From positions 64,746 to 128,745 of the forward strand of contig CAVBCV010000001.1 of assembly GCA_963594125.1 (NCBI GenBank): a stretch of DNA of 64,000 bases. The letters are read 5' to 3'. Within the stretch, counting starts at the first letter, position 1; the number at the start of each line of letters is the position of its first letter. The notes beneath the pieces were generated by a model, which did no database searches, was not told the DNA's origin, and saw nothing but the letters and a program-made list of their open reading frames with translations. The stretch comes from Lachnospiraceae bacterium. GTDB lineage: Bacteria > Pseudomonadota > Alphaproteobacteria > RF32 > CAG-239. The position numbers and the translations under genes were made by a program. Positions 1 through 64,000 of the stretch are shown here, one piece after another.

Positions 1-44
1 TTGCCGAAAACGGTTGAAAGCGCATATATTGTTTTATTATCCAT
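1..44 (-). CDS. mnmE: Partial CDS at the window edge: N-terminus of tRNA modification GTPase MnmE/TrmE. The rest of the gene lies upstream of coordinate 1.
   Basis: Reverse complement of 1-44 reads ATG GAT AAT AAA ACA ATA TAT GCG CTT TCA ACC GTT TTC GGC AA = MDNKTIYALSTVFG. This matches the conserved MnmE N-terminus (xTIxAxxTxxG). The ORF runs off the window. Confidence 0.45.
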   Translation of the reverse strand, partial: MDNKTIYALSTVFG

Positions 45-216
45 TTTAACCTCGTTGTTATAATCAAAAAATACACCTGATATATTAAGATTTTATAAAA
101 TTTTGCGTTTAAGCGTCGTACAGCGCATTTTTATATTTTTTTAATAGTTATATTATAATGTTTGTTAAAAATCGTTCTGCGGGCTTTATACGAGCTCATC
201 AAAAAAGGATAAAAAA

Positions 217-885
217 ATGAAAAAACAGCTCATAATTTGGGATTTTGACGGGGTTATTGCCGATACGGAAAAACTTTGGCTTAAAAATCGGCAGCTTTTA
301 ATGAAAGAGGCTTTAGGTATTGATTGGGACTGGGATACTATTAATCATTATTTGCGCGGCACCGGAGATAAAACCAAACGAATTGTGCTTGATAATTTAG
401 GTATTAATACTGATGACGATTTTTGGGATAAAAGTATTGAGATGGATATTAACACCATGCACACTGAAGGCTTTGAGCTAACCGAAGGTATTGAAGATAT
501 TTTTAAGCTTCCGATTAAACAATGTATTGCAACCGGCGGCGTTCAAAATAAAACTATGGAAAAAATTCAAATTACTCATATAGAAAAATATTTTCCTAAA
601 GAAAAAGTTTTTACCATTGATATGGTTAAAAACGGTAAACCGGAGCCGGATTTGTTTTTACTCGCCGCTGAAAAAATGGGCGTAAAACCTGAAAATGCCG
701 TAGTTATTGAAGACTCAATCGCCGGATTGACCGGCGCTATAAAAGCAGGCTGTTTACCAATAGCATTTTTAGCTGGCGACCTTGAAAATGATAAACCCTA
801 TGCCGAAAAGGTAAAGAACATAGGCGTTAAATATATTTTTCATAATATGAAAGATGTAAAAAAGCTGATTAAAGAATTATTTTAG
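217..885 (+). CDS. HAD-superfamily hydrolase (phosphatase or beta-phosphoglucomutase-like).
   Basis: 222 aa. N-terminal motif I is IWDFDGVIADT (DxDGV). AGGA RBS upstream. Confidence 0.75.
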   Translation: MKKQLIIWDFDGVIADTEKLWLKNRQLLMKEALGIDWDWDTINHYLRGTGDKTKRIVLDNLGINTDDDFWDKSIEMDINTMHTEGFELTEGIEDIFKLPIKQCIATGGVQNKTMEKIQITHIEKYFPKEKVFTIDMVKNGKPEPDLFLLAAEKMGVKPENAVVIEDSIAGLTGAIKAGCLPIAFLAGDLENDKPYAEKVKNIGVKYIFHNMKDVKKLIKELF

Positions 886-1563
886 CCATAACGGATCAGT
901 AATATTGTTTTTCAAAAACTCTTCATGCTTTTGCAACTCTTCATCAGAAAGAGGAAAATTGCGCGGCTCATGATAAATACGCTCAGCATGCCCCTGCTCT
1001 GCTTTATGCTCTGAAACAGCCTCTGTTTCAAGTTTCATAGTTGGCTCAGCGCCTCCTAACAATTCCAAATAAACCTCTGAGAGCAACTCAGCGTCAAGCA
1101 AAGCGCCGTGCTTGGTACGGGCTGAGTTATCAATATTAAAGCGGCGGCACAAGGCGTCAAGGTTATTACGAGCTCCCGGGAATTTTCGGCGGGCAATCTC
1201 AAGCGTATCAATAACGCGGTCTTGCGGATAGGTCTGAAAACCTTTGTGCTTAAACTCATAATTAATAAAGTTAATATCAAATGAGGCGTTGTGAGCAACC
1301 AAAATACCGTCATCACCGACAAAATCTATAAAATCTTGGGCAATTTCAGCAACTTTAGGATAATTTTTCAAAAAATCATAGGTTAAGCCGTGAACTTTGA
1401 CAACTTCTTCCGGCACATCTCTTTCAGGGTTAATATACTGGTGATATGTACGACCGGTCGGAATGTGATTAATCAACTCAACCGCGCCGATTTCAACTAA
1501 TTTATCACCTTCTTGCGGGCTCAAACCGGTGGTTTCAGTATCAAAAACAATTTCTCTTAACAT
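877..1563 (-). CDS. dnaQ: DNA polymerase III epsilon subunit (3-prime to 5-prime proofreading exonuclease).
   Basis: 228 aa. Exo I motif IVFDTETTGL and a DnaQ-like DEDDh layout (HNASFD...). Adjacent to coaE, as in the conserved alphaproteobacterial coaE-dnaQ pair. Confidence 0.85.
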   Translation of the reverse strand: MLREIVFDTETTGLSPQEGDKLVEIGAVELINHIPTGRTYHQYINPERDVPEEVVKVHGLTYDFLKNYPKVAEIAQDFIDFVGDDGILVAHNASFDINFINYEFKHKGFQTYPQDRVIDTLEIARRKFPGARNNLDALCRRFNIDNSARTKHGALLDAELLSEVYLELLGGAEPTMKLETEAVSEHKAEQGHAERIYHEPRNFPLSDEELQKHEEFLKNNITDPLWLK

Positions 1564-2147
1564 TTTATTTCCATTTCATTAATTATCGCGGCAAGCTCGG
1601 CTTTTAATATATTGATTGGTCTGTCGGTATTAACGGCATAATCTGATAAAGCAATGCGCTCATCATTGCTCATTTGCACGGAGTTAATTTTATCAAAATC
1701 AGCGGCTGATATATTATCACGAATCATAACTCTTTGTTTTTGCACACTATATGGTACATCAGCTACAATAATTTTAGTACAATATTTTTCCCAGCCCATT
1801 TCAAATAATAAAGCAACATCAACAAATATAACCTCTTCACCACAGCGAGCGGCTTTATTAATAACCGATAAAAATTTTTGCTTCAAAAAAGGATGAGTTA
1901 ATTCTTCAAGTTTTTTAAGTTTATTTCTATCATCAAATACCATTGTGCGTAATTTGCGTTTATTGAAAACTCCGTTTTGCCAGGTTTCAGGATAATGTCT
2001 TTTGATAAGCTGTAAAAAATTGTCATCATAATAAAGTTGACGACACCATTTATCAACATCGTAAACAATATATCCTAATTTACGAATGATACCGGCGATA
2101 GTGGTTTTTCCGCACCCGATTGAACCTGTTATAGCAACTATTTGCAT
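1557..2147 (-). CDS. coaE: Dephospho-CoA kinase.
   Basis: P-loop IVAITGSIGCGKTT at the N-terminus. Start trimmed to the internal Met (MQIVAITG), which has an AAGG RBS. The ORF-track start at 2195 adds 16 residues with no RBS. Confidence 0.8.
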   Translation of the reverse strand: MQIVAITGSIGCGKTTIAGIIRKLGYIVYDVDKWCRQLYYDDNFLQLIKRHYPETWQNGVFNKRKLRTMVFDDRNKLKKLEELTHPFLKQKFLSVINKAARCGEEVIFVDVALLFEMGWEKYCTKIIVADVPYSVQKQRVMIRDNISAADFDKINSVQMSNDERIALSDYAVNTDRPINILKAELAAIINEMEIKC

Positions 2148-2429
2148 AAATTTAACCTTATTTGAATAAGTTATGACAGTTATACACAAAATCACAACTG
2201 ATTGTGCATAACTTTAGCTCTTAAACGAAAGTATATATTTTTATAAAGATAATTAAAAACATTTAACAACATTTATTAACATCTAAAATAAAATTAAACA
2301 CAGCTGTTCATTTTGTGTAAAACTCAATTTATTAACAACTTGTTAATTTTTACTAAGTGATTGAATCAAAAAATCATTAATAATTTATTAAGAAAGTTAT
2401 TAACAGATTGTTAAACTTTTGGATAGGTT

Positions 2430-2438
2430 TGTGGATAA
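2430..2438 (-). promoter_or_regulatory. Perfect consensus DnaA box (TTATCCACA on the minus strand).
   Basis: Exact 9-mer match. Confidence 0.6.
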
Positions 2439-2514
2439 AAAGTTATCCCCAATAATCGCAGGGATAAATAACAAATACTATAATTTTTAAAATTTTAAAT
2501 TGGGGCAAGGGGTT

Positions 2515-2523
2515 TGTGGATAA
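2515..2523 (-). promoter_or_regulatory. Perfect consensus DnaA box (TTATCCACA on the minus strand).
   Basis: Exact 9-mer match, 85 bp from the first box. Confidence 0.6.
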
Positions 2524-2625
2524 ATGCGGCTAAAAAGAAATTGACTTTTATAACCTTGTTTATTATATATATAAGCAGTTACGTTCGTAACTTCAAGGTT
2601 CTAATTTCAAACAAAAAAGGTTTAT

Positions 2626-3879
2626 ATGCATTTAAAGGAATTAAAAGATAAATCTCCGCAGGAGTTGCTTACATGGGCGGAAGATTTAGGAGTTGAAGAC
2701 GCATCTTCTATGCGTGTTCAAGATTTGGTTTTTGCCATTATGAAAAAAGTTGCTTCAGAAGACAATGTTATATATGGCGATGGTGTGATTGAGGTTTTGC
2801 AAGACGGATTTGGATTTTTACGCTCATCAAAATCTAACTATTTGGCAAGTCCTGATGATATTTATGTTTCACCGGCACAAGTTAAAAAATTTGGTTTAAG
2901 AACTGGCGATACAGTTGAAGGCGAAATCAGAGCGCCTAAAGATAACGAGCGTTATTTTGCGTTAACCAAAATTAATACTATTAACTATGAAGACCCTGAA
3001 AAATCAAAGTTAAGAGTTAATTTTGATAACTTAACTCCTTTATATCCGACTAAAAAACTTAATTTTGATATTATCTGCGGCGAAAAAGATTATACCACCC
3101 GCGTTATTGACTTAATTGCTCCGCAAGGTAAAGGGCAACGCGGACTTATTGTTGCTCCGCCGCGTACCGGTAAAACAGTTATGCTGCAAAATATTGCGCA
3201 CGCTATTGCCGTTAATCACCCGGAAGTTTATTTGATGGTGCTGTTGATTGACGAACGTCCGGAAGAGGTTACCGATATGACGCGTTCAGTTAAAGGCGAG
3301 GTTATTTCATCAACCTTTGACGAACCGGCAACGCGGCATGTTCAAGTAGCCGAGCTAGTTATTGAAAAGGCTAAGCGTTTGGTTGAAACTAAAAAAGATG
3401 TGGTGATTTTGCTTGACTCTATCACCCGTTTGGGACGCGCCTATAACGCGGTTGTTCCGTCATCGGGTAAAGTTTTAACCGGTGGTGTTGACGCTAATGC
3501 TTTACAACGTCCGAAACGCTTGCTTGGTGCCGCTCGTAATGTGGAAGAGGGCGGATCGCTTACGATTATCGCCACGGCGTTGATTGATACCGGCTCACGT
3601 ATGGACGAAGTTATTTTTGAAGAATTCAAAGGTACCGGTAACTCTGAGATTATTCTTGACCGCAAGCTTACCGATAAGCGCTTATTCCCGACTATTGATA
3701 TTACTCGTTCGGGAACGCGTAAAGAAGAGCTACTTGTTGATAAAACGACGCTTTCAAAAATGTGGGTTCTGCGCCGCGTGTTAATGCAAATGGGTATGAC
3801 CGACGGTATGGAATTTTTACTTGATAAGCTTAGAATGTCAAAAGATAATCAGGACTTCTTTAATAATATGAATAGTTAA
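2626..3879 (+). CDS. rho: Transcription termination factor Rho.
   Basis: 417 aa. N-terminal RNA-binding domain, Walker [13 protein letters not shown], and full-length collinearity with Rho. Confidence 0.95.
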
Positions 3880-3886
3880 AAACTAA

Positions 3887-3919
3887 CTCCTGCTTGTTTG
3901 AAAACGAGCAGGAGTTTTT
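3887..3919 (+). terminator. Rho-independent terminator after rho. It is bidirectional and also serves the convergent response-regulator gene.
   Basis: Stem CTCCTGCTTG/CGAGCAGGAG with an 8-nt loop, followed by TTTTT. An A-run on the other side provides the T-tract for the minus strand. Confidence 0.7.
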
Positions 3920-3931
3920 CTATCTACAAAA

Positions 3932-4561
3932 TTAAATAAGCCCCATTTTTTGAGCTGTTATAACCGCTTGGGTGCGGTTAGTTACATTTAGCGAGCGCAA
4001 AAGAGCGTTAATATGTAGTTTAACCGTTGCTTCAGACACGCCCATTTCATAAGCAATTTGTTTGTTGGATTTTCCTTCGGCGATTAAATCAAGCACTTGG
4101 GACTGCCGGTGAGTTAAACTTTTGATACTTACTTTATAATGAGGAGTGTAAAGACCTTCATTATCGGTTTTACTTAAAGCGGAAGGAATATAACTGCCGC
4201 CGTTTAAAATGTTTTTGAGCGCTTGTTTAATAGTTTTACTCTCAGAGCGCTTTAGAATAAATCCTTTGATGTTTTTATCTAAAATTTTGCGGATTTTACG
4301 AATATCTTCACATGCTGAAAGACCGATTATCTTAATATCCGGGGCTTTTTGCTCTAAAAACTTTATACCTTCTTCCCATTTTACGTCTGACATATCTAAG
4401 TCAAGAATAATAAAATCTATTGAGCTTTCTTCATAAATTATTTTTACAGCTTGCGAAAAGTTAGAGGCTTGAATAATAATCGTATCAGGAAATTGTTGTT
4501 CTAAATCAAGCGCAAGGCGGTCGCGGTATAACGGATGGTCATCGGCAATCAAAATTTTCAT
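3932..4561 (-). CDS. NarL/FixJ-family response regulator (REC domain plus LuxR-type HTH).
   Basis: 209 aa. The receiver N-terminus is KILIADDHPLYRD with the conserved Asp in FIILDLDMSD. The C-terminal HTH is QSQVLDLIAEGKSNKQIAYEMGVSEATVKLH. No adjacent histidine kinase. Confidence 0.8.
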   Translation of the reverse strand: MKILIADDHPLYRDRLALDLEQQFPDTIIIQASNFSQAVKIIYEESSIDFIILDLDMSDVKWEEGIKFLEQKAPDIKIIGLSACEDIRKIRKILDKNIKGFILKRSESKTIKQALKNILNGGSYIPSALSKTDNEGLYTPHYKVSIKSLTHRQSQVLDLIAEGKSNKQIAYEMGVSEATVKLHINALLRSLNVTNRTQAVITAQKMGLI

Positions 4562-4688
4562 GATAAAATTCTCCTTAAATTATGCAGATACGCAGCTTTG
4601 ATTGCAAATATAGTCTTAACTGCAATCATTTAAAGTGTATTTATCTAAAAAATGTGATAGTTGTATTTTTTAGAAATATCCGATAGTT

Positions 4689-5141
4689 CTAAAGTTCAAT
4701 ATATTCAATACCGGCTTCTTTGAACATCTGGGCGGAATATTCAAGTTTATCGCGCCATGTGCCTTTAGGTGAATTTTCATCAATGATAATTTTGTTGGTG
4801 ATAACCATTTTAATACCGGCTTGAATTATTGCTCTGGCGCAATCAGTACACGGAGCGTGCGTTGCGTATAAAACGCAGCCTTTTAATGATGTTCCGGTCA
4901 AGCAGGCGTTGTAAATTGCGTTTCGCTCTGCGTGTTCAAAAAAATCGTATTTAGTGGGGCGTTCCATGCGTTCTGATATGTTATCATCAACGCCTCGTAC
5001 CAAACCGTTATAGCCTGTTGCCCTGATTTCGCGGTCAGGACCAACTACTACAGCGCCGGTTTTGGTTGAAGGGTCTTTTGACCATGAAGCAACCAAAAAA
5101 GCAAGTTCCATAAAACGATGATGCCATTTATCTGAAAACAT
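4689..5141 (-). CDS. dCMP deaminase, or a cytidine/deoxycytidylate deaminase-family enzyme.
   Basis: 150 aa. Zinc motifs HAERNAI and PCTDCARAI (the CMP/dCMP deaminase signature HxE ... PCxxC). Confidence 0.8.
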   Translation of the reverse strand: MFSDKWHHRFMELAFLVASWSKDPSTKTGAVVVGPDREIRATGYNGLVRGVDDNISERMERPTKYDFFEHAERNAIYNACLTGTSLKGCVLYATHAPCTDCARAIIQAGIKMVITNKIIIDENSPKGTWRDKLEYSAQMFKEAGIEYIEL

Positions 5142-5287
5142 AAAACTTCTCCGTTAAAACATATACATAATACTTTTATAATCTTAATAAAAAACTAATT
5201 TCACGCTAAAATGTTGTAAAACAAAACAGGTTGCTCTTGACAACGGCTTAAAAATACCCCAATTTAACAGCAGTGATTTTTATTTAA

Positions 5288-6580
<1,293 letters not shown>

Positions 6581-6607
6581 TTTTTTGATATAGTTTGATG
6601 ATTGTTA

Positions 6608-6643
6608 ATTATCCGGAGCTTAATGGCTCCGGATAATTTTTTT
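6608..6643 (+). terminator. Rho-independent terminator after eno.
   Basis: TTATCCGGAGC / GCTCCGGATAA stem with loop TTAAT, followed by a T7 run. Confidence 0.8.
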
Positions 6644-6723
6644 AAGCATATCTGTTAAAAATAAGTTGAGAAAAATAAAAGATGTTTTTATACTTTACCT
6701 AAATTCAAAAAGCCGGTGAAAAA

Positions 6724-9700
6724 ATGCAAAATCCTAAGTTTATACATCTGCGCGTACACACCGCGTATTCATTATCAGAAGGCGCTATTAAAATTGGCGA
6801 TCTTATCCATTATTTGCATCAAAAAAATATTCCGGCGATTGCAGTAACTGACAGCGGCAATATGTTTGGCGGCAAGGCTTTTTCAAAATATGCCTCGGAA
6901 GAAGGGGTTAAGCCGATTTTGGGTTGCACATTTTTTATGCGCAATCCTGACGCTGATGATTTGCTGCGCACCAAAGGCAAAGCGGTTGAACGTGATAAGC
7001 TGATTTTACTTGTGATGAACTCTACCGGCTATGAAAACATCATGAAGTTAATGAAGCTGTTTTATTTGGATAATACCGCGAACGGTGACGATCCGCAGCT
7101 TAAATATTCAGACTTGGAACAATATAACGAAGGGTTAATAGCTTTAACCGGCGGCGTTGATGGAGCAATCGGGCGCTTGTTGTTGGAAAACCGCGCGGAA
7201 GAAGCTGAACAAATGGTGCAAAAGCTACAAGGAATTTTCGGTGAGCGCTTGTATATGGAAATTTCGCGAATCGGCTTAGATACTGAACAAAAGACCGAAC
7301 AAAACTTTATTGATTTTGCCTATAAATATAATATTCCGCTGGTTGCCACTAATGAGGTTTTCTTTTTTGACCAGAGTATGTATGAGGCTCATGATGCCTT
7401 AATTTGTATTGCGGCTGGTGAGGTGTTGGCAAATGATAAGCGTAAACATTTTTCACCCAACAACCGGTTACGGTCTGAAGAAGAAATGGTGGAATTGTTT
7501 AAAGATTTACCGGAAGCGGTGGAAAATACGGTAAAAATTGCGCAGAAATGCAATTATCTTTCCACTAAAGTTAAGCCGTTGTTACCTATCTTTGAATGTC
7601 CGGATGGTAAAACTCAAGATGAATATATTACGGAAGAAGCTCATAAAGGCTTAGCCGAACGCATGAAAAAACATGTTTATTTTGAGGGGATGACCGATGA
7701 GCAGAAAGCCGAAATTGATAAGAAATATTATGACCGTTTGGAATATGAATTAAGCGTTATTAAACGCATGGGCTTTCCGGGCTATTTTTTAATCGTGTCG
7801 GATTTTATCAGGTGGTCAAAAACACACGGAGTTCCGGTTGGACCGGGGCGTGGTTCCGGCGCCGGTTCAATAGTGGCGTGGTCGCTTAAAATTACCGAAC
7901 TTGACCCGATAAAACTTGATTTGTTGTTTGAACGATTTTTAAATCCGGATCGTGTAAATATGCCGGATTTTGACGTTGACTTCTGTCAGGAAAACCGGTT
8001 TAAGACTATTGAATATGTGCAAAATAAATACGGGTTTGACCACGTGGCGCAAATTATTACTTATGGTAAATTGCAATCAAAGGCGGTTATCAGAGATGTG
8101 GCGCGCGTTTTGCAAATGCCTTATACGCAAGCGGATAAAATTTCAAAAATGATACCGAATCCGGTGCAAGGTAAAAACGTTTCGCTGCAGGAAGCGCTTG
8201 ATCAGGTGCCGGAACTGGAAGAAATGCGTCAGCATGATCCGCAAGTTAACAAGCTTTTTGATATTGCCATGAAGTTGGAAGGTTTGTACCGCCATTCCGG
8301 CGTGCATGCCGCCGGTGTGGTTATCGGCGACCGTCCGCTTGACCAACTTGTTCCGCTTTATAAAGATCCTAAGGCAGATATGCCGGTTACACAATATGAT
8401 ATGAAATACGTTGAAGAAACCGGTTTGATTAAATTTGACTTTTTGGGCTTAAAAACTTTAACCGTGATTAAAAAGGCGGTGGACTGGATTAAAAAGGTTA
8501 AAGGTATAGATTTAGATATGGATTCCATACCTTTGGATGATAAGCCGACTTATGAAATGATGCAACGCGGCGATACGGCGGCGGTGTTTCAATTTGAATC
8601 GGCGGGTATGAAAGACGTTCACAAGCAAATAAAACCTGACCGTTTTGAAGATTTAATCGCGATTGTGTCGCTTTATCGTCCGGGACCGATGGATAATATT
8701 CCGACTTATATTAAGCGTAAGCATGGTGAGGAAGAAATTACTTATTTGCACCCAAGCTTGGCGCCTATCTTAGATGAAACATATGGAATTATGGTTTATC
8801 AGGAGCAGGTTATGAATATTGCCCGCGCGCTTGGCGGATATACCATGGGCGAGGCGGATAAACTGCGTAAAGTTATGGGTAAAAAACAGCGCGAGGAAAT
8901 TCCGAAGCAACGTGAAAAATTTACAAAAGGCGCTATTGCGAACGGAATTAGCGAAGATGTTGCTAAAAGTATTTTTGATCAAATGGAAAAATTTGCCTCG
9001 TACGGCTTTAACAAGTCGCACGCGGCGGCATATTCGCTGATTTCATATCAGACGGCATATCTTAAAGCGCATTATCCGGTTGAATTTATGTGCGCGGTGA
9101 TGGATTTGGATATTATCAATACTGATAAATTGGCGTTTTTTGTGGCGGAGTGCCGCTCAACCGGTATGGAAATTTTAAAGCCGGATATTAATTTGTCAGG
9201 CGCCGATTTTAGGGTTGAAGATAATAAAATTCGTTATGCTTTGGGCGCAATTAAAGGGGTTGGCTCGTCATATATGCAGGGAATTGTGGCTGAGCGTGAA
9301 AAGAACGGACCATTTAAGAGTATATCTGATTTTTGCCATAGAGTTGATATTAAAAATGTTAACCGCAAACAAATGTATCAGTTGGTTAAGGCCGGCGCGT
9401 TTGATTGTTTGGAAAAAAACAGAGCCATGCTTTGTGAAAATGTTGATGTTATGGTCAGCAATATTTTTGCCTCGTCTGAAACTAAAAAAAGCGAGCAACA
9501 ATCTTTATTCGGCTCAGAAGAATTATGCAGTAAAATTAAGCTTAAAGAAATTCCTGATTGGCCGAATTTGGAAAAACTGCGTCATGAGGCGGAGGCTATC
9601 GGTTTTTATTTATCGGCTCACCCGCTTGATATTTATGCTGAAAGCGCTAAAAAGTTAGGCGTTAAAAGCTGTACCGATGTTATGCGTAATTTGAAAGCCG

Positions 9701-10197
9701 GCGATAGTATTAAAGCCAATATTGCAGTTTGTGTAGAAAGCTTCCGCAAGCGTATTGGAAAATCAGGCAAACCGTATGCTTTTGTTGGTTTTTCAGATGC
9801 TTCCGGCACCATAGAGGCGTTTTTATTTGCTGATGGTTTTGCAAAATATGAAAATATTTTGGCTTCAGATGATCCGGTTTTGGTTAAAATTACTATTGAT
9901 AAGCAAACAGAAGACATGGCGCCGCGGGTTATGATAAATTCAGTTAAAAAACTTGATGAAGCTATTACTGAACAAGCAAAAGGTTTGATTATTACCGTTA
10001 CTGATGTCAGCGCGGTCAGACAATTAAGAGAAATTTTGCAAAATGATAGAAAGGGAGCAAATAAAATATATATTATACCCGATATTCCTGATTGGGATTT
10101 AAGGTTTGAGCTTCCGGATGGTTATGCCTTTTATGATACGGCAATTATTACTAAAATCAGAAGTATTGCCGGTGTCAGCGATGTTAAGGAGATATAA
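6724..10197 (+). CDS. dnaE: DNA polymerase III alpha subunit.
   Basis: 1157 aa. PHP domain at the N-terminus (HLRVHTAYS), the polymerase core motif GPGRGSGAGS, and a C-terminal OB fold. Confidence 0.95.
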   Translation: MQNPKFIHLRVHTAYSLSEGAIKIGDLIHYLHQKNIPAIAVTDSGNMFGGKAFSKYASEEGVKPILGCTFFMRNPDADDLLRTKGKAVERDKLILLVMNSTGYENIMKLMKLFYLDNTANGDDPQLKYSDLEQYNEGLIALTGGVDGAIGRLLLENRAEEAEQMVQKLQGIFGERLYMEISRIGLDTEQKTEQNFIDFAYKYNIPLVATNEVFFFDQSMYEAHDALICIAAGEVLANDKRKHFSPNNRLRSEEEMVELFKDLPEAVENTVKIAQKCNYLSTKVKPLLPIFECPDGKTQDEYITEEAHKGLAERMKKHVYFEGMTDEQKAEIDKKYYDRLEYELSVIKRMGFPGYFLIVSDFIRWSKTHGVPVGPGRGSGAGSIVAWSLKITELDPIKLDLLFERFLNPDRVNMPDFDVDFCQENRFKTIEYVQNKYGFDHVAQIITYGKLQSKAVIRDVARVLQMPYTQADKISKMIPNPVQGKNVSLQEALDQVPELEEMRQHDPQVNKLFDIAMKLEGLYRHSGVHAAGVVIGDRPLDQLVPLYKDPKADMPVTQYDMKYVEETGLIKFDFLGLKTLTVIKKAVDWIKKVKGIDLDMDSIPLDDKPTYEMMQRGDTAAVFQFESAGMKDVHKQIKPDRFEDLIAIVSLYRPGPMDNIPTYIKRKHGEEEITYLHPSLAPILDETYGIMVYQEQVMNIARALGGYTMGEADKLRKVMGKKQREEIPKQREKFTKGAIANGISEDVAKSIFDQMEKFASYGFNKSHAAAYSLISYQTAYLKAHYPVEFMCAVMDLDIINTDKLAFFVAECRSTGMEILKPDINLSGADFRVEDNKIRYALGAIKGVGSSYMQGIVAEREKNGPFKSISDFCHRVDIKNVNRKQMYQLVKAGAFDCLEKNRAMLCENVDVMVSNIFASSETKKSEQQSLFGSEELCSKIKLKEIPDWPNLEKLRHEAEAIGFYLSAHPLDIYAESAKKLGVKSCTDVMRNLKAGDSIKANIAVCVESFRKRIGKSGKPYAFVGFSDASGTIEAFLFADGFAKYENILASDDPVLVKITIDKQTEDMAPRVMINSVKKLDEAITEQAKGLIITVTDVSAVRQLREILQNDRKGANKIYIIPDIPDWDLRFELPDGYAFYDTAIITKIRSIAGVSDVKEI

Positions 10198-10199
10198 AA

Positions 10200-10963
10200 T
10201 GGCAAACAGCACATATTCATTGTTTAAGGGAATTATAAATCCTTTATGGACTATATCAGAAAAATTACCTGATTTTGTTAAAATTTCAGGCGCGTTTGCG
10301 TTAGCTTTAACAGTGCTATCGTATGTTTTCGGTCAGACTTATGTGTGTGTGTTTACTGATGATACTAATATTTCTTTACCATGTTTTGGGCGCTCTTTTG
10401 TATATTTTCCGTATTTGATAATAAAACTTTTGGTAATAAATATATTTATAATTTTTTGGCTTAAAAAAGTGTTGCTTAATCAGCCGCTTAATAAAAATAT
10501 GGCGGCAAAGAGCGTGGGATTGTTCTTTTTGTTTATTATCCTTAATTTAATGCCGATTGTTTCAGCCTTTTTGATATTGACTCGCGTGCCTAATCCGGTA
10601 TGGCAGATTGAGCTTTTGTACTTTTTTGTTGTGTCGCTCGGTTTTTGGGTTCCATTTGTTTTAATGCGATTTTATGCCGTTTTTATCGGAGTTTTATCAG
10701 AAAATAAGCAAAAAATGATAAAAACGGTTTGGCAAAATACCGGCGGGTATAGCACTAAAATTGTTACTTCCGGCATAATTGTTTATATGATATGCCTTTT
10801 GAGCGTTATCAGCTTAAATTCGGTTATTTACAGGTTGTCAGGCGCGTTGCCGTTGCAAATTTATAATTTAGTTGCGGAAATACTTTTTAACTGGATGATT
10901 TTGTTTGTGGTAACGCTGATTGTAAACTTTATGAATTATCAAAAGCAGATGTTTTTAAAATAG
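10200..10963 (+). CDS. Hypothetical polytopic membrane protein.
   Basis: Start reset to the ATG at 10200 (MANSTYSLFKG), which has a strong AAGGAG RBS directly after the dnaE stop. The ORF-track start at 10106 overlaps dnaE. There are at least 6 hydrophobic helices. Confidence 0.6.
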
Positions 10964-10993
10964 AAAAATTCCGGTTTTAGCCGGAATTTTTTT
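10964..10993. terminator. Bidirectional rho-independent terminator.
   Basis: AATTCCGG-TTTTAG-CCGGAATT hairpin flanked by an A-run and a T7-run. Confidence 0.7.
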
Positions 10994-11231
10994 GAGCTTT
11001 TTTCAGGGTGGCGTTATATTCTTTCACGCACCGGAAAGAGTGACACTTACACGAATGATTGTTGAGTTTTTCGCCGCAATAAGGGCATAATTCAACAATA
11101 CCATTTGACGTGTAAACTTTGTGGACGGTAGGAAAACCGTTTTCGTACGGGATAAAAATATATGCCGGACGACCGTCAACTAATTTTATTTCCCTTAAAT
11201 ATAAAGGAAGATCAGACGCTTTGATGTACAT
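10977..11231 (-). CDS. Small Cys-rich (zinc-ribbon-like) protein of unknown function.
   Basis: 84 aa. Motif CPYCGEKLNNHSCKCHSFRC. The last 8 codons lie inside the terminator hairpin. Confidence 0.4.
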   Translation of the reverse strand: MYIKASDLPLYLREIKLVDGRPAYIFIPYENGFPTVHKVYTSNGIVELCPYCGEKLNNHSCKCHSFRCVKEYNATLKKAQKNSG

Positions 11232-11418
11232 AACAGAATTGTTTTAGAAAATAATAAGAATAACAGGCGGTAGTTTATTATTTCAGCGCATGATGTAAAG
11301 ATTTATTGCGTGATAAATCACAGTTTTCTGCTTTTTTGTTAATTTTTGTGTTGTAATTATTTGTAAAATTGGTAATCTGTGTCAGGTTTAAAAAATAAAA
11401 TTTCGTAGGACGAAAAAG

Positions 11419-12708
11419 ATGTTTGATATTAAATTTATCACCGAAAATCCTGATTTGGTTAAAGAAGGAATTGCTAAAAAAGGCTATACCAAAGAAGATT
11501 TGGATATAGACGCTTTAATTGCTTTGTATAAAGATATTAATAAGCTTAAAACCTCATCACAGGCTTTAGCGGAAGAAAAAAATAAATTAAGTAACTCAAT
11601 TAAAACCGCCGCGCCGGAAGAAAGAGCCGCTATTATTGCTAAAAGTAAAGCTATCGGTGAAGAATTTAAATCGGAGCAGGAAAAACTCAATACGGAACAA
11701 GAAAAATTTGATTTAATGATGCTCAAAATGCCGAATTTACCGTCGCCGGAAAGCCCGATTGGTTCTGATGACAGCGGCAATGTGGTTCGCCGCCGCGTTG
11801 GCGAGATTCCTCATTTTGATTTTACGCCGCGCGACCATGTTGAGCTGATGGAATTAAACGATTGGTCAGAGATGGAAAGAATCGCCAAAGTTTCAGGTTC
11901 GCGCACCTATGCGATTAAAAATGATTTGGCAAAGTTAGAGCTTGCTATGCACATGATGGTGCTTGACAAGTTGCGCGATAACGGCTTTACGGTAATTACT
12001 GTTCCGTCAATTTCAAAGGAAAAACCGCTGTACGGGCAGGGGTATTTGCCGTTTTCAAGAGATGAAGTTTATTATTTGCCGCAAGATGATATTTATTTGT
12101 CAGGTACGGCTGAATTAATATTAAACTCTTTACGCGCTGATGAAATTTTGCAAGAGAGCGAACTGCCGGTTTTGTATGCCGGTTTTTCACCGTGTTTCCG
12201 CCGTGAAGCCGGAGCTGCTGGTAAAGATACTCGCGGTTTGGTGCGTGTTCACCAATTTATGAAAACCGAACAGTTTGTTATTTGCAAAAACGATATTAAT
12301 GAGAGCGAAAAATGGCACCAAAAATTGCTGCAAATTTCCGAAGAAGTTTTGCAAGATTTGGAACTTCCGTATCAGGTTTTGGAAGTTTGTACCGGTGATA
12401 TGGGCGCGCCGAAATATCGTCAATATGACTTGGAAGCTTGGGTTCCGAGCCAAAATTGCTATCGTGAAACCCATTCATGCTCTAATATTACCGATTGGCA
12501 GGCTCGCCGCACTAACTTGCGTTATCGTGATAACAGCGATGGTAAAGTTAAGTTTGCTCATACCTTAAACAACACCGGTATTGCAACGCCGCGCGCATTG
12601 GTTCCGTTTATTGAAAATCATCAAAATGCTGACGGTACCGTTAATATTCCGGTAAAATTGCAGCCTTATATGGGCGGTAAAAAGATTATCGGTAAAAATT
12701 GCAAATAG
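11419..12708 (+). CDS. serS: Seryl-tRNA synthetase.
   Basis: 429 aa. N-terminal coiled-coil arm followed by a class II catalytic core (FRREAGAAGKDTRGLVRVHQF). Confidence 0.95.
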   Translation: MFDIKFITENPDLVKEGIAKKGYTKEDLDIDALIALYKDINKLKTSSQALAEEKNKLSNSIKTAAPEERAAIIAKSKAIGEEFKSEQEKLNTEQEKFDLMMLKMPNLPSPESPIGSDDSGNVVRRRVGEIPHFDFTPRDHVELMELNDWSEMERIAKVSGSRTYAIKNDLAKLELAMHMMVLDKLRDNGFTVITVPSISKEKPLYGQGYLPFSRDEVYYLPQDDIYLSGTAELILNSLRADEILQESELPVLYAGFSPCFRREAGAAGKDTRGLVRVHQFMKTEQFVICKNDINESEKWHQKLLQISEEVLQDLELPYQVLEVCTGDMGAPKYRQYDLEAWVPSQNCYRETHSCSNITDWQARRTNLRYRDNSDGKVKFAHTLNNTGIATPRALVPFIENHQNADGTVNIPVKLQPYMGGKKIIGKNCK

Positions 12709-12714
12709 TTTAGA

Positions 12715-12744
12715 GCGGCGGTTTAGAAAATAAACCGCCGTTTT
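12715..12744 (+). terminator. Rho-independent terminator after serS.
   Basis: GCGGCGGTTT / AAACCGCCG stem followed by TTTT. Confidence 0.75.
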
Positions 12745-12805
12745 AAGTTAAATCAGCTTGAATTAGGTATAAATATTCTTAATTTTATGTCAGAGGATTT
12801 TATTA

Positions 12806-13474
12806 ATGGAAAAATTGAATCTGAAAGAGCTTAAAGCTGCTGTTTTTGATTGGGATAATACGTTGGCGGAAAGCCGCACGGCGTTGGTTTATTGCGTTAA
12901 TCAGGTTTTGCAAGAATATAATATGCCGGAGTGGAATATTGTGAAAGCAAAAAGAGATAATACTCTTTCATTTAGGGATAATTTTCCGCGTATTTTCGGT
13001 GATAAAGCAGAGGAAGCCTATGAAAAATATACTAAAATTTATTTACAAAATGTCAGCAAAATGATTACGACTTTTCCTAAGACTCTTGAAGTGTTGCAAT
13101 TTTTAAAATCGCGAGACGTGAAGATTATGGTAATGAGCAACAAAGACCGCAAGCTGCTTGATTATGAGTTACCTTTGTTGTTTAATCCGGCGCTGTTTGA
13201 TAATGTGGTGTGCGGGCACGAGGCGATAAAAGATAAACCACACAGTGAACATTTGTTTTGGACGCTTAAAGATGTGTTTACCCCTCAGCAAATAAACAGG
13301 CAAAATGTATGGGTGGTCGGCGATAGTCCGCAAGACAGCGCATGCGCTAAAAATGCCGGAGCTCTGCCGATACGAATCGGAAAATCAATTTGGGAAGATG
13401 AAACTAACGATACTTCGGGTATTATATTTTTTGATTCATTTGTGGATTTTTATAAAACTCTGCTTTTATCTTAA
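12806..13474 (+). CDS. HAD-superfamily hydrolase.
   Basis: 222 aa. Motif I is VFDWDNTL (DxDxT), with a downstream GDSPQD motif IV. Confidence 0.7.
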   Translation: MEKLNLKELKAAVFDWDNTLAESRTALVYCVNQVLQEYNMPEWNIVKAKRDNTLSFRDNFPRIFGDKAEEAYEKYTKIYLQNVSKMITTFPKTLEVLQFLKSRDVKIMVMSNKDRKLLDYELPLLFNPALFDNVVCGHEAIKDKPHSEHLFWTLKDVFTPQQINRQNVWVVGDSPQDSACAKNAGALPIRIGKSIWEDETNDTSGIIFFDSFVDFYKTLLLS

Positions 13475-13524
13475 ACAAAAAAGAGTACATTAAAAACAAA
13501 CAACACTTTGATTTTGAAAATAAA

Positions 13525-14706
13525 ATGGTTCGGGTTCGTCATTTAGGAAATTATATCAAAAAACTAAATAAAATTCTGCTTGCCGCGGTGCTGATTTGCA
13601 TTGTGTGCTTTAATGTGGTTAAATTTTGCCGGTTGGCGGAAACAAATAATAGGCAGATTATAAATTATCAGTCACCGGTTGACGAGTTGCAAGATTTTAG
13701 AACTCCTCTGCCTTTGGAGCTGTATTTTGCGGAAAATTACGCTGAAAATAAAGAGCTTAAAATAGCGGTGTTTGCTGTTGATGAGCGTGTTTTTGGCAAG
13801 CAAGCATTAAAAACACTGCAAAAGAAGTTAAACATGGTTCAAAATGGGCAGGGGTTGTTGGTTTTTAGCCATAATAATGCTGATTATGCTAATCGGCTTG
13901 CAGAAAAATTGCAATTGCAGCTGCAAAAAATTGAATATAAAGAATTTTCAGATAAAATTGTGGCGCAGATTAAAGCGCATATAGCGCAAAAAAATAAATA
14001 TGTGTTGTTGATTTTGGATATGGAAGAGCTTGAGAGTAAGCAAGCCGGATTACAAATTGCCAGAGAGCTTAATTTGCGTCCGCGAGTGTTTAACTTAAAT
14101 GATGAAATGCCGCGGGTTCATAAAACTAAAAAAACAGAGCTAAATGATGAAGATTTAAGTTTGGCACAGCAGGAAGAAAATTTAAAGAAGTTTGCGGCGG
14201 ATTATGAACCTCAATTAGCGCGGTTTTTGAAAGACGTGTATGCCGGTTTTTATAAAATGCCGGAATATTCAGCCGCTGATGAGCATTTGTTTGACAGAGG
14301 TGTGGCGCAAGTTTTGGCGATTGATGAAAATAACGGCATATATAAGCAATATGGCGATATTTCTGCCGATACGGCTTTGGCGCGTTCATTGCTTAAAGGT
14401 TTTACTTTGGCAAAACAAGAAATGCCTGAGGCTCAGTATAAGTTTTTTATTTTAACCCGCACAAATAAGAAAAAATACGCCGTTGAAGATGATTTTATAA
14501 AAGAGATTAAAGCCGGTGAAGACGGAATAATGCTGGTAAACGGCAATAGGCGGGCAATGTTTTTGCCTTATTTTTGGAATATTTATCCCGATAAAGAAAG
14601 TTTTATTAAAAACTTAAAAATCAGCGCCGGTTTAAGCCCGGATTATTGGTCAAAAAAAATAAAAGTTTATTATTTCAGAGCAGTGGAGATAAAATATGAA
14701 AATTAA
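13525..14706 (+). CDS. Membrane-anchored protein with a divergent C-terminal AMMECR1-like domain.
   Basis: 393 aa. N-terminal TM segment ILLAAVLICIVCF. The C-terminus, DGIMLVNGNRRAMFLPYFWNIYPDKESFIKNLKISAGLSPDYWSKKIKVYYFRAVEI, matches the AMMECR1 consensus (hGl..g.rrGtlLPqVwe..pdkeeFl..l..KAGL..d.W....v..F.a). The canonical LRGCIG cysteine is not evident. Confidence 0.55.
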   Translation: MVRVRHLGNYIKKLNKILLAAVLICIVCFNVVKFCRLAETNNRQIINYQSPVDELQDFRTPLPLELYFAENYAENKELKIAVFAVDERVFGKQALKTLQKKLNMVQNGQGLLVFSHNNADYANRLAEKLQLQLQKIEYKEFSDKIVAQIKAHIAQKNKYVLLILDMEELESKQAGLQIARELNLRPRVFNLNDEMPRVHKTKKTELNDEDLSLAQQEENLKKFAADYEPQLARFLKDVYAGFYKMPEYSAADEHLFDRGVAQVLAIDENNGIYKQYGDISADTALARSLLKGFTLAKQEMPEAQYKFFILTRTNKKKYAVEDDFIKEIKAGEDGIMLVNGNRRAMFLPYFWNIYPDKESFIKNLKISAGLSPDYWSKKIKVYYFRAVEIKYEN

Positions 14707-16414
14707 AGGATATGAAGTAAATTTCAGTGAAGAAGAACTTGATACGATTTTAACTGAAAAAACACGTGAAATAGAACTTATATCACGCGAGTTTGAAGGT
14801 TACAAAAGCCTTCCTATCGGTGATAAGAAGGCTATTGACCACTTAATTAAAGCTGCTGACATAATAAATAATGTGGCGCTTGAGCAGGATAATCCGTATA
14901 ATTTGGAAATTAAGCGCGAGATGGAAAAGTTGGCGGTTAATGACGCTTATGTTGCTAAAGTGCTGCAACTTTTTAATTGTTTGAACGGGGTTGCCGGAAA
15001 TAACGGCATAGATAAAGATCCGGTGCGGATTTTTAAGAATTTGCCGCTTTTTAAGGGTAAAAATTTTTATCCGACAGATTTATCGGAAGAAGAATTTCAT
15101 GAAATTATTTTAAGGATGGCGGAAAGAGGTAAAATTGATGAATTGAAAAAGATTTTATCTGCCCGCACCATGGTCAGAAGAAACGGCGATGAACTAAAAG
15201 CCATAGATTACACGGAGTATTTTGCGCCGCAGTTTTCTGAAGCTGCCAATGAGTTGGAAGTGGCGGCTTATTATTGCACGGAGCCGGAATTTAAGGAGTT
15301 TTTAAGTTGGCAAGTTCAGGCGTTGCTGCAAAATAATCAGGATATGGATATGCTGGCTGATAAGCATTGGGCATTGCTGCAAACGAATAATTTGGAATTT
15401 ACTATTTCACGTGAAAATTATGAAGATGAAATGACCGGAACAGTGTTCAACAATCCGGAAGTGGCTAAAATTATCAGTGATAATAATATTGAAGTTGTGG
15501 CAAAAGATACGCTTGGCTGCAGGGTGGGTATTGTTAATAAAGAAGGCACGGAAAACATTTTGAAGTTTAAGCAGACTATACCTTATTTAGCTCAGTGGAT
15601 GCCGCTTAATAATAAATATAAACAAAACAGTTTTTCTGAAAAAGACTTAAAACAAAATATGGTTGATGTTGATTTAATAGCCTTAACCGGTGATTATGCA
15701 ATGTGCCGCGGCGGTATTACGCAAGCGCAAAATTTGCCTAATAACGATAAAATTGCCGTAAAATGCGGCGGATGGCGGCGCAATGTTTATCATCGCCAGG
15801 TTTTGCTCAGCTATGATGTTGAAAATGAAAAGAAATTGCTTAATCGTTTGGTTGATCCAGAGTTGCATAAATATGTTGATCACTCGCGGATAATTATTTT
15901 TGATATAGGGCATGAAAACGGACATTCACTTGGTCCGACAGCAGAATATCAAAATGCGCTCGGCGTGTTTAAGCATATTATTGAAGAACATAAAGCCAAT
16001 GTGTTTTCTATTGCGTCAATAGCAGAACTGGCTAAAAAAGAAGAACGTTTTACTAAAGAAGAATTGAAAAAGATTTATGCTTCATGGGTGGTTGAAACAC
16101 TGTTTTTAAGAGCGCGACCGATTTTTTCACAGCCGCACCGCATGGCTTCATTAATAGAGTTTAACTACTTGTTTGAAAATAAAGTTATTTGGTTTGATAG
16201 CAATAAAAAGCTGCATATAGATTTTGATTTAATCGGTATGGTGGCGTACAGACTGCTTGAAGAGACAATCAGAGTTCAGCTTTCAAAAACGGCAAGTAAT
16301 GCTAAATCCTTTATTAATCGTTGGGCGGTTTGGGGTGAATGGTCGCGCCATATTGCTGATGTGCAGCAAGAGTTAGGCGTAAAGCCGTATATCAAAATTA
16401 TAACCAATTTTTAA
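14696..16414 (+). CDS. Putative zinc-dependent metallohydrolase or peptidase (HExxH motif), family unassigned.
   Basis: 572 aa. Motif FDIGHENGHSLGP (HENGH) with downstream Glu residues (IIEEHKA). The start has a GGAG RBS and overlaps the upstream gene by 11 nt, which implies translational coupling. Confidence 0.5.
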   Translation: MKIKGYEVNFSEEELDTILTEKTREIELISREFEGYKSLPIGDKKAIDHLIKAADIINNVALEQDNPYNLEIKREMEKLAVNDAYVAKVLQLFNCLNGVAGNNGIDKDPVRIFKNLPLFKGKNFYPTDLSEEEFHEIILRMAERGKIDELKKILSARTMVRRNGDELKAIDYTEYFAPQFSEAANELEVAAYYCTEPEFKEFLSWQVQALLQNNQDMDMLADKHWALLQTNNLEFTISRENYEDEMTGTVFNNPEVAKIISDNNIEVVAKDTLGCRVGIVNKEGTENILKFKQTIPYLAQWMPLNNKYKQNSFSEKDLKQNMVDVDLIALTGDYAMCRGGITQAQNLPNNDKIAVKCGGWRRNVYHRQVLLSYDVENEKKLLNRLVDPELHKYVDHSRIIIFDIGHENGHSLGPTAEYQNALGVFKHIIEEHKANVFSIASIAELAKKEERFTKEELKKIYASWVVETLFLRARPIFSQPHRMASLIEFNYLFENKVIWFDSNKKLHIDFDLIGMVAYRLLEETIRVQLSKTASNAKSFINRWAVWGEWSRHIADVQQELGVKPYIKIITNF

Positions 16415-16462
16415 GATTGTTCGGCTAAAATTGCCTCAATAACAGTTTATAAGGAGACTGAA

Positions 16463-16831
16463 ATGTTTGGAAAATTGATTTACGGACAATTTTCACTTAA
16501 AGAAACTTTTTGGAAATACGGAGTGTTAGGTATTTTCGGGTGTTCTTTGGTAACCAAAATTTTTAAAATGTTTCTGCTTAAACATCTGAAAGGTGTTTCA
16601 TTAGGCGTTTATTACACGCGTTATTTTTCACCGCTTAATATGGATAATACCATGCTGTTTTTAACCATAGCATATTTTGTTTGTGCGTTTGCTCTTACTG
16701 TATATTGCATTATGGTTATCTTCGGGGTTTGGCGCAGCGCGGCAGAATATGATAAAAGCGTGTGGATGCGCCATATCGCGAAACTGATGATTTTATTGAC
16801 GGTTTATGCCGGATTAATGTTCGGATTGTAG
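16463..16831 (+). CDS. Hypothetical small membrane protein.
   Basis: 122 aa with 3-4 hydrophobic helices. AAGGAG RBS. Confidence 0.55.
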   Translation: MFGKLIYGQFSLKETFWKYGVLGIFGCSLVTKIFKMFLLKHLKGVSLGVYYTRYFSPLNMDNTMLFLTIAYFVCAFALTVYCIMVIFGVWRSAAEYDKSVWMRHIAKLMILLTVYAGLMFGL

Positions 16832-16839
16832 GATAAATT

Positions 16840-16998
16840 ATGAAAAAAGTGTTTTTATTGTTTGTAATTACCATGTTGGGGGCTTGTGTGGTATCAGGTG
16901 ATTTTCCTGAAAATCGTAATCGGTTGCATGAGTTGGGGCGTGATGATGTTTACTGCCAAAAAAATCCTGACAAGTGTATAGACGGCATACCGTGGTAA
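16840..16998 (+). CDS. Small lipoprotein, not in the ORF track because it is shorter than 60 aa.
   Basis: 52 aa: MKKVFLLFVITMLGAC, with a lipobox L-G-A-C, then VVSGDFPENRNRLHELGRDDVYCQKNPDKCIDGIPW. AGGAT RBS. Confidence 0.5.
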   Translation: MKKVFLLFVITMLGACVVSGDFPENRNRLHELGRDDVYCQKNPDKCIDGIPW

Positions 16999-17018
16999 TT
17001 TGCGGCAAGCGGTAAAGC

Positions 17019-17615
17019 TCAGGGTTGGCGCTCTATAAAGCGGCGCAATGTGCTGCGCTGAACGTCTAACCGGTTGGCAATTTCAGTTTTTGAGCAGCCT
17101 TTAGATAATAACTGCTGAATTTTACTCACGCTTTTGGAAAGCTTGAGCTTTTTTGATTCAGCAGAAAAAGGGCGTCCGAGCTTTTTGCCGGAAGCTTTTA
17201 GGTTGGCAAGCGATGATTTGGTGCGCTGTGAGATTAAATTACGCTCAATTTCAGCCGCTAAGCCGAAGGCAAAAGCCAAAACTTTAGACTGAATATCATT
17301 ACCTAAGCGATAATTTTCTTTTAAAGTCCAAACCTGACAATTTTTGCTTAAACATATTTCTAAGATGCGCATAACTTCAAGCAAAGAGCGCCCTAAACGC
17401 GATATTTCGCAGGCAATTAAAATATCGCCTTCTTGCAGAGAATCTAATAAACTTCCTAATTTACGGCTTTTAAGAGCTTTGCGTGATGAAATTTTTTCCT
17501 CAACCCATTGATTAATTTTTATGCGATTCTTTTTAACGAATTGTTCAATTTCATAGTGTTGGTGTTCAAGGGTTTGCTTTTGCGAGCTGACGCGAATATA
17601 GCCAATAACAGACAT
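17019..17615 (-). CDS. Serine recombinase (resolvase/invertase family). It is an orphan with no transposase nearby.
   Basis: 198 aa. N-terminal catalytic motif IGYIRVSSQKQTLEHQ with the Ser nucleophile, and a C-terminal HTH (CSKTEIANRLDVQRSTLRRF). Confidence 0.85.
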   Translation of the reverse strand: MSVIGYIRVSSQKQTLEHQHYEIEQFVKKNRIKINQWVEEKISSRKALKSRKLGSLLDSLQEGDILIACEISRLGRSLLEVMRILEICLSKNCQVWTLKENYRLGNDIQSKVLAFAFGLAAEIERNLISQRTKSSLANLKASGKKLGRPFSAESKKLKLSKSVSKIQQLLSKGCSKTEIANRLDVQRSTLRRFIERQP

Positions 17616-17727
17616 GCTTTTCTCCTGTTAGAATATTAAAAATAAAAGAATAGCTTTTTAAAGAATCTCTTGTAAATTTTAGATTTGGCTTTATTATAGA
17701 AGCAAATATTAATAAGGGAGATATAAA

Positions 17728-18033
17728 ATGACTGAAGATGCTGGTGATATTACCTATGATTTTGTGGTAAACGATGAAGATGAAGTTATGCTTTTGCTTT
17801 ATGCCGGTGAAACCGCTCCGGCGACTGAAACTCGTATAGTGCTAGACGCGGAAAATCATTCGGCAGAGCTGTTCCGTAATGACGATGAAAGCATTGTGCT
17901 TGAGGCTATTCCTGATGAAATTTTTGACAGCTTGATTGATGCCGACAAATTATTGGTTTGCGAGCTGAGCAATACTGAAAATGAAGATGACAGCCGCATT
18001 GTTTATGCTTATGAGGCTGATATAGAAGACTAA
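17728..18033 (+). CDS. Small, highly acidic protein of unknown function.
   Basis: 101 aa, very D/E-rich (for example NDEDEVMLLLYAGE and ENEDDSRIVYAYEADIED). Strong GGGAG RBS. Confidence 0.55.
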   Translation: MTEDAGDITYDFVVNDEDEVMLLLYAGETAPATETRIVLDAENHSAELFRNDDESIVLEAIPDEIFDSLIDADKLLVCELSNTENEDDSRIVYAYEADIED

Positions 18034-18037
18034 AACA

Positions 18038-18070
18038 AAACCGCCGGATTTGATTTACGGCGGTTTATAG
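18038..18070. terminator. Bidirectional terminator between the acidic-protein gene and the patatin gene.
   Basis: AAACCGCCG / CGGCGGTTT stem with a 12-nt loop and flanking A/T runs. Confidence 0.6.
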
Positions 18071-18919
18071 TTACTTTGCTAAAAACTTTTTAAGTGCTGC
18101 GAGTTGCTTTTTAGCGTCTTCACGTCCAAGGTTGTACATTTCCTTTATAATTTCAGGGTTAGTTTCGGCGTGTTTGATATTGATAAACCGGCTTGGTTTA
18201 ATAACAAATATTTTTCCTTGTTCAGACAGTTTTTGAATCTCATCAAGCTCTTGATTATACATTGCCGGACGATTGGCAAAAGCCTCAACAAATTTAGGAA
18301 ATTTGCGATAAACAAGTTTGGCAAGCCAAACAAATTTAGCGGCTTTTTTGCGGTATCCTTCCGGACGAGTTTGCACCACAATATTTTTTTCATAGCCTAA
18401 GTTAAAGGCGGCGTTTAGCGGAATGCTGTCAGCTATACCGCCATCAAGGTATAAATTGCCGTCAATTTCCACAATTTTAGAAAGAAACGGCATTGAGGCG
18501 GAAGCCCGCAAATAATCCATATATTTGCCGCTCATGTCAGGGCATAAAATATATTCAGCCTTGCCGGTTTTTAAGTTGGTGCAGGTTACATAAAACTTGG
18601 TTGCAGATTTTTTAAAGGTTTGGTTATCAAAAACATCAAGTTTTTCAGGAAGTTCATGATAAGCAAATTCAGTGTCAACCATATTGCCGGTTTTAAGCCA
18701 TGATTTAAAGCTCATAAAACGATAGTCGTCATTATATTTTAAGTTATAACGAATGCCGCGCCCGATTTGGCGGGAAATATAGCCGCAACCATGAATAGCA
18801 CCGGCGGAAACGCCGATTGCGCCGTCAGTAATAATGTTGTTTTCAAGCAATACATCAAGCACGCCAGCGGTATATATGCCTCGTTTGGCTCCGCCTTCAA
18901 GAACTAAACAACTTTTCAT
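18071..18919 (-). CDS. Patatin-like phospholipase.
   Basis: 282 aa. Oxyanion motif GGAKRG, GxSxG motif GVSAG, and catalytic DGG. The start codon abuts the stop of the upstream CDF gene (TAA-ATG), with GAGGA inside the CDF 3-prime end. Confidence 0.8.
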   Translation of the reverse strand: MKSCLVLEGGAKRGIYTAGVLDVLLENNIITDGAIGVSAGAIHGCGYISRQIGRGIRYNLKYNDDYRFMSFKSWLKTGNMVDTEFAYHELPEKLDVFDNQTFKKSATKFYVTCTNLKTGKAEYILCPDMSGKYMDYLRASASMPFLSKIVEIDGNLYLDGGIADSIPLNAAFNLGYEKNIVVQTRPEGYRKKAAKFVWLAKLVYRKFPKFVEAFANRPAMYNQELDEIQKLSEQGKIFVIKPSRFINIKHAETNPEIIKEMYNLGREDAKKQLAALKKFLAK

Positions 18920-19576
18920 TTATTTTTCCTCGCTGACAGTTTGCGGGTTACCGACCAAAATGTTAAATGACGATTTGATTAATCCGGCAGACCATTTTAA
19001 GATGATTAAACCTCCGATTAAGCCCATAAGCGGGTCAAAAAATACTAAGCCGAAATATTTGCCTAACAGCAGAGCTACAATAGCGGTTACAGAAGTTAAA
19101 GCATCGGCCAAAATATGCAGATATGCGGCCTTAAAGTTCAGGTTTTCTTTGTGGTGGTGATGTTCGCAAATTTCAGCCCCGTGGTGATGATGTTCCGACA
19201 TAATAAGGATGCAAACCATATTAACAAGCAAGCCGATTACAGTTACCAAAATAGCCTCGTTAAATGAAATTTTGGCAGGGTGGATAAAGCGATCAACCGA
19301 CTCATAAATAATACCGAATGAGGTTAACCCTAAAAATAAGGCGCTGGTGTAGCCGCCGAGAGCGTTTAACACATCTTCTTTGTTTTTGTAGCGATTGATT
19401 ACCGAGCACACCAAAAAGGTTATAAACAAGGCTAAGGCGTGGGTGCCCATGTGAAAACCATCAGCGGTTAAGGCCATTGATTTGGTTAAAATACCAAAAC
19501 TGATTTCCGCCGCCATGGTGATTAAGGTAACAATAATTACCAATAAGGTTTTGTTTTTTAATTTTTCATTATCCAT
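18920..19576 (-). CDS. Cation diffusion facilitator (CDF) divalent-metal efflux transporter with a His-rich loop, DmeF/CzcD-like.
   Basis: 218 aa and 6 TM segments. His-rich segment SEHHHHGAEICEHHHHKEN. Confidence 0.8.
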   Translation of the reverse strand: MDNEKLKNKTLLVIIVTLITMAAEISFGILTKSMALTADGFHMGTHALALFITFLVCSVINRYKNKEDVLNALGGYTSALFLGLTSFGIIYESVDRFIHPAKISFNEAILVTVIGLLVNMVCILIMSEHHHHGAEICEHHHHKENLNFKAAYLHILADALTSVTAIVALLLGKYFGLVFFDPLMGLIGGLIILKWSAGLIKSSFNILVGNPQTVSEEK

Positions 19577-19586
19577 TGTGTTCGTC

Positions 19587-19865
19587 CTATTTCATTTTGT
19601 TCAGGTGTTCAACCAGCTCATCAATCAAAGCTTGCGAATCCTTGTTATTTTTAAGCGCGTCTTTAATGCAGTTTTGCAAATGTCCGCGCACAACCTCTTT
19701 CCAAACGCCTTTTAAGGCTGATTGGGTAGAGGTGATTTGGTTTAAAATTTCCATACAGTCGCGATTTTCAGCAACCATTTTGTTAATGCCGCGAATCTGC
19801 CCTTCAATGCGGTTTAAGCGGGCAGTTAAGTGTTTTTTATCATCTTCAATGTAGCAAAAAGACAT
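19587..19865 (-). CDS. CsoR/RcnR/FrmR-family metal-sensing transcriptional repressor.
   Basis: 92 aa. Helical bundle with ligand residues C(37) in RDCMEIL and H/C in RGHLQNC (an x-C-H-C fingerprint). GAGGA RBS. Confidence 0.8.
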   Translation of the reverse strand: MSFCYIEDDKKHLTARLNRIEGQIRGINKMVAENRDCMEILNQITSTQSALKGVWKEVVRGHLQNCIKDALKNNKDSQALIDELVEHLNKMK

Positions 19866-19880
19866 ATTTAATCCTCAATA

Positions 19881-19910
19881 TAGTATATACCCCTATACCC
19901 TATCTATACG
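19881..19910. promoter_or_regulatory. Candidate operator for the CsoR/RcnR-family repressor: tandem TATA-C(3-4)-TATA repeats.
   Basis: TATACCCCTATA at 19886-19897 and TATACCCTATCTATA at 19894-19908, immediately upstream of the repressor RBS. This resembles RcnR/DmeR type-1 sites, which have AT-rich inverted flanks around a C/G tract. Confidence 0.4.
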
Positions 19911-19933
19911 ACTTATAAAGATGATTGTCAAGA

Positions 19934-21028
19934 TTAATTTTTATGTTTGAAAATGGTTTTTGCTAGTAAAACAGCGCAGACCCCGCTGATAACGCTAAGC
20001 AAAGCGCCCATTTTGGCGGCGTCTTGCAGGAAGTTGGCTGTATAGGCAATGTCGGCGATAAACAGCGATACGGTTAATCCGATACCGGCAGAAAGTCCGA
20101 TTAAGATAATATCATACGCATTAATACGTTTGTCAGGTTTTAAGCCGAAAAGCGCGCTGATTTTAATAAATAAACTAATGCCAAGCGGTTTGCCGATAAT
20201 TAAGGAGCTTAAAATTATAAAAGTTAAAACGGAAGCGTTGCCAAAGGTTACACCGGCGTTGGCAAGACCAAAAAAGAACAGCCCGAAAGTGACAACAGGT
20301 TTTAGGTGCTGTTCAAGTTTGTGAAGCGCTGTTTTAGGTATAAACGGCACAATCCAAACCATAGCTAAAGAAGCATGCAGGTTGGCAGAGTGCATACCGT
20401 ACCAGGAGATTAACGTTGGGAGCAGATATGTAAGGTACGATAGTTTTTTATTTTTGCGCAATAAGAAGCTTATCAGCATGGCGAGTATAATCAATAGCAA
20501 ATATTCAGGCTGAAACGGTTTTTCGGCATCAGGGTAAAAAACGGCGATAATACCAAGCCCGATAAAGTCATCAATAATTGCTAAAAACAGCAAAAAGGTT
20601 AAGGCGGGATGTTTTTTAGGGAAAATCAACTTGGCAAATAGCAATGCAACCGCAATATCGGTGGCGGTGCCGATAGCCCAACCGGCGGAATATTGAGGCT
20701 TGCCGAAAACAGTGTTCAGCACATAGAAAATAACTATCGGTATTAATACGCCGCCGCAAGCCGCCATAATATTTACAATGGCTTTTTTAAGCGGGAACAA
20801 AGCTCCGCCGGAAGAAAACTCATGTGTTATTTCAATGGCAACCGAGCCAAAAAACAGCACTAAAAAAATATCGTTTACTAAAAAATGAAAATTGGCGCCA
20901 ACAAAAAAATTATGATGAACAAAGGAATGATATAAATGATAGTCATAATTTGCCCACAACAAAGCAATGATAATTCCGCAGATAAGCGGAAGTGACCAGT
21001 CCTCGGCAATTTGTATAAACTTTTTCAT
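19934..21028 (-). CDS. nhaA: Na+/H+ antiporter NhaA.
   Basis: 364 aa and 11-12 TM segments. NhaA-type N-terminal region (ALLWANYDY ... NDIFLVLFFGSVAIEITHEF). Confidence 0.8.
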   Translation of the reverse strand: MKKFIQIAEDWSLPLICGIIIALLWANYDYHLYHSFVHHNFFVGANFHFLVNDIFLVLFFGSVAIEITHEFSSGGALFPLKKAIVNIMAACGGVLIPIVIFYVLNTVFGKPQYSAGWAIGTATDIAVALLFAKLIFPKKHPALTFLLFLAIIDDFIGLGIIAVFYPDAEKPFQPEYLLLIILAMLISFLLRKNKKLSYLTYLLPTLISWYGMHSANLHASLAMVWIVPFIPKTALHKLEQHLKPVVTFGLFFFGLANAGVTFGNASVLTFIILSSLIIGKPLGISLFIKISALFGLKPDKRINAYDIILIGLSAGIGLTVSLFIADIAYTANFLQDAAKMGALLSVISGVCAVLLAKTIFKHKN

Positions 21029-21118
21029 AATATCTCCGATAAATTTTATCAGATAATAATCAGTAAATTTAAGTTTACAAGTAAAACCCGATAAAAAACA
21101 AAAGAGCCGGGTCTGTTT

Positions 21119-21580
21119 TTAGTTTGTCAGTTGGCTTTTTAAGGCTTCAAGCTTTTCAATTTTAGCTTTGGTTTGAGTAACATAATTGTTGGTTCGGTTA
21201 AGCTGTTCAGTTGCTTCTTTGCAACCTTCAGAGCCATACGCGGTGAGTCCGCTTTCAGAACATTTTAAGTTTTTATCTTTGTTTAATTGTTTGAGGTTGT
21301 TTTTGTTTGATTGATAGTTGTTTTTGAGCGTGGGCAGTTCGGTTTTAATGTAATTTAACAAGTTGTCTTTGGCTTCTTGGCATTTTATGGTGCCGGTTTT
21401 AGCAATTTGCTCGGCAGAGCACGCTTCATCCATTTTTTTAGTTAATTCCACGTCTCTATCGTCAGCAAAACAAAAATAAGCGATTGCCAAAACAATAAGA
21501 ACAACAGTTAAGCATCCGTTGTTTTCTTGGGCGACTTCTGAAATTTTGCCGGTTGCGGTATCTATTTCAATTTTTGACAT
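21119..21580 (-). CDS. Hypothetical single-pass membrane protein with a coiled-coil, Cys-containing ectodomain.
   Basis: 153 aa. TM segment LTVVLIVLAIAYFCF. No recognisable family. Confidence 0.5.
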   Translation of the reverse strand: MSKIEIDTATGKISEVAQENNGCLTVVLIVLAIAYFCFADDRDVELTKKMDEACSAEQIAKTGTIKCQEAKDNLLNYIKTELPTLKNNYQSNKNNLKQLNKDKNLKCSESGLTAYGSEGCKEATEQLNRTNNYVTQTKAKIEKLEALKSQLTN

Positions 21581-21725
21581 TTTATACCTCTTGTTATCTT
21601 ACTTAAAAACGGAGTTACTATAAAAAATAAATTTTTAAGATTCAACAAAAATATACTTGACCTTGAGTTTACTCTAAGTGTTACACTAAAAACGAATCGG
21701 GGGAAATTTTTGTCAGGAGGTAAAA

Positions 21726-22202
21726 ATGAAAGTTTTTTATTATAAGTTTGATTGGCTTAATGCTTGGTTTATATTAAATGCCGTACTGTTGATTATGATT
21801 GCTCACTGTTTTTATTGTTGCCCGTGTCTTATATATTGGTGGCAAACACAGGTTATAATCGGAACGGTTTTATTTTCAGTTTTGATGTGGTGTTGGAAAT
21901 ATGTTTTTAAGCATAAAATAGCGGTGGTAACTGATGAAGACATTACCATAGATTGCTGCAAGCCGCTGAAATGGAGCGATGTTGCAAGCGCGGAGCAAAA
22001 AGATGTACGCTGCTGGTTTAAGAATTACAAAGTGATTGTATTAAACCCGAAAGCCGATATTAAATATCAGTATAACTTTTTGCAAAAGCATAATTGCGGA
22101 TTTACGCCTTTTTCAATACCGCTTTACGGAATTGTTTCAGAGCAGGATATTGATAAGCTGAAAAAAATTATAAAAGAAAAGGTTAAAAAGACCGATTTTT
22201 AA
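21726..22202 (+). CDS. Hypothetical Cys-rich membrane protein.
   Basis: 158 aa. Two N-terminal TM segments with a CFYCCPC cluster. Excellent AGGAGG RBS. Confidence 0.55.
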   Translation: MKVFYYKFDWLNAWFILNAVLLIMIAHCFYCCPCLIYWWQTQVIIGTVLFSVLMWCWKYVFKHKIAVVTDEDITIDCCKPLKWSDVASAEQKDVRCWFKNYKVIVLNPKADIKYQYNFLQKHNCGFTPFSIPLYGIVSEQDIDKLKKIIKEKVKKTDF

Positions 22203-22304
22203 CTTAAAACCTTATAAACGCAGGCTAAAATTTAAAAAGTTGCTTTTTTGTGAACCTTTTTTTAAATAAAATCGTTATTAATAATTGTGAACGGAGTTTA
22301 CAAT

Positions 22305-23510
22305 ATGGAAACGAGAATTATGGTTGAAAAATTGAAAAAAGCGACAAAGAGTCGTAAATTATGGATATACGGCGCAATAATTTTAGCTTGCGTTTTGTTT
22401 TTACCGCATATGTTCGGCAGTAAAGATGAAGTTACTTATATTACGGAAGATGTTAAGCGCCAGAATATTGAAAAGGTGGTTAACGCTGCCGGCGAGGTGA
22501 GGGCAATTCAGCTGGTTACAGTCGGCGCGCAGGTTTCCGGTAAAATTGAAAAGCTGTATGTTTCAGTAGGGCAACATGTTAAAACCGGCGACATGATTGC
22601 TGAAATTGATTCCACGACCCAACAAAATGAAGTAGATATTAATAAAGCTAAATTAAGCAGTTATCAGGCGCAACTTGCTGCGGCTAAAACGTCATTAAAT
22701 GTGGCAGAAAAACAATACTTGCGTATGCAAAAATTAAAAAAGCAAAATGCTGCTTCGGCTGAGGATTTGGAAAACAGCGAAGATGCCTATCAAACAGCAA
22801 AATCAAAAGTGGCGGAGCTTACGGCAGCGGTTAAAGAAACGGAAATTTCATTAAGCACGGCGGAAACTAATTTAGGCTACACCCGTATTACCGCTCCGCT
22901 TGACGGCACCGTTGTTTCAGTTCCGGTAAAAGTCGGGCAAACTATTAATGCCGCAATGGATACGCCGACCATTGTGCAAATTGCCGATTTGAGTCAAATG
23001 GAGATTTTGATTGAAATTTCAGAAGGCGATATTTCTGAAATTAAGGCCGGGGTTAAGGTTACCTATTCTATTTTGGCAGATTTAAACCATGTGTATGAAA
23101 CAACCTTAAAATCTATTGATCCGGCGCTTACGTTGTTGACTAACGGTACCTATTCAGAAGTGGTGGGCGACGATGAGGCAATTTATTATTACGGTCGTTT
23201 GGTTGTTCCTAATAATGAAGGAAAATTACGAATCGGTATGACGACTCAAAACGTAATTTATGTTGAAAATGCTGAAAATGTGCTTTCCGTTCCGGTTATG
23301 GCGGTAAAGGGCAAGGCAAATGAACAATATGTTGAGGTTTTAACTAAAGAAGGTTTACAACAAAAACCGGTTGAAACCGGAGTTTCCGATGGATTGCATA
23401 TTGAAATTAAAAGCGGCTTAAATGAAGGCGATAAAGTGGTGTTAGCGCACATGTCATCGGCTGAAATTTCAGATAAAACCGCAAATACTAAAGGTCCGAG
23501 GAGATTCTAA
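22305..23510 (+). CDS. macA: Efflux-pump periplasmic adaptor (MacA/HlyD family).
   Basis: Start moved to the ATG at 22305, which has a GGAG RBS. The track start is a GTG. N-terminal TM anchor, long coiled-coil, and a beta-barrel C-terminus. Confidence 0.8.
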   Translation: METRIMVEKLKKATKSRKLWIYGAIILACVLFLPHMFGSKDEVTYITEDVKRQNIEKVVNAAGEVRAIQLVTVGAQVSGKIEKLYVSVGQHVKTGDMIAEIDSTTQQNEVDINKAKLSSYQAQLAAAKTSLNVAEKQYLRMQKLKKQNAASAEDLENSEDAYQTAKSKVAELTAAVKETEISLSTAETNLGYTRITAPLDGTVVSVPVKVGQTINAAMDTPTIVQIADLSQMEILIEISEGDISEIKAGVKVTYSILADLNHVYETTLKSIDPALTLLTNGTYSEVVGDDEAIYYYGRLVVPNNEGKLRIGMTTQNVIYVENAENVLSVPVMAVKGKANEQYVEVLTKEGLQQKPVETGVSDGLHIEIKSGLNEGDKVVLAHMSSAEISDKTANTKGPRRF

Positions 23511-23511
23511 G

Positions 23512-25452
23512 ATGAACATCATTGAGCTGAAAAAAATTAATAAGTTTTTCGGTGAAAACGGGAATAGGGTTCATGTGCTGAAAGATGTTAATTTTTCAGT
23601 TGAAAAAGGTGATTTTGTTGCCATTATCGGACAATCCGGTTCCGGAAAATCTACAATGATGAATATTATCGGCTGTTTAGATGTGCCGACGTCCGGCTCT
23701 TATAAAATAAACGGAGTTGAGGTCGGTAAAATGAACAAGGACGAATTGGCGGATTTGCGCTCTAAAACATTCGGCTTTATTTTTCAGCGCTATAATTTGC
23801 TGTCAAGTTTAAAAGCGGATGAAAATGCCGCGCTTCCGGCGGTTTATTTAGGGATTGACGCGGAAACCCGCAACAAACGCGCGGTTGAGCTCTTAAAACA
23901 GTTGGAACTTGGCGATAAGATTAACAATAAGCCGAATGAGCTTTCCGGCGGACAGCAACAACGAGTTAGTATTGCGCGGGCTTTGATGAACGGCGGCGAA
24001 ATTATTTTAGCCGATGAACCGACCGGCGCGCTTGACTCCAAAAGCGGCGAGCGAGTTATGGAAATTATTAAAGAACTGCACAAGCAGGGACATACCATAA
24101 TTTTGGTTACGCATGACAGCCATATTGCCGCGCAGGCAAGCCGGATTATTGAAATTAAAGACGGGCAGGTGGTTTCGGATACCCGTAAATCAGATACTAT
24201 TTATCCGGCGGCGGAAAAAGTGGAGCATAATAAAAAGAGCAAGTTTGCTACTTTTAAGTACAGTTTTATGGAATCGTTTAAGATGTCGGTTCATGCTATT
24301 GTATCTAATAAAATGCGCTCGCTCTTGACAATGCTTGGCATTATTATCGGTATTGCTTCCGTGGTTTCAGTGGTGGCTTTGGGTAACGCGTCACAGCAAA
24401 AAATTATGGAGCAGATTAACTCCATGGGCACCAATACAATTGATATTTTACCCGGTACCGGTTTTGGCGACAGGCGCGCCATGCGGATACGCACCTTAAA
24501 AATCAGCGATTCCGATTATTTGGGAAAACAAAGCTTTATTGATAATTCCACCCCGAAAGTTTCCGCTAACGGAAATTTGGTATATGAAAATCAGGCTTTA
24601 ACCGCACAGCTTACCGGAGTGGGCGAGGCTTTTTTTGAGGTTAAAGGGCGCAAAATTGCTTTAGGACGTATTTTTACGCAAGGCGAGGTTGATGATATGG
24701 CCTCGGTGGTGGTGATTGACGATAACACTCGTAAAGAGCTGTTTGAAAATGACCCTAACCCGATTGGCAAGATTTTAATTTTTAACAAAAAACCGCTGAA
24801 AATCATTGGTATTACCGAGCCGTACAATGCTCCCGGTCCGATGTCAGATTCAATGAACTTGTGGACTCCGTATACAACCGCGATGTATAAAATTAACGGC
24901 ACTAATGATATTGATTCTATCACGGTAAAAATCAGCGATGCGGTAAATTCGCAAGTGGCGGAAGAAAGTATTGAAAATATTTTAACTACGCTGCACGGCA
25001 AAAAAGACTTTTTTATGATTAATACCGATAGCATTAAGCAGACAGTTGAAAGCGCAACCAACACCATGAAGCTTTTAATTGCGAGTATTGCGGTAATTTC
25101 ATTGATTGTCGGCGGTATCGGGGTGATGAACATTATGTTGGTATCGGTTACAGAACGCACGCGTGAAATTGGTATCAGAATGGCAATCGGCGCCAAACAA
25201 GCCGATATTTTGCAGCAGTTTTTAATTGAGGCGGTGCTGATTTGTTTGGTCGGCGGCTTTATGGGAGTGACGCTCTCATTATTGATAGGCGCCGGATTTA
25301 ATACCTTTTCGGAAGATTTCGGTATGATTTTTTCAACCGCGTCTATCGTTTTGGCGTTAAGCTGCTCAACCGCAATCGGTATTATTTTTGGTTATATGCC
25401 GGCCAGAAACGCTTCAAATCTTAATCCTATTGATGCATTAGCGAGTGAATAA
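23512..25452 (+). CDS. macB: MacB-type ABC transporter (fused ATPase and FtsX-like permease).
   Basis: 646 aa. Walker A GQSGSGKST, signature LSGGQQQR, Walker B ILADEPTG, and a C-terminal 4-TM permease. Confidence 0.9.
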   Translation: MNIIELKKINKFFGENGNRVHVLKDVNFSVEKGDFVAIIGQSGSGKSTMMNIIGCLDVPTSGSYKINGVEVGKMNKDELADLRSKTFGFIFQRYNLLSSLKADENAALPAVYLGIDAETRNKRAVELLKQLELGDKINNKPNELSGGQQQRVSIARALMNGGEIILADEPTGALDSKSGERVMEIIKELHKQGHTIILVTHDSHIAAQASRIIEIKDGQVVSDTRKSDTIYPAAEKVEHNKKSKFATFKYSFMESFKMSVHAIVSNKMRSLLTMLGIIIGIASVVSVVALGNASQQKIMEQINSMGTNTIDILPGTGFGDRRAMRIRTLKISDSDYLGKQSFIDNSTPKVSANGNLVYENQALTAQLTGVGEAFFEVKGRKIALGRIFTQGEVDDMASVVVIDDNTRKELFENDPNPIGKILIFNKKPLKIIGITEPYNAPGPMSDSMNLWTPYTTAMYKINGTNDIDSITVKISDAVNSQVAEESIENILTTLHGKKDFFMINTDSIKQTVESATNTMKLLIASIAVISLIVGGIGVMNIMLVSVTERTREIGIRMAIGAKQADILQQFLIEAVLICLVGGFMGVTLSLLIGAGFNTFSEDFGMIFSTASIVLALSCSTAIGIIFGYMPARNASNLNPIDALASE

Positions 25453-25453
25453 C

Positions 25454-26818
25454 ATGAAAAAGAATACGGTTTTAAATTTTTTAGTGATAACAGTTTTATT
25501 TGCAACGCTTGGCTGCGCGGCAAATAAATACGAATCGCGCACGCTTGAAGATGAGTTGGGGCAATATGACAGTAATCGTTATAAAGCCGACGGCGAATGG
25601 TGGCGCGAATACCATAATAATGAGCTCAATCGCTTGGTGGAAACGGCGCTGCAAAAAAATCCGGATTATTTGCGGGCGGCGATAAATATTAATAAAGAGC
25701 TTTATAATTTAAAATTGCAAACGCTTAATTTATTTCCGACATTGGCGGGCAAACTTAACGCATCTTCACAAAGCGAGGTTAAGCGCACCGATAATTTTTC
25801 AAGCAATTTTTCGGGCGAATTGGGCTTAACCTATGAAGTTGATTTATACGGTAAAATCCGTAATTTGCAAACTGTGCAGGAATTTGAATATAAAGCTACG
25901 GAGCAAGATAAAGAATCGGCGCGCTTGAGCCTTGTAAACAGCGTGGTTGATTTGTATTTTAATCTGACATATTTAAATAATGCGATTGCAGTAACTGAAA
26001 AAAATATCGCTTTATATCAAAATTTGTATAATATTTCCGCGCAAAAATACCAAAGCGGTAAAACTGACGATATAGAATATCTGCAAACCAAGCAAAGCCT
26101 GCTTTCAGAGGAAAATAAACTGCTTGACTTACAGACTTCATTTAAAGAGCAAGAGAGCAGTTTGCGCAACATTTTAGGCGCCAAACCTGATGAAGATTTA
26201 AATTTGGAATTTGAAGAGCTTTTAGAGCAAAAACCGCTTAATGTTAATATGGAAACGCCGCTGGCGGTGCTTGCTAAACGTCCGGATTTGCTGGCTGGTC
26301 AATATCGGTTGGAAAAGGCGTTTAAGAACTTAAAAGCTGAGGATAAAAACTGGTATCCGACCATTTCACTCAAAGGGGCGATTAACTCAGCCTCTGACAA
26401 GGCGCGCACCACGTTTGATTTTCCGTATTTGCTTGGCAGTGTCGGGGTTGATTTGCCGTTTTTGGATTGGAACAGGGTGAAAAATAATGTTAAAATTTCA
26501 GAAGCAGATTATAATTTGGCATTAATTGATTTTAAGGATAACTTAAATCAGGCTCTAAATGAGGTTGCATATTATTACTTTGCATATCAAAAAGCAGGAC
26601 AGCAATATGATAATGTTGAACAAAATTATAATAATGCCGTAAAAATCAGCAAATATTATCAGGCGCGTTATAATAACGGCAAAATTGAGTTTAAGGATTA
26701 TTTGGAAGCGATTAACACTGAAAATGAGCTTTATAAAAGCTTGATTGAGCAAAAGTACCAAATAATCAAGTATGAAAACTACATTTTTAAAGCGATGGGC
26801 GGAAAATACGGAGCTTAG
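25454..26818 (+). CDS. Outer-membrane efflux lipoprotein (TolC/NodT-family OMF).
   Basis: Start moved to the ATG at 25454 (MKKNTVLNFLVITVLFATLGC, lipobox LGC). The OMF repeat structure follows. Operon with macAB. Confidence 0.8.
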   Translation: MKKNTVLNFLVITVLFATLGCAANKYESRTLEDELGQYDSNRYKADGEWWREYHNNELNRLVETALQKNPDYLRAAININKELYNLKLQTLNLFPTLAGKLNASSQSEVKRTDNFSSNFSGELGLTYEVDLYGKIRNLQTVQEFEYKATEQDKESARLSLVNSVVDLYFNLTYLNNAIAVTEKNIALYQNLYNISAQKYQSGKTDDIEYLQTKQSLLSEENKLLDLQTSFKEQESSLRNILGAKPDEDLNLEFEELLEQKPLNVNMETPLAVLAKRPDLLAGQYRLEKAFKNLKAEDKNWYPTISLKGAINSASDKARTTFDFPYLLGSVGVDLPFLDWNRVKNNVKISEADYNLALIDFKDNLNQALNEVAYYYFAYQKAGQQYDNVEQNYNNAVKISKYYQARYNNGKIEFKDYLEAINTENELYKSLIEQKYQIIKYENYIFKAMGGKYGA

Positions 26819-27559
26819 CTAGTACATAACCTTGTTTAAGTATAATCCGCAAGCGGGCGCGGTTACACCGGCTTTGGCGCGGCATTTGCTTTCCAAGATA
26901 GTTTTAACGTCGTCAGGAGTTAAATGTTTATCGCCAACCATTTTTAAGGTTCCGACCATATTGCGAACCTGATGGTACAAAAATGAGCGAGCCTCAACAA
27001 TAAAGTCTATTTCATCGCCGTTTTGGATAATTTCAAGCTTATCTAAGGTTTTGAGCGGTGAAAGCGCCTGACAACCGGCGCCGCGGAAAGAGCTGAAATC
27101 GTGATGCCCTAGTAAATGTCTGGCGCCATCGCGCATTAAATCAACATCAAGCGGAAAACCTACATGCCAAACGCGGTTTTCAAGCAAAACAGTGCGGGCG
27201 CGGCGGTTTAATATACGGTAAATATAACCGCGACCAATAGCGGAAAAACGGGCGTGAAAATCAGCGGGAGCCTGCTCAACATTAATTACGGCAACCGGCG
27301 CTTGCATATCGCGCAAATTGGCGTTAAAGGCTTCGCGAATCCGGAACAATTCCATATCGGTATTTAAATCAAAATGCGCAACCTGCGCCAAAGCATGCAC
27401 TCCGGCGTCAGTGCGTCCGGCGGCATAAATTTCAGGTTTTTGATGGGCAAAATTAAACAGCGCGGTTTCAAGATATTCTTGAGCGCTTTTGCCTTCTTGC
27501 TGTTTTTGCCAACCGACAAGGTTGGTGCCATCATATTCTATGGTTATTTTGTATCGCAT
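26819..27559 (-). CDS. truA: tRNA pseudouridine(38-40) synthase.
   Basis: 246 aa. MRYKITIEYDGTNLVGWQKQ at the N-terminus and the catalytic Asp in AAGRTDAGVHA. Confidence 0.9.
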   Translation of the reverse strand: MRYKITIEYDGTNLVGWQKQQEGKSAQEYLETALFNFAHQKPEIYAAGRTDAGVHALAQVAHFDLNTDMELFRIREAFNANLRDMQAPVAVINVEQAPADFHARFSAIGRGYIYRILNRRARTVLLENRVWHVGFPLDVDLMRDGARHLLGHHDFSSFRGAGCQALSPLKTLDKLEIIQNGDEIDFIVEARSFLYHQVRNMVGTLKMVGDKHLTPDDVKTILESKCRAKAGVTAPACGLYLNKVMY

Positions 27560-27601
27560 GCCAATATCAATAATATATTTTGCCCGTTATTGCAAGAAAA
27601 A

Positions 27602-27623
27602 AGCCGGAGCAACACTCCGGCTT
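27602..27623 (-). terminator. Rho-independent terminator for the upstream oxidoreductase gene (minus strand).
   Basis: AGCCGGAG-CAACAC-TCCGGCT hairpin, followed by a T-run on the minus strand. Confidence 0.7.
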
Positions 27624-27641
27624 TACGAATCTGAGTTTAGT

Positions 27642-28661
27642 TTAAGCAACAAGTTTTAAGCCTGATTCTTGTTTTCCTTTAAAAAAACCGAGTTTACGCT
27701 GTACCTCCCAAATAACGCGTAAAGCATTGAGAGCATTTTCACCGGTAATGCGCGGAGTTGCCTCGCCGCGGATGCAAGCCGTAAAGTGGCTGAGTTCGGC
27801 GCTTAACGGCTGATTGGTAGGAATAAACAGCTGTTCAACACTGCCCTTTAAGCCGTAATTCATCCAATCAGGAATGCTTTCTTGATTTACATACGGCATA
27901 CGACCTTGCGAGTGAACGTTAATGCTCTGATTGATAAAGTCCATATCAATGTAGTTGGTGTCAGTGGTGACAGTTAAGGTACGCACGCGGGCTTGAGTGA
28001 TACGGCTGGCCGTTAAATTGGCGGTGGCGCCGTTTTCAAATTCAAGCAAGGCGGAAATATAATCTTTGCCTTCCGGTTTGTCAGCGGTTTTAACTGAGCA
28101 AGCTTGAACATTAACAACCGGAGATTTTACCAAAGACTGAATAACTTCAACATCGTGAATCATTAAGTCCATAGCAACGTCAACATCGGTAATACGACCG
28201 CTGGCGGCAGACATACGTTGAGCGGTTAATGAGCGGATTTTAGAAGTATCGGATAAAATTTTGCCCATTTGCTCAACCGCCGGATTAAAGCGTTCAATAT
28301 GACCGACCAACAAAGTTACGTTGTTCTTTTTAGCGGCGTTGATTAAGCGCATGCACTCATCTTCAGTGGTGGCAAGCGGTTTTTCAATCAAGCAATGAAT
28401 GCCGTGATTTAAGAAAAATTCGCCAACATCGGCGTGAGTGGTTGAAGTGGTGACCACGCTGACGGCATTTACGCTCTTGGCAACTTCTTCCATTGATGAA
28501 AAAGCTTTAATACCGAACATTTCAGCCGCATTTTTAGCCGCTTCCGGAAAAATATCATATACGCCGACAAGCTCAACATTGGGCAGGTTTTTATATGTTT
28601 TTAAGTGGTTTTTACCCATAACTCCGGCGCCGATAACGGCAACTTTAATGGTATCAGTCAT
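27642..28661 (-). CDS. Gfo/Idh/MocA-family NAD(P)-dependent oxidoreductase.
   Basis: 339 aa. Rossmann motif KVAVIGAGVMGKNH and the EKP motif (IEKPLA). Confidence 0.8.
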   Translation of the reverse strand: MTDTIKVAVIGAGVMGKNHLKTYKNLPNVELVGVYDIFPEAAKNAAEMFGIKAFSSMEEVAKSVNAVSVVTTSTTHADVGEFFLNHGIHCLIEKPLATTEDECMRLINAAKKNNVTLLVGHIERFNPAVEQMGKILSDTSKIRSLTAQRMSAASGRITDVDVAMDLMIHDVEVIQSLVKSPVVNVQACSVKTADKPEGKDYISALLEFENGATANLTASRITQARVRTLTVTTDTNYIDMDFINQSINVHSQGRMPYVNQESIPDWMNYGLKGSVEQLFIPTNQPLSAELSHFTACIRGEATPRITGENALNALRVIWEVQRKLGFFKGKQESGLKLVA

Positions 28662-28768
28662 TTAAAATCCTTATGTAATTTGCGAAAAACTGAGCCTTTT
28701 ATAGCACATTTTTCGTCAAATTGCTTTTAAAAAGATGTTACATAATGTTACAATTAAAGCAAATGATT

Positions 28769-29839
28769 TTATTCCATTTCAGCCAAGCGGCGCGCCTGAT
28801 CTTCAGTGATTAAAGCTTCAATAATTTCGTCTAAGGCTTCGCCGGATACAATCTCATCAAGCTTGTACAGAGTGAGGTTGATGCGATGATCGGTAACGCG
28901 TCCCTGCGGATAGTTATAGGTACGGATACGCTCGCTGCGGTCGCCGCTGCCGACTTGAGTTTTGCGCTTTTCGGCATAGTTGGCGTCAATAGTTTCTTTT
29001 TGCATATCATACAATTTAGCGCGCAAGTGGTTCATGGCTTTTTCACGGTTTTTGAACTGTGAGCGGTCATCTTGACATTGTACTACAACGCCGGTCGGGA
29101 TATGGGTGATACGAACTGCGGATTCGGTTTTGTTAACGTGTTGTCCGCCTGCGCCTGATGAACGATAAACATCAACTTTTAAATCAGCCGGATTGATATA
29201 TAAGTCAACCTCTTCAATTTCAGGCAAAACCGCCACTGTGGCGGCGGAAGTGTGAACGCGTCCTTGTGATTCGGTTACCGGCACACGTTGCACGCGGTGA
29301 GCGCCGGATTCAAATTTGAGCTTGGCAAACACATCTTTGCCGGTGATTTTGGCAGATGCTTCTTTATAGCCGCCTAAGCCGTTTTCATTGGCGTCCAGAA
29401 CCTCAAATTTCCAGCCTTGTTTTTGTGAATAACGCTGATACATTTCAAACAAAACGGCGGCAAACAAAGCGGCTTCATCACCGCCGGTGCCGGCGCGAAC
29501 TTCTAAAATAGCGTTTTTTTCATCATCTTCAGACTTAGGGAGCAATAAAATTTTAATTTCATGCTCCATTTCAGGGAGTTTTTCTTTTAATTCATAATAT
29601 TCGCTTTCCGCCATCTCGCGCATTTCTTTATCAAGCGATGAATCTTCCATCATTTGCTTGGCGTCATTTAAATTAGCGGCGGTGTGCTGATATTTTTTGA
29701 TAGCTTCAACCACCGGCGTTAGCAATGAGAGCTCTTTATTGAGCTTAACCAACTCATCGGAAGATACGGTTCCGGTTAGTAAAGATTCAATTTCTTCATG
29801 GCGGCGAACCACGCCGTCAAGTTTTTCTTCAAAATTCAT
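28769..29839 (-). CDS. prfA: Peptide chain release factor 1.
   Basis: 356 aa. GGQHVN motif and a PVT tripeptide. Confidence 0.95.
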
Positions 29840-29840
29840 T

Positions 29841-31073
29841 TTAAATTTCCTTCAGCAAATTAGTGATGGCAACAATTTTTTGTTCGCCGCTGTCTAAATC
29901 TTTTATGGTAACATTGCCGCCCGCAAACTCGTCGGAGCCGATAATTACGGCCTTAAATGCGTTGGCTTTATTGGCTTTTATCATGCGTTTTTTGATATTT
30001 CCGCTGTATCCGTGCTCAACACGGAATCCGGCTTTGCGTAAATCATAAGCAATTTTTAAGGCTGTTTCCGCCATATCATCACCGACCGGAATTACCGCAA
30101 TCGGACGGGTAAGTTCAACATCAGATTCAAGCAGCATAGAAAGGCGTTCAACCCCGCAAGCCCAACCGATACCGGCAACATCGCCGCCGCCCATTTGAGC
30201 AACTAAACCATCATATCTGCCGCCGGCAAGCACAGTGCCCTGAGCGCCGAGTTTATCGGTAGTGAGTTCAAAAACGGTGTGTGAATAATAGTCTAAGCCG
30301 CGAACCAAACGGTTATTAACGCGGTATTTAATATTTAAGAGGTCAAGACCTTTCAGCACCGTATTAAAGAAAGCGGCGGATTCTTCATTTAAGCTGTCAG
30401 CATAAAGAGGAGCTCCGGCAACAATCGCTTTGTCGCATTCTTCTTTAGAATCCAAAATACGCAGCGGGTTTTTGGTTAAGCGATTTTTGCTGTCTTCGGA
30501 TAATTCATCGTAATGCTGCTGTAAATAGCTTACTAATTTTTCACGATAGGCATCGCGGCTTGCGGCATCGCCTAATGAGTTAATTTCAACCGTAACCGCA
30601 CCGGCAAGCCCGAGCTTTTCAAGGAACTCATAAGCCATGGCAATAACTTCAATATCGGCTTGCGGCGAGGCAACGCCCAACATTTCAACTCCGAATTGAG
30701 TAAATTGGCGCTGTCTGCCTTTTTGCGGGCGCTCATAACGGAACATCGGTCCTTGATAGTAAAGCTTAACCGGCAGATTTTGCTGCATGCCTTCAGAAAT
30801 AAAGGAGCGCACAACTCCGGCAGTGCCTTCAGGGCGCAAGGTCAGGCTTTCGCCGCCGCGGTCTTGAAAACAGTACATTTCTTTGGTAACAATGTCAGAC
30901 GTATCGCCCAAATTGCGCGAAAAAACTTCGGTAAATTCAAAAATCGGGGTTTCAATTTCTTCAAAACCGTATTTTTCAACCACTTCTGAGGCGGTAGCAA
31001 TAACTTTTTTAACTTTTCTTTTGGCGGCGCCGTATAAATCATAGGTTCCGCGAACATTTTGTAATTTTGCCAT
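29841..31073 (-). CDS. hisS: Histidyl-tRNA synthetase.
   Basis: 410 aa. Class II motifs (MYCFQDRG ... [16 protein letters not shown]). Confidence 0.93.
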
Positions 31074-31146
31074 GTTTTTTTCCTAATTTATTTAAACAAA
31101 GAAACGGCACAGAAAATCTGAGCCATTTCTTAAAATGAAAGCAGTG

Positions 31147-32022
31147 CTAATGGTTTAAAAATTTATCAAGCGCAATGCCGGTTTGTTTGCGAGGACCGGC
31201 AACTTTGGTTAACTGCCCGTCAATATATACGTCAACATTATAATAACGTCCGATTGATAAGATAAGACCTGTTTTATCGGGCACATTGTATACATAACCT
31301 TTGGGTTTAATGCCGGTGTCATAAACTTTTTGATCATCACGCACTTCAAACCATGATTCGCCGTTAAATTTAAGCACTACGCGGCTATCCGTTGCAATTT
31401 GCGTATCTTCTTCGGCAGCCGGAGTTTCGGTGTAGCTTTCATCTGATACGGTTATTTGATTATCCTCAGCCGGTGTTTCAGTTGCAGATTCCGGCGGAGT
31501 GATAATTTCATTGATGTTTATCTGTTCTTCAGAGGCCGTATCGGAAATTTGCTCTTCATCGGCGGGTTGATATTCATCAATCGGAGTTTCAGCCTTTTTT
31601 GGATAACAACTTAACAACAACCATGCCAGATAAATAAGCACCACGGCAATAATACCGATTAATATTTGGCGCTTGTTGGGGATAGTCAGTTTGGTGTGTT
31701 TTTCAATTACGTTTTTGCCTTTTTTGTTTTGCTCAGCGCTTTTTTGCGGCATAGCCTCAGATTTATAGCACTGAACAATACGGTCGGCATTAAGACCTAA
31801 ATATTCGGCATACGAGCGGATAAAGCCGGTACCGTAAGGAACGGGAGGAAGTTCCTTAAAATTGCTTTCTTCAAGGGCTTTAATGTAAATTTTGCGAATA
31901 CACAAAGCTTTAGATACCGCGTCTAAAGTTTTTTTCTGATTTAAGCGCGTATATTTTAAAAACATACCGACAGTGGTTGCTTCCTCAGCAGCGTTTGGTG
32001 TTTTTTCAGGTTGTTTTTCCAA
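31147..32022 (-). CDS. rodZ: RodZ-like cytoskeleton protein (XRE-type HTH, TM segment, DUF4115-like C-terminus).
   Basis: 291 aa. N-terminal HTH, a mid TM segment ILIGIIAVVLIYLAWLLL, an acidic linker, and a C-terminal beta domain. Confidence 0.65.
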   Translation of the reverse strand: MEKQPEKTPNAAEEATTVGMFLKYTRLNQKKTLDAVSKALCIRKIYIKALEESNFKELPPVPYGTGFIRSYAEYLGLNADRIVQCYKSEAMPQKSAEQNKKGKNVIEKHTKLTIPNKRQILIGIIAVVLIYLAWLLLSCYPKKAETPIDEYQPADEEQISDTASEEQININEIITPPESATETPAEDNQITVSDESYTETPAAEEDTQIATDSRVVLKFNGESWFEVRDDQKVYDTGIKPKGYVYNVPDKTGLILSIGRYYNVDVYIDGQLTKVAGPRKQTGIALDKFLNH

Positions 32023-32071
32023 TTTTCAGCATCCTTTATATAAATTTTTTTATATTAAATCACATTTTTTA

Positions 32072-34315
32072 TCAGATTGCAATACCATGATCATGCGCAT
32101 AAGCAGATAATTGCGGACGCAAAGATCGTTTGGGTGATTTTAATAAAGTTTGCACATAATCAGTAATATCCTGAACGCGCAGAGTGCGAATCATCTTTTT
32201 AACGTTGCCGAAAGCAGAACCGGTCATGGATAGGCGTCTGAAACCTAAGCCGATAAGCACCATAGCCTCTATCGGAGAACCCGCCATTTCGCCGCATACC
32301 GAGCACGGAACACCGGCTTCATCGGCTTTGGTGATTATTTGCTTTAAGGCGCGTAAAAACGGGGCTGATAGAACATCATAGCGGTCAGTAATGCGCGGGT
32401 TGCCGCGATCGCATGCAAACATAAATTGAGCTAAATCGTTGGTGCCGATGGAAATAAAATCAGCATATTTTAACACGTCATCAAGCTGGAAAACGACCGA
32501 TGGAACCTCAATCATTAACCCGACATTGATTTTAGATGGCATCGGCTCGCCTTTTTTGCGCTCTTTTTCAACCTCAATCATTAAAGTTTCTTTGGCGTCT
32601 AAAAACTCTTCCAGACTGGAAATCATCGGGAACATAATATTAAGCTCTTTGTCGGCGGTAACTTTCAAGAATGATTTGAGTTGTTGGCGCAAAATGGCGC
32701 GGCGGTCAAGCGTTATGCGGATTGAGCGCCAACCGATAGCCGGATTATTTTCTTTCATATCGCCCCAATACGGCAAAAGTTTGTCAGACCCTACGTCAAG
32801 GCTGCGGAAAACAACTTTTTTATTACCGGCTTTATCCATTAGTTTTTGATAAAAAGCGGTTTGTTTGGCTACATCGGGCATGGTTTCAGATGACATAAAC
32901 GGTATTTCGGTACGATACAGACCAATACCGTCGCATTTGGTGGAATCTATGTAATCAAAGTCAAAATCAAGACCGACGTTAAGATTTAAACTGATACGAA
33001 TACCGTCAAGGGTTTTATTGGAAAAGCGGCGCAGTTTTTTTAACTGTTCAAGCAAAAGCGCCATATTTTTTTGCTGAGATTTGAACTTTTGCACAATATC
33101 ATCGGGCGGGTTGATGTAAACAAAGCCTTCTTTGCCGTCTATACCAAGCAACTCACCGTCTTTAACGTCCTTAAAAATACCGTTGATTTTGGCGATAACC
33201 GGTATGTTTAGTGCTTTGGCGACAATAGAAACGTGCATAGTCGGAGTGCCGTCTTCCAAAATAAGACCGCGGATTTTTTTGTAATCATAATCCATTAAGT
33301 CAGCCGGACCCATGGTTTGCGCCACAATGATAATGTCTTTTTCGTTGTTGATTTGGTTTAATTTTTTTTCATCGCCGCTTAAAAACAGCCGCAAACGGTC
33401 GGCGACATCACGGAGGTCATGCAAACGTTCTTTTAAGTAAATATCGCTGCTGCCGGAAAGCCGGTTCCACATGTCCTCATAGGCGCGTTCTACCGCGGCT
33501 TCAGCGGTTAAGCCGCCGGAGATATTATCAGATATTTTACGATACCAACCTTTATCGCGCGCAAACATGCGGTATGTTTCTAGAATGTCAGTATGTTCGC
33601 CGATACCAAGCTGCGCCGCGTTGAATTTTTCATCAAGGCTTTTGTTCATTTTTTCTTTGGCGTCTTCAAGGCGGGCAAGCTCTTTGTTAATATCTTCGGC
33701 AAATATTTCAGTAACGGCTTGGCGGCGGCGATGAACAACGGCGTTGCCGATACCGTATCCTTTGTTCAATACCATGCCTTTAAGGTGGTCTTTAAGCTTT
33801 AAACCGCGCGATTTTACCAGCTTTTTTTTGTAAGCTATCATTTCTTCCGATGAAAGGGCGGCGGTTAAAAACATGGCGATGGTTTCAAGCGCTTCGGTAT
33901 CAGCTTGCGAATATGTATGGGGCGATTTGTGAGCAATTACAACAGTGCCGTAAGTGCGGCTCCAACGTAATAGCGGAGCGCCGAGAGCCGATTTAAATAT
34001 ACGCTCGTTTTTGGTATTTTGCGGCTCGTTGTTTTCAGAATAAGATAAAGTTTGCCTACTGGCGGCAATTTCACCTATAAAGCCTTCACCATAACGAATG
34101 TTGCGTTTGTATTGATTTTCAGATAAGCCGTAACTGCATAAAACCTCAAGATATGTGTCATCAACCGCGGTATGGCAAACAGCGGCGTCGGCGTTAAAGC
34201 CATCAGCCAAAATTTGCATAAATTTTGCTAATCTGTCTGCCGGGTCTTGATTTTCAGGCACGGCTTGAAACAGTTTTAGAATTTCCATTGCGGTGTGTTC
34301 GGTGTTGGTTTGCAT
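32072..34315 (-). CDS. ptsP: Phosphoenolpyruvate-protein phosphotransferase PtsP (EI-Ntr: GAF domain plus Enzyme I).
   Basis: 747 aa. N-terminal GAF domain, then the Enzyme I PEP-utilising domain (GGRTSHVAI-like segment TPTMHVSIVAKAL) and a C-terminal TIM barrel. Confidence 0.9.
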   Translation of the reverse strand: MQTNTEHTAMEILKLFQAVPENQDPADRLAKFMQILADGFNADAAVCHTAVDDTYLEVLCSYGLSENQYKRNIRYGEGFIGEIAASRQTLSYSENNEPQNTKNERIFKSALGAPLLRWSRTYGTVVIAHKSPHTYSQADTEALETIAMFLTAALSSEEMIAYKKKLVKSRGLKLKDHLKGMVLNKGYGIGNAVVHRRRQAVTEIFAEDINKELARLEDAKEKMNKSLDEKFNAAQLGIGEHTDILETYRMFARDKGWYRKISDNISGGLTAEAAVERAYEDMWNRLSGSSDIYLKERLHDLRDVADRLRLFLSGDEKKLNQINNEKDIIIVAQTMGPADLMDYDYKKIRGLILEDGTPTMHVSIVAKALNIPVIAKINGIFKDVKDGELLGIDGKEGFVYINPPDDIVQKFKSQQKNMALLLEQLKKLRRFSNKTLDGIRISLNLNVGLDFDFDYIDSTKCDGIGLYRTEIPFMSSETMPDVAKQTAFYQKLMDKAGNKKVVFRSLDVGSDKLLPYWGDMKENNPAIGWRSIRITLDRRAILRQQLKSFLKVTADKELNIMFPMISSLEEFLDAKETLMIEVEKERKKGEPMPSKINVGLMIEVPSVVFQLDDVLKYADFISIGTNDLAQFMFACDRGNPRITDRYDVLSAPFLRALKQIITKADEAGVPCSVCGEMAGSPIEAMVLIGLGFRRLSMTGSAFGNVKKMIRTLRVQDITDYVQTLLKSPKRSLRPQLSAYAHDHGIAI

Positions 34316-34411
34316 CTTGCCTCTGATAAAAGAAAAATTATGCTTGTGATTTATTTATATTCTTTATATTCTGTTTCAGCAAGCATAAATCTTAATTTAT
34401 AAGGAGCAAAA

Positions 34412-34774
34412 ATGGCTAATAATTACAAACGCGGCGATAAAGATACTCGTCCGTGGGGAACGTGGGAAGTTTTGGATTGCGGCGAAACTTTTTGCGTTAA
34501 AAAAATTTGCGTTACTCCGCATAACAAACTTTCGTTGCAATTACACCATCATCGCGGCGAACACTGGATTATTGTAAAAGGCGAAGCCAAGGTGACTTTG
34601 GGTGAAGATATTTTAGTGCGCAAGCAAGACGAATCGGTTTATATTCCGGTAAATACCAAGCACCGAATCCAGAATGATACCGAATCCGATGTTGAATTTA
34701 TTGAAGTTCAGACCGGAGATAAGCTTGATGAAAACGATATTGTGCGGTTTGAAGATATTTACGGACGCATTTAA
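34412..34774 (+). CDS. Cupin-domain protein (mannose-6-phosphate isomerase type II C-terminal-like).
   Basis: 120 aa. Cupin motifs LQLHHHRGEHWIIVKGEAKV and YIPVNTKHRIQN. Confidence 0.7.
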   Translation: MANNYKRGDKDTRPWGTWEVLDCGETFCVKKICVTPHNKLSLQLHHHRGEHWIIVKGEAKVTLGEDILVRKQDESVYIPVNTKHRIQNDTESDVEFIEVQTGDKLDENDIVRFEDIYGRI

Positions 34775-34784
34775 TAAGGTTTGG

Positions 34785-34813
34785 AACCGGAGAATAAAAT
34801 CTCCGGTTTTTTT
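34785..34813 (+). terminator. Rho-independent terminator after the cupin gene.
   Basis: AACCGGAG-AATAAAAT-CTCCGGTT followed by a T7 run. Confidence 0.8.
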
Positions 34814-34912
34814 ATTGTGCATAAGTTTGTTAAAAATTCATTTCATGGTTGCGAATCTGCAAAAGTTAAATAATAGTTAATCTGAAAATTAACTTAATGT
34901 TAAGGATTTGAA

Positions 34913-35314
34913 ATGGATTTTGAAACAGATTATGTAACCGCGCAAAGCGATGATATTGTGATTTCAGCTTGTCAGGCTTTTTTGGAAGAAGATGACGAGA
35001 ATGCCTGCGGTTATTATTTGCGAATTGAGAATAACTCAGATGACAGAATCCAAATTTTGGGTAAAAACTTTAACATTACCGATGACCGAGGAAACAGCTA
35101 TTATGACAATGCTCCGGGGTTTAAGGGCGAGTTGCCGGAGTTAGAACCGGGAGAATATTTTGAGTTTTCAACCAGTGCTCCGATGTTTGCGGCGCAGGCA
35201 GTTCTGTATGGCAGCTTTCAAATTATAAAAGAACATCAAAATCAGATTAAAAGTATTAAAATTCCGCCGGTATCATTAATCGGAAATACCGAAGTTTTAA
35301 CCACACTTAATTAA
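34913..35314 (+). CDS. apaG: ApaG-domain protein.
   Basis: 133 aa. ApaG/DUF525 pattern (YYLRIENNSDDRIQILGKNFNITDDRGN ... LEPGEYFEFSTSAPM). Confidence 0.75.
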   Translation: MDFETDYVTAQSDDIVISACQAFLEEDDENACGYYLRIENNSDDRIQILGKNFNITDDRGNSYYDNAPGFKGELPELEPGEYFEFSTSAPMFAAQAVLYGSFQIIKEHQNQIKSIKIPPVSLIGNTEVLTTLN

Positions 35315-36042
35315 AAAAGTTCTTGCTGAACATTGGTGTTCAAAATTTTCATGGCTTCTTTTACAATCGGAACGGATACGGCTCTTTTGCATGAAAGCGA
35401 GATAGCGTCAATTTCGGCTACCAGTTTTTGCGCGTAAGAAAATGAGCGCTGCATGTTTTGCACAATGTAATTTAATACTTCCGGCGATATAATGATTTGT
35501 CGGTCGTTAAACAGCTTTACGATTAAAGCGGTGAGCATGGCGTCATCAGGTTCGCTGATAGCAACGCTTGGCACAGTGTTTAAGCGTGAGCGTAAATCAG
35601 GGAGCTTAAAATACATTCTGGTCGGCGATTGTTCGGCAGTAAATAAGATATAGCCGCCTTCATTTTGATATAAGTTAAACAAGTGAAACAAAGCTTCGTT
35701 ATCGGCTTTAGGGGTTAAGTTTTCAACCACCAAGCAGGGGTTTTCACGATGGAGCCTTTCCACATTGCGCGCGTTGACGGCAGTTGCCTGAATAATTTGC
35801 ACCGGAATCGGATGTTCACAGCAAGCGGCAACGTGTTCGGCAAATACATGCGCTAAGTGTGATTTGCCGCAACCTTCGGGACCGTATAAAACAATGGCAA
35901 AAAATGGCCAATTCGGCCACATTTCAATCATGCTTAAAGCTTCGCGATTACAATCTGCCACCATAAAATCATCGCGTCCGAAATCGGTACGAGGCTTAAA
36001 TTTTAACGGAAATTGTTTTATTTTAAAATTTGTTGTGCTCAT
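35311..36042 (-). CDS. hdaA: DnaA-regulatory inactivator HdaA (DnaA-homologous AAA+ protein).
   Basis: 243 aa. Walker A LYGPEGCGKSHLAHVF and a DnaA domain III-like layout. Confidence 0.75.
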   Translation of the reverse strand: MSTTNFKIKQFPLKFKPRTDFGRDDFMVADCNREALSMIEMWPNWPFFAIVLYGPEGCGKSHLAHVFAEHVAACCEHPIPVQIIQATAVNARNVERLHRENPCLVVENLTPKADNEALFHLFNLYQNEGGYILFTAEQSPTRMYFKLPDLRSRLNTVPSVAISEPDDAMLTALIVKLFNDRQIIISPEVLNYIVQNMQRSFSYAQKLVAEIDAISLSCKRAVSVPIVKEAMKILNTNVQQELF

Positions 36043-36045
36043 TTT

Positions 36046-38631
36046 TTAATCATTTAACAATTCAAAAACTTTTTTGGTTAAGTCACCTAAACTGTAGGGT
36101 TTGGCAATAAATTTAAATTCCTCGGAACCATTTAGTTTGCGGCGGGCAATTTCTTCCGAATAGCCTGAGGCTAAAATTATTTTGATGTCAGGCAATATTT
36201 GCTTGACTTTTTTAGCCAGATCGGTGCCGTTCATTCCGGGCATAACCATATCGGTAATCATCAAATTAAATTTTTCGCCTTTATTTAATAAATCTAGGGC
36301 GGTTTCGGCGCAGTTGCAAGGGGTGACCTCAAAGCCTTTGCGTTTTAAGGCGCGAAAACCGAATGCTCTGACCGAATCCTCATCTTCAACAAATAAGATT
36401 TTAATTTTTTGCGGATTAATATTTTGCTCGCGATTATGGTCAAGCGCCGAAACATTAAGCCCGAAAATTATTTTAGGCGCTTGTTTAGTTGATGAAGTTA
36501 ATACCGGTATTTGATTATCAGATTCCGGCGTCGGTTTTTCAGGCTCGCTGTCAGAGCTTTCAAAGCGCGGCAGATGAATTGAAAAAGTTGTTCCTTGTCC
36601 GACCGTGCTTTTAACCTTAATAAAGCCTTCGGTTTGGCGGACAATGCCGTAAACAGTTGCCAGACCTAAGCCGGTTCCGGAGCCGACAATGTTTTCTTTG
36701 GTAGAGAAAAACGGTTCAAAAATACGGCTTAAATTTTCAGCCGGAATACCGCAGCCTGTATCTGACACGTCAATAACCACAAAATCACCGGCATCAATGG
36801 TGTCGCCGCCAAATAAATAGGGCTCGTTAAGAGTTTCGGTGTGGGTGGAAATTTTTAAGGTGCCTTTGCCCTGCATGGCGTCACGCGCATTAACCGCTAA
36901 ATTTAAAATTACCTGCTCAAGACGAACTCTGTCAACTTTAACATAACCTAAGTCAGAGCCGTGGTAAAATTCAAGCTTAATATTTTCGCCCAGAGTGCGT
37001 TTTAGCAGCGGGCTGAAGTCAGTTAAACTTTCGGTGATGTCGGTTTTTTTAGGAGTTAAAGACTGTTTACGTGAAAAAGCCAAAAGCTGACTGACTAATG
37101 CGGCAGCGCGGTTGGCGTTTTGTTTGATTTGGGAAAGGTCGGCAAATGACGGGTCGCCAACGCCGTGGCGTTGCAAAAGCAAGTCGCAGAAGCCTATCAT
37201 CGCAGTAAGCAAGTTATTAAAATCGTGCGCTATACCACCGGCGAGCTGACCCATAGCCTGCATTTTTTGAGCTTGGGCGAATCGCTGTTCTAAGTTTTTT
37301 TGCTCGGTAGTATCGGTAATATATAAAATCAGTCCGTCAATACTTTCTTTTTCGGAAAGCATGCGGCGTTGCGGAGTAATATAAATATGGACGCTCTTGC
37401 CGGATTTTAAGGAAGCTTCAGTTTGAATAAGTTCGCGATTTTGCGGGTCTTTGGCAAATCGGGCGTATTCGGTTTGCAATAAAGCGATTGTTTCGGCGGG
37501 CAATAAAGAGGCAAGGTTTAGTTGCTCTTTGTTTTCAGGATCGGTTGCCAGAACTTCGTGAGCTTTAGCGTTGGCAATAACAATGTTATTGTTTGGGTCG
37601 CTGAACACGATTCCGCAAGGAGCCGAGTTAAACAGCCAGTCGGCTTTATCAGTGATGTAATTAAGCTGTTGACGTAAAGTAGCGTCATTAGGCAGATTTT
37701 TTAAGGTGATGCCTCTGATTTTAATTTTATCGTCATCTTTAAAATTGTTCTGCATCACATAAATTTGCGCGGTTTCATCGGTGGCGGTTTTGAACAGCCC
37801 GAATCCAACAAAAGACGGTTTGCGGGAGTTTAGAATGCCGGTATCATGCACGAGCAAGTCTTTTAATGATTTTCCGATTAAATTTTCTTTGAATGATAAG
37901 AGCTGTGCGGCAAAAGTTTCATTTACATATTCAATATTATGCTCTGAATCGACAATATAAATACCGATGGGCATTTGATTGATAAAAGTATGAAGCTTTT
38001 TGCGCTCTTCCTCAAAAGTTTTTTCCATATTTTGGGCGGCGGTAATATCTTTGAGCGACCAGAAAAAGTAGGTTTCTTTTTCAATTTTTTTAATGGAAAA
38101 CTCTTCTTCAAAAATATCGGTCTTTTTTAAGTATATCGGTTTAACGGTGATATTATACCATTTATCTTTGCTATCGGAGCGCAAAGATAAGATAACGCTT
38201 TCAGTTTTAAGGCTTTTAAGCGCGAGTTGCAGACGCTGAAAATTAAGAACATTTTGGCGCTCGTCAACCAGATTGTTTTGCAGTTTTTCCATAATGCCGG
38301 AGCCGCTGAAAAACTGTTTGGCGGGAGCGTTTTCAATTATCGGCTCGCCGCCGGAATTATCTATGCGGTTAATTACTTCGCGGCTGCTTAAAATTTCGTT
38401 GGCGAATCCGCCGTAAGTAATTGCTTCTTCGCTGGCTTTCATAATTTTGATGGAAATACAAATGCAAATTATGGTAATCAGCAAAATCAGCAAGATGATG
38501 TATACGGAATATTGTGGGTAAATAAACAACATCAGCAGGCTGACCGCCAACGAGACAATGGCGTATACTAAAGCGCTCAACGCTTTTTCAAGTTGACGGT
38601 CAGGACGGTTAATGTTGCTTTTACTTAACAT
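36046..38631 (-). CDS. cckA: Hybrid sensor histidine kinase/response regulator with PAS domains, CckA-like.
   Basis: 861 aa. Two N-terminal TM segments and PAS repeats. H-box [21 protein letters not shown], HATPase motifs DTGCGIP and GTGLGLATV, and a C-terminal REC domain ([12 protein letters not shown] ... [11 protein letters not shown]). It lies 3 bp upstream of hdaA on the same strand. Confidence 0.65.
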
Positions 38632-38687
38632 GTAGTTTTACCAAATAAGCTGGCAACCGAAAATTCGGCTGCCCGATGTAAATTTAA

Positions 38688-40307
38688 TTAAGTTGTAACG
38701 TCAGCCTTGGTTTTGCCGGTACGTTTGCTGATTTCGGCAATGTCAGAAGCAATTTGCGCAATCGGCTCTAACATGGCGAGAGGTTCGGCGTTAAGGTTTT
38801 TAGTTTCATAAACCTCAAGATAAACGCGCAGCGTTGCGCCGTTAGTGCCGGTTCCGGATAAGCGGTAAACAATGCGCGAACCGTCGGCAAAACGTATAAT
38901 TAAGCCGTTTTTGGTGGAGCTACCGTCAACGGGGTCGTTGTATATGAATGGCGCGGCATCAGAAACTTTGTAATTGCCGAAAGTTTTGCCGTTCAGGCTT
39001 GGCAGTTTGGCTTCTAAATCAGCCATGAGCTTATCGGCAACATTGGTGTCAATGCCTTCATAATCAAAGCGCAAGTAGTAGCTGCGACCGTATTTCTGCC
39101 AAAAATCGCGGGTGATTTGTTCAACCGATTTTCCGGTGGCGGCAATAATGTTTAACCAGAACAAAACTGCCCAAATACCGTCCTTTTCACGGATATGGCT
39201 GGAGCCGGTGCCAAAGCTTTCCTCACCGCAGAAGGTGATGCGGTTGGAATCCATAAGGTTGCAAAAATACTTCCAACCGGTCGGAACCTCATAGTAGCCG
39301 ATGTTTAAGGCTTTAGCCACGCGTGATACGGCGGTTGAAGTGGCGGCGGATTTAGCCACGCCGTAAATGCCGTTTTTGTATGCCGGAATATATTTGTAAT
39401 TGTCGGTTAAAATAGCAAGGCTGTCGCTCGGGGTAACAAAAAATTTGTGTCCCAAAATCATGTTACGGTCGCCGTCGCCGTCATTAGCGGCGCCAAAGTC
39501 AGGACCATTGTCAGAATACATAAAGTCAACCAGATTTTTGGCGTAAATCAAGTTCGGGTCAGGGTGCAAGCCGCCAAAATCCGGCTTAGGAATAAAGTTG
39601 CGAACGGAGCCTTTCGGCGCGCCTAAAACTTCTTCAAAAATTTTGAGAGCATAAGGACCTGTAACGGCGTTCATGGCGTCAAACACCATGGTAAAGCCGC
39701 TTTTGAAAAGTTTTTTAATGGCGTCAAAGTCAAAAATGCTTTCCATCATTTCAGTATAAACGCTAATCGGGTCAATAACTTCAATTTCCATATCGCCGAG
39801 TTTTTGCGTGCCTAAATTTTGCAGGTTGACGTCGGGGGCATCAAAAGTTTTAAAAGATGAAATTTCTTTGGTGCGGGCGTAAATCGCATCGCTGATTTTG
39901 GAAGAGCATTGTCCGCCGCTTTTGGTGGCGTATTTAATGCCGAAATCGCCGTTTTCACCGCCGGGATTGTGCGAGGCGGAGAGAACCAAACCGCCGTCAG
40001 CATGATTTTTTAACAAAACCTTTGATGAGGCAGGGGTTGAAATCATGCCGTTTTGACCGATGATTAATTTTTTCATACCATTAGCGGCGGCAAGTTTGAT
40101 AATTTTTTGAATGGCAATGTCGTTATAATAACGACCGTCGCCGCCCAAAACAAAAGTTTGTCCTTTTACGCCGCCGATGGCGTCAAATAAGCTTTGAATA
40201 AAGTTTTCAAGATAGTTCGGTTGGGAAACGATTTTAGATTTTTTACGAATACCGGCCGTTCCCATTTTTTGGTCGGTATAAGGCGTTGTCGCAATAGTTT
40301 TTATCAT
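38688..40307 (-). CDS. pgm: Phosphoglucomutase (alpha-D-glucose phosphate-specific).
   Basis: 539 aa. Active-site serine loop SASHNPGGENG and metal loop DGDGDRN. Confidence 0.9.
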   Translation of the reverse strand: MIKTIATTPYTDQKMGTAGIRKKSKIVSQPNYLENFIQSLFDAIGGVKGQTFVLGGDGRYYNDIAIQKIIKLAAANGMKKLIIGQNGMISTPASSKVLLKNHADGGLVLSASHNPGGENGDFGIKYATKSGGQCSSKISDAIYARTKEISSFKTFDAPDVNLQNLGTQKLGDMEIEVIDPISVYTEMMESIFDFDAIKKLFKSGFTMVFDAMNAVTGPYALKIFEEVLGAPKGSVRNFIPKPDFGGLHPDPNLIYAKNLVDFMYSDNGPDFGAANDGDGDRNMILGHKFFVTPSDSLAILTDNYKYIPAYKNGIYGVAKSAATSTAVSRVAKALNIGYYEVPTGWKYFCNLMDSNRITFCGEESFGTGSSHIREKDGIWAVLFWLNIIAATGKSVEQITRDFWQKYGRSYYLRFDYEGIDTNVADKLMADLEAKLPSLNGKTFGNYKVSDAAPFIYNDPVDGSSTKNGLIIRFADGSRIVYRLSGTGTNGATLRVYLEVYETKNLNAEPLAMLEPIAQIASDIAEISKRTGKTKADVTT

Positions 40308-40385
40308 GTTCCTATTCCTTTTAACGTTAATAATACCCTGATAGAAGATATAATGCCTTAAAAGATTTTACAGGTAAAGCAAAAT

Positions 40386-41057
40386 TTATTTGTTCTGCCA
40401 TATAAAATCAGTAAGCTTTTTTAAATTGCGGCGGGCGTATAAATCGGGCAGGTCAAACAAGGTTTTAAGCTCCGGTCGGTCTTTGTCGGAAACGGTTACG
40501 CCTTGTTGCAAACCTTTGCCGTATTCATCGCGCCAATTTAAGAGCGGCGCTACCGTAAAGCCTGAAAATTTGCCGGCGTTTTTGAGCTGTTGCAGATTTT
40601 CGGGCGAATAATTGTCATTGGGGCAAACAATCCAACGGAAAGAATTTTTTCCGGCGGCGGCGCGCTGTTTTTTGGCTTCCCAGATAAGAGTGGCAAACAG
40701 GCTGTTTTTAGCGGTTAAGTTTTGCAAAGCTTCCTCACTGCGGAGCATAGTGAGCACAATATCGGCAGATTGAAAATAGTCAGCGTCGGGCGAATCTAAA
40801 ATTATGGCGTCATATTGGTTGTTAAGTTCAGCCAACACGCCTTTTTTTAAGGAATAATATTGCGGAATCGGCAAATTATAATGCTCGCCCATGTTAAGAG
40901 TGTAACGTTTTGCGATAAACATGGCGAGCGGGCTGTTGTTAACATCATCAAGCACGGCGGTTTTATAATCTTTAGCGAGCATAACTGCTAAATGAGCGGC
41001 AAACAAGGTTTTGCCGGTTTGGGTGTTGGAGCTGTTAATAACAATAATCTGAGCCAT
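40386..41057 (-). CDS. mipZ: MipZ-like ParA/MinD-family ATPase homolog with a degenerate deviant Walker A motif.
   Basis: 223 aa. Collinear with Caulobacter MipZ: IIVINSSNTQTGKTLFAAHLAVMLAKDYKTAVLD aligns with [36 protein letters not shown], and SLFATLIWEAKKQRAAAG with SLYSLTVWEGRKQRALSG. The deviant Walker A K-GG is replaced by N-TQ. Confidence 0.6.
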   Translation of the reverse strand: MAQIIVINSSNTQTGKTLFAAHLAVMLAKDYKTAVLDDVNNSPLAMFIAKRYTLNMGEHYNLPIPQYYSLKKGVLAELNNQYDAIILDSPDADYFQSADIVLTMLRSEEALQNLTAKNSLFATLIWEAKKQRAAAGKNSFRWIVCPNDNYSPENLQQLKNAGKFSGFTVAPLLNWRDEYGKGLQQGVTVSDKDRPELKTLFDLPDLYARRNLKKLTDFIWQNK

Positions 41058-41059
41058 GG

Positions 41060-42238
41060 TTAATTCTGCGCATAAGCTGAGTTAGGTGTAAAAGTGGTTA
41101 CCATGCAGGCTTGATTGCCGCGTTTTAAGGCGGCGCAGGCGCGGGAAGCGTCGGCTTTGGCTAAACCGATGAGCTTGGAGCGATAAGCGGTTTTGCCGCC
41201 GGTGGTAACTTTTTCAATATGCGAGCCGCGCACGGCAAATTTTCCGGCAAGTTTGTTTTTAATTTTTTGCGCGTGAGCCTGAGCCTTGGCATAAGAGCCG
41301 AATGAGCCGATTTGAATTGCCCAGTTGCCGCCTTTTGAGGTTTTGGGGCTGTAAGATTTAGCGTTTGCGGTTTTAACCGGTTTGGCTTGCGGAGCGGCTT
41401 TGTCAATTTCAGTGTGCAGGCGGTTATAGTCAATTAAAGATGAAAGTTCCATATTGCCTAAAGCTTTGTCCATCATGGCATAAACTTTTTTGTCGCGGTC
41501 GGCGGAAAAATCGTGCCCCATGGTGACGGCGATAACACGATGATTGCCACGGCGGGCTGAGGTTACGATATTATAGCCGGAAGCGGCGGTATAGCCGGTT
41601 TTAAGACCGTCGGCGCCGTCAAAATCTTTTAACAGGTCATTGTGTGATTTGTAGGTGCGTCCTTCATATTCAAATTGAGGAATGGAAAACCAAGAGTAAT
41701 ATTGCGGAAAATGATGATACAGCGCCGCCGCTAAAATAGCCATGTCGCGAGCGGTGGTTTTTTGCTGAGAGTTAGGCAGTCCGGAAGCGTTTTTGAAGGT
41801 GGTATCCTTCATGCCGAGCTCATGGGCGGTTTCAGTCATTAATATGGCAAAAGATTTTTCGTCTTTGGCAAGGGACTCGCCCAAAACCGTGGCGCAATCA
41901 TTGGCAGATTTAATAATGGTGGCTAAAATGGCGGTGCGGACGTCAATGGTTTTGCCGGGGGTTAATCCTAAGCGTGAAGGCGAGCGATTGGCGGCGTTGC
42001 GAGATATTTTTAAGTTGTCATCAAGACTTAAAGTGCCGTTTTCAAGCGCGTTAAAGGTTATGTATAAAGTCATTAATTTGGTTAAAGAGGCAGGGTAGCG
42101 CAGAGCGTCAGCATTATCGGCATATAAAACGCTGCCGCTTTGAGCGTCAATTAAAATAGACGAAGTGGCGGCATGGGTTTTAACGGCGCTGAAGCTTAAA
42201 AGAGCCAAAGCAACAAAAAATAACTTTACGCATTTCAT
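41060..42238 (-). CDS. dacC: D-alanyl-D-alanine carboxypeptidase (PBP5/6 family) with a C-terminal SPOR domain.
   Basis: 392 aa. Signal peptide, SxxK motif SLTK, SxN motif SAND, and KTG. C-terminal SPOR-like segment WAIQIGSFGSYAKAQ. Confidence 0.85.
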   Translation of the reverse strand: MKCVKLFFVALALLSFSAVKTHAATSSILIDAQSGSVLYADNADALRYPASLTKLMTLYITFNALENGTLSLDDNLKISRNAANRSPSRLGLTPGKTIDVRTAILATIIKSANDCATVLGESLAKDEKSFAILMTETAHELGMKDTTFKNASGLPNSQQKTTARDMAILAAALYHHFPQYYSWFSIPQFEYEGRTYKSHNDLLKDFDGADGLKTGYTAASGYNIVTSARRGNHRVIAVTMGHDFSADRDKKVYAMMDKALGNMELSSLIDYNRLHTEIDKAAPQAKPVKTANAKSYSPKTSKGGNWAIQIGSFGSYAKAQAHAQKIKNKLAGKFAVRGSHIEKVTTGGKTAYRSKLIGLAKADASRACAALKRGNQACMVTTFTPNSAYAQN

Positions 42239-42408
42239 AATTTTTTATCTCTTGGTTTAATTGGTTAATTGTTTAGGTGTAAAATAAGGCTAAAAGTCAA
42301 ACAAAGAGTTAATGATTGCGAAAATTTTGTAATGTTTTGATAAATTTTTGAAAGCGGCGATAATTTTTATTGACTTTTATGGCGAATGTTAGTAAAAGAC
42401 CAGTTGAC

Positions 42409-42485
42409 GGCGGACGTAGCTCAGTTGGTAGAGCCCCGGTTTGTGGTACCGGTTGTCGTGAGTTCGAGCCTCATCGTCCGCCCCA
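42409..42485 (+). tRNA. tRNA-His (anticodon GTG) with an encoded G-1 and an encoded 3-prime CCA.
   Basis: Manual fold. The 8-bp acceptor stem includes G-1 pairing with the discriminator C. D stem GCTC/GAGC. Anticodon stem CCGGT/ACCGG with loop TTGTGGT. T stem GTGAG/CTCAT with loop TTCGAGC. Confidence 0.9.
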
Positions 42486-42492
42486 ATAAATA

Positions 42493-42516
42493 AGCCGCCG
42501 CAAGGCGGTTTTTGTG
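42493..42516. terminator. Bidirectional terminator after tRNA-His. It also ends the convergent phosphoesterase gene.
   Basis: CCGCC-GCAA-GGCGG hairpin followed by TTTTT. Confidence 0.7.
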
Positions 42517-42529
42517 TTTTAAAATTCTG

Positions 42530-43690
42530 TTATTCTGGTTTGATGTTAATGACGACAAATTCTGATTTGGTGCCGGTTTTGAATTTGATAGCCCAGTCCG
42601 AAATGCCGGAAGTAACGATAAAATCGGTTAACAGGCGGCGTTCATAACCATAAGTGCGGTCGTTGGCGCCAATCCATTCGCCAACTTTATTGAGCGGCCA
42701 TAATTGTCCGCCGTGCGTGTGTCCGGAAAGCACTAAATCAGCGCCGGATTGAGCTTGATTTTGGTAATCAGCCGGTTGATGATCCATAACAATTATAAAT
42801 TTGCTTTTATCAAGACCTTGGGTTAACTTTTGCATGGAAAGACGAGAGCCGCCGCGCTGCAGTTCGGATAAATCGTTGCGACCGACGATGTAAACGGCGT
42901 TGTTAAGAATAATGGTTTCGTCTTGCAAAACTCTGACGCCGTTCTTTTTAAGCTCGTTAATTAAATCAGCGCCGGTAAAGCCGCGAATTGCCGGATTGTG
43001 ATAACCTTTATCATGGTTGCCGAACGCAAAATATACACCGTATCGGGTTTTAAGGGTGCCAAGCGCTTGGCTGGCGGCAATCATTTCAGCCCGCGAGGTG
43101 TCGTCATCAACAAAATCGCCAGTAATCAGCACCACATCAGGGTTTTGTTGCTGCATGGCTTGCAAGTGTTTAACAAAACCTTTGCTGTTAAAGGTGGTGC
43201 CGATATGCGAATCGGCAAAATGCACGATTTTTAGGGGCGGAATTTGCTTAGAGGTGGTTAAGGTGTAGTCCGTTTGCCAAACATGATGGTCTAAATACCA
43301 ACCGCAAAGCAGAGTTGAAACGCTTAATAGAACCGCCAAATATCCGGCGTAATAGCGCTTAAAGGTGAGTTTACCGGTGCGCCTGATAAGGTAAAATAAT
43401 ATATCGGAGATAAACCAAAAGCCCGCAAAATAAATCAGGCAGACAACCGCGTTCATGAGGTTTAAGCACAAAGTCAGCCCGCCAAAGCACAGGGCGATAA
43501 TTGCAAAACCCAATAGCAGGCGGCGTTTTGACTTAAACGGGGCGATTTTTTCGGCAAAATTAAATTTAACCACGCGCGAGCTTAAATAAAGCAGGCAGGC
43601 GGCGGTGCTGATGATTAAAACAACAAAAATTATGTACCACATTAACATAAGCGTTTCCCTTTCAATATTAATGTAATATTTAGAGCGCAC
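42530..43690 (-). CDS. Membrane-anchored metallophosphoesterase (calcineurin-like).
   Basis: 386 aa. 3-4 N-terminal TM segments, then HFADSHIG, GDFVDD, GNHD and GHTHGG motifs. Confidence 0.8.
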   Translation of the reverse strand: MRSKYYINIERETLMLMWYIIFVVLIISTAACLLYLSSRVVKFNFAEKIAPFKSKRRLLLGFAIIALCFGGLTLCLNLMNAVVCLIYFAGFWFISDILFYLIRRTGKLTFKRYYAGYLAVLLSVSTLLCGWYLDHHVWQTDYTLTTSKQIPPLKIVHFADSHIGTTFNSKGFVKHLQAMQQQNPDVVLITGDFVDDDTSRAEMIAASQALGTLKTRYGVYFAFGNHDKGYHNPAIRGFTGADLINELKKNGVRVLQDETIILNNAVYIVGRNDLSELQRGGSRLSMQKLTQGLDKSKFIIVMDHQPADYQNQAQSGADLVLSGHTHGGQLWPLNKVGEWIGANDRTYGYERRLLTDFIVTSGISDWAIKFKTGTKSEFVVINIKPE

Positions 43691-44155
43691 TCTAAGTCAA
43701 GAGTTTTTTTGCTTGAAAAATGTTAGTTTAAGAATGTAACCATGATGAAAGATAAATTCCCTTATACCGTTTGGTGTGAGGGAATTTTTCGTTTTAAAAT
43801 AAAAAAAGGGAGGTACCTCACGGCAGCTCCCTAAAAAACAATGGCGATCCTTCTCAAACGAGAGAATCCATTTTACTATGCAAAGATAAAGGAGAAACAA
43901 GCGCATTTCACAACGAACTTGTTCCTAAATATCATAAAATTTATGGCAAAACATCTTTGAAGAGGCACGGGTCAATCATGGAAAAAACAGCGTGCGTACA
44001 AAGTGTGTTATATTCTAAATTAAAAAAAATTATCATAAAAATCTTAAATTAAGCGGAAGATAAGCCTAAAAAAATATTTTGTCAATATTTTTTGTAAAAT
44101 TTTTTCTTGAAAGAAGAATTTTAAAGCTTATCTCACGGATATAAGGAGAAATTTT

Positions 44156-44758
44156 ATGGAAAAATGTTTTTTACATGCGCTTGCCATGCGGCGCTCTGTG
44201 TATGGTTTAAGTAATAAAATTGCGCTTTCGGATGACGAGTTGCGGCAAAATTTGGCGGAAGTTATTAAAAATGTGCCGAGCGCGTACAATGTGCAATCGG
44301 CGCGAGTCGTTCTTTTGCTTGACGAGCAACATCAAAAATTGTGGCAGATTGCGCGGGATAGTTTGTATCCTCTGGTGCCGCCGGAAAAATGGTCGGCGAC
44401 GGAAAGCAAAATTAAAGAATCGTTTGCGGCGGGGTATGGCACAATTTTATTTTTTGAAGAAACAAAAGCTTTGGAAGATATGCAAAACAAGTTTCCGCTT
44501 TATAAAGATAATTTCAGCATTTGGGCGGAACAGGCAAACGGCATGTTGCAATACGCGGTGTGGACGATGTTAGCCACTGCCGGAATTGGGGCGAGTTTGC
44601 AGCATTATAATCCGCTGATTGATGAAAAAGTTAAGCAAACCTGGAATTTGCCGGAATTTTGGCAGTTAAAAGCGCAAATGCCGTTTGGGGAGATAAAAAC
44701 CCCGCCAGCGGATAAAACTTTTGTGCCGATTGCGGAAAGATTTAAGGTTTTTGCCTGA
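44156..44758 (+). CDS. Nitroreductase-family protein.
   Basis: 200 aa. N-terminal RRSVYGLS ... PSAYNVQSARVVLL pattern typical of the FMN nitroreductase fold. Strong AAGGAG RBS. Confidence 0.65.
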   Translation: MEKCFLHALAMRRSVYGLSNKIALSDDELRQNLAEVIKNVPSAYNVQSARVVLLLDEQHQKLWQIARDSLYPLVPPEKWSATESKIKESFAAGYGTILFFEETKALEDMQNKFPLYKDNFSIWAEQANGMLQYAVWTMLATAGIGASLQHYNPLIDEKVKQTWNLPEFWQLKAQMPFGEIKTPPADKTFVPIAERFKVFA

Positions 44759-44950
44759 AACAGAGCAGAAAAATTTAAAAACTCCGGCGGTTTTTAATTA
44801 AATTTTTACTTCGCAAGGCTAAAAATATATCTGAAGTATAGTATGTTACAAAAATGTGAAGATTTTGCCATAATCGGCGGAATATCTGGATTTTTGGTGC
44901 TTTTTGTGCTACGATACAAAATATATTAAGTAGGCGTGCGAGGTAAAACT

Positions 44951-45745
44951 ATGTATTTGTGGGTTGTAATAGCAACGTTTATTACCATCTTACTGTCATA
45001 TAATTTGTCAGTAAGACCGGATATGGATAGGGCTTATGCGGAAACAAGAGCCAGTGTTGCTATTGCCAAATTCAGAGCATTGCACAACGGGGTCAGAGAT
45101 TATTTAATTTCAAGAGCGCCGCAACTGACGGGGCTGACCAGAGTTGATTTTTATCCCGGTGACGGCGTTAATATTTCAAAAACCGACGGCGACGGTTCGC
45201 AATACAAGGTTTTAACTTATGATCTGATTAAAGATTATCTGCCGATTGGCTATGCGCAGGAAGGAAAAACCTTAGATGACGTTGCCAACATTACCGGCGG
45301 CGGCAAAATTGTGAGCAAGGTTTTTTGCTTTGCCGACGCGAATACTGACGCGCAATGCGTTTCAGGCGTTGACGGCAGTTGCTGCCATATTTCCGCTGAC
45401 GGCGCAACCGGCGCTAAAATATACGTTGTTACATTTACGCAAATGCCTACAAGATGGATTAATAAAGTTTCAAATTTGCCGAATGCCGACATGATGGCGG
45501 CAATGGCTCATGTGCATGGTTACGGACGCCTTTTCGGCTACACTGAAACCAGAGGCGGCAAGTTGCTTTTGAGCGGCGGTAAACTTGTGCAAAATTATGA
45601 TGATTACGGCAACCCGATAGGCGCTGAAAAACTTGAGCGTTTGGAAATTTATAAAGCGATTAAAAACGATGCCGATTTTCAAAAATCAGGTTGTAACAAA
45701 GAAAATGTTCACTGCTTGTTTGAAATAGAGCAAATTTACGGTTAG
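44951..45745 (+). CDS. Hypothetical membrane-anchored protein with a pilin-like N-terminal helix and a C-terminal Cys pair. It has no recognisable prepilin cleavage motif.
   Basis: Start moved to the ATG at 44951 (GAGG RBS). The track start is a GTG. N-terminus MYLWVVIATFITILLSYNLSV, followed by an amphipathic helix (RPDMDRAYAETRASVAIAKFRALHNGVRDYL) that resembles pilin alpha1-C. C-terminal C-x6-C (GCNKENVHC). Confidence 0.5.
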   Translation: MYLWVVIATFITILLSYNLSVRPDMDRAYAETRASVAIAKFRALHNGVRDYLISRAPQLTGLTRVDFYPGDGVNISKTDGDGSQYKVLTYDLIKDYLPIGYAQEGKTLDDVANITGGGKIVSKVFCFADANTDAQCVSGVDGSCCHISADGATGAKIYVVTFTQMPTRWINKVSNLPNADMMAAMAHVHGYGRLFGYTETRGGKLLLSGGKLVQNYDDYGNPIGAEKLERLEIYKAIKNDADFQKSGCNKENVHCLFEIEQIYG

Positions 45746-45755
45746 GAGAAAACAG

Positions 45756-48700
45756 ATGAAAACGCAATATAAAAACTTTATCAGTAAAGTTAACCAGACC
45801 GGCAGCCTTATGATTGAGGCGATGGCAATGTTGGCGTTAATTTCATTGGTTACGCCAACCCTTTACAAAAAATCGGCGGAAAGAACCACTGAATTGCAGG
45901 ATATTAACACCGCAACTCATGTGCGCACCATTATGAAGGCGGTTGACAACTATGTTACCGCTAACTACCAGAGTTTGCTTGATACCAAGCTGCGCACTGA
46001 CGGTTCAGTTTATGAAATTGATTTGAATGATGACAGTTCGGAAGACAGTATTCATGACTTTTTCCCGTATGGTTATAAGTTTGATGACTTAAAGAACTTC
46101 GGTATGCCGAAAGTTATGTTGAAAAGACAAGGATTTTCAATTACGTCATTTGTACAGCTGCCTAAAAAGACCGACATCGGCGAGATGCGCGCCGCGCGTA
46201 TTGCCTCAATGATTGGTAGTAACGGCGGTTATGTTAACAGCGACAAAAACGCGCTTGGCGTTGGTGGCGTGTGGAGCTTGAATCAGGCTGATTTGACCTC
46301 ATTGGGTTTTGATACCAATAAAGGTTCAGTGGTTGTGGCTTCATCAGACGCTATTAACTCGGCATCAACCGGTGCGCTTGAAAATGATAAATACTTGCAA
46401 AGAACTCCGGTAGACAGACCGGATCAGCTGTGGCGCAATACCATGATTACCGACCTTTACATGGGCGGTGTTACCGGTGTTGACGATATGTATAAAATTT
46501 TGGGTGTTGACCAGTTGATTATGGGTAGTGCTGAAAAAGCTACCTATCAGGATAGGGAAACCTTGGTTTTGACTGAAGATGCTCAAGGCGGTGGTTCTGC
46601 TTGGATGGCGGGCACGTTGTCAGCTTTAAGCGACGCGTTTAAGGTTAATGGCACTTCTGATGAGCCAATTTTGACCTTTGCTGATGCTGATGGCACGATT
46701 ATGTCAGCGGATTCGCACCTTTTTAATGTATTCCCTACTGCCGATGGCGGTGTTGGACTTGAGATTAATGGGGATAATTCCAGTGTTGTTACCGATTATG
46801 CCACCACGATTAATAATGATTTAACGGCAACCGGCGATACCTTAGTGGCAAGCGGAGGAACCGATACCTCATTTAAGGCAGGTCCGGACGGACGTTATAT
46901 TACAGCTGACGCCTCAAAAGTTTTGTTGCAAAACGGGCAAGTTGAAATTTTGGATGATGACGGCAGCGGCGCGGTAACCAATATTAAGGGCAGAGCTAAT
47001 ATTACCGGCGCGACTACGGTTGGCACCAAAGCTACAGATGCCACGGATGGCGATATGGAGGGCATACATAACAATTATCAGCTTAAAGTTTACGGTACCG
47101 GTAATGCTTATGTGGCAAATGACTTGGTTGTCGGCAACACTTTATATACTAAAAAGTTTAATACTGCGGAACTCCATGCCGGCGGCGAATTGTTGGCGAA
47201 CGATAATGCTCGTTGGTTGCATGCAACCACAAACGGCGTTAAAGTTACTGACCCGACCGATTCTGCTAATGTCAAAACCCGCATGGAAATTACGCAAGAT
47301 ACGACCGCTTTATATAATAGAGAGGGGTCTAATTCTTTAACCGGCGGTGAGATGGTGTTGGGGGCGAGCGGTTCCCGTTTAACCGGTAACGATATGGTTG
47401 AACTTTATACCACTGATGATAACGGAGAAGTTCAGTTACAAGATAAAGCTTTGGTTATCAGAGGCAAAACCGAAACAAGCGGCGGCAGAAACGCGATTAT
47501 CAGCGCAGATGCCGACACGATAGATTTTAACGCTAACTATACCTCAGTTAATGACGGTGTATTTCGGGTTAGACGTGAAGATAATGCTGCCGGTATGCAG
47601 GACAGCTTGTATGTGAACCCGAATGAAAATACTAACCAAGGTTTGGTTTTGGCAGAGGCTAACCGCACCACGGTTAGACCGCGAGGCAATGATGGTATTT
47701 TTGATGTTCAGGATGAGGATGGTAAACGAGTTTTGAACGTTATGCCGAACGGGCTTAATGGCGAAACAGTGAATGTAGGATATAACTCATATACTCGTCC
47801 GATTGGTACGGTTGATGTGGATAAAGAAAGTGTCAGCTTCTCAGATGTAACCGGTGGTTCGGCTTATCGGGTTGTTGAAGTTGATCTTGATAGGTCATTG
47901 GCGCAAAAAACAGATGATAGCAATCCGACCAGAGGCAGCGTTTATATTCGTCGCGGCGCGGTTGAATTAGAATCGCCAAGCGGAGCCGGATATGAGGCTG
48001 ATGCCGGTTATGGCTATATTGAAGCCGGTCGTTTTGTGGCTAACACTAAATATGATGGCACGAAAATTGATAATCCGTCGGATGCTTATCCGAGTGATTA
48101 TACAAAAGGCTGGAATACATCAGACAGAGTTGCCTATGATCGTTATATGGTTAATCCGGCTTATACCTCAGTTATGCATGATATTAAGCTCACGACCCGC
48201 GGCGGCGCGCGTTTAAGCGATATTTTGCCTGACTTTATTAATAAAGGTATTTATGTGGTGAACAATACTTATAAAGATACCGGTTTCAGTCTTGATAGCA
48301 TTACGGCAACAGTTAATAATGGCGGTCAAATTTCGGTAAGCGCAGGCGCGGGCGCGGATGTTACAGAAGTTCCTGGTGGCTCTTTATCTGGTGCAGATCA
48401 ATGGGCGTCACCGTTTTTGGGCGTGGTGCCGGCGCCGTTATGTCCTCCGGGGCATGCCCGCGTGATTACGATTACGCCGGCAGGTTTTCAGATGTCACAA
48501 GCCGGACAAATGGTTAAAAGAGAGCATTATGTTGGGGCTGGAAAAACTGGCGCTGGTAACCGCTTTGTGGTTGATGAAAGAGCAAACTTGGAGGAATTAG
48601 GACAAGTTAAAATAAATATGGCTGATGATACGCAAACAATTAGCGGCGCGCAGTATTATCATAATACGATTACGGATTCCGCCAATAACACTCGTGACCT

Positions 48701-49211
48701 TTATTACTTAGGTCACGCGAATGAGCCTACATTAACTAAGACAAATAATGATCCGTATTCACCGCAGCCGCTTTATTTCCAACAAAGCACCTGGCTGAAG
48801 AGTAAAGTACAGCCGCAGGCTAATGGCGCAAAGGGTTCATGTAATAATACTTTGGGCAGTGGCGAAGGTTGTACAAACTTTGTAGGTTGGTCGGCAATTA
48901 TGGGCTTTATTTATCCGGCAAGTTTGTATGAAAATATTATCAGCGCGGTTGTAGGAAATCCTCCTAAGGATGAAGATGTTTACTGGAACGTCTTTCCGGT
49001 TAAAGCCAAAACGTTGGAGGCGTACGCTACGGTTTATTGTTACTTTGATAGGACTAACTTGTATGTTCTGCCAGGTGAAAAAGGTCTACAACCTGAGTAT
49101 ACCGATCAGTATGATCAGTTAAACTCATTCAGAACAGGTCGTACAAAACCGAATAGTACTTATACCGACAGATTGGATGACCCGACCTTGAAATATAAAG
49201 AACCGTGGTAA
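45756..49211 (+). CDS. Giant (1151 aa) type IV pilin-like protein with a class III (prepilin) signal peptide. Putative modular pilin or adhesin.
   Basis: Strong AGGAG RBS. N-terminus MKTQYKNFISKVNQTG|SLMIEAMAMLALISLVTPTLY has G at -1 and E at +5 and a hydrophobic alpha1-N, followed by a pilin-like amphipathic segment (YKKSAERTTELQDINTATHVRTIMKAVDNYVTANY). The remaining roughly 1050 residues are G/T/D/N-rich and beta-rich, with Cys residues only near the C-terminus. A terminator follows. Confidence 0.6.
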   Translation: MKTQYKNFISKVNQTGSLMIEAMAMLALISLVTPTLYKKSAERTTELQDINTATHVRTIMKAVDNYVTANYQSLLDTKLRTDGSVYEIDLNDDSSEDSIHDFFPYGYKFDDLKNFGMPKVMLKRQGFSITSFVQLPKKTDIGEMRAARIASMIGSNGGYVNSDKNALGVGGVWSLNQADLTSLGFDTNKGSVVVASSDAINSASTGALENDKYLQRTPVDRPDQLWRNTMITDLYMGGVTGVDDMYKILGVDQLIMGSAEKATYQDRETLVLTEDAQGGGSAWMAGTLSALSDAFKVNGTSDEPILTFADADGTIMSADSHLFNVFPTADGGVGLEINGDNSSVVTDYATTINNDLTATGDTLVASGGTDTSFKAGPDGRYITADASKVLLQNGQVEILDDDGSGAVTNIKGRANITGATTVGTKATDATDGDMEGIHNNYQLKVYGTGNAYVANDLVVGNTLYTKKFNTAELHAGGELLANDNARWLHATTNGVKVTDPTDSANVKTRMEITQDTTALYNREGSNSLTGGEMVLGASGSRLTGNDMVELYTTDDNGEVQLQDKALVIRGKTETSGGRNAIISADADTIDFNANYTSVNDGVFRVRREDNAAGMQDSLYVNPNENTNQGLVLAEANRTTVRPRGNDGIFDVQDEDGKRVLNVMPNGLNGETVNVGYNSYTRPIGTVDVDKESVSFSDVTGGSAYRVVEVDLDRSLAQKTDDSNPTRGSVYIRRGAVELESPSGAGYEADAGYGYIEAGRFVANTKYDGTKIDNPSDAYPSDYTKGWNTSDRVAYDRYMVNPAYTSVMHDIKLTTRGGARLSDILPDFINKGIYVVNNTYKDTGFSLDSITATVNNGGQISVSAGAGADVTEVPGGSLSGADQWASPFLGVVPAPLCPPGHARVITITPAGFQMSQAGQMVKREHYVGAGKTGAGNRFVVDERANLEELGQVKINMADDTQTISGAQYYHNTITDSANNTRDLYYLGHANEPTLTKTNNDPYSPQPLYFQQSTWLKSKVQPQANGAKGSCNNTLGSGEGCTNFVGWSAIMGFIYPASLYENIISAVVGNPPKDEDVYWNVFPVKAKTLEAYATVYCYFDRTNLYVLPGEKGLQPEYTDQYDQLNSFRTGRTKPNSTYTDRLDDPTLKYKEPW

Positions 49212-49228
49212 TCGGCACACAAAAGCCA

Positions 49229-49260
49229 AACAGCCTCTGATTAAATCAGAGGCTGTTTTT
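49229..49260 (+). terminator. Rho-independent terminator after the giant pilin-like gene.
   Basis: CAGCCTCTGA-TTAAA-TCAGAGGCTG (10-bp stem) followed by TTTTT. Confidence 0.85.
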
Positions 49261-49383
49261 GAATATATAAATACAAAAAATCAAAAGCATATCGTTAATA
49301 TAATCTAGATTAGACTAATTTAGATTATATTATGAGAGGAAAATAGAAAATTTTATTGTAGAAGACTATTTGTTATTTAAATA

Positions 49384-49455
49384 AAAAAACAGGAAACCTT
49401 ACGAACTATTTACGAGGAACATTCAGAACCCCATCCGCAAGGATTTACTCCTGTT
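49384..49455 (-). terminator. Long-stem rho-independent terminator downstream of proS (minus strand).
   Basis: On the minus strand, AACAGGAG ... TTCCTGTT encloses a structured loop and is followed by a T7 run. Confidence 0.55.
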
Positions 49456-49525
49456 ATTTATTATATAGCATATATGTGTTAAAAAAAGCAATAAAATTTA
49501 ACGCATATAACCAAATTGTTAATGC

Positions 49526-51043
49526 CTAATATGAGCGGGCGTAAATAACGTCTAAGGCGGCGTCATCGCCGGTTAGCAAGCATTTACCGGTGGTTCCGCT
49601 TTGGTCAAACGGAATGCAGCGAATGGTTATTTTCATGGCTTTTAAAATTTCTTCCGTTTCGGGTTTGCCATTCCATTTGCCACGGACAAAAGCAACTTTG
49701 CCTTGCTTGCCGTCTTCAATCCACTCATTGCTTTCAGCAAAATAAGCTTTAAACGCTTCCGGCGTGGTAATATCGGTGCGAATATTATCAAGCAAGCGCT
49801 GTTTGGCTTTGGCGAACATATTGTGCTGAATGTTTTGCAGGCGCGCGCCGATACCGGCGATAAATTCATCGGCTTTTACCAGTTCTTTGCCTTCAGGAAG
49901 CCCAAGTTTTAAGCGTTCGCGAACCATCATGCCGCCGGATTCAACATCGCGCGGACCAATCTCACAAATAACCGGAGCGCCTTTGCGGGTCCATTCCCAA
50001 AACTTGTCAACGCTTGATTTGTTGCGTTTGTCGGTTTTAATGCGAATGTTTTTACCAAAGGCGGTTTGTTTGCTTAATTGTTGCGCTAAGTTGTTGATGT
50101 AAGCCATAACTTTTTCTTCATCTTCCGGTTTTTTGATTACCGGAACAATAACAACCTGATACGGCGCAATGGCAGGAGGAACAACCATGCCTTCATCATC
50201 GGCGTGGGTCATGATAACGCCGCCGATTAAGCGGGTTGAGGAGCCCCATGAAGTGGTATAAGCGTATTCAGGCTTGTTGTCCTTGTTGATAAAGGTAATG
50301 TTGGCTGATTTAGCAAAATTCTGCCCTAAAAAGTGCGATGTTCCGGCTTGCAGGGCTTTGCCGTCCTGCATCATTGCCTCAATGCAGTAGGTGTCAATCG
50401 CGCCGGGGAATTTTTCATGCTCAGGCTTGCGACCGGCAATTACCGGCATGGCTAAAACATCTTCCGCAACTTTGCGGTAAACTTCAAGCATTTGCTTGGT
50501 TTCAGCTTCTGCCTCTTGCGCGGTGGCGTGGGCGGTGTGTCCTTCCTGCCACAAAAATTCACGCGTGCGCAAAAACAGGCGCGGACGCATTTCCCAACGC
50601 ACTACGTTTGCCCATTGATTAATTAAAACCGGCAAATCGCGGTATGACTTAATCCATTTTGAAAACGAATCGGCAATAATGGTTTCGCTGGTCGGGCGCA
50701 CGATTAACGGCTCGTCAAGCTCCGAATCGGGGGTTAATTTGCCGTCTTTCATGGTCAGGCGCGAGTGGGTCACAACCGCCATTTCTTTGGCGAATCCCTC
50801 AACATGCTCAGCCTCTTTTTGAAAGAATGAGAGCGGAATAAACAGCGGAAAATAAGCGTTTTCATGTCCGGTTGCCTTGAACTCATAGTCAAAAGCCTCG
50901 CGGATACAATCCCAAATGCCGTATCCCCACGGTTTGATAACCATACACCCCGGTGAAACGGAGTTTTCCGCCATGTCGGCTTCCGCCACAATAGCTTGAT
51001 ACCATTCAGGATAGTTGGTTTTTCGGTTTACTTTAAGTGCCAT
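49526..51043 (-). CDS. proS: Prolyl-tRNA synthetase (short form lacking the insertion editing domain).
   Basis: 505 aa. Class II core, an anticodon-binding domain, and a C-terminal zinc-binding-like extension. Confidence 0.9.
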   Translation of the reverse strand: MALKVNRKTNYPEWYQAIVAEADMAENSVSPGCMVIKPWGYGIWDCIREAFDYEFKATGHENAYFPLFIPLSFFQKEAEHVEGFAKEMAVVTHSRLTMKDGKLTPDSELDEPLIVRPTSETIIADSFSKWIKSYRDLPVLINQWANVVRWEMRPRLFLRTREFLWQEGHTAHATAQEAEAETKQMLEVYRKVAEDVLAMPVIAGRKPEHEKFPGAIDTYCIEAMMQDGKALQAGTSHFLGQNFAKSANITFINKDNKPEYAYTTSWGSSTRLIGGVIMTHADDEGMVVPPAIAPYQVVIVPVIKKPEDEEKVMAYINNLAQQLSKQTAFGKNIRIKTDKRNKSSVDKFWEWTRKGAPVICEIGPRDVESGGMMVRERLKLGLPEGKELVKADEFIAGIGARLQNIQHNMFAKAKQRLLDNIRTDITTPEAFKAYFAESNEWIEDGKQGKVAFVRGKWNGKPETEEILKAMKITIRCIPFDQSGTTGKCLLTGDDAALDVIYARSY

Positions 51044-51053
51044 AATCTTTTCC

Positions 51054-53447
51054 TTAATTTCTTAATTCACCGCCGGTTTTTTTGCCGACTTCGTTAATAA
51101 CTTTGTTCATCAGATTTTCAATGTCTTTATCGGTAAAGGTTTGTTCTTTCGGTTGGAAAGTAACGCTTAAAGCCACCGATTTTTTATTTGCAGGCAGGTT
51201 TTCGCCTTCATAAATATCAAAAATCCGCACATCGCTGATATAATTGCGGTCAGCGTTTTTGGCCGCGGCTAAAATGTTGGCGGCAGTAACGTTTTTGTTG
51301 ACCACAAAAGCTAAATCTTTATCTACCGGCTGGAATTGCGAAAGTTCCAACTTCTTTTTGGCTTTGTCATGTCCGCCGCGCGGCAGCGGAATGTTATCAA
51401 GGTAAACTTCAAACGCCATTACTCTGCCTTTTATGCCCAGTTTTTTGGTAACGGCAGGGTGCAATTCGCCAAAGTATGCCAAAACATTTTTGCCCAAGCG
51501 CAAAGCGCCGCTGCGTCCGGGGTGGTAATAAGCCGGAGCGTCGGTGGTAATCTGCGGGTTTTCAAACGGGCCTTTGGCGGCGGCGATGGCGGCAATCGCA
51601 TCGGCTTTAACGTCAAAAACATCAAAAGCGCGTGAAGAACCTGACCAATCTTTTTTGCCGGTTAAGCCAATTCTGATACCGGCGGCAACCGTCATTTGCT
51701 CGTTGGGGTGACGACCGAAAAATTCAGGTCCGACCTCAAAAATAGACATATTGGTATAACCGCGGGCAATGTTGTTTTTGGCGCCGAGCAACAAGTTAGG
51801 CAGTAACGATGGGCGCATTTCATTTAAATCCGCCGCAATCGGGTTTTGCAACAAAATTTGCTCCGGTTGATTGTTTTTGTGGAAGTGGCGGGCAATTTCC
51901 GAATCGGTAAAACTCCATGTAACCGTTTCATACATGCCGCGCGAGGCAAGCTCGTGTTTAACGGTTACAATGTTCATCTGCCGCGGTGTTAAAACCTGTT
52001 TGGGGAACTTGTCATGCGGCAGACTTTCTGCCGGAATTTCATCAAGCCCAATCATGCGGACAACTTCTTCAACCAGGTCATGTTCGCCTTCAATATCGCC
52101 GCGCCAGGTTGGCGAAACGGCTTTAATTTTATCGCCCTCGTTTGAAGTTTTGAAGCCGAGATGATTTAAAATTTCGGTGATTTTTTCAGCGGAAACATCA
52201 AGCCCGATAAAGTTTTTAAGCCGTGACGGGCGGATATAAGCAACCCGTTCTTTAACGTCTTCAGAGCCGCAAACTTCAATTTCAGAAGCTTCGCCGCCGC
52301 AAATATCCAAAATCATCTGAGTGGCGTAATTGGAGCCGGAAATGTTTGATTTAGGATCAACCCAGCGTTCATAACGATAGCGCGAATCGGACTCAATGGC
52401 AAATTTACGACCGGTGCGGGCAATGCATTCCGGCTTAAATAAAGCGCATTCCAAAAACACGTTGGCGGTTTCAGGCGAGCAGCCTTTTTCAGCGCCGCCC
52501 ATAATGCCGCCCAAGCACTGAATGCCGGCATCATCGCAAATGCCTAACGACTGATTGTCAAGGGTATATTCTTTTTCTTCCAACGAGGTGAATTTTTCGC
52601 CGTCGTGGCACATTCTGACCGTGATGTTGCCGCAGAGTTTGTCTGCGTCAAAAACATGCAGCGGGCGCGCCAAGTCATAGTTGATGTAGTTGGTAATATC
52701 AACAAGCGGCGAGATTGAACGCAAGCCGATTGCGGTAAGGCGGTCTTTCATCCATTTAGGAGTTTGCGCCTTGTTGTTGACGCCTTTAATGTAACGTCCG
52801 GTATAAGTCGGGCAGGCGTCAGGGCATTCAACCTTAACGGAAACAGGGCTTTTATATGAGCCTTTAACCTCATGGATTTTAAGCGGTTTTAAAGTGCCTA
52901 ATCCGGCAGCCGCCAAATCACGCGCAATACCGCGAACGCCTAAGCATTCGGCGCGGTTAGGGGTGATTGAAACCTCAATAACCGGATCAATGTTAAGCAC
53001 TTGCTCGGCAGGCAGTCCTAAAGCGGTGTTTGCCGGAAGCTCAATAATGCCGGTATGGTCTTCGCCAACGCCGAGTTCTTTTTCGGAGCACATCATGCCG
53101 AAACTCTCGGTGCCGCGGATTTTGCCGACTTTTAAAACTTCGTTATAGCATGGGATTAAGGTTCCGACCGGCGCAAAAATACCGATTAAACCTTCTTTCA
53201 TGTTAGGAGCGCCACAAACAACCTGCAATTTTTCAGAGCCGGTGTTGACGGTTAATACATGCAGGTGGTCTGAATCGGGGTGCATGGTAACATTTTCAGC
53301 GCGGGCAGTGATAAAGCCGTGCAAATTTGCCGCCGGATTGGTTACTTCTTCAACCTCAAGCCCGATTTTGGTTAAGGTTTCGGCAATGGTGTTGACATCG
53401 GCAGCAGTGTCAAGATGCTCTTTAAGCCATGATAAAGTGAATTTCAT
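51054..53447 (-). CDS. pheT: Phenylalanyl-tRNA synthetase beta subunit.
   Basis: 797 aa. MKFTLSWLKEHLDT N-terminus, with tRNA-binding, B3/B4, B5 and FDX-ACB domains. Overlaps pheS by 4 nt. Confidence 0.95.
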   Translation of the reverse strand: MKFTLSWLKEHLDTAADVNTIAETLTKIGLEVEEVTNPAANLHGFITARAENVTMHPDSDHLHVLTVNTGSEKLQVVCGAPNMKEGLIGIFAPVGTLIPCYNEVLKVGKIRGTESFGMMCSEKELGVGEDHTGIIELPANTALGLPAEQVLNIDPVIEVSITPNRAECLGVRGIARDLAAAGLGTLKPLKIHEVKGSYKSPVSVKVECPDACPTYTGRYIKGVNNKAQTPKWMKDRLTAIGLRSISPLVDITNYINYDLARPLHVFDADKLCGNITVRMCHDGEKFTSLEEKEYTLDNQSLGICDDAGIQCLGGIMGGAEKGCSPETANVFLECALFKPECIARTGRKFAIESDSRYRYERWVDPKSNISGSNYATQMILDICGGEASEIEVCGSEDVKERVAYIRPSRLKNFIGLDVSAEKITEILNHLGFKTSNEGDKIKAVSPTWRGDIEGEHDLVEEVVRMIGLDEIPAESLPHDKFPKQVLTPRQMNIVTVKHELASRGMYETVTWSFTDSEIARHFHKNNQPEQILLQNPIAADLNEMRPSLLPNLLLGAKNNIARGYTNMSIFEVGPEFFGRHPNEQMTVAAGIRIGLTGKKDWSGSSRAFDVFDVKADAIAAIAAAKGPFENPQITTDAPAYYHPGRSGALRLGKNVLAYFGELHPAVTKKLGIKGRVMAFEVYLDNIPLPRGGHDKAKKKLELSQFQPVDKDLAFVVNKNVTAANILAAAKNADRNYISDVRIFDIYEGENLPANKKSVALSVTFQPKEQTFTDKDIENLMNKVINEVGKKTGGELRN

Positions 53448-54553
53448 CGTGTTAATCCTCCGTTATTGCTTAAGCCGCCGGTCATAGATGAAAAGTCAAG
53501 CGGGGCAAAGCCATAATTTTTTAACCAGCGAACGTCAGATTCAAAAAACGTGCGTAAATCCGGAATGCCGTATTTGAGCATGGCAAGGCGGTCAATACCA
53601 ACGCCGAACGCGAATCCTTGATATTCATCAGGATTAATGCCGCCAGCTTTTAATACGTTGGGGTGAACCATGCCGCAGCCTAAAATTTCAAGCCAATCAT
53701 TACCGGCGCCGATTTTAAGTTCGTTTTTGGTTTTTAAGCAGCCGATGTCAAGCTCGGCGGAAGGCTCGGTAAACGGAAAGTATGACGGGCGGTAACGAAC
53801 CGGAATCTCATCAAGTTCAAAAAAGGCTTTAACAAAGTCATACAAGCAACCTTTTAAGTTGGCCATGGTGGTGGTTTTATCAATAACCAAGCCTTCTACC
53901 TGATGAAACATCGGGGTGTGAGTGGCGTCATAGTCGGAACGATAAGTGCGCCCCGGAGCAATAATGCGAATCGGCGGCTTTTTGTTTTCCATGGTGCGAA
54001 TCTGCATGCCGGAAGTGTGAGTGCGGATAACATACGATTTATCCATATCAAAAGCCTCGTTGGCATCGTGCGGAAGATAGAAAGTATCCTGCATCTGGCG
54101 GGCAGGGTGATTGGCCGGCATATTGAGCGCGTTAAAGTTATGAAACTGGTCTTCAATATCAGGACCTTCGGCTACTTCAAAGCCCATTTGCCCGAAAATG
54201 GCGACAACTTCTTCATAAATTTTGGAAACAGGGTGGATACGTCCCTGAACTTCAGGGCGAATCGGCAGCGTAACGTCAATGGTTTCCGCCGCGAGTTTTT
54301 GGTTTAATTCGGCTGCTTCCAAAACTTCTTTGCGGGCGGCCAGCGCTTTTTCAACCTCAGTTTTTAAGATGTTTATTTTTTTGCCGAAATCAGCTTTTTC
54401 AGCCGGTGACAAGGCGCCTAAGCCTTTTAATTTTTCGGTAATCGTACCTTTTTTGCCCATGGCGGAAACTCTGACTTCATCTAATGATTTGATGTCTTGA
54501 GCCTCGCTGATGCTGTGCAAAATTTGTGTTTTCAGACTTTCTAAATCTTCCAT
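53444..54553 (-). CDS. pheS: Phenylalanyl-tRNA synthetase alpha subunit.
   Basis: 369 aa. Class II motifs (FRPSYFPFTEPSAE, GFAFGVGIDRLAM). Confidence 0.95.
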   Translation of the reverse strand: MEDLESLKTQILHSISEAQDIKSLDEVRVSAMGKKGTITEKLKGLGALSPAEKADFGKKINILKTEVEKALAARKEVLEAAELNQKLAAETIDVTLPIRPEVQGRIHPVSKIYEEVVAIFGQMGFEVAEGPDIEDQFHNFNALNMPANHPARQMQDTFYLPHDANEAFDMDKSYVIRTHTSGMQIRTMENKKPPIRIIAPGRTYRSDYDATHTPMFHQVEGLVIDKTTTMANLKGCLYDFVKAFFELDEIPVRYRPSYFPFTEPSAELDIGCLKTKNELKIGAGNDWLEILGCGMVHPNVLKAGGINPDEYQGFAFGVGIDRLAMLKYGIPDLRTFFESDVRWLKNYGFAPLDFSSMTGGLSNNGGLTR

Positions 54554-54645
54554 TATTTTAACCTTTATACGTAAAAAGAGCCGACTTGGATTGCCAAGAG
54601 AGCTCTTTTACTTTTTGTTTTTTTATGATATTACTGTATCTGTGC

Positions 54646-55005
54646 TTATTTTTTAAGAGCCGCTTTGGCAGAATCTACCAGTTTAGCAAAAGCTTGGGGC
54701 TCTTTCAAAGCGATATCAGCGAGAACTTTACGGTCAAGTTCAATGCCGGCTTTAACGAGCCCGCTGATAAATCGGGAATAAGTCATATCATGCAGACGGG
54801 TTGCGGCGTTAATACGCTGAATCCACAACGCGCGGAAACTTCTTTTCTTTGCGCGGCGGTCGCGGTAAGCATATTGCAAACCTTTTTCAACTTTTTCAAC
54901 AGCAACTCTGAATACATTTTTATTACGACCGGTGTAACCTTTAGCCATACCAAGAATTTTCTTGTGGCGAGCATGAGCGGTCATACCTCTTTTAACGCGT
55001 GACAT
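54646..55005 (-). CDS. rplT: 50S ribosomal protein L20.
   Basis: 119 aa. [18 protein letters not shown] ... YRDRRAKKR. Confidence 0.97.
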
Positions 55006-55018
55006 ATCTTAATCCTCC

Positions 55019-55216
55019 TTACAAATACGGTAAAAACTTTTTGACAATCTGAACATCAACTTCGTTTAACAAAACGGAGCCGCGAGCCTGTCTTTTCATT
55101 TTCTGAGATTTGCAGAAGAGGCAGTGTCTCTTAAATGCATAATTTCTTTTAATTTTGCCGGTTCCGGTAACGCTGAAGCGTTTCTTTGCGGCACTTTTTG
55201 ATTTTAATTTAGGCAT
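55019..55216 (-). CDS. rpmI: 50S ribosomal protein L35.
   Basis: 65 aa. MPKLKSKSAAKKRF ... basic. Confidence 0.93.
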   Translation of the reverse strand: MPKLKSKSAAKKRFSVTGTGKIKRNYAFKRHCLFCKSQKMKRQARGSVLLNEVDVQIVKKFLPYL

Positions 55217-55358
55217 TTCAAAATCCTTTCTAAAAGTGGATTAATATTTAAGCGGTCAGGCATGCCAATCAGCCCGAGCCACTCGTTCAAAGCAAGTTTA
55301 TACTCTTTTGCGTTTTAAAATGCAAGCAAAATTTTGGCGTTTGCTGCGGCGGGCTGAT

Positions 55359-56447
55359 TTATTTTTTAAACAGCAAATTACTGTTAAAATAATCAATTCC
55401 CATGGCGGATTTTACCTCATGCAAAGTACCGGCGGCAACTTCACGCGCGGCAATGCTGCCTTTTTGCAGCATGTTGAAAATTTCGCCGATGTCGGAGGCA
55501 AGCTGCTCGCGCTTTTCGCGAATCGGCTTTAATTCGTTTTGCAAAATTTCATTTAAAAAGCGTTTAACCACGCTGTCGCCCAAGCCGCCTTTTTGATAGT
55601 GCGCCTTTAATTCTGCCAGATTTTGATAAGCGGGCAGAAAAGCGGCAAAATGTTCGTCTTTGCAAAAGGCGTCAAGGTAAATAAACACCGGATTGTTTTC
55701 AGTGTGACCGGGGTCTTCAACCCGCAAATGGGTGGGGTCGGTGAACATGCTCTGCACTTTTTTCTTAATATCGTTTGACGAATCGGAAAGGTAAATACAG
55801 TTGCCTAATGATTTGCTCATTTTAGCGGCGCCGTCAAGCCCCGGAAGGCGCGAGCAAATGCTGCTTTCAGGCAAAACAGCGGTCGGCTCAACCAAAACCG
55901 GACGGTAAATGGTGTTAAACGAGCGCACAATTTCACGGGTTTGTTCAATCATAGGGAGCTGGTCTTCGCCAACCGGAACAAGATTAGCCTTAAAAGCGGT
56001 GATGTCGGCAGCCTGACTAATCGGGTAGGTTAAAAACCCGACCGGAATGCTCTGCTTAAATCCGCGCAGGTGAATTTCGTTTTTAACCGTCGGGTTGCGC
56101 TGCAGGCGCGATAAGGTTACCAAGTTCATATAGTAAAATGAAAGCTCGCATAATTCGGGAATCTGCGATTGGATAAAGATGGTTGATTTTTGAGGATTTA
56201 ACCCGCATGCCAAATAATCAAGCGCAACCTCTGAAATGTTGGTGCGAACTTTGTTGATGTCATCGGCATTGTCGGTTAAAGCCTGAGCGTCGGCAATCAT
56301 GATATAAATATTGTGATATTTGCCGCTGTTTTGCATTTCAACGCGGCGCTTTAATGAGCCGACATAGTGCCCTAAATGTAATTTTCCGGTGGGTCTGTCA
56401 CCCGTTAAAATCGTGTCCATAATTAAACTCCTTGTTTTTATTTTCAA
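55359..56447 (-). CDS. trpS: Tryptophanyl-tRNA synthetase.
   Basis: 362 aa. HIGH-type motif GKLHLGHY and KMSKS motif. Confidence 0.93.
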   Translation of the reverse strand: MKIKTRSLIMDTILTGDRPTGKLHLGHYVGSLKRRVEMQNSGKYHNIYIMIADAQALTDNADDINKVRTNISEVALDYLACGLNPQKSTIFIQSQIPELCELSFYYMNLVTLSRLQRNPTVKNEIHLRGFKQSIPVGFLTYPISQAADITAFKANLVPVGEDQLPMIEQTREIVRSFNTIYRPVLVEPTAVLPESSICSRLPGLDGAAKMSKSLGNCIYLSDSSNDIKKKVQSMFTDPTHLRVEDPGHTENNPVFIYLDAFCKDEHFAAFLPAYQNLAELKAHYQKGGLGDSVVKRFLNEILQNELKPIREKREQLASDIGEIFNMLQKGSIAAREVAAGTLHEVKSAMGIDYFNSNLLFKK

Positions 56448-56742
56448 TTAAACCAAAGGGTGCGCCTTGTCAAGGTTATCTTATGATTGTGAGAATTTCA
56501 GTATTGACAGATTTGACAAATAATCTTATAATAATCTTGTTTACTTAAAAATATGTTCATTATTATGTTGAAAATTCGGTTGGTTTTAGGTTGTCAGCTT
56601 AAAAACAGTCAGAAAATGCAGCGGAAAGTGAAAATTTTGCGGTGAGCAATCGTTATTGTGGCATATTCTGCCATCTCCCTTTGACGGTTTACTTTAATTT
56701 ATTTGTTCTATCGGAGAGTAGACGCCATTAAAATTATTTCTT

Positions 56743-57726
56743 ATGGCAAAATTTTTTCAGTTTCTGGGAAGTATCTTAGAGGGACTTCTGATGGTTGTAA
56801 TTTTTTACAATCCTGTATCTTTCGTGATTTGGAGTTTTGTCGCTCCGAGGAAAGCCGCCGCAATTATGGTCATCAAAGATGATGACTCAAAGTTTATGGA
56901 CTTTTTGAGCAATCTGCACAAGCCGCTCACTCATCTGTACCCGATGTGTATCAGAAAGCACTTCATGAAGGCTTTGGGGATGTTTAATTATTCCGCAAAG
57001 GCTCAGGTAAAAGCTTTCAGAGCCTTGAGCGAAACAGATTCGCCTGAAAAGGCAGTCAAAATCGTTAAGCAAATGAGTGACTTAGGAGCATCCAAACTTT
57101 GGGATGACAATATGGTCAGGAACCGGAGTTATAACCACATAATTACATATGCGGTAACTGAATCCGGAAAATCGTTGACAACTCGTCAGCTTAAAGACTT
57201 GTTCGCGAGGGAAGATTACGCCAATTTTGCTGTCTATGCCAAGAATCACACTCTGAGCAAAGCCGCTTTGGAATTGCTCATTGAGAGAATGAAGCAGAAG
57301 TCAGGAGACAAAGAGTCTTTTGATGAGTTGCAAGGCGTTCTTTTTAGTCAAATTGAAAAGAACGGTCTTCCGGCGAATCTGGTGGAAAAGGCAGTGGAGG
57401 CATGCGGTGAGAATCAGCTTGCTATCACAAAAGCTTTTGAAGTATTCCGCCAAAAGACGGTCGTGCTTTCAAGGCAAAAAGAGGCTTTTGTTCCACTTAT
57501 TAAGTATGAAAAGCTTTATCCTTCGGTGGAGGCGATGCTTAGTGAGGAGCAATACAAGCTCTATTTAGAAACGGGTAGGCGCTTGAGCGATGAGGCTATT
57601 CGTGAGTTTATCGCTCGCGAGAACATTGGCATGTGCAAGCTTATCTTTAAAAATGAAAAGCTTTCACCAATAGCGTTGTTGATGGCCAAGGCGAATCCTA
57701 AATTCGCCGTGATGATGTACGTCTAA
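56743..57726 (+). CDS. Hypothetical protein with an N-terminal hydrophobic segment. First gene of a compositionally atypical cluster.
   Basis: 327 aa with no recognisable motif. Codon usage (AAG, CTG, AGG/AGA, GAG frequent) differs visibly from flanking housekeeping genes, which favour AAA, TTA/TTG, CGC/CGT and GAA. Confidence 0.5.
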   Translation: MAKFFQFLGSILEGLLMVVIFYNPVSFVIWSFVAPRKAAAIMVIKDDDSKFMDFLSNLHKPLTHLYPMCIRKHFMKALGMFNYSAKAQVKAFRALSETDSPEKAVKIVKQMSDLGASKLWDDNMVRNRSYNHIITYAVTESGKSLTTRQLKDLFAREDYANFAVYAKNHTLSKAALELLIERMKQKSGDKESFDELQGVLFSQIEKNGLPANLVEKAVEACGENQLAITKAFEVFRQKTVVLSRQKEAFVPLIKYEKLYPSVEAMLSEEQYKLYLETGRRLSDEAIREFIARENIGMCKLIFKNEKLSPIALLMAKANPKFAVMMYV

Positions 57727-57744
57727 CTATAAAAACTGACAAAC

Positions 57745-58281
57745 ATGACAGATTTTCAAATTATGCTGGGCGGGCTTTCGTTAGTCTTGTTCGGCGGAGC
57801 TTTCACTTTACTGTTGTGGGGTGATTGGAAAAAGGCAAAAGCTTTTAAGGCTATTCTGATTGTGGTTGTGGCTATCAGCGCAGTTGGCGCTTTTTACGCC
57901 ATATACAGCCAGATTAAGCTTACTGAGCAAACAACTGAAAAGTATGTGCTTGTCTCTTTTGAGAACCAGTATTCAACAGTTAATGAAACTGATGTAATCG
58001 GGCTTGATGGAGATTCATACACTATCCTTCCTACCGGCAACAAGCTTCTTAAAAAGACCTTGTACGGGAATTTGGAGTGGCGGGATACTTCGGTTGTTCA
58101 GCAAATTGATTCAGCAGGCAACAGCGAGCCAATACGCATTGTTACGCTAAAAGCCAAAACGCTCAGAATCGGCAGCGCAGAAGCAACCAGGCCTAACCAA
58201 TCCGGCGCCGAGATTAAAGTAAAATGCCGGTATAACATTGGGGATACGGTAAAGGTCCGCGGCGACCGCATCGTTCCTTAA
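57745..58281 (+). CDS. Hypothetical two-TM membrane protein with a beta-rich C-terminal domain.
   Basis: 178 aa. TM1 LGGLSLVLFGGAFTLLLW and TM2 ILIVVVAISAVGAFYAIY. C-terminal ...KCRYNIGDTVKVRGDRIVP. A terminator follows. Confidence 0.5.
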   Translation: MTDFQIMLGGLSLVLFGGAFTLLLWGDWKKAKAFKAILIVVVAISAVGAFYAIYSQIKLTEQTTEKYVLVSFENQYSTVNETDVIGLDGDSYTILPTGNKLLKKTLYGNLEWRDTSVVQQIDSAGNSEPIRIVTLKAKTLRIGSAEATRPNQSGAEIKVKCRYNIGDTVKVRGDRIVP

Positions 58282-58293
58282 CGATTATTTCTT

Positions 58294-58323
58294 AAAAAAC
58301 TCCTCAGTTGAGGAGTTTTTTTA
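58294..58323 (+). terminator. Rho-independent terminator inside the atypical cluster.
   Basis: AACTCCTCA-GT-TGAGGAGTT followed by a T8 run. Confidence 0.85.
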
Positions 58324-58388
58324 ATGCCCTCTTGATTTATTTTAAAGTTCTCGTTATAAGGTAATCAGAAACCAAATTTTTATGATAT

Positions 58389-58994
58389 ATGTATGAGATT
58401 TTAAGAGTTGTGATGATTGTTTGCGAAATCGCGATGATCATCGGTTTTGTGTTCTTTGTTATCTTCCAAGCTTATTTTTGGAGCGACAAAGATCATTCTA
58501 AAACCTTTTTCATGTTTGCGCTGTATTCATTGCTTGGCGTGAGTATTTGCGGATGGTTTATTCATGGCTGCGCGCTGAATACGGGCGCTATTGTGCCTGC
58601 GGTTGCGGTATTGCTGATTATGGCTCAATTTTGCTTTTTTAAGGAGCGGTGGCAAAACTTTCATGTTAAGGAGCGCTCGCTTTTTAAGAAGCTCAAAAAA
58701 GCGCATATCTTTGCAATTTTGGCACTGATACTGTGTTTTTCAGGCGGTTACGGCTATTGCAAAAAGCAAAGAGCGGATTATCAACGCGCGCATGCAGATA
58801 TGTATGTGGTTGTCGGGTTTAATGTGAAGGCGGCAAATTATGGTCTGGTCTCAGTATATGATACGGATGATGACCATTTGTTTGTGGCACTCAGACCTGT
58901 AAATCGCTTTAAAGCAAATCCGAAAGTGTTAATGACCAGAAAATATCATCTTGGGGATACGGTATTGATATTTCACAATAAACCACTTTCATGA
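58389..58994 (+). CDS. Hypothetical 4-TM membrane protein.
   Basis: 201 aa. The C-terminal motif ...KYHLGDTVLIFHNKPLS resembles the C-terminus of the preceding gene (RYNIGDTVKV). Overlaps the next gene by 4 nt (ATGA). Confidence 0.5.
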   Translation: MYEILRVVMIVCEIAMIIGFVFFVIFQAYFWSDKDHSKTFFMFALYSLLGVSICGWFIHGCALNTGAIVPAVAVLLIMAQFCFFKERWQNFHVKERSLFKKLKKAHIFAILALILCFSGGYGYCKKQRADYQRAHADMYVVVGFNVKAANYGLVSVYDTDDDHLFVALRPVNRFKANPKVLMTRKYHLGDTVLIFHNKPLS

Positions 58995-59557
58995 TGTATG
59001 CAGCAGCGCTTGCAGGCATGATTATTTGCGGAACGTTTCTGTTGCTCGCTTTCATATTTTATGTACGCGCGCAATGGGTGTTTTGGTTCTATTACGGGGA
59101 AGAGCTGTATTGTCCGATAGGTTTTATTATGGTGCTTTTGTTTAGTGCCTCTTATGCGGACATGCTGCTTCCGCTTAACGGAGCCAATTTGTTAAGTTCC
59201 GCTTTAATTTTTATGTTTGCGTCCGCCGCACAATATGTGTGCGGTCAGGTACGGTTGGCTGAAATGCACAATACACCCCCGTGGTGTTGGGAGCATTATG
59301 CCAAAAAATTTATGCCGGTGTTTATTGTCGCCGTTGTTGCTTTGCGCTTTGCTTTTGCAGGGTGCTTGGAATATCGGGAAAATTACCGTTGGAACAATGC
59401 CGAATCGGTTGAAGGAAATTCGGAAGTGAGAGTTTTTAACGGTAAGCAAATTAAACGGCCGGTTTCGGAACTAATGCTTGAGCAACAAAAAATAGGCTCG
59501 GCAGTTGCCAAAGAAAGACAACGCGCCGCCAAAGCCAAGCGAAAGTCAAGCAAATGA
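58991..59557 (+). CDS. Hypothetical multi-TM membrane protein with a basic C-terminal tail.
   Basis: 188 aa. The tail is KERQRAAKAKRKSSK. CTG-rich codon usage. Confidence 0.5.
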   Translation: MMYAAALAGMIICGTFLLLAFIFYVRAQWVFWFYYGEELYCPIGFIMVLLFSASYADMLLPLNGANLLSSALIFMFASAAQYVCGQVRLAEMHNTPPWCWEHYAKKFMPVFIVAVVALRFAFAGCLEYRENYRWNNAESVEGNSEVRVFNGKQIKRPVSELMLEQQKIGSAVAKERQRAAKAKRKSSK

Positions 59558-59588
59558 AAAAAGGCGCTGTTAAGCGCCTTTTGTTTTA
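59558..59588. terminator. Bidirectional terminator, shared by the cluster and convergent der.
   Basis: AAGGCGCT-GTTAA-GCGCCTT followed by TTGTTTT. Overlaps the der stop codon. Confidence 0.8.
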
Positions 59589-60929
59589 TTCGGCATAGGG
59601 GTTGTCAGATTTGCGCACGGTAACGCGTACCGGCACCCCGCCTAAATTGAAAGTATCGCGCAGGCTGTTAACCAAATAGCGTAAATACGAATCGGGCAAA
59701 CCCTCCGGATTGCTTGAAAAAATGTAAAATGAAGGCGGGCGGGTTTTAGCCTGAGTGATGTATTTTAACTTAATCCGGCGTTTGTTTTTACCCAAAGGCG
59801 GAGTGTTTTGTTCCTGCACGTCAGAAAACCACTTGTTTAGCGGTGCGGTCGGGATACGAGTGTTCCAGCGGTCATAAACCTTAAACACCGCGCTCATTAA
59901 TTTATCTAATCCCTCATTTTTAAGTGCGGAAATTGTAACAGTCGGCACGCCGGTTATTTGGGTTAAGGAGGTTTGCAGTTTATCATTTAATTTTTGCAAA
60001 GCCTCAGAGCGTTTGGCAATATCCCATTTATTAACCGCTATTACCAATGCGCGCCCTTCATCAATTACCTGACGCGCAATGGTTAAATCTTGCTTGTCTA
60101 AAACGGCATCGGCATCAAGCACTAAAACCACAACTTGAGCCATAAAGGCAGCATGTTTGGTGCTTGCGGCGGACATTTTTTCAAGCGAATCGGTAATTTT
60201 AGACTGACGGCGCAATCCGGCGGTGTCAACTAAGTTGATTTTGCGACCTTTCCACTGCCATTCGGAAGTGATGGCATCGCGGGTAATGCCTGCTTCAGGA
60301 CCGGTCAGCATACGCTCGTCATGGAGCAAGGCGTTTACTAACGTTGATTTACCGACATTCGGGCGTCCGACAATAGCGAGCTGTATAGGTCTTTCTTCAG
60401 AAGATTCTTCCGGCTGTTCTTCAGGTTCAGGGCTGATTTTGGCGTTAATTTCAGCTAAAGACGAATATAAATCTTCAAGCCCTAAGCCGTGTTCGGCTGA
60501 AAAAGGAATCGGTTGTCCAAGCCCTAATTTATAAGCCTCAAAGATGTTGTCTTCTTGGGCTTTGCCCTCGCATTTATTGGCAAGTAAAATAACCGGCTTA
60601 TGGCTTTGACGTACTAACGCGGCAAAAGTTTCATCATAAGGGTGCAGACCGGCGCGGGCGTCAAACATAAATAAGCAAACATCAGCTTCGTTGATGGCGC
60701 GCTTGGTTTGAGCAAGCATGCGTTGTTCAATGCTGTTTTCTTTGGCGTCTTCAAATCCGGCGGTATCTGTTAAACACAAGTCAAGATTTTTGAAACGAAC
60801 AATCGCTTCTTTGCGGTCACGCGTAACCCCCGGCTTATCATGCACAATAGCGAGTTTTCTACCGGCTAAGCGGTTAAACAGCGTTGATTTTCCTACGTTT
60901 GGTCTGCCGATTACTGCCACTTTTAACAT
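59586..60929 (-). CDS. der: Ribosome-biogenesis GTPase Der (EngA), with tandem GTPase domains and a KH-like C-terminus.
   Basis: 447 aa. G1 motifs GRPNVGKST occur twice (residues 8-16 and about 186-194). Confidence 0.95.
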   Translation of the reverse strand: MLKVAVIGRPNVGKSTLFNRLAGRKLAIVHDKPGVTRDRKEAIVRFKNLDLCLTDTAGFEDAKENSIEQRMLAQTKRAINEADVCLFMFDARAGLHPYDETFAALVRQSHKPVILLANKCEGKAQEDNIFEAYKLGLGQPIPFSAEHGLGLEDLYSSLAEINAKISPEPEEQPEESSEERPIQLAIVGRPNVGKSTLVNALLHDERMLTGPEAGITRDAITSEWQWKGRKINLVDTAGLRRQSKITDSLEKMSAASTKHAAFMAQVVVLVLDADAVLDKQDLTIARQVIDEGRALVIAVNKWDIAKRSEALQKLNDKLQTSLTQITGVPTVTISALKNEGLDKLMSAVFKVYDRWNTRIPTAPLNKWFSDVQEQNTPPLGKNKRRIKLKYITQAKTRPPSFYIFSSNPEGLPDSYLRYLVNSLRDTFNLGGVPVRVTVRKSDNPYAE

Positions 60930-60940
60930 TTTTGAATTTC

Positions 60941-62266
60941 CTATTTATATGCAACCAGTTCAGCGTCATCGGTGACAAACACAACAGTTTGCTCAGCGGC
61001 AACCGGAGCTGCCGGAATCGGTGAGTTTAAGCTGATTTTATTTAATATTTTTCCGTTTTGCGGCGAAACGGTGTAAACGGTTCCGTCAGATGAGGTAATC
61101 AGCAACTGATTATTTGCCATTACCGGACCGCTTAAATAAATATCGGAGCGGTCTTTTAAATCATAGTCTTCAAGCAAGGCCGCTGACCATAAAATTTGCC
61201 CGTTTTGTTTGTTAAGCGCCATGAGTTCGTGGCTGTTGGTTAAAACAAACAAATAATTTCCGCTAATCCACGGCATATTGGTTCCGCCGAATTTTTGCTT
61301 CCAGATAATTTCACCGGTGCGGTAGTTTATGGCTGCAAGCAGGTCATTGTGACCAACTGCGTATATGGTGTTATCGTTAATTACCGGCGCGGCTTTAATG
61401 GAATTAATAGCGGTTGAAAAGTTAGACTGAGCAGAATCTATTAAAGCAACTGTCCACGCCGGATAGCCGATGTCGGCATTAAAGGCTTGAATATCGCCAT
61501 TAGAAAACCCGGCAACCGCAAAGTTTTTTTCAGGCGCGCATGCCGGAGCGGAAGAGCCTGCTAAAACCGTATCCTCAGCGGAAATGTTGTATTTCCAAAT
61601 TTCATCGCCGGTTTTAGTGCTTAAAGCTAACAAGCGGTTATCTAAGGTTTGCACCAAAAGTTTGTCATTGCAAACAGTGGGAGCTGTTCTTAACGGTGTG
61701 TCTAAGTCTTTACGCCATAAAATAGCGCCGGATTCATTATCAAGAGCAAAAATACTGCCAAAACCGGCGGCGGCGTAAATTCCGTTGGCGTCGGCGGCAA
61801 GTCCGGCTCCGTTTAAGCCGTTTTCATTTTCAAACTTGCTGTCAGGTTTGAGTTTTTGTTTCCAAATTTTACGACCGTCAGATAATGAAAAGGCGCTAAC
61901 GGTTCCGTTAACATCTTGCGCGAATACGGTTTGTTTATAAATTATCGGAGACGCGAGCAGCAAATTGCGCTTAGAGCTTCCTTTGCCGAAATTTTGTTTC
62001 CAAATTTTTTGCATGTTGTCATGAGCGGCAATATTGCCCATATTATGCGAGGCATTGCCGCCGGTTTGGCTCCATGAGCGATTATTTATGCCCTCTGGGA
62101 TTTCTGCCGCCGGAATTGAGGTGGTGGCAAAATCAACCGCGGCGCTTGCCGAAAGTGCGGAAATTCTGGTTCCGGTCGGGAGTTTTTTATCGCTTGAAAA
62201 AATTCCGCAGGCAGATAAAAGGCTGATAAGCAAAACAGCGCCTAATAAATTGGTTTTGGTATACAA
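60941..62266 (-). CDS. bamB: Outer-membrane protein assembly factor BamB (PQQ-like beta-propeller lipoprotein).
   Basis: 441 aa. Lipobox LLSACG. Repeated beta-propeller blades (IWK...G motifs). Confidence 0.85.
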   Translation of the reverse strand: MYTKTNLLGAVLLISLLSACGIFSSDKKLPTGTRISALSASAAVDFATTSIPAAEIPEGINNRSWSQTGGNASHNMGNIAAHDNMQKIWKQNFGKGSSKRNLLLASPIIYKQTVFAQDVNGTVSAFSLSDGRKIWKQKLKPDSKFENENGLNGAGLAADANGIYAAAGFGSIFALDNESGAILWRKDLDTPLRTAPTVCNDKLLVQTLDNRLLALSTKTGDEIWKYNISAEDTVLAGSSAPACAPEKNFAVAGFSNGDIQAFNADIGYPAWTVALIDSAQSNFSTAINSIKAAPVINDNTIYAVGHNDLLAAINYRTGEIIWKQKFGGTNMPWISGNYLFVLTNSHELMALNKQNGQILWSAALLEDYDLKDRSDIYLSGPVMANNQLLITSSDGTVYTVSPQNGKILNKISLNSPIPAAPVAAEQTVVFVTDDAELVAYK

Positions 62267-62289
62267 TTTTTATCTCCGAACAATAAGGC

Positions 62290-63018
62290 TTATAAACCGT
62301 TTAAGGTTGAAAGCATATCTTGAATACGGCTTTTGAAGTTGTCAGAAATGTTGCCGCTTTCTAACAATGAGTTGTATAAAGAGCGGGCGGTTTCAGTATC
62401 GCCGTCACGAATAGCGGCCATTGCCAATAAATCAGTTGCTAAAGGCGACCATGAATTATCAGCGTCAATAACCGGTTTTAATAAAGCCTCAATTTCAGCG
62501 CGTGGGGCGGTGTCTATTTTATAGGTGGCAAGTTTTAACGCCGCTAAATTACGAATGCGCGGGTTAAGCTCATCATTATCGGCAATGGTTTGCAACATAA
62601 GTTCTGCCTCGGAGTTTTTGCCTTGCTCAAACAAAACGGTGGCAATTTGAATGCGAGCTAAATCGCTGTAGATGCCTTGATTGGCCGCGGCGATTTTTTC
62701 AAGCGCTTTTAAGCTGTTTTCATAATTTTCAGATGCTTGCAGCGCAGATAAATAGTTTTCGGTTTGCTGCTGATATTTAGCGTCGCGCCAGCCTTTAATG
62801 GTTTCAAAGCTGACGGCGGCAGTAACGGCAATTACCACAAACAAAATGATAAACAATCCGTATTTGTTCCATAAAACTTTAAGGTTGTCATTTTTAACGT
62901 CTTCATTGACTTCCTGAATAAAGGCGTCAGTAACATTGTCATCAACCTGATAAGATGAGCGTCTGCTAACAGAGGGCTCTTTGTTTTCTAAAGCTTTTTT
63001 GGTGGTGTTTTTTTTCAT
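62290..63018 (-). CDS. YfgM-like TPR membrane protein. In E. coli YfgM is an ancillary SecYEG-associated protein.
   Basis: 242 aa. N-terminal cytoplasmic tail, TM segment LFIILFVVIAVTAAVSF, and a TPR-like helical C-terminus. It sits in the conserved yfgM-bamB-der arrangement. Confidence 0.7.
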   Translation of the reverse strand: MKKNTTKKALENKEPSVSRRSSYQVDDNVTDAFIQEVNEDVKNDNLKVLWNKYGLFIILFVVIAVTAAVSFETIKGWRDAKYQQQTENYLSALQASENYENSLKALEKIAAANQGIYSDLARIQIATVLFEQGKNSEAELMLQTIADNDELNPRIRNLAALKLATYKIDTAPRAEIEALLKPVIDADNSWSPLATDLLAMAAIRDGDTETARSLYNSLLESGNISDNFKSRIQDMLSTLNGL

Positions 63019-63110
63019 GATTTTAATTCCTCGCTAAAAAATAAGTTGCCTTTAGTATAATGTAAAATATTTGTATATCAATCGGTTTGTTAACAAAATT
63101 ACCAATTATT

Positions 63111-63959
63111 TTATAAGTTTTGGGTGATTTCGTTAATTAAAACCCCACGAACCCATCTTAACCCTTCAACCGGAAGCTTGTTGCCGAATATTACGGTGCC
63201 TTTGTCGGAAACAATGGCTAAAAAGTAACTTTCGGAAGTGGGGGTAAAGTTGATGTCAATACCTTTTAATTCGCTGAATTTTACTACACCGTCACGCACC
63301 CGTAAAAAGCCGATTTTGCGGAAGATATAAATTTTATCTTTGCTGATAATGATAATATCTTTGCTGATAAGGCTCAAAAAGGCGTAAATGATAACCGCCA
63401 GTAAAAACGCGTAAAAGATAATTACGGCGTCATAGGGCAGCTGCTGAATAATAATGTCATGATTTATACCGGCGTAAATAAGCAATCCGCCGAACGCGGC
63501 AATCGTAAACATGCTTAAAAAACTGTATGCGTCAAAAAACAGCTTGCGGATTTTTATCATTTTTTCACCGCTTTTGCGGCTTTTGAAACTGATATATGAA
63601 GGTTTTTCCTGCCGGTAAGCAAAATCTTTGGGCAGGTGCCATTTGGCAACGACTTCAGGGTATGAGCGGTTGAGGTCGTTAAAGTTGTGCGAAACCATGC
63701 CGCGCTCTGAAATAGTAAGCGCCGGCATGCGCAATATTTGGGCATATTCTTTCCAGATTTTGCGAATATGGTGTTTGCTTGTGCTGATATAAAGCGGAAT
63801 GGTTTTGGCAGGGTCTTTGTGATAAAGCTCTATAATGAACTTGTTTTTATTAAAAAGTCCGTACTGATAAAATTTTACCCTAAGGCGCACGCCCGAATAA
63901 TTGTAAAGATGCTCGGTAAAGCCGTAACTTTTGCTGAACAGCGGTTGATTTTTGACCAT
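63111..63959 (-). CDS. Hypothetical membrane protein (two central TM helices).
   Basis: 282 aa with no recognisable motif. The start is close to the window edge and the true start may lie beyond 64000. Confidence 0.45.
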   Translation of the reverse strand: MVKNQPLFSKSYGFTEHLYNYSGVRLRVKFYQYGLFNKNKFIIELYHKDPAKTIPLYISTSKHHIRKIWKEYAQILRMPALTISERGMVSHNFNDLNRSYPEVVAKWHLPKDFAYRQEKPSYISFKSRKSGEKMIKIRKLFFDAYSFLSMFTIAAFGGLLIYAGINHDIIIQQLPYDAVIIFYAFLLAVIIYAFLSLISKDIIIISKDKIYIFRKIGFLRVRDGVVKFSELKGIDINFTPTSESYFLAIVSDKGTVIFGNKLPVEGLRWVRGVLINEITQNL

Positions 63960-64000
63960 AATTGTATCGCCGTCAAAAAAGATAATCTTGTAACGCAGCA

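Follow-up and report, generated by a model that had tools for sequence, protein, structure and literature searches.

In Caulobacter crescentus the origin of replication, Cori, lies in the intergenic region between hemE and CCNA_00001, a COG1806 gene. The spacer between COG1806 and hemE is the mapped origin of Caulobacter, the predicted origin of Rickettsia and the basis of the origin calls in sphingomonads (PMC1914354, PMC6393856, PMC4741004), and at the G2 box of Cori DnaA and CtrA have been proposed to compete directly (PMC6393856). For Rickettsia, Wolbachia, Ehrlichia and Anaplasma, origins were predicted in silico (Brassinga 2001 criteria; Ioannidis 2007, PMC1914354), and the genes bordering them differ from lineage to lineage as a result of rearrangement (PMC1914354). 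Here we analysed a 64-kb stretch of DNA (the window) from a low-GC, uncultured alphaproteobacterium, and we predict by computation that the spacer between coaE and rho is in all probability its oriC, of the Cori type. The predicted origin is of an ordinary kind, with DnaA boxes and CtrA-type sites, and has lost its usual neighbour genes. The initial annotation had read the spacer as either oriC or a rho promoter controlled by DnaA and CtrA; our data support this reading and favour oriC because of the skew switch, the footprint of the motifs, the position of the interval and the decoupling of the motifs from rho in one relative (L169).

The spacer comprises 478 bp (2148-2625; 23.6% GC) and its A+T content of 76.4% is above that of 2-kb windows over the 64 kb (52-66%). 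The left boundary gene is coaE, encoding dephospho-CoA kinase (1557-2147, minus strand; TIGR00152 match), with dnaQ to its left (877-1563, minus strand), and the right boundary gene is rho (2626-3879, plus strand; TIGR00767, 686 bits). A GTG at 2195 would lengthen the coaE reading frame, while the ATG at 2147 yields a 196-aa protein; since CoaE has 194-196 aa in relatives, the ATG is judged to be the true start, not the GTG, which sets the spacer at 2148-2625 and corrects its earlier start at 2196. The flip of gene orientation at the spacer holds locally, but to the left there is also a HAD gene on the plus strand, and rho is followed by two minus-strand genes. Of mnmE, annotated on the left, only about 14 codons are within the window, and its presence there was verified on the overlapping contig L163. 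Gene-strand bias, proposed earlier as a check, was uninformative over the window, with 25.7 kb of right-arm coding sequence on the plus and 30.6 kb on the minus strand. Small open reading frames within the spacer were short and of low complexity and none was credible, and an Rfam search of the spacer returned no match.

Relatives of the locus were collected in two ways. Scans of genomes and metagenomes with Rho gave two close relatives, the MAG L002 and the metagenome contig L082, whose Rho is 97% and 91% identical to that of the window, compared with at most 78% in the cultured relatives found. A search with the ParA of L002 gave further loci of the clade, and many metagenome assemblies contain ParA relatives (74-100% identity). 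The ParA of L164 and L165 is 100% identical to that of L002, the three being of the same species; identity to L002 is 89% in L166, 88% in L167 (the spacer of which is 99% identical to the window), 87% in L168 and 81% in L169, where an additional gene separates rho from the spacer. In every locus from L164 to L169 coaE adjoins a spacer of 473-522 bp. Two other loci, L170 and L171 (ParA 76-78% identical), have a different context with no motif cluster and are uninformative on the coaE-rho spacer. The alignment used below consists of seven spacers that represent five or more species and whose overall identity to the window is 52-99% (63-67% in L002, L166 and L169, 52% in L082).

Both perfect DnaA boxes of the initial annotation were recovered at their positions, TTATCCACA on the minus strand, or TGTGGATAA on the plus strand, at 2430-2438 and 2515-2523. 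They lie within two perfect copies of a 14-nt direct repeat, GGTTTGTGGATAAA (2426-2439 and 2511-2524, minus strand), on the same strand and 85 bp apart; an invariant GGATA (2421-2425) adjoins the first repeat, and the box in the second is kept in six of the seven spacers, varying only at N. Two further boxes fitting the consensus TTATNCACA had been missed, together with a looser box and three copies of the 9-mer TTATTAACA. The first of these consensus boxes, TTATACACA (2180-2188, plus strand), is kept in six of seven spacers and varies only at N, and it forms an inverted pair with TTATGCACA (2203-2211, minus strand), in which TGTGNATAA is invariant in all seven. The looser box, TTTTACACA (2314-2322, minus strand), fits TTWTNCACA and is poorly conserved. 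A one-mismatch box, TTATCCCCA, is real, but it lies at 2443-2451 and not, as annotated, at 2444-2452; it faces GGGATAA at 2461-2467. The inverted repeat at 2443-2467 was also considered as a hairpin or terminator-like structure, which is not conserved; two weak half-boxes that face each other are the better reading. To the right of the left box pair lies the least stable A+T tract (2213-2300; 88-90% A+T), with AACATTTA repeats of 10-bp period; the stability profile of the spacer is lowest at 2220-2299, and the first copy of TTATTAACA (2273-2281) falls within the tract.

The three TTAA-N7-TTAA motifs stand exactly as annotated, all on the plus strand. Site 1, TTAACAACTTGTTAA (2332-2346), is perfect in six of seven spacers. 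All seven retain the TTAA halves of site 2, TTAATAATTTATTAA (2377-2391), where the N7 is free, and those of site 3, TTAACAGATTGTTAA (2400-2414). The second and third copies of TTATTAACA overlap sites 1 and 3, forming composite elements at 2329-2346 and 2397-2414 (plus strand). A regulator binding the extended TTAACAA-N-TTGTTAA palindromes was rejected, as these are lost in relatives and only the TTAA halves are kept. The spacer also holds one GANTC, the CcrM-type methylation motif (GAATC, 2363-2367), which is kept in five of seven spacers and whose single copy does not exceed the count expected by chance, and no copy of GATC. The IHF consensus WATCAANNNNTTR has no match in the window spacer and one match each in the L002 and L082 spacers, at non-homologous positions.

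To examine the position of the spacer, the proteins encoded on either side were searched by tblastn in 160 loci of other Alphaproteobacteria, and the genes in the gap were annotated by Pfam. This revealed a near-universal frame of dnaQ and coaE on one strand, a gap of 2-6 kb, and rho-mnmE-mnmG-rsmG-parA on the other strand. Elsewhere the gap contains aroE, maf, the COG1806/DUF299 kinase-pyrophosphorylase, a spacer, hemE and hemH, and COG1806 and hemE are divergent neighbours across a spacer of 246-554 bp in 71 other alphaproteobacterial loci. The clade of the window has lost the whole gap content, leaving coaE, 478 bp and rho, and by gene order this interval is the positional homologue of the hemE-COG1806 origin of Caulobacter and Rickettsia. 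Neither hemE nor COG1806 was found in the window or in the clade loci; dnaA and ctrA were not found in the 64-kb window either, and dnaA was not located in the clade loci examined. In loci of 21 kb the local skew minimum fell in the coaE-rho gap, about one fifth of the locus, in 28 of 58 cases. In other Alphaproteobacteria the canonical spacers have a mean of 0.45 stringent boxes and 0.24 perfect CtrA motifs, so the predicted coaE-rho origin is unusually close to consensus. In addition, an inversion spanning the spacer separates the window and L002 from L082, where the mnmE cluster is on the other arm with its orientation relative to the spacer kept. Inversions around an origin tend to behave in this manner, swapping arms and preserving orientation to the origin.

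Cumulative GC skew was then compared between the window and its relatives. The window holds only 2.1 kb to the left of the spacer. Exact look-up of Rho, DnaQ and the HAD protein yielded nothing but short Logan contigs belonging to the same organism; with L163, a contig of this organism that overlaps the window with 1854 identical bp, we extended the left arm by 2.6 kb, and the relatives supplied 10-19 kb of the other arm. The minimum of window plus L163 lies at window coordinate 2339, and those of the related contigs at 9857 (L002), 1391 (L165), 2609 (L166), 2874 (L167), 2865 (L168) and 2989 (L169). It thus falls within the spacer in six separate sequences, the window and five further species or strains, L165 representing the species of L002. 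The skew check suggested in the initial annotation therefore came out in favour of the spacer, as a local minimum in the window with L163 and five related contigs rather than over the whole replicon. Because divergent transcription alone could give such a minimum, skew was measured at third codon positions. In the 61-kb right arm of the window it was +0.18 for plus-strand and +0.31 for minus-strand genes. On the opposite arm of L165, taken along the would-be leading strand, it was +0.10 (p=3e-4) for plus-strand and +0.14 (p=4e-5) for minus-strand genes, and the left arm of L002, in the orientation of the window, gave -0.12 and -0.14. The asymmetry is therefore independent of gene orientation and has the polarity of an origin on both arms, which points to a replication-linked effect and not to a coding-strand effect. 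The signal is noisy gene by gene: third-position skew is near zero in rho, dnaE and some far-left genes, as it is in the 4.7-kb left flank of the window organism itself, and on the far arm of L166 and L167 that of plus-strand genes is not significant. Consequently skew alone places the switch within about 5 kb (resolution of about ±5 kb, the two arms being covered over at most 62 kb and 19 kb), and it is the motif cluster that singles out the spacer.

The last 85 bp of the spacer (2541-2625) look like the promoter and leader of rho, and the predicted oriC would occupy about 2148-2540. The candidate promoter, TTGACT-17 nt-TATATA (2541-2569, plus strand), was read from the sequence and is conserved where rho abuts the spacer; a consensus promoter scan did not flag it because its -10 hexamer ends in A, and the call is based on conservation. 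It is followed by a hairpin in the rho 5'-leader, AGTTAC-GTTC-GTAACT (2577-2592, plus strand), with compensatory changes in L002 (AGTTGC/GCAACT) and L169 (AATCAC/GTGATT). The spacer could accordingly be a divergent promoter region and nothing more, with DnaA and CtrA acting as transcription factors on rho and/or coaE-dnaQ and the origin lying elsewhere. Both proteins are known transcription factors in Caulobacter (PMC3193534, PMC6393856), the candidate sigma-70 promoter sits 18 bp downstream of the box at 2515, and the boxes at 2180 and 2203 are 33-64 bp upstream of the coaE start. Moreover, one other short intergenic region of the window, 34775-34912, also combines both motif types, which implies that such promoters exist here. 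We nevertheless regard this explanation as unlikely. At least seven sites over about 390 bp, with their spacing strictly kept, exceed the needs of a promoter, the skew minimum coincides with the spacer in all six separate sequences, and the interval is the ancestral position of the origin. Furthermore, in L169 a gene of 319 aa and an intrinsic terminator separate the motif cluster from rho, which has its own promoter (TTGACA-17-TATATA) and hairpin in a separate 226-bp region after the terminator. All boxes, CtrA-type sites and TTATTAACA copies, as well as the skew minimum, remain in the spacer on the coaE side. The sites have not travelled with rho, as those of a DnaA/CtrA-regulated promoter would, so the cluster does not simply belong to the rho promoter. 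Since coaE always adjoins the cluster, origin function and a role in the expression of coaE-dnaQ are inseparable here.

Conservation bears on another alternative, namely that the spacer is a relic or a secondary DnaA-box cluster, either datA/DARS-like or a decayed origin, and that the active origin moved away with hemE and COG1806. The absence of these usual boundary genes from the interval would fit such a history, as would the frequent rearrangement of the region: an inversion sets L082 apart from the window, and the context differs in L170 and L171. Decay would however be expected of a relic, yet when L082 is set aside, 54 of the 56 specified bases that make up the four boxes and three CtrA-type sites do not vary among the remaining five species, compared with 10 of 25 N positions within the motifs (40%) and 111 of 312 positions elsewhere in the spacer (35%). 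By Fisher's test the motif bases differ from these other spacer positions at p=3e-19 and from the N positions at p=4e-8, values that are not fully independent as the spacers are related and the aligner anchors on the same blocks. Depending on the species the boxes read TTATCCACA, TTATGCACA or TTATACACA and differ only at the degenerate fifth base, a position at which DnaA tolerates variation. The seven N bases between the TTAA halves of sites 2 and 3 drift among the spacers. The pattern is the footprint expected of protein-binding sites, which are here predicted from the alignment. The spacer of L082, a sixth relative species, has only one consensus DnaA box. Since, in addition, both arms still show the switch of local skew polarity at this point and an IHF site of the datA/DARS kind is lacking, a relic or secondary cluster seems very unlikely, and an active oriC is the preferred reading.

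Enrichment of the motifs was assessed against 5000 dinucleotide-preserving shuffles of the spacer itself. TTWTNCACA occurs five times against 0.13 expected (P<2e-4, none of the 5000 shuffles reaching five) and TTAA-N7-TTAA three times, all perfect predicted CtrA sites, against 0.34 expected (P=0.005). In terms of individual boxes, four TTATNCACA, one TTTTACACA and the weaker boxes share 478 bp, where 0.04-0.13 would be expected; several boxes in a spacer of more than 300 bp are what an origin of this type should show. Both motif types exceed the local dinucleotide expectation in L002 and L082 as well. Over the 64 kb there are three copies of TGTGGATAA (0.48 expected), two of them in the spacer, and ten TTAA-N7-TTAA motifs (7.9 expected), three of them in the spacer. 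Among the 28 intergenic regions of at least 60 bp in the window (5.4 kb in total, most of 21-34% GC), the coaE-rho spacer alone holds three of the five CtrA-type motifs and five of the six DnaA boxes, and in 21 kb of L002 five of six boxes and four of six CtrA-type motifs lie within its 475-bp spacer. No comparable cluster was found elsewhere in the 28 regions or in 15-21 kb of five related contigs. The objection that TTAA-N7-TTAA might be no denser here than in other A+T-rich spacers does not hold, at least within the 64 kb. Chance matches in an A+T-rich spacer, which 76% A+T makes easier for TTAA and to which the near-expected window-wide count of these motifs could be taken to point, have a negligible probability given the shuffles of the spacer itself, the almost complete lack of the motifs in the other 27 spacers of similar A+T and their selective conservation across species.

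If the spacer is oriC, DnaA-ATP would fill the TTATNCACA boxes at 2180, 2203, 2430 and 2515 together with the weaker boxes at 2314, 2443 and 2461, and would melt the adjacent A+T-rich tract. The best candidate for the unwinding element is 2213-2300, beside the left box pair, although the A+T troughs at 2460-2500 and 2530-2570 could also serve. A CtrA-type regulator under a CckA phosphorelay would bind the three central sites at 2332, 2377 and 2400 and block initiation during part of the cell cycle, and DnaA and CtrA may compete for the same DNA at the two sites that start within TTATTAACA. The binding proteins, the place of melting and the start of replication in this scheme are predictions from the motifs and their arrangement. 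The regulators named in the initial annotation, HdaA, a CckA-like hybrid kinase and a MipZ-like ATPase, are all encoded in the window, at 35-41 kb. The hybrid kinase, of 861 aa, has CckA as its best NCBIfam match, at full length and with 529 bits, below the curated cut-off of 1000. A tblastn search with a Caulobacter CtrA sequence as query gave no match in the clade loci, about 0.2 Mb in all, and is uninformative.

The 9-mer TTATTAACA occurs three times in the spacer, on the same strand, with spacings of 56 bp and 68 bp that are identical in six close contigs. In the 8.5 kb of L082 all four copies fall in the spacer, compared with 0.06 expected. The 9-mer is one mismatch from TTATNCACA, CtrA-type sites 1 and 3 begin within it, and where the window has its perfect box at 2430, L082 and L169 carry TTATTAACA or a close variant of it instead. 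Tentatively, and at low confidence, we suggest that it may be a lineage-specific composite of a one-mismatch DnaA box and a CtrA-type entry half-site, with base-for-base competition at three phased positions, or else the site of a third origin-binding protein. Should either be true, it would represent a distinct regulatory design of an alphaproteobacterial origin, beyond a relocated Cori.

The origin call concerns an uncultured and apparently widespread clade, for which it could orient draft assemblies, allow growth rates to be read from peak-to-trough coverage and supply a comparative anchor. It further suggests that the rule to look next to hemE fails once the heme genes are lost, while the dnaQ-coaE ... 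rho-mnmE frame still locates the origin. Knowledge of how such origins work is unchanged by this case, but its unusually clean footprint makes the spacer well suited as a natural illustration of how DnaA/CtrA origins are built.

Regarding the features used for origin prediction in silico, the spacer has the DnaA boxes, the CtrA sites, the A+T content, the local uniqueness and the skew, and it lacks the boundary gene and the IHF site. Similarly to E. coli oriC, consensus 9-mer boxes (TTATCCACA, TTATACACA) flank an A+T-rich element; in contrast to E. coli there is no GATC/SeqA system here and the gene context differs. CtrA-type sites are, to our knowledge, specific to Alphaproteobacteria. The predicted origins of the Rickettsiales rely on the same set of consensus sequences (TTATNCACA and TTAA-N7-TTAA), in A+T-rich spacers of 380-620 bp with 3-5 sites of each kind. 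They keep the hemE boundary and an IHF consensus site, whereas the coaE-rho spacer has neither, and its host belongs to a different uncultured clade. In a Bartonella locus (L041) COG1806, a 573-bp spacer and rho follow each other, so that hemE is missing and rho borders the spacer as it does here; the skew switch is strong (-0.095/+0.118), with the minimum at 8790, within about 640 bp of the spacer. This locus however retains COG1806, maf and aroE, and its spacer has one consensus box and one TTAA-N7-TTAA. Compared with Cori, the coaE-rho spacer is without hemE, COG1806, aroE, maf and hemH, so that coaE and rho abut the predicted origin; its boxes are of the E. coli type TTATNCACA where Cori has weak G and W boxes, it has three CtrA-type sites instead of five and no IHF consensus, and it is a computational prediction, while Cori was mapped experimentally. 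Nevertheless, the two share a region of about 400-500 bp between divergent genes with several DnaA boxes, TTAA-N7-TTAA CtrA sites and an A+T tract, a promoter at one edge and a GANTC site, and at least one CtrA site that overlaps a DnaA-type box (PMC6393856), all set in the same dnaQ-coaE ... rho-mnmE-mnmG-rsmG-parAB neighbourhood.

Within the coaE-rho spacer (window positions 2148-2625), which holds the predicted replication origin, the sequence TTATTAACA is present in three copies on one strand (2273-2281, 2329-2337 and 2397-2405), the 56-bp and 68-bp spacing of which is kept in all close relatives. The most divergent spacer, that of the related locus L082, carries four copies of the same sequence, compared with 0.06 expected in 8.5 kb. 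A further block, ATGCGGCTAAA (2524-2535), forms a G+C cluster immediately after the DnaA box at 2515, ahead of the rho -35 element, and is kept in five of the seven aligned spacers.

The predicted leader of rho carries at its extreme 5' end a hairpin (2577-2592; approximately 9954-9969 in the related locus L002) composed of a 6-bp stem, in which compensatory changes are observed from species to species, and a G(T/G)TC tetraloop. In L169, where an extra gene separates rho from the spacer, the hairpin moves together with rho (approximately 1474-1489, minus strand). No Rfam match was found for the hairpin, which may be an mRNA-stabilising or an autoregulatory element.

Among the 28 intergenic regions of the window, only one besides the coaE-rho spacer combines both motif types, namely the 138-bp region upstream of apaG (34775-34912), which adjoins the hdaA and cckA-like genes and harbors the DnaA box TGTGCATAA at 34816 and two neighbouring TTAA-N7-TTAA motifs at 34866 and 34889. 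Thus, this region may be a cell-cycle-regulated promoter. The TTAA-N7-TTAA motif (TTAA..T.TTGTTAA) is also encountered within the parB coding sequence, at the same place in four relatives (11296 in L165 and 11306 in L166, L167 and L168), and either a coding constraint or a regulatory site inside the gene could account for its retention there.

Open reading frames of about 320 codons, alike in size, recur by origin-proximal genes, either beside der or mnmE or in the interval between rho and the spacer. These were located at 1666-2625 (minus strand) in L169, at 56743-57726 (plus strand) in the window, and at 684-1661 and 2289-3260 in L170 and L171, respectively, two loci with ParA relatives in a different gene context; for none of the four were Pfam or NCBIfam matches found.

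Elsewhere in the window, a serine-recombinase (resolvase) gene (17019-17615, minus strand) comes first in a minus-strand series that continues with patatin-like, cation-efflux and Na+/H+ antiporter genes. GC skew falls to about zero over the stretch 17019-21580, which may represent a small acquired island.

Gene order around the spacer also differs between the loci. In the window, L002 and L165-L169, the spacer has the mnmE-mnmG-rsmG-parAB cluster on its left, but in L082 on its right; as judged from comparison of window positions 1-2147 with L082 positions 5540-7723, one inversion across the spacer explains this difference in side.

Follow-up and report, generated by a model that had tools for sequence, protein, structure and literature searches.

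Two overlapping genes at this locus raise the question of what an AMMECR1-like protein does beside a putative zinc hydrolase, and whether the two constitute a module of their own kind, as the first-pass annotation proposed. Both open reading frames, their overlap and the GGAG ribosome-binding site of the second gene were found, as described there, in the window, that is, the whole 64-kb stretch of DNA that was analysed.

13525..14706, + strand: gene 1, 393 aa (ORF call)
14696..16414, + strand: gene 2, 572 aa (ORF call)
14685..14706, + strand: coupling junction, comprising GGAG, the ATG of gene 2 and the TAA of gene 1

The genes share 11 nt (14696..14706). The GGAG (14685-14688), located 7 nt upstream of the gene 2 ATG at 14696, lies within the gene 1 codons for V-E-I-K, and gene 1 terminates with the TAA at 14704-14706. 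The same 11-nt overlap with the embedded ribosome-binding site was found in 70 of the 83 related species having a gene 1-derived ORF, a count that includes species whose gene 2 products are as little as 56% identical; this conservation is far above chance. The translational coupling proposed for this pair is thus a conserved property, and the check for co-occurrence in other genomes was positive. A scan for promoters and terminators gave counts at or below shuffle expectation and was uninformative. In one species (P0072/L025) the gene 1 remnant is joined in frame to gene 2; this sequence differs from that of its neighbour L024 by a single A within an A-run, so that the fusion could be an assembly error. 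L005 and L026 have gene 2 but no gene 1, which means that the gene 1 partner is not obligatory.

Searches of Pfam and NCBIfam with the gene 2 product revealed no family at E≤1 except Transposase_31, a match that is spurious. Assignment to M49 is therefore based on similarity to solved structures of this family, and M49, one of the families suggested earlier for this zinc hydrolase, was recovered by PDB searches and Foldseek but by no curated profile. PDB entry 6EOM was matched by phmmer at E=5.8e-22 (profile E=1e-41) and 5ZUM at 1.4e-15. The AlphaFold2 model (pLDDT 89.4, pTM 0.89) is predicted to have the two-lobe fold of DPP III; Foldseek aligned it with 6EOM (TM-scores 0.75/0.81, E=1.5e-27) and 5ZUM (0.79/0.85, E=1.4e-23), and the best 17 PDB matches were all DPP III (TM-scores up to 0.80/0.85), with the Bacteroides, human and yeast proteins following these two. 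The first zinc motif, H406-E-N-G-H410, is aligned with HEISH of 6EOM, while the second, E430-E431-H-K-A-N435, corresponds to the third zinc ligand motif EEXR(K)AE(D). Residues H406, E407, H410, E431, K433 and A434 are invariant in 86 gene 2 sequences and position 430 is Glu in 85 of them, in agreement with the HENGH and downstream Glu noticed earlier; the second motif ends with D in 62 sequences and with N in the other 24, among them that of the window. H406, H410 and E431 align with the zinc ligands H379, H383 and E412 of CaDPP III (PMC5805324). By these alignments and the predicted fold, the gene 2 product is a homologue of short M49 (DPP III-like) zinc peptidases, and by analogy with the DPP III of Caldithrix and Corallococcus it most likely hydrolyses peptides via a His406/His410/Glu431 zinc site. 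No signal peptide, transmembrane helix or hydrophobic segment was found in it, and the N-terminal extensions of the out-group homologues are hydrophilic, with no signal peptide or transmembrane anchor.

The gene 1 product may be divided into the following parts, given in residues of the protein.

~17-35: transmembrane helix, within the predicted helix 2-43
Y48..D53..R59-x-P61: conserved juxtamembrane motif
~63-200: alpha/beta 'Memo remnant'
189-208: disordered linker
~213-389: AMMECR1 fold, with Q275 in the position of the catalytic Cys

The N-terminal anchor reported previously is real, as Kyte-Doolittle hydropathy averages 2.68 over the best 19-mer and AlphaFold2 places a helix across residues 2-43. 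The K+R value of its N-flank is 3.2 versus 1.75 for the C-flank, with N>C in 54 of 83 loci, and the predicted topology leans towards N-in/C-out. This orientation would locate the gene 1 domains in the periplasm, while gene 2 has no signal peptide.

The Pfam AMMECR1 profile PF01871 matches gene 1 with E=1.8e-11 and 44.2 bits (cut-off 25), although partially, profile positions 78-166 of 168 corresponding to residues 295-387; with TIGR04335 it scores 67.6 bits, under the cut-off of 99. The C-terminal AMMECR1 segment recognised in the first-pass annotation is therefore significant, but the domain is not confined to the C-terminal 120 residues, since the fold is predicted to be complete (~213-389). 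In Foldseek searches this part of the model matched 1WSC, 1ZQ7 and 1VAJ, with 144-188 aligned columns and E-values from 3e-8 to 9e-7, 1VAJ having a target-normalised TM-score of 0.63 (181 columns, E=9e-7). The model itself is of moderate quality (pLDDT 69.5, pTM 0.45, 9 sequences), with pLDDT of ~70-87 in the AMMECR1 region. The most conserved part of gene 1 is its C-terminal 95 residues, which contain 21 invariant positions between D333 and E388 (including D333, G334, G340, R342, P348, W351 and P355) common to the intact fusions described below. The cysteine of the LRGCIG motif, predicted to be catalytic (PMC4075521), is indeed missing: the corresponding positions are I272-Y-K-Q275-Y-G277, with Gln275 aligned at the Cys position, so that LRGCIG has become YKQYGD, and an adjacent block of 11 residues is deleted. 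The short forms of gene 1 share Y-x-Q-[FY]-G-D at this place.

What the remaining ~230 residues represent became apparent from related species. In 45 of 86 the gene at the gene 1 position encodes a 515-541-aa fusion of a transmembrane anchor, Memo and AMMECR1, with the same overlap, and 41 of the 45 contain both PHAG and RGCIG. Pfam detects Memo (E~1e-50) and full-length AMMECR1 (E~1e-44) in the fusions; all four that were tested exceed the NCBI cut-offs of TIGR04336 and TIGR04335, two of them with intact motifs, and intact orthologues score 187 bits with TIGR04335 (cut-off 99). One fusion (L004) matches human MEMO1 (3BCZ) with E=1.5e-18, and the PHAGY, GPSH and SDxxH motifs are visible. Gene 1 of the window aligns end to end with the intact fusions (hhalign E=1.7e-53), and BLASTP matches them at 2e-30 over residues 174-390. 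All four Memo metal-site motifs (PHAGY, GPSH, DLSH and HSCG) are gone from it. AVDERV stands in place of PHAGY and LDMEE in place of ADLSH, while GPSH and HSCG fall within deleted blocks. The metal-site residues of these motifs are presumably the equivalents of His49, His81, His192 and Cys244 of human MEMO1. The motif of the Memo tail is retained (LNLRPRVFNL versus LNYKPEVLAL).

Direct similarity of gene 1 to Memo is faint. Neither Pfam PF01875 nor NCBIfam TIGR04336 matches it at E≤1, and Foldseek found no significant Memo/LigB match for the N-terminal alpha/beta domain. Comparison of residues 63-172 with the Memo core of the orthologues by hhalign gave a weak result, E=0.004 (probability 8%), against 0.26-0.29 for controls. 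Since the direct homology is weak and a structural match to Memo is missing, the assignment to Memo is based chiefly on colinearity, position and intermediates: the same operon slot, the anchor, the overlap, the Memo-tail motif, and intermediate forms such as L087, L054 and L083. The alpha/beta domain otherwise matched generic Rossmann-like folds, at E ~0.07 or weaker, and where phmmer aligned residues 82-111 with TAL-effector repeats, the resemblance to a repeated motif was taken to be fortuitous. Considered by alignment, the region that the first-pass annotation left as an unknown partner sequence is a transmembrane anchor plus an eroded Memo domain, as shown by positional orthology to the fusions. 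It follows from this orthology that AMMECR1 occurs here with its canonical Memo partner, fused and then decayed. The gene is coupled to an M49-like zinc peptidase, and no radical-SAM gene is nearby.

The related species form a series of sizes at the gene 1 position: 541, 521, 489, ~484, 436, 408, ~390, ~360 and ~180 aa, then absence. On the gene 2 tree the shortening requires one old event and at least four independent ones, and the size classes are stable inside subclades. The fusion has been shortened by ~125 residues in the lineage of the window. In a subclade of nine species (159-184 aa) the whole AMMECR1 domain is deleted, while the anchor, the Memo remnant and the overlap are kept; both the anchor and the remnant are present in every degenerate form, even where AMMECR1 is cleanly deleted up to the overlap. 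From this series, gene 1 is a shortened and probably catalytically dead descendant of a membrane-anchored Memo-AMMECR1 fusion. Given the loss of the Memo motifs, of the LRGCIG cysteine and of the adjacent block, the ancestral chemistry would no longer be possible for it.

The genes around the pair are conserved as well.

12806..13474, + strand: HAD-family hydrolase, 222 aa; in 79 of 86 loci, no more than 2 kb upstream in 68 of 77 with room
16463..16831, + strand: hydrophobic multi-pass membrane ORF, 122 aa, with no family match; 3' of gene 2 in 78 of 86 loci
16840..16998, + strand: 52-aa ORF with a lipoprotein-type signal (MKKVFLLFVITMLGAC); after the 122-aa ORF in 68 of 86 loci

The order of the core block is serS, HAD, gene 1, gene 2, the 122-aa ORF and the 52-aa ORF. 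The part from the HAD gene to the 52-aa ORF adjoins serS and dnaE in ~80 species, and is thus a conserved block and not the stretch of accessory genes that it was earlier taken for. None of the 54 ORFs of the 64-kb window contains CxxxCxxC, and no candidate for a partner radical-SAM protein was found in the flanks (up to 6 kb per side) of 86 loci, where a radical-SAM-like CxxxCxxC context in ORFs of at least 250 aa was limited to one RlmN-like and two MiaB-like proteins. Many loci carry an extra gene of ~1.4 kb that separates gene 2 from the 122-aa ORF; considered as a radical-SAM candidate, it encodes L-serine dehydratase. Homologues of gene 2 have no Memo or AMMECR1 neighbour in 76 out-group loci. 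When metagenomes were scanned with P0131, the representative of the nearest out-group, no matches were returned, and in a second scan with the out-group alignment the pairing does not reach beyond the clade. The Memo-AMMECR1/M49 pairing is limited to one clade of uncultured gut Alphaproteobacteria.

These observations are best accounted for, with moderate confidence, by gene 1 being a degenerate pseudoenzyme of an ancestral Memo-AMMECR1 fusion, retained as the peptidase's membrane-anchored partner. The pair would be a lineage-specific operon remnant in uncultured gut and rumen Alphaproteobacteria. Its ancestor would have been a membrane-anchored Memo-AMMECR1 protein, a single chain combining AmmeMemoRadiSam proteins B and A, coupled to a short M49 peptidase via the 11-nt overlap; as the alignments show, in the lineage of the window the fusion has lost ~125 residues, the metal-site motifs of Memo and the cysteine of AMMECR1. 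The gene 1 product may now be a non-catalytic membrane-anchored tether or regulator of a putatively still-active peptidase, and translational coupling would set a fixed proportion between the two. We infer the partner step, in which gene 1 tethers or regulates the gene 2 peptidase.

Counted for the partner idea were the overlap and ribosome-binding site in 70 of 83 species, the anchor and Memo remnant that are always kept, the L025/P0072 fusion, and a gene 2 product lacking a hydrophobic segment; counted against it were the gene 1-free L005 and L026, the N-in/C-out lean, and the possible assembly error in L025. As for the 'non-canonical two-gene module' proposed earlier, the conserved coupled pair stands, but the term is overstated given the lost catalytic signatures, the absence of gene 1 from L005 and L026, and the unpaired out-groups.

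Overall dN/dS of gene 1 is 0.16-0.33, and it is below 0.5 in each of four segments, compared with 0.035-0.076 for gene 2. These values indicate selection on the amino-acid sequence, beyond keeping the frame open. Even at 31% identity the ORFs are intact and specific motifs do not vary. Gene 1 remains under purifying selection and is no pseudogene. Alternatively, it might keep a function of its own in the C-terminal AMMECR1 subdomain, e.g. cysteine-independent binding of a ligand or substrate, so that gene 1 and the peptidase would form a two-enzyme module, approximately the view of the first-pass annotation. This alternative, which agrees with the strong conservation of the C-terminal 95 residues and their 21 invariant positions shared with intact fusions (although, at 0.14-0.27, the dN/dS of these residues ranks below that of the other three segments in just 2 of 6 comparisons), with the new Y-x-Q-[FY]-G-D motif of the short forms and with the complete AMMECR1 fold of the model, is nevertheless considered unlikely: nine species have dropped AMMECR1 entirely yet keep the anchor, the Memo remnant and the overlap, two species lack gene 1 altogether, and the predicted catalytic cysteine is lost along with the neighbouring 11 residues.

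Another explanation would make the gene 1 protein functionless, its frame staying open just to deliver ribosomes to gene 2. The ribosome-binding site of gene 2 is inside gene 1, the overlap is nearly invariant, gene 1 is 3-5 times less constrained by selection than gene 2, and gene 1 has repeatedly and independently shrunk. However, the dN/dS values in all four segments point to selection at the amino-acid level, the motifs persist down to 31% identity, a leader has no need of 390 codons or of size classes stable per subclade, and gene 2 of L005 and L026 appears to be expressed from its own site after the HAD gene, which together make this explanation quite improbable. Least probable is that gene 2 is a non-peptidase of M49 fold performing other metal-dependent small-molecule chemistry in a pathway shared with HAD and the Memo-AMMECR1 protein: the fold also occurs in the Fe2+/pterin-dependent PolE (Foldseek 9J30 and 9J2E, E~2e-7), Pfam M49 does not match, the HAD linkage is consistent and N435 of the window occupies the D/E position of M49 motif 2, but the protein is far nearer to characterised DPP III (6EOM E=1.5e-27, 5ZUM E=1.4e-23) than to PolE and retains both M49 zinc motifs, invariant.

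AMMECR1 and Memo are conserved from archaea to humans; to our knowledge, what AMMECR1 does biochemically is unknown, and the role of Memo is poorly understood. The tight link to a DPP III-like peptidase in ~85 species, together with the deletion series, provides a testable hint of peptide substrates, and the series is a natural experiment on the importance of the individual parts of the fusion. It is conceivable, though doubtful, that a membrane Memo-AMMECR1/M49 complex works in this clade without an adjacent radical-SAM protein, with a peptide or protein N-terminus as the Memo/AMMECR1 substrate. If that is true, the deletion series marks the anchor and Memo remnant as the minimal membrane holder of the peptidase once the modifying chemistry was abandoned. 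In other respects the pair is a case of gene decay confined to one lineage, more a curiosity than a system of a new kind. The likely annotation of gut MAGs is also corrected, in which gene 2 would be a 'hypothetical protein' and gene 1 at best 'AMMECR1'.

Among known systems, the fusions of the sister species resemble the AmmeMemoRadiSam proteins A (AMMECR1, TIGR04335) and B (Memo, TIGR04336), as they pass both cut-offs and carry PHAGY, GPSH, DLSH and LRGCIG. Memo-AMMECR1 systems were described by Burroughs et al. 2019 (JBC), here as far as relayed in PMC7159879. Gene 1 of the window is colinear with the fusions and keeps the C-terminal signature and, in the model, the AMMECR1 fold. Unlike AmmeMemoRadiSam proteins, it fails the TIGR04335 and TIGR04336 cut-offs, lacks the Memo metal motifs and the AMMECR1 cysteine, and has an N-terminal transmembrane anchor; instead of a radical-SAM gene (TIGR04337), none of which was found in the 64-kb window or beside the 86 loci, an M49-like peptidase is coupled to it. 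The gene 2 product is comparable to the short bacterial M49 peptidases, the DPP III of Caldithrix abyssi (6EOM, HEISH) and Corallococcus sp. EGB (5ZUM, HELMH) (PMC5805324, PMC9820243), in length (~550-570 aa), predicted two-lobe fold (TM-scores 0.75-0.85), HExxH and the aligned EExKA(D). It differs from them in having 17-22% identity over the Foldseek alignments and EEHKAN versus EExKAD, and from its M49 relatives in being coupled to a Memo-AMMECR1-derived gene, such a neighbour being absent from 76 out-group loci. Finally, gene 1 resembles pseudoenzymes of the scaffold or regulator type in that its catalytic signature is lost while the predicted fold and purifying selection are kept, the regulatory role being putative here; in contrast to them, its decay is ongoing, and complete in some lineages.

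The two open reading frames overlap, and their junction was read directly in the sequence:

13525..14706, + strand, gene 1, ORF of 393 aa
14696..16414, + strand, gene 2, ORF of 572 aa
GGAG at 14685-14688, gene 2 ATG at 14696 and gene 1 TAA at 14704-14706, + strand, coupling junction

Both ORFs predicted in the first-pass annotation were recovered, and its GGAG ribosome binding site and 11-nt overlap, the latter given by the positions of the gene 2 ATG and gene 1 TAA, were read at 14685-14706. Locus comparison located the GGAG within the conserved V-E-I-K codons of gene 1. Translational coupling of the pair is conserved, the 11-nt overlap being kept in 70 of the 83 loci having a gene 1-derived ORF.

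Gene 1 begins with the expected N-terminal TM anchor (Kyte-Doolittle 2.68; predicted helix 2-43). The proposed AMMECR1-like C terminus was supported by Pfam (E=1.8e-11, 44 bits, cut-off 25), only for residues 295-387 (profile 78-166 of 168), but not by TIGR04335 (AmmeMemoRadiSam protein A), which scored 67.6 bits, under its cut-off of 99. Close homologues form only 9 clusters (identity 31-100%, 380-393 aa), and genomic contexts were decisive for the identification. In species whose gene 2 is ~60% identical, the gene 1 slot is occupied, with the same 11-nt overlap, by a 516-519-aa protein in which a TM anchor at the N terminus precedes complete Memo (PF01875, E~1e-50) and AMMECR1 (PF01871, E~1e-44) domains. 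The tested fusions exceed the NCBI curated cut-offs for AmmeMemoRadiSam protein B (246 bits vs 26) and protein A (187 vs 99), and alignment of a fusion to human MEMO1 (E=1.5e-18) places PHAGY, GPSH and SDxxH in register.

The window gene 1 protein aligns end to end with these fusions (hhalign E=1.7e-53; alignment A1, made with the fusion orthologues), and BLASTP against a fusion gives 2e-30 over residues 174-390. The TM anchor, the linker, the juxtamembrane motif Y..S..D.L..FR.P, the Memo-domain tail (LNLRPRVFNL vs LNYKPEVLAL) and the whole AMMECR1 domain are shared. Gene 1 is thus an orthologue of the intact Memo-AMMECR1 fusion, and the ~230 residues earlier regarded as unknown sequence include the anchor, juxtamembrane motif and Memo tail of that fusion. 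Every catalytic signature has been lost: within the Memo domain GPSH and HSCG fall in three large deleted stretches and PHAGY and ADLSH are substituted, while LRGCIG of AMMECR1 has become IYKQYG, with Gln275 in place of the cysteine already noted as missing. An 11-residue block (..AAMADTRF) is gone as well.

In the AlphaFold2 model of gene 1 (pLDDT 69.5), Foldseek aligns residues ~213-389 with each of the three solved AMMECR1-family structures (144-188 columns), which predicts a complete AMMECR1 fold. For the alpha/beta domain (residues 64-189) Foldseek gave no significant structural match, and its profile similarity to the Memo core is weak (E=0.004 alone, controls 0.26-0.29; E=4.7e-5 with the tail); the case for a Memo origin is therefore made mainly by colinearity, position and intermediates. 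With phmmer, one segment weakly matched TAL-effector repeats (..GGKQALETVQRLLPVL..; E about 1e-3), a similarity judged to be due to chance and amplified by the many target repeats:

13768-13857, gene 1 residues 82-111, segment VFAVDERVFGKQALKTLQKKLNMVQNGQGL

Decay of gene 1 was surveyed with one genome per species, giving 80 loci, every one from a MAG of gut or rumen origin named 'Alphaproteobacteria bacterium' or, in some cases, Azospirillum sp. or Candidatus Scatocola (Rhodospirillales per NCBI); earlier loci brought the set to 86.

Forms of the gene 1 slot
515-541 aa, 45 loci, matching the fusion profile over its full length, both PHAG and RGCIG present in 41
Full length, motifs lost, L053 and L085
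489 aa, L083
478-485 aa, five loci
436 aa, one locus
408 aa, one locus
377-399 aa, 14 loci, the window among them
357-367 aa, 7 loci
159-184 aa, 9 loci
Remnant fused in frame with gene 2, L025
Gene 1 absent, L005 and L026

The 159-184-aa forms match the short-form profile only up to position ~186, a stretch representing the TM anchor and Memo remnant, and they end in ...EIKNEN, as the window gene 1 ends in ...EIKYEN, indicating that the AMMECR1 domain was excised cleanly and the overlap junction kept. In a neighbour-joining tree of gene 2, the window falls in a major clade whose members are all degenerate; its sister clade is mostly intact, with at least four independent degenerations. The L025 protein (P0072; L025:1098-3335, 746 aa) joins a 176-aa remnant, composed of the TM anchor and Memo remnant, to gene 2, ...LTEIK running directly into MVINGYELN...; one A in an A-run distinguishes it from the neighbouring L024, so the join reflects either a real Rosetta-stone fusion or a mistake in assembling the homopolymer.

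Nei-Gojobori dN/dS values for six close pairs were 0.16-0.33 for gene 1 and 0.035-0.076 for gene 2. Gene 1 therefore cannot be called a pseudogene, but it is 3-5 times less constrained than gene 2, in agreement with its lower identities (83% vs 94%, 54% vs 88% and 31% vs 60%). Values stay below 0.5 in each segment (TM region, Memo remnant, AMMECR1 N-half and C-half); gene 1 is under purifying selection, and its AMMECR1 fold is retained in the model.

Searches of Pfam and NCBIfam assigned no family to gene 2. Among PDB sequences, phmmer matched residues 42-560 to 6EOM (E=5.8e-22), deposited under 'MutT/NUDIX family protein' and representing DPP III of Caldithrix abyssi (PMC5805324). With a profile of 14 sequences this improved to E=1e-41, and 5ZUM (Corallococcus DPP III) was matched at 1.4e-15; at 50% clustering the profile matched 1192 clusters at E<=1e-3. 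The AlphaFold2 model (33 sequences, pLDDT 89.4, pTM 0.89) gave Foldseek TM-scores of 0.75/0.81 with 6EOM and 0.79/0.85 with 5ZUM, followed by Bacteroides, human and yeast DPP III structures. The HENGH motif and downstream glutamates described earlier are present (H406-E-N-G-H410, E430-E431), HENGH aligning to HEISH and EEHKAN to EECKAD of the C. abyssi enzyme. H406, H410 and E431, the counterparts of its zinc ligands H379, H383 and E412 (PMC5805324), do not vary across 86 homologues, nor do E407, K433, A434, H481 and R482; judged by these residues, the M49 zinc site is intact. Together, the PDB, profile, fold and zinc-motif matches place gene 2 in the bacterial M49 subgroup of short (~550 aa) proteins with a pentapeptide motif, a subgroup that is numerous and otherwise uncharacterised (PMC5805324). 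Non-peptidase chemistry is a rival reading, as the model (m6c187a8b0525) also resembles, less strongly than DPP III, the Fe2+/pterin-dependent PolE enzymes (9J30, 9J2E, 9J3G; E~2e-7, TM-score 0.41/0.60), showing that a non-peptidase family shares the M49-like fold, which can accommodate other chemistry; both M49 zinc motifs are nevertheless retained in gene 2. Codon 435 (window 15998-16000), the last position of the second motif (EEHKAN), is Asn in the window and 23 other species and Asp in 62; the Asn forms come nearly all from the clade with gene 1 degenerate or absent, a distribution that may simply be phylogenetic signal.

The pair does not lie in an accessory stretch, as had been supposed, but in a syntenic core block, ordered dnaE, serS, HAD, gene 1, gene 2, a 122-aa membrane ORF and a 52-aa ORF; the HAD gene, 122-aa ORF and 52-aa ORF recur in 79, 78 and 68 of the 86 loci, respectively.

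16840-16998, + strand, 52-aa ORF, 8 nt past the 122-aa membrane ORF, bearing a lipoprotein-type signal (MKKVFLLFVITMLGAC) plus two more cysteines; not listed in the first-pass annotation
17019-17615, - strand, serine recombinase (resolvase + HTH), directly past the conserved block

An L-serine dehydratase (SDH_beta + SDH_alpha, 458-460 aa), absent from the window, separates gene 2 from the 122-aa ORF throughout one large subclade (L075:7713-9095; equivalents in about 35 loci, e.g. L034, L054, L087). Locus L001 has a 198-aa resolvase nearby, separated from the block by CDP-alcohol phosphatidyltransferase-family and phosphatidylserine decarboxylase genes that are missing from that position in the window, which suggests local rearrangement.

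The whole 64-kb window contains no CxxxCxxC ORF, and in the flanks of the 86 loci the same scan yielded no radical-SAM candidates other than RlmN-like and MiaB-like ones, so the pair has no linked copy of the canonical third partner. A search with an out-group alignment as query brought in 78 metagenome loci in which the gene 2-like ORF is complete; among them, a Memo/AMMECR1-derived ORF occurs within 5 kb only in L159 and L167, both in-clade, and in none of the 76 out-group loci. Co-occurrence of the two genes therefore holds among related loci but not beyond them: the Memo-AMMECR1/M49 pairing is clade-specific. In the nearest out-group M49-like proteins (P0132-P0153, 608-655 aa) the N terminus is extended by about 55-85 hydrophilic, low-complexity residues (17-39 in two of those read), with neither TM segment nor signal peptide.

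On the favoured reading, gene 1 would now act as a non-catalytic membrane-anchored partner of the gene 2 peptidase. Such a role is supported by the TM anchor and Memo remnant in all decay forms, by the in-frame fusion in one species (P0072/L025) and by gene 2 having no hydrophobic segment of its own. Against it, two species do without gene 1, the fusion could be an artefact of assembly in an A-run, and the positive-inside signal leans N-in/C-out, which would put the gene 1 domains and the gene 2 product in different compartments. Two rivals to the partner role concern gene 1 itself: a residual function of the C-terminal AMMECR1 subdomain, a region under constraint here and excised in the shortest forms, and a pure coupling leader, for which the conserved junction speaks and the constraint on every segment does not.

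The outcome is a clean explanation of the pair and a modest lead on Memo/AMMECR1 biology, not a new mechanism. Memo-AMMECR1 systems and fusions are already known (cited in PMC7159879; TIGR04335/TIGR04336 models), as are short M49 enzymes with the pentapeptide motif (PMC5805324, PMC9820243). The fusion described here is TM-anchored, coupled to an M49-like peptidase and without a linked radical-SAM gene; these features, and the graded natural decay series, appear to be previously undescribed.

Follow-up and report, generated by a model that had tools for sequence, protein, structure and literature searches.

Four small plus-strand genes between trpS and der (g1-g4) probably constitute a resident, recombining and fast-evolving cassette that is neither NfeD-related nor a foreign insertion. 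The window, i.e., the whole 64,000-nucleotide stretch of DNA analysed here, contains one copy, and related genomes carry divergent alleles of it in the same place. The four genes are a real operon, known only from a small set of uncultured Alphaproteobacteria of the gut, although the search tools used (a word-indexed tool for g2 and g3, pattern scans of contig collections for g4) may understate the spread of these three genes. What looks like a foreign island would thus be a resident locus whose evolution far outpaces that of the DNA around it, and calling islands from codon usage and housekeeping neighbours alone is a common trap.

Locus organization

The cassette and its surroundings comprise the following features.

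55359-56447, minus strand: trpS, the 5'-side neighbour of the cassette
56504-56532, plus strand: promoter of g1, sigma-70-type (TTGACA-17-TATAAT), 12 of 12 positions matching the consensus
56540-56742, plus strand: structured 5' leader of g1, about 200 nt, recognized by conservation, predicted folding and apparent covariation
56743-57726, plus strand: g1, 327 aa, a hydrophobic helical segment at the N-terminus, then an all-alpha solenoid (AF2)
57745-58281, plus strand: g2, 178 aa, two TM helices and a C-terminal domain of about 115 aa
58294-58321, unstranded: hairpin terminator 3' of g2, AAAAAACTCCTCA / TGAGGAGTTTTTT, then a T-run; kept in L090
58389-58994, plus strand: g3, 201 aa, four TM helices and a beta-rich C-terminal domain of about 65 aa
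58991-59557, plus strand: g4, 188 aa, a four-TM paralogue of g3 with a variable Lys/Arg-rich C-terminal tail
59559-59582, unstranded: bidirectional hairpin terminator, homologous to the g4 terminator of relatives
59586-60929, minus strand: der, the 3'-side neighbour of the cassette

Much of what an earlier, sequence-only reading of the window had described was confirmed. The ORF coordinates place four plus-strand ORFs between the minus-strand trpS and der, with g3 and g4 overlapping by 4 nt (58991 vs 58994); the internal terminator proposed after g2 corresponds to the hairpin and T-run at 58294-58321, and the bidirectional terminator at the cassette end to the hairpin at 59559-59582. The description of g1-g4 as membrane proteins lacking a recognisable enzymatic motif was likewise sound.

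Position of the cassette in related genomes

The same reading saw the cassette as an island inserted between the two housekeeping genes. The synteny of trpS and der in relatives, which it had proposed as a check, places the cassette on the trpS side and contradicts an insertion. In L004, L082-L087, L090 and L091, the cassette adjoins trpS with the same gene order and is transcribed divergently from it. Counting all relatives that cover the site (L002 and L003 stop short of it), no cassette-free trpS site was found, including in the outgroup L090, the most distant relative with a cassette (85-87% nucleotide identity in trpS). The junction with der arose secondarily. In other relatives, a block of about 4.7 kb, encoding a pilin-like gene, an ion channel, a prepilin peptidase, L25, pth, ychF and a 167-aa gene, separates g4 from der; it is missing in the window, L004 and L091, and g4 meets der in the window because of this absence. 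A search for the L25-pth-ychF block elsewhere within the 64-kb window did not recover it. At the L082, L084 and L086 junctions, the window's g4 hairpin also follows g4, and der has its own, different hairpin, which is absent from the window, where the g4-type terminator now also serves der.

The content of this block raises the possibility that g1-g4 are accessory to a type IV pilus or pseudopilus. The first gene after the cassette in L082 and L086 encodes a protein of 250-256 aa whose prepilin-type signal reads G|RSMVEMLGVLAIIG (N_methyl, E = 0.019); a Peptidase_A24 gene comes after it, and strain variability is common for pilin loci. We consider this link very unlikely: the pilin-like and peptidase genes are convergent with the cassette, separately terminated, and missing in the window, where the cassette stays; g1-g4 show neither a prepilin motif nor a match to any Pil or Gsp family; and distant g1 homologues occur alone in unrelated contexts.

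Traces of a mobile element were also sought. The proposed check for direct repeats at the cassette borders returned only chance-level 12-nt repeats; no integrase, transposase or tRNA target was found at the borders or in the ORFs of 54-64 kb, and no copy of the cassette in viral contigs.

Base composition and codon usage

A higher-GC donor had been proposed from codon usage. Cassette GC (0.41-0.45) and GC3 (0.44-0.50) match those of the neighbouring genes (GC 0.41-0.48, GC3 0.42-0.52), and composition therefore gives no pointer to such a donor. The claim of atypical codon usage holds in part: synonymous choice is skewed, but without a shift in GC or GC3. Compared with the other plus-strand genes, a set of highly expressed housekeeping genes, the cassette uses more AAG for Lys (0.49 vs 0.26, p = 1e-4) and GAG for Glu (0.50 vs 0.25, p = 6e-4), and less TTR for Leu (0.39 vs 0.65, p = 2.5e-6). 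Ranked by codon-usage distance among 51 genes, g1 is 1st, g2 4th, g3 8th and g4 15th. Third positions show a strand bias in the window (G3 > C3 in plus-strand genes, C3 > G3 in minus-strand genes), and this strand effect accounts for part of the cassette's G-ending excess. The atypical synonymous choice is also present in relatives' cassette alleles.

Taken together, it is highly improbable that the cassette is an island taken up horizontally from a donor of higher GC and inserted at this junction, even though its codon choice is extreme among the window's genes and the type shared by the window and L004 is more divergent from the other alleles than the outgroup's cassette is, which is compatible with import of this allele from a more distant relative. 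Against it stand the neighbour-like GC and GC3, the borders free of repeats, integrase and tRNA, the trpS-proximal cassettes of all relatives with a der junction created by the secondary 4.7-kb loss, the lack of a viral-contig copy, and a promoter and leader that are continuous with the conserved flank. What survives of the proposed horizontal acquisition is that the locus is marked by exchange, in the form of allele replacement among relatives instead of import from a higher-GC donor.

Divergence and mosaicism of cassette alleles

Nucleotide identity to relatives is 0.85-1.0 through rplT, trpS and the leader. Against L082, L084 and L086, it falls sharply at the g1 ATG to about 0.5-0.75 and stays there through the end of g4. 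The cassette proteins are 46-66% identical to those of these three relatives, and trpS, der, rplT and rpmI are 95-100% identical. Synonymous divergence is likewise raised (dS 0.9-2.4 in the cassette, 0.13-0.45 in the flanks), although saturation, and codon selection weaker than that on the flanking housekeeping genes, may have raised the cassette values to some extent. The dN/dS ratio is 0.08-0.34 in the cassette and 0.01-0.06 in the flanks. All four ORFs are intact, with similar lengths in relatives, except for a g2 deletion in L090. This dN/dS shows that the cassette genes are maintained, under purifying selection.

The cassette allele tree conflicts with the trpS tree. By trpS, the nearest neighbours are the window and L086 (0.94), and L004 and L082 (0.97); by cassette, the window and L004 pair up (76-81%) and are farther from the rest than the outgroup L090. 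Within g1, alleles P0006 and P0008-10 change parent type block by block. The trpS site is fixed and holds deeply divergent, mosaic alleles, which are probably exchanged by homologous recombination, with the conserved leader on one side and the conserved terminator on the other; the window's lineage has also lost from this site the block of about 4.7 kb between g4 and der.

Variation extends across both the TM and the non-TM parts, with no focus on exposed loops. Together with a dN/dS well below 1, this makes relaxed constraint a live alternative: the cassette may consist of weakly constrained, lineage-specific 'orphan' membrane genes that evolve fast and neutrally under ordinary recombination, with no phage or competitor conflict. 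We regard this account as possible, with the balance of probability against it. It is consistent with the distribution of variation along the proteins, with a cassette dN/dS that is relaxed yet never near 1, with the loss of a whole gene (g2) in L090, with rare-codon use (AGR, CTG) compatible with low expression, and with a dS between the window and L004 of 0.44-0.62 for g3 and g4, equal to that of the flanks. It fits less well with a cassette dS 3-10 times that of the flanks, with the conflict of allele and trpS trees and the sharp identity drop at the ATG, and with the persistence of ORFs, lengths, invariant cores and leader despite divergence down to 42% identity.

The g2, g3 and g4 proteins

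Profile comparison indicates that g2, g3 and g4 are distant paralogues, predicted as small polytopic membrane proteins with two, four and four TM helices, respectively. The g3 and g4 profiles align over 126 columns of the four-TM region (hhalign, 94.7% probability, E = 5.8e-8), and those of g2 and g3 over the last TM helix and linker (hhalign, 92% probability). The motif [RK]Y[NH][IL]GDTV, noticed earlier at the C-termini of g2 and g3, is genuine and invariant within both families: g2 ends in C-[RK]-Y-x-[IV]-G-D-T-V and g3 in Y-H-L-G-D-T-V, with 18 of 21 nt identical between the genes. The g2 alignment has an invariant core at residues 81-100 (ETDV.G.D.DSYTILPTGNK), and its C-terminal domain of about 115 aa is expected to be beta-rich. 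In L090, g2 is deleted, leaving a remnant 'VRGNRIVR*' and the terminator; this gene is thus dispensable in one relative. The hydropathy profile of g3 shows the N-terminal TM helices, and its AF2 model (overall pLDDT 56, which is low) has helices at residues 2-30, 36-60, 68-83 and 100-135, followed by five to six strands at residues 137-199, where pLDDT is about 70. In g4, FWFYYGEELY and EYR.NYRWN.AE are invariant, and the previously described Lys/Arg-rich C-terminal tail is present. The positive-inside rule predicts a periplasmic location for the C-terminal parts of g2 and g3; for g4, the basic tail speaks for a C-terminus in the cytoplasm, in conflict with the orientation predicted for g3.

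Scans of all four proteins against Pfam, NCBIfam, PHROGs and PADLOC gave nothing above noise, and PDB profile searches with the g1, g2, g3 and g4 alignments gave nothing at E < 0.1. DUF4131 (E = 0.001, TM helices only) and SduA (E = 0.003, 14.8 bits) were rejected as hydrophobic or chance matches. A prophage lysis cassette was also dismissed, as there is no endolysin, PHROGs give no support and viral contigs contain no copy.

The C-termini of g2 and g3 had been likened to that of NfeD-type proteins, a comparison that found no support in HMM, profile or fold tests. Under such a reading, g2 and g3 would be NfeD-like proteins with a C-terminal OB domain, partnered by a stomatin-like protein in an NfeD/SPFH scaffold. 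The NfeD C-terminal domain is a five-stranded OB fold (PMC4208085), and NfeD genes share operons with SPFH genes (PMC2636767, PMC4208085). Short NfeD proteins (PF01957; YbbJ, YuaF and the PH1510 C-terminal domain) sit in SPFH operons, unlike the present cassette, which has no SPFH partner. The architecture, with a small beta domain C-terminal to TM helices, does recall them, as does a probable beta-barrel whose last strands carry a G-D-x-V-like motif; the C-terminal part of the g3 model has five to six strands, and its best, non-significant Foldseek matches are generic small beta-barrels of SH3/OB type (E >= 0.14). However, PF01957 matched neither the full proteins (E <= 1) nor the isolated C-terminal domains (E <= 10), whereas the positive control, E. 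coli YbbJ, scored 3.5e-12. The g2 and g3 profiles aligned with YbbJ at 0.1-0.2% probability (hhalign), no NfeD structure appeared in the PDB profile searches or g3 fold matches, and an OB fold cannot be assigned from a g3 model of such low confidence. The earlier remark that an SPFH partner is missing is correct, as no SPFH/Band_7 match was found in g1-g4 or in relatives' called neighbours; g1 is modelled as all-alpha, not as an SPFH protein. An NfeD/SPFH scaffold is thus extremely improbable.

Possible role of the cassette

Capsule, O-antigen, pilin and immunity-gene cassettes vary between strains but keep their place in the chromosome, and homologous recombination in the conserved flanks exchanges them. 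The resident cassette resembles such variable envelope loci in its fixed position between conserved flanks with an identity drop at the edges, in its divergent alleles with raised dS, mosaic genes and a conflict of allele and flank trees, and in having one member, g2, that is present or absent. Unlike them, its proteins belong to no known surface-structure, toxin or immunity family, and the cassette includes no biosynthetic or toxin gene. Exposure at the surface or in the periplasm is something we infer for the cassette proteins.

We speculate that a membrane complex would carry periplasm-facing parts on which an outside antagonist, such as a phage, bacteriocin or interbacterial toxin, exerts diversifying or frequency-dependent pressure. 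Since no protein matches a characterised family, such an antagonist-driven role is a conjecture, and an exclusion/immunity-like or receptor-like envelope module is a tentative, rather doubtful assignment. If the mosaic fast evolution does reflect conflict with phages or competitors, the four families would offer a handle on envelope-level defence or recognition in uncultured, poorly known gut Alphaproteobacteria.

The g1 protein and its RNA leader

The g1 protein is a member of a wider uncharacterised family (about 330-380 aa) with a hydrophobic anchor and an all-alpha solenoid. It has 25 close homologous clusters, and the wider family comprises 86 full-length representatives of 320-380 aa at E <= 1e-3; the distant homologues occur alone, in unrelated gene contexts. 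The hydrophobic helical segment spans residues 2-44 and includes an invariant N23-P24. The AF2 model (mean pLDDT 84.8, pTM 0.73) stacks 22 short helices, as do alpha-solenoid repeat proteins (ARM/HEAT/TPR/ankyrin-like; leucine-rich repeat variant), which are also its best Foldseek matches, all generic and non-significant (ARM/TPR/ankyrin-like, E >= 0.03, TM <= 0.32). In contrast to these proteins, g1 contains no Pfam repeat family and has the N-terminal anchor with its invariant N-P. Pfam, NCBIfam, PHROG and PADLOC returned no family for g1, and a Pfam scan of 36 distant homologues gave single-member noise matches only.

Both hexamers of the g1 promoter are kept in 6 of 6 aligned relatives, and leader identity is 76-96% per 100-nt window. 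This consensus sigma-70 promoter would transcribe g1 through the structured leader of about 200 nt, whose plus strand folds with an MFE of -49.4 kcal/mol (z = -2.3). Leader homologues precede distant g1 homologues in divergent genomes: nhmmer detected a match upstream of P0044 (E = 2e-7), and leader motifs are common to the regions upstream of P0042, P0045, P0055 and P0063. Searched against 1.37 Mb, a leader covariance model recovered only upstream regions of the g1 family, including an untrained second copy in L096. Tentative support for the helices comes from about five independent lineages, in which 8 of 15 pairs changed on both sides, paired cells made up 88% (74% in shuffles, 0/500 reaching this), and the covariation score was 0.495 (0.278 in shuffles, 0.11-0.20 with slid partners).

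In predicted folds, the g1 start codon is paired in one of two ways, with a UUUGCGGUGAG stretch upstream of it or within the local hairpin GCCAU...AUGGC, and the leader RNA therefore probably gates g1 translation. Like translational cis-regulatory leaders (riboswitch expression platforms, RNA thermometers), the g1 leader is a long conserved 5' UTR behind a strong promoter, with conserved UCUCC and GGAGA elements able to pair, apparent covariation in a 9-bp helix and a tie to one gene family; the pairing of the start codon recalls initiation-sequestering leaders. At about 29 nt from the AUG, the GGAGA is too distant for an ordinary Shine-Dalgarno sequence. Unlike the named riboswitch and thermometer classes, the leader, a candidate by sequence and predicted fold, has no Rfam match (4227 covariance models, E <= 1, window and four distant loci). 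Two other readings of the region were discarded. An upstream ORF (MFIIML...) was rejected as a leader peptide because L088, L093 and L094 lack it or have it truncated, although they keep the nucleotide motif; a minus-strand reading as a trpS leader showed no excess stability (z = +0.4) and gave a positive covariation term.

A broader, jointly unlikely scenario would make the leader a new class of riboswitch- or thermometer-like cis-regulatory RNA gating the anchored alpha-solenoid family, to which one genus added three recruited paralogues to form a recombining exclusion/immunity-type module; that module may have no relative among known defence or immunity systems. The leader itself is a concrete candidate for a new regulatory RNA tied to an unannotated protein family.

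Site and organisation of the cassette

Four plus-strand ORFs (g1-g4, together the cassette) lie between minus-strand trpS and der; their positions, the 4-nt overlap of g3 with g4 and the terminators following g2 and g4 are all as the sequence-only reading had described them.

Features of the trpS-der interval (window coordinates)
55359-56447, minus strand, trpS, left neighbour of the cassette
56504-56532, plus strand, sigma-70 promoter (12/12 consensus), ~210 nt 5' of the g1 ATG
56743-57726, plus strand, g1, 327 aa
57745-58281, plus strand, g2, 178 aa
58294-58321, perfect 13-nt inverted repeat and trailing T-run, 3' of g2
58389-58994, plus strand, g3, 201 aa
58991-59557, plus strand, g4, 188 aa
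59559-59582, bidirectional hairpin between g4 and der
59586-60929, minus strand, der, right neighbour of the cassette

A promoter-like element, TTGATT-17-TATAAG, occurs 3' of the g2 terminator (58322-58388), with the counterpart TTGATT-17-TATAAA in the outgroup locus L090; judging from this element, g3-g4 may form a second transcription unit.

The der-matched loci place the window in an uncultured gut alphaproteobacterium represented by human and ruminant MAGs, and close g1 clusters number only 25 among 5.8 billion. The order trpS, g1-g4, der is common to the window and two related loci, L004 (MGYG-HGUT-00610) and L091. At loci L082-L087 (contexts of 3/25 g1 clusters), the four genes keep this order and point away from trpS; beyond them come a 250-aa gene, Ion_trans, Peptidase_A24, L25, pth, ychF and a 167-aa gene, ahead of der and bamB. 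L090, whose trpS is 85-87% identical in nucleotides and whose g1 is 41% identical, reads trpS, g1, g3, g4, Ion_trans, A24. In L002 and L003 (der 96-98%), the genes next to der are, in order, the 167-aa gene, ychF, pth and L25. These contexts indicate that the long arrangement is ancestral, and therefore that the window, L004 and L091 lost ~4.7 kb at the g4-der site.

The ~4.7-kb block (present in L082, L084, L086 and L090)
L084 11028-15655, block
L086 11010-16304, block
Window 59557-59586, junction left by the loss

We show that the proposed insertion of the cassette between trpS and der did not take place and that the cassette's site is fixed: relatives keep the same cassette beside trpS, the contact with der reflects the ~4.7-kb loss, and a search for direct repeats at the cassette borders found none. 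Comparison of junctions shows that the terminator at 59559-59582 belongs to the cassette, with AAAAGGCGCT..AGCGCCTTTT in all, and that der's separate terminator was lost from the window. The block carries a pilin-like gene, an Ion_trans channel, the prepilin peptidase A24, L25, pth, ychF and the 167-aa gene; these were not found elsewhere in the 64-kb window and, being near-essential, must sit elsewhere in the genome. A type IV prepilin signal, G|RSMVEMLGVLAIIG (N_methyl E = 0.019), is encoded by the 250-256-aa 'hypothetical' gene just 3' of the cassette in relatives (L086 11067-11819, minus strand; L082 11037-11807, minus strand), a neighbour of the A24 prepilin peptidase. This gene is shrunk to 49 aa in L084 and missing in L090, so that the region right of the cassette is variable too.

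Divergence and exchange of cassette alleles

We show that the cassette exists as deeply divergent, mosaic alleles whose relationships disagree with those of the flanks. Between the window and L082/L084/L086, flanking proteins are 95-100% identical (dN/dS 0.01-0.06, dS 0.13-0.45), with rplT and rpmI proteins at 100%, whereas g1-g4 are 47-66% identical (dN 0.25-0.43, dS 0.9-2.4, dN/dS 0.16-0.34). Computed per 100 nt, nucleotide identity is 0.85-1.0 across trpS, promoter and leader (the ~200-nt 5' region of g1); against L082/L084/L086, it is about 0.5-0.75 throughout the cassette, beginning at the g1 ATG. Judged by trpS nucleotide sequence, the window is nearest to L086 (0.94) and L004 to L082 (0.97); by cassette, the window and L004 form one group (76-81%) that is more distant from L082/L084/L086 (45-66%) than is the outgroup L090 (50-76%). 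In these sequences, the allele tree of the cassette thus conflicts with that of its flanks. The g1 alleles are mosaic in blocks, the g1-family protein P0006 switching from type C to type A after the first segment, and P0008-P0010 running C-A-C. In L090, g2 is deleted (2865-2993), leaving its last eight codons (VRGNRIVR*) and terminator between g1 and g3. Spacing of g3 and g4 varies with allele type, from overlapping in the window to ~100 nt apart in L082-L090, and in L090 a hairpin sits between them. Taken together, the divergence, tree conflict, mosaics, loss of g2 and spacing differences show that homologous recombination across the conserved flanks has exchanged old alleles.

The cassette genes are real and maintained, their ORFs being kept by purifying selection. 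We infer that the cassette may interact with an external antagonist, in an exclusion/immunity-like or receptor-like role. Plain relaxed constraint on orphan genes is the main rival to such an interaction, and it retains its force because dN/dS is below 1 and variation is spread along the proteins.

Two further observations concern nearby genes. At 54646-55216, rplT and rpmI have dS of 0.01-0.08 against all relatives, compared with 0.13-0.45 in adjacent pheS and trpS, suggesting that codon selection is very strong here or that a recombination sweep occurred recently. A 1151-aa ORF (45756-49211, plus strand) belongs to no Pfam family, and its 3' end and downstream spacer (~48.6-49.3 kb) show 74-80% nucleotide identity to relatives, against 88-95% for the genes from proS on; it may be another fast-evolving gene.

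Composition and codon usage

Acquisition from a higher-GC donor, as suggested by the sequence-only reading, finds no sign in base composition, since GC (0.41-0.45) and GC3 (0.44-0.50) of g1-g4 match those of the neighbours (GC3 0.42-0.52). The atypical codon usage on which that suggestion drew is real in part. Codon shares in the cassette and the rest of the window are, respectively, 0.49 and 0.19 for AAG/Lys, 0.50 and 0.24 for GAG/Glu, 0.41 and 0.15 for AGR/Arg, and 0.39 and 0.60 for TTR/Leu. Part of this skew is accounted for by a window-wide strand effect, consistent over all 64 kb, in which G3 exceeds C3 in plus-strand genes and C3 exceeds G3 in minus-strand genes. The skew nevertheless persists against other plus-strand genes alone (AAG 0.49 vs 0.26, p = 1e-4; GAG 0.50 vs 0.25, p = 6e-4; TTR 0.39 vs 0.65, p = 2.5e-6), and by codon-usage distance g1 ranks 1st, g2 4th, g3 8th and g4 15th (n = 51 genes). 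Relatives' cassette alleles follow the same AGR/CTG/TTR trend relative to their own flanks; the skew is therefore a property of the locus and not a signature of fresh import, and is most simply explained by weak translational selection. Should the third-position asymmetry stem from replication, the window's aaRS and ribosomal-protein genes would lie on the lagging strand.

Protein families and the NfeD comparison

None of g1-g4 matched Pfam, NCBIfam, PHROGs or PADLOC above noise. Large metagenome protein sets were searched by profile for g1 only, by word-indexed search for g2 and g3 (g3 additionally by a viral-contig scan), and g4 was sought by a pattern scan of metagenome contigs. We show that g1 is a member of a wider family: among 1.84 billion representatives, its profile found 86 proteins at E <= 1e-3 (37/86 at E <= 1e-10), matched over the full length and 320-380 aa long, the distant members being solitary, in unrelated contexts and without g2-g4. 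The AF2 model of g1 (24 sequences; mean pLDDT 84.8, pTM 0.73) is all-alpha with 22 helices, residues 2-44 forming N-terminal hydrophobic helices around an invariant N23-P24; fold searches gave only generic ARM/TPR/ankyrin-like matches (E >= 0.03).

The other three genes are paralogues. Profiles of g3 and g4 align (hhalign 94.7%, E = 5.8e-8) over 126 columns, the whole four-TM region, and those of g2 and g3 (92%) over the last TM helix, linker and first strand of g3. The C-terminal motif Y-x-x-G-D-T-V is invariant across the g2 and g3 families, 18/21 nt being identical between the g2 and g3 genes. The weak AF2 model of g3 (pLDDT 56) has four TM helices followed by 5-6 C-terminal strands (pLDDT about 70), and matches only generic small barrels (uL2 SH3-like domain, EutN, ABC C-terminal OB domain; E >= 0.14). 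Under the positive-inside rule, the charge of about +8 on the g3 loop preceding the last TM helix and of +4 on the g2 inter-TM loop would place the C-terminal domains of g2 and g3 in the periplasm; the basic tail of g4 points to the opposite orientation.

With the defining features of the NfeD family as described (PMC2636767, PMC4208085), we reject NfeD membership for g2 and g3, whose C-termini had been likened to those of NfeD-type proteins. Neither protein matched PF01957, whole or as isolated C-terminal domains (E <= 10), whereas the positive control, E. coli YbbJ, did at 3.5e-12; hhalign of their profiles to YbbJ gave 0.1-0.2% probability, and PDB profile searches returned nothing. The SPFH partner noted as missing is indeed absent from g1-g4 and from the relatives' neighbourhoods (L082-L087). 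The likeness goes no further than having TM helices and a small beta domain.

A conserved leader tied to g1

The region from promoter to g1 ATG is almost invariant across all cassette alleles, L090 included. Its plus strand folds at -49.4 kcal/mol (z = -2.3; 3/200 shuffles equally stable), compared with z = +0.4 for the minus strand, and the predicted fold pairs the g1 start codon and following bases with UUUGCGGUGAG ~110 nt upstream, and UCUCC with GGAGA. An HMM of the clade leaders matched a homologous leader directly 5' of P0044, a protein 27% identical to g1 (E = 2e-7), and regions 5' of the family members P0042, P0045, P0055 and P0063 have in common TATTATTAGGTT, GGCCGAA.TTGAAGTAACTCT, UCUCC, AUCGGAGA and GCCAUUAAAA...AUGGCA.

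Leader copies
Window 56504-56742, plus strand, including the promoter
L092 1208-1412
L096 1791-1927 and 2874-3010
L098 272-412
L088 7882-8010

RNAalifold of 10 sequences retains a covarying 9-bp helix, a 3-bp stem around the AUCGGAGA loop (CCC/GGG in some sequences, UCU/AGA in others) and a GCC...GGC hairpin enclosing the AUG. Compensatory changes occur at 8/15 pairs, pairing is 88% vs 74% in shuffles (0/500), and the covariation score is 0.495 vs 0.278 shuffled (0/500) and 0.11-0.20 with slid partners; because the alignment holds only about five independent lineages, the structure is supported, not established. A covariance model run over 1.37 Mb of related DNA matched only 5' of g1-family genes, including an untrained second copy before an L096 paralogue, and no Rfam family matched the leader. 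We show that this conserved leader is tied to g1, and regard it as a candidate for a new kind of cis-regulatory RNA, which would gate g1 translation. A leader peptide was rejected, as the uORF is not conserved.

L096 carries tandem g1-family paralogues (1791-2658 and 2874-4044), each with its own leader, scoring 117.7 and 117.1 bits respectively. Of these paralogues, the first is called at only 207 aa, starting ~110 nt past the leader AUG; its start may therefore be miscalled, or the gene may carry a frameshift. In L082 (~7971) and L083, ACG replaces the g1 ATG and the called protein begins at a downstream Met; the helix partner remains compatible with ACG, G-U becoming G-C.
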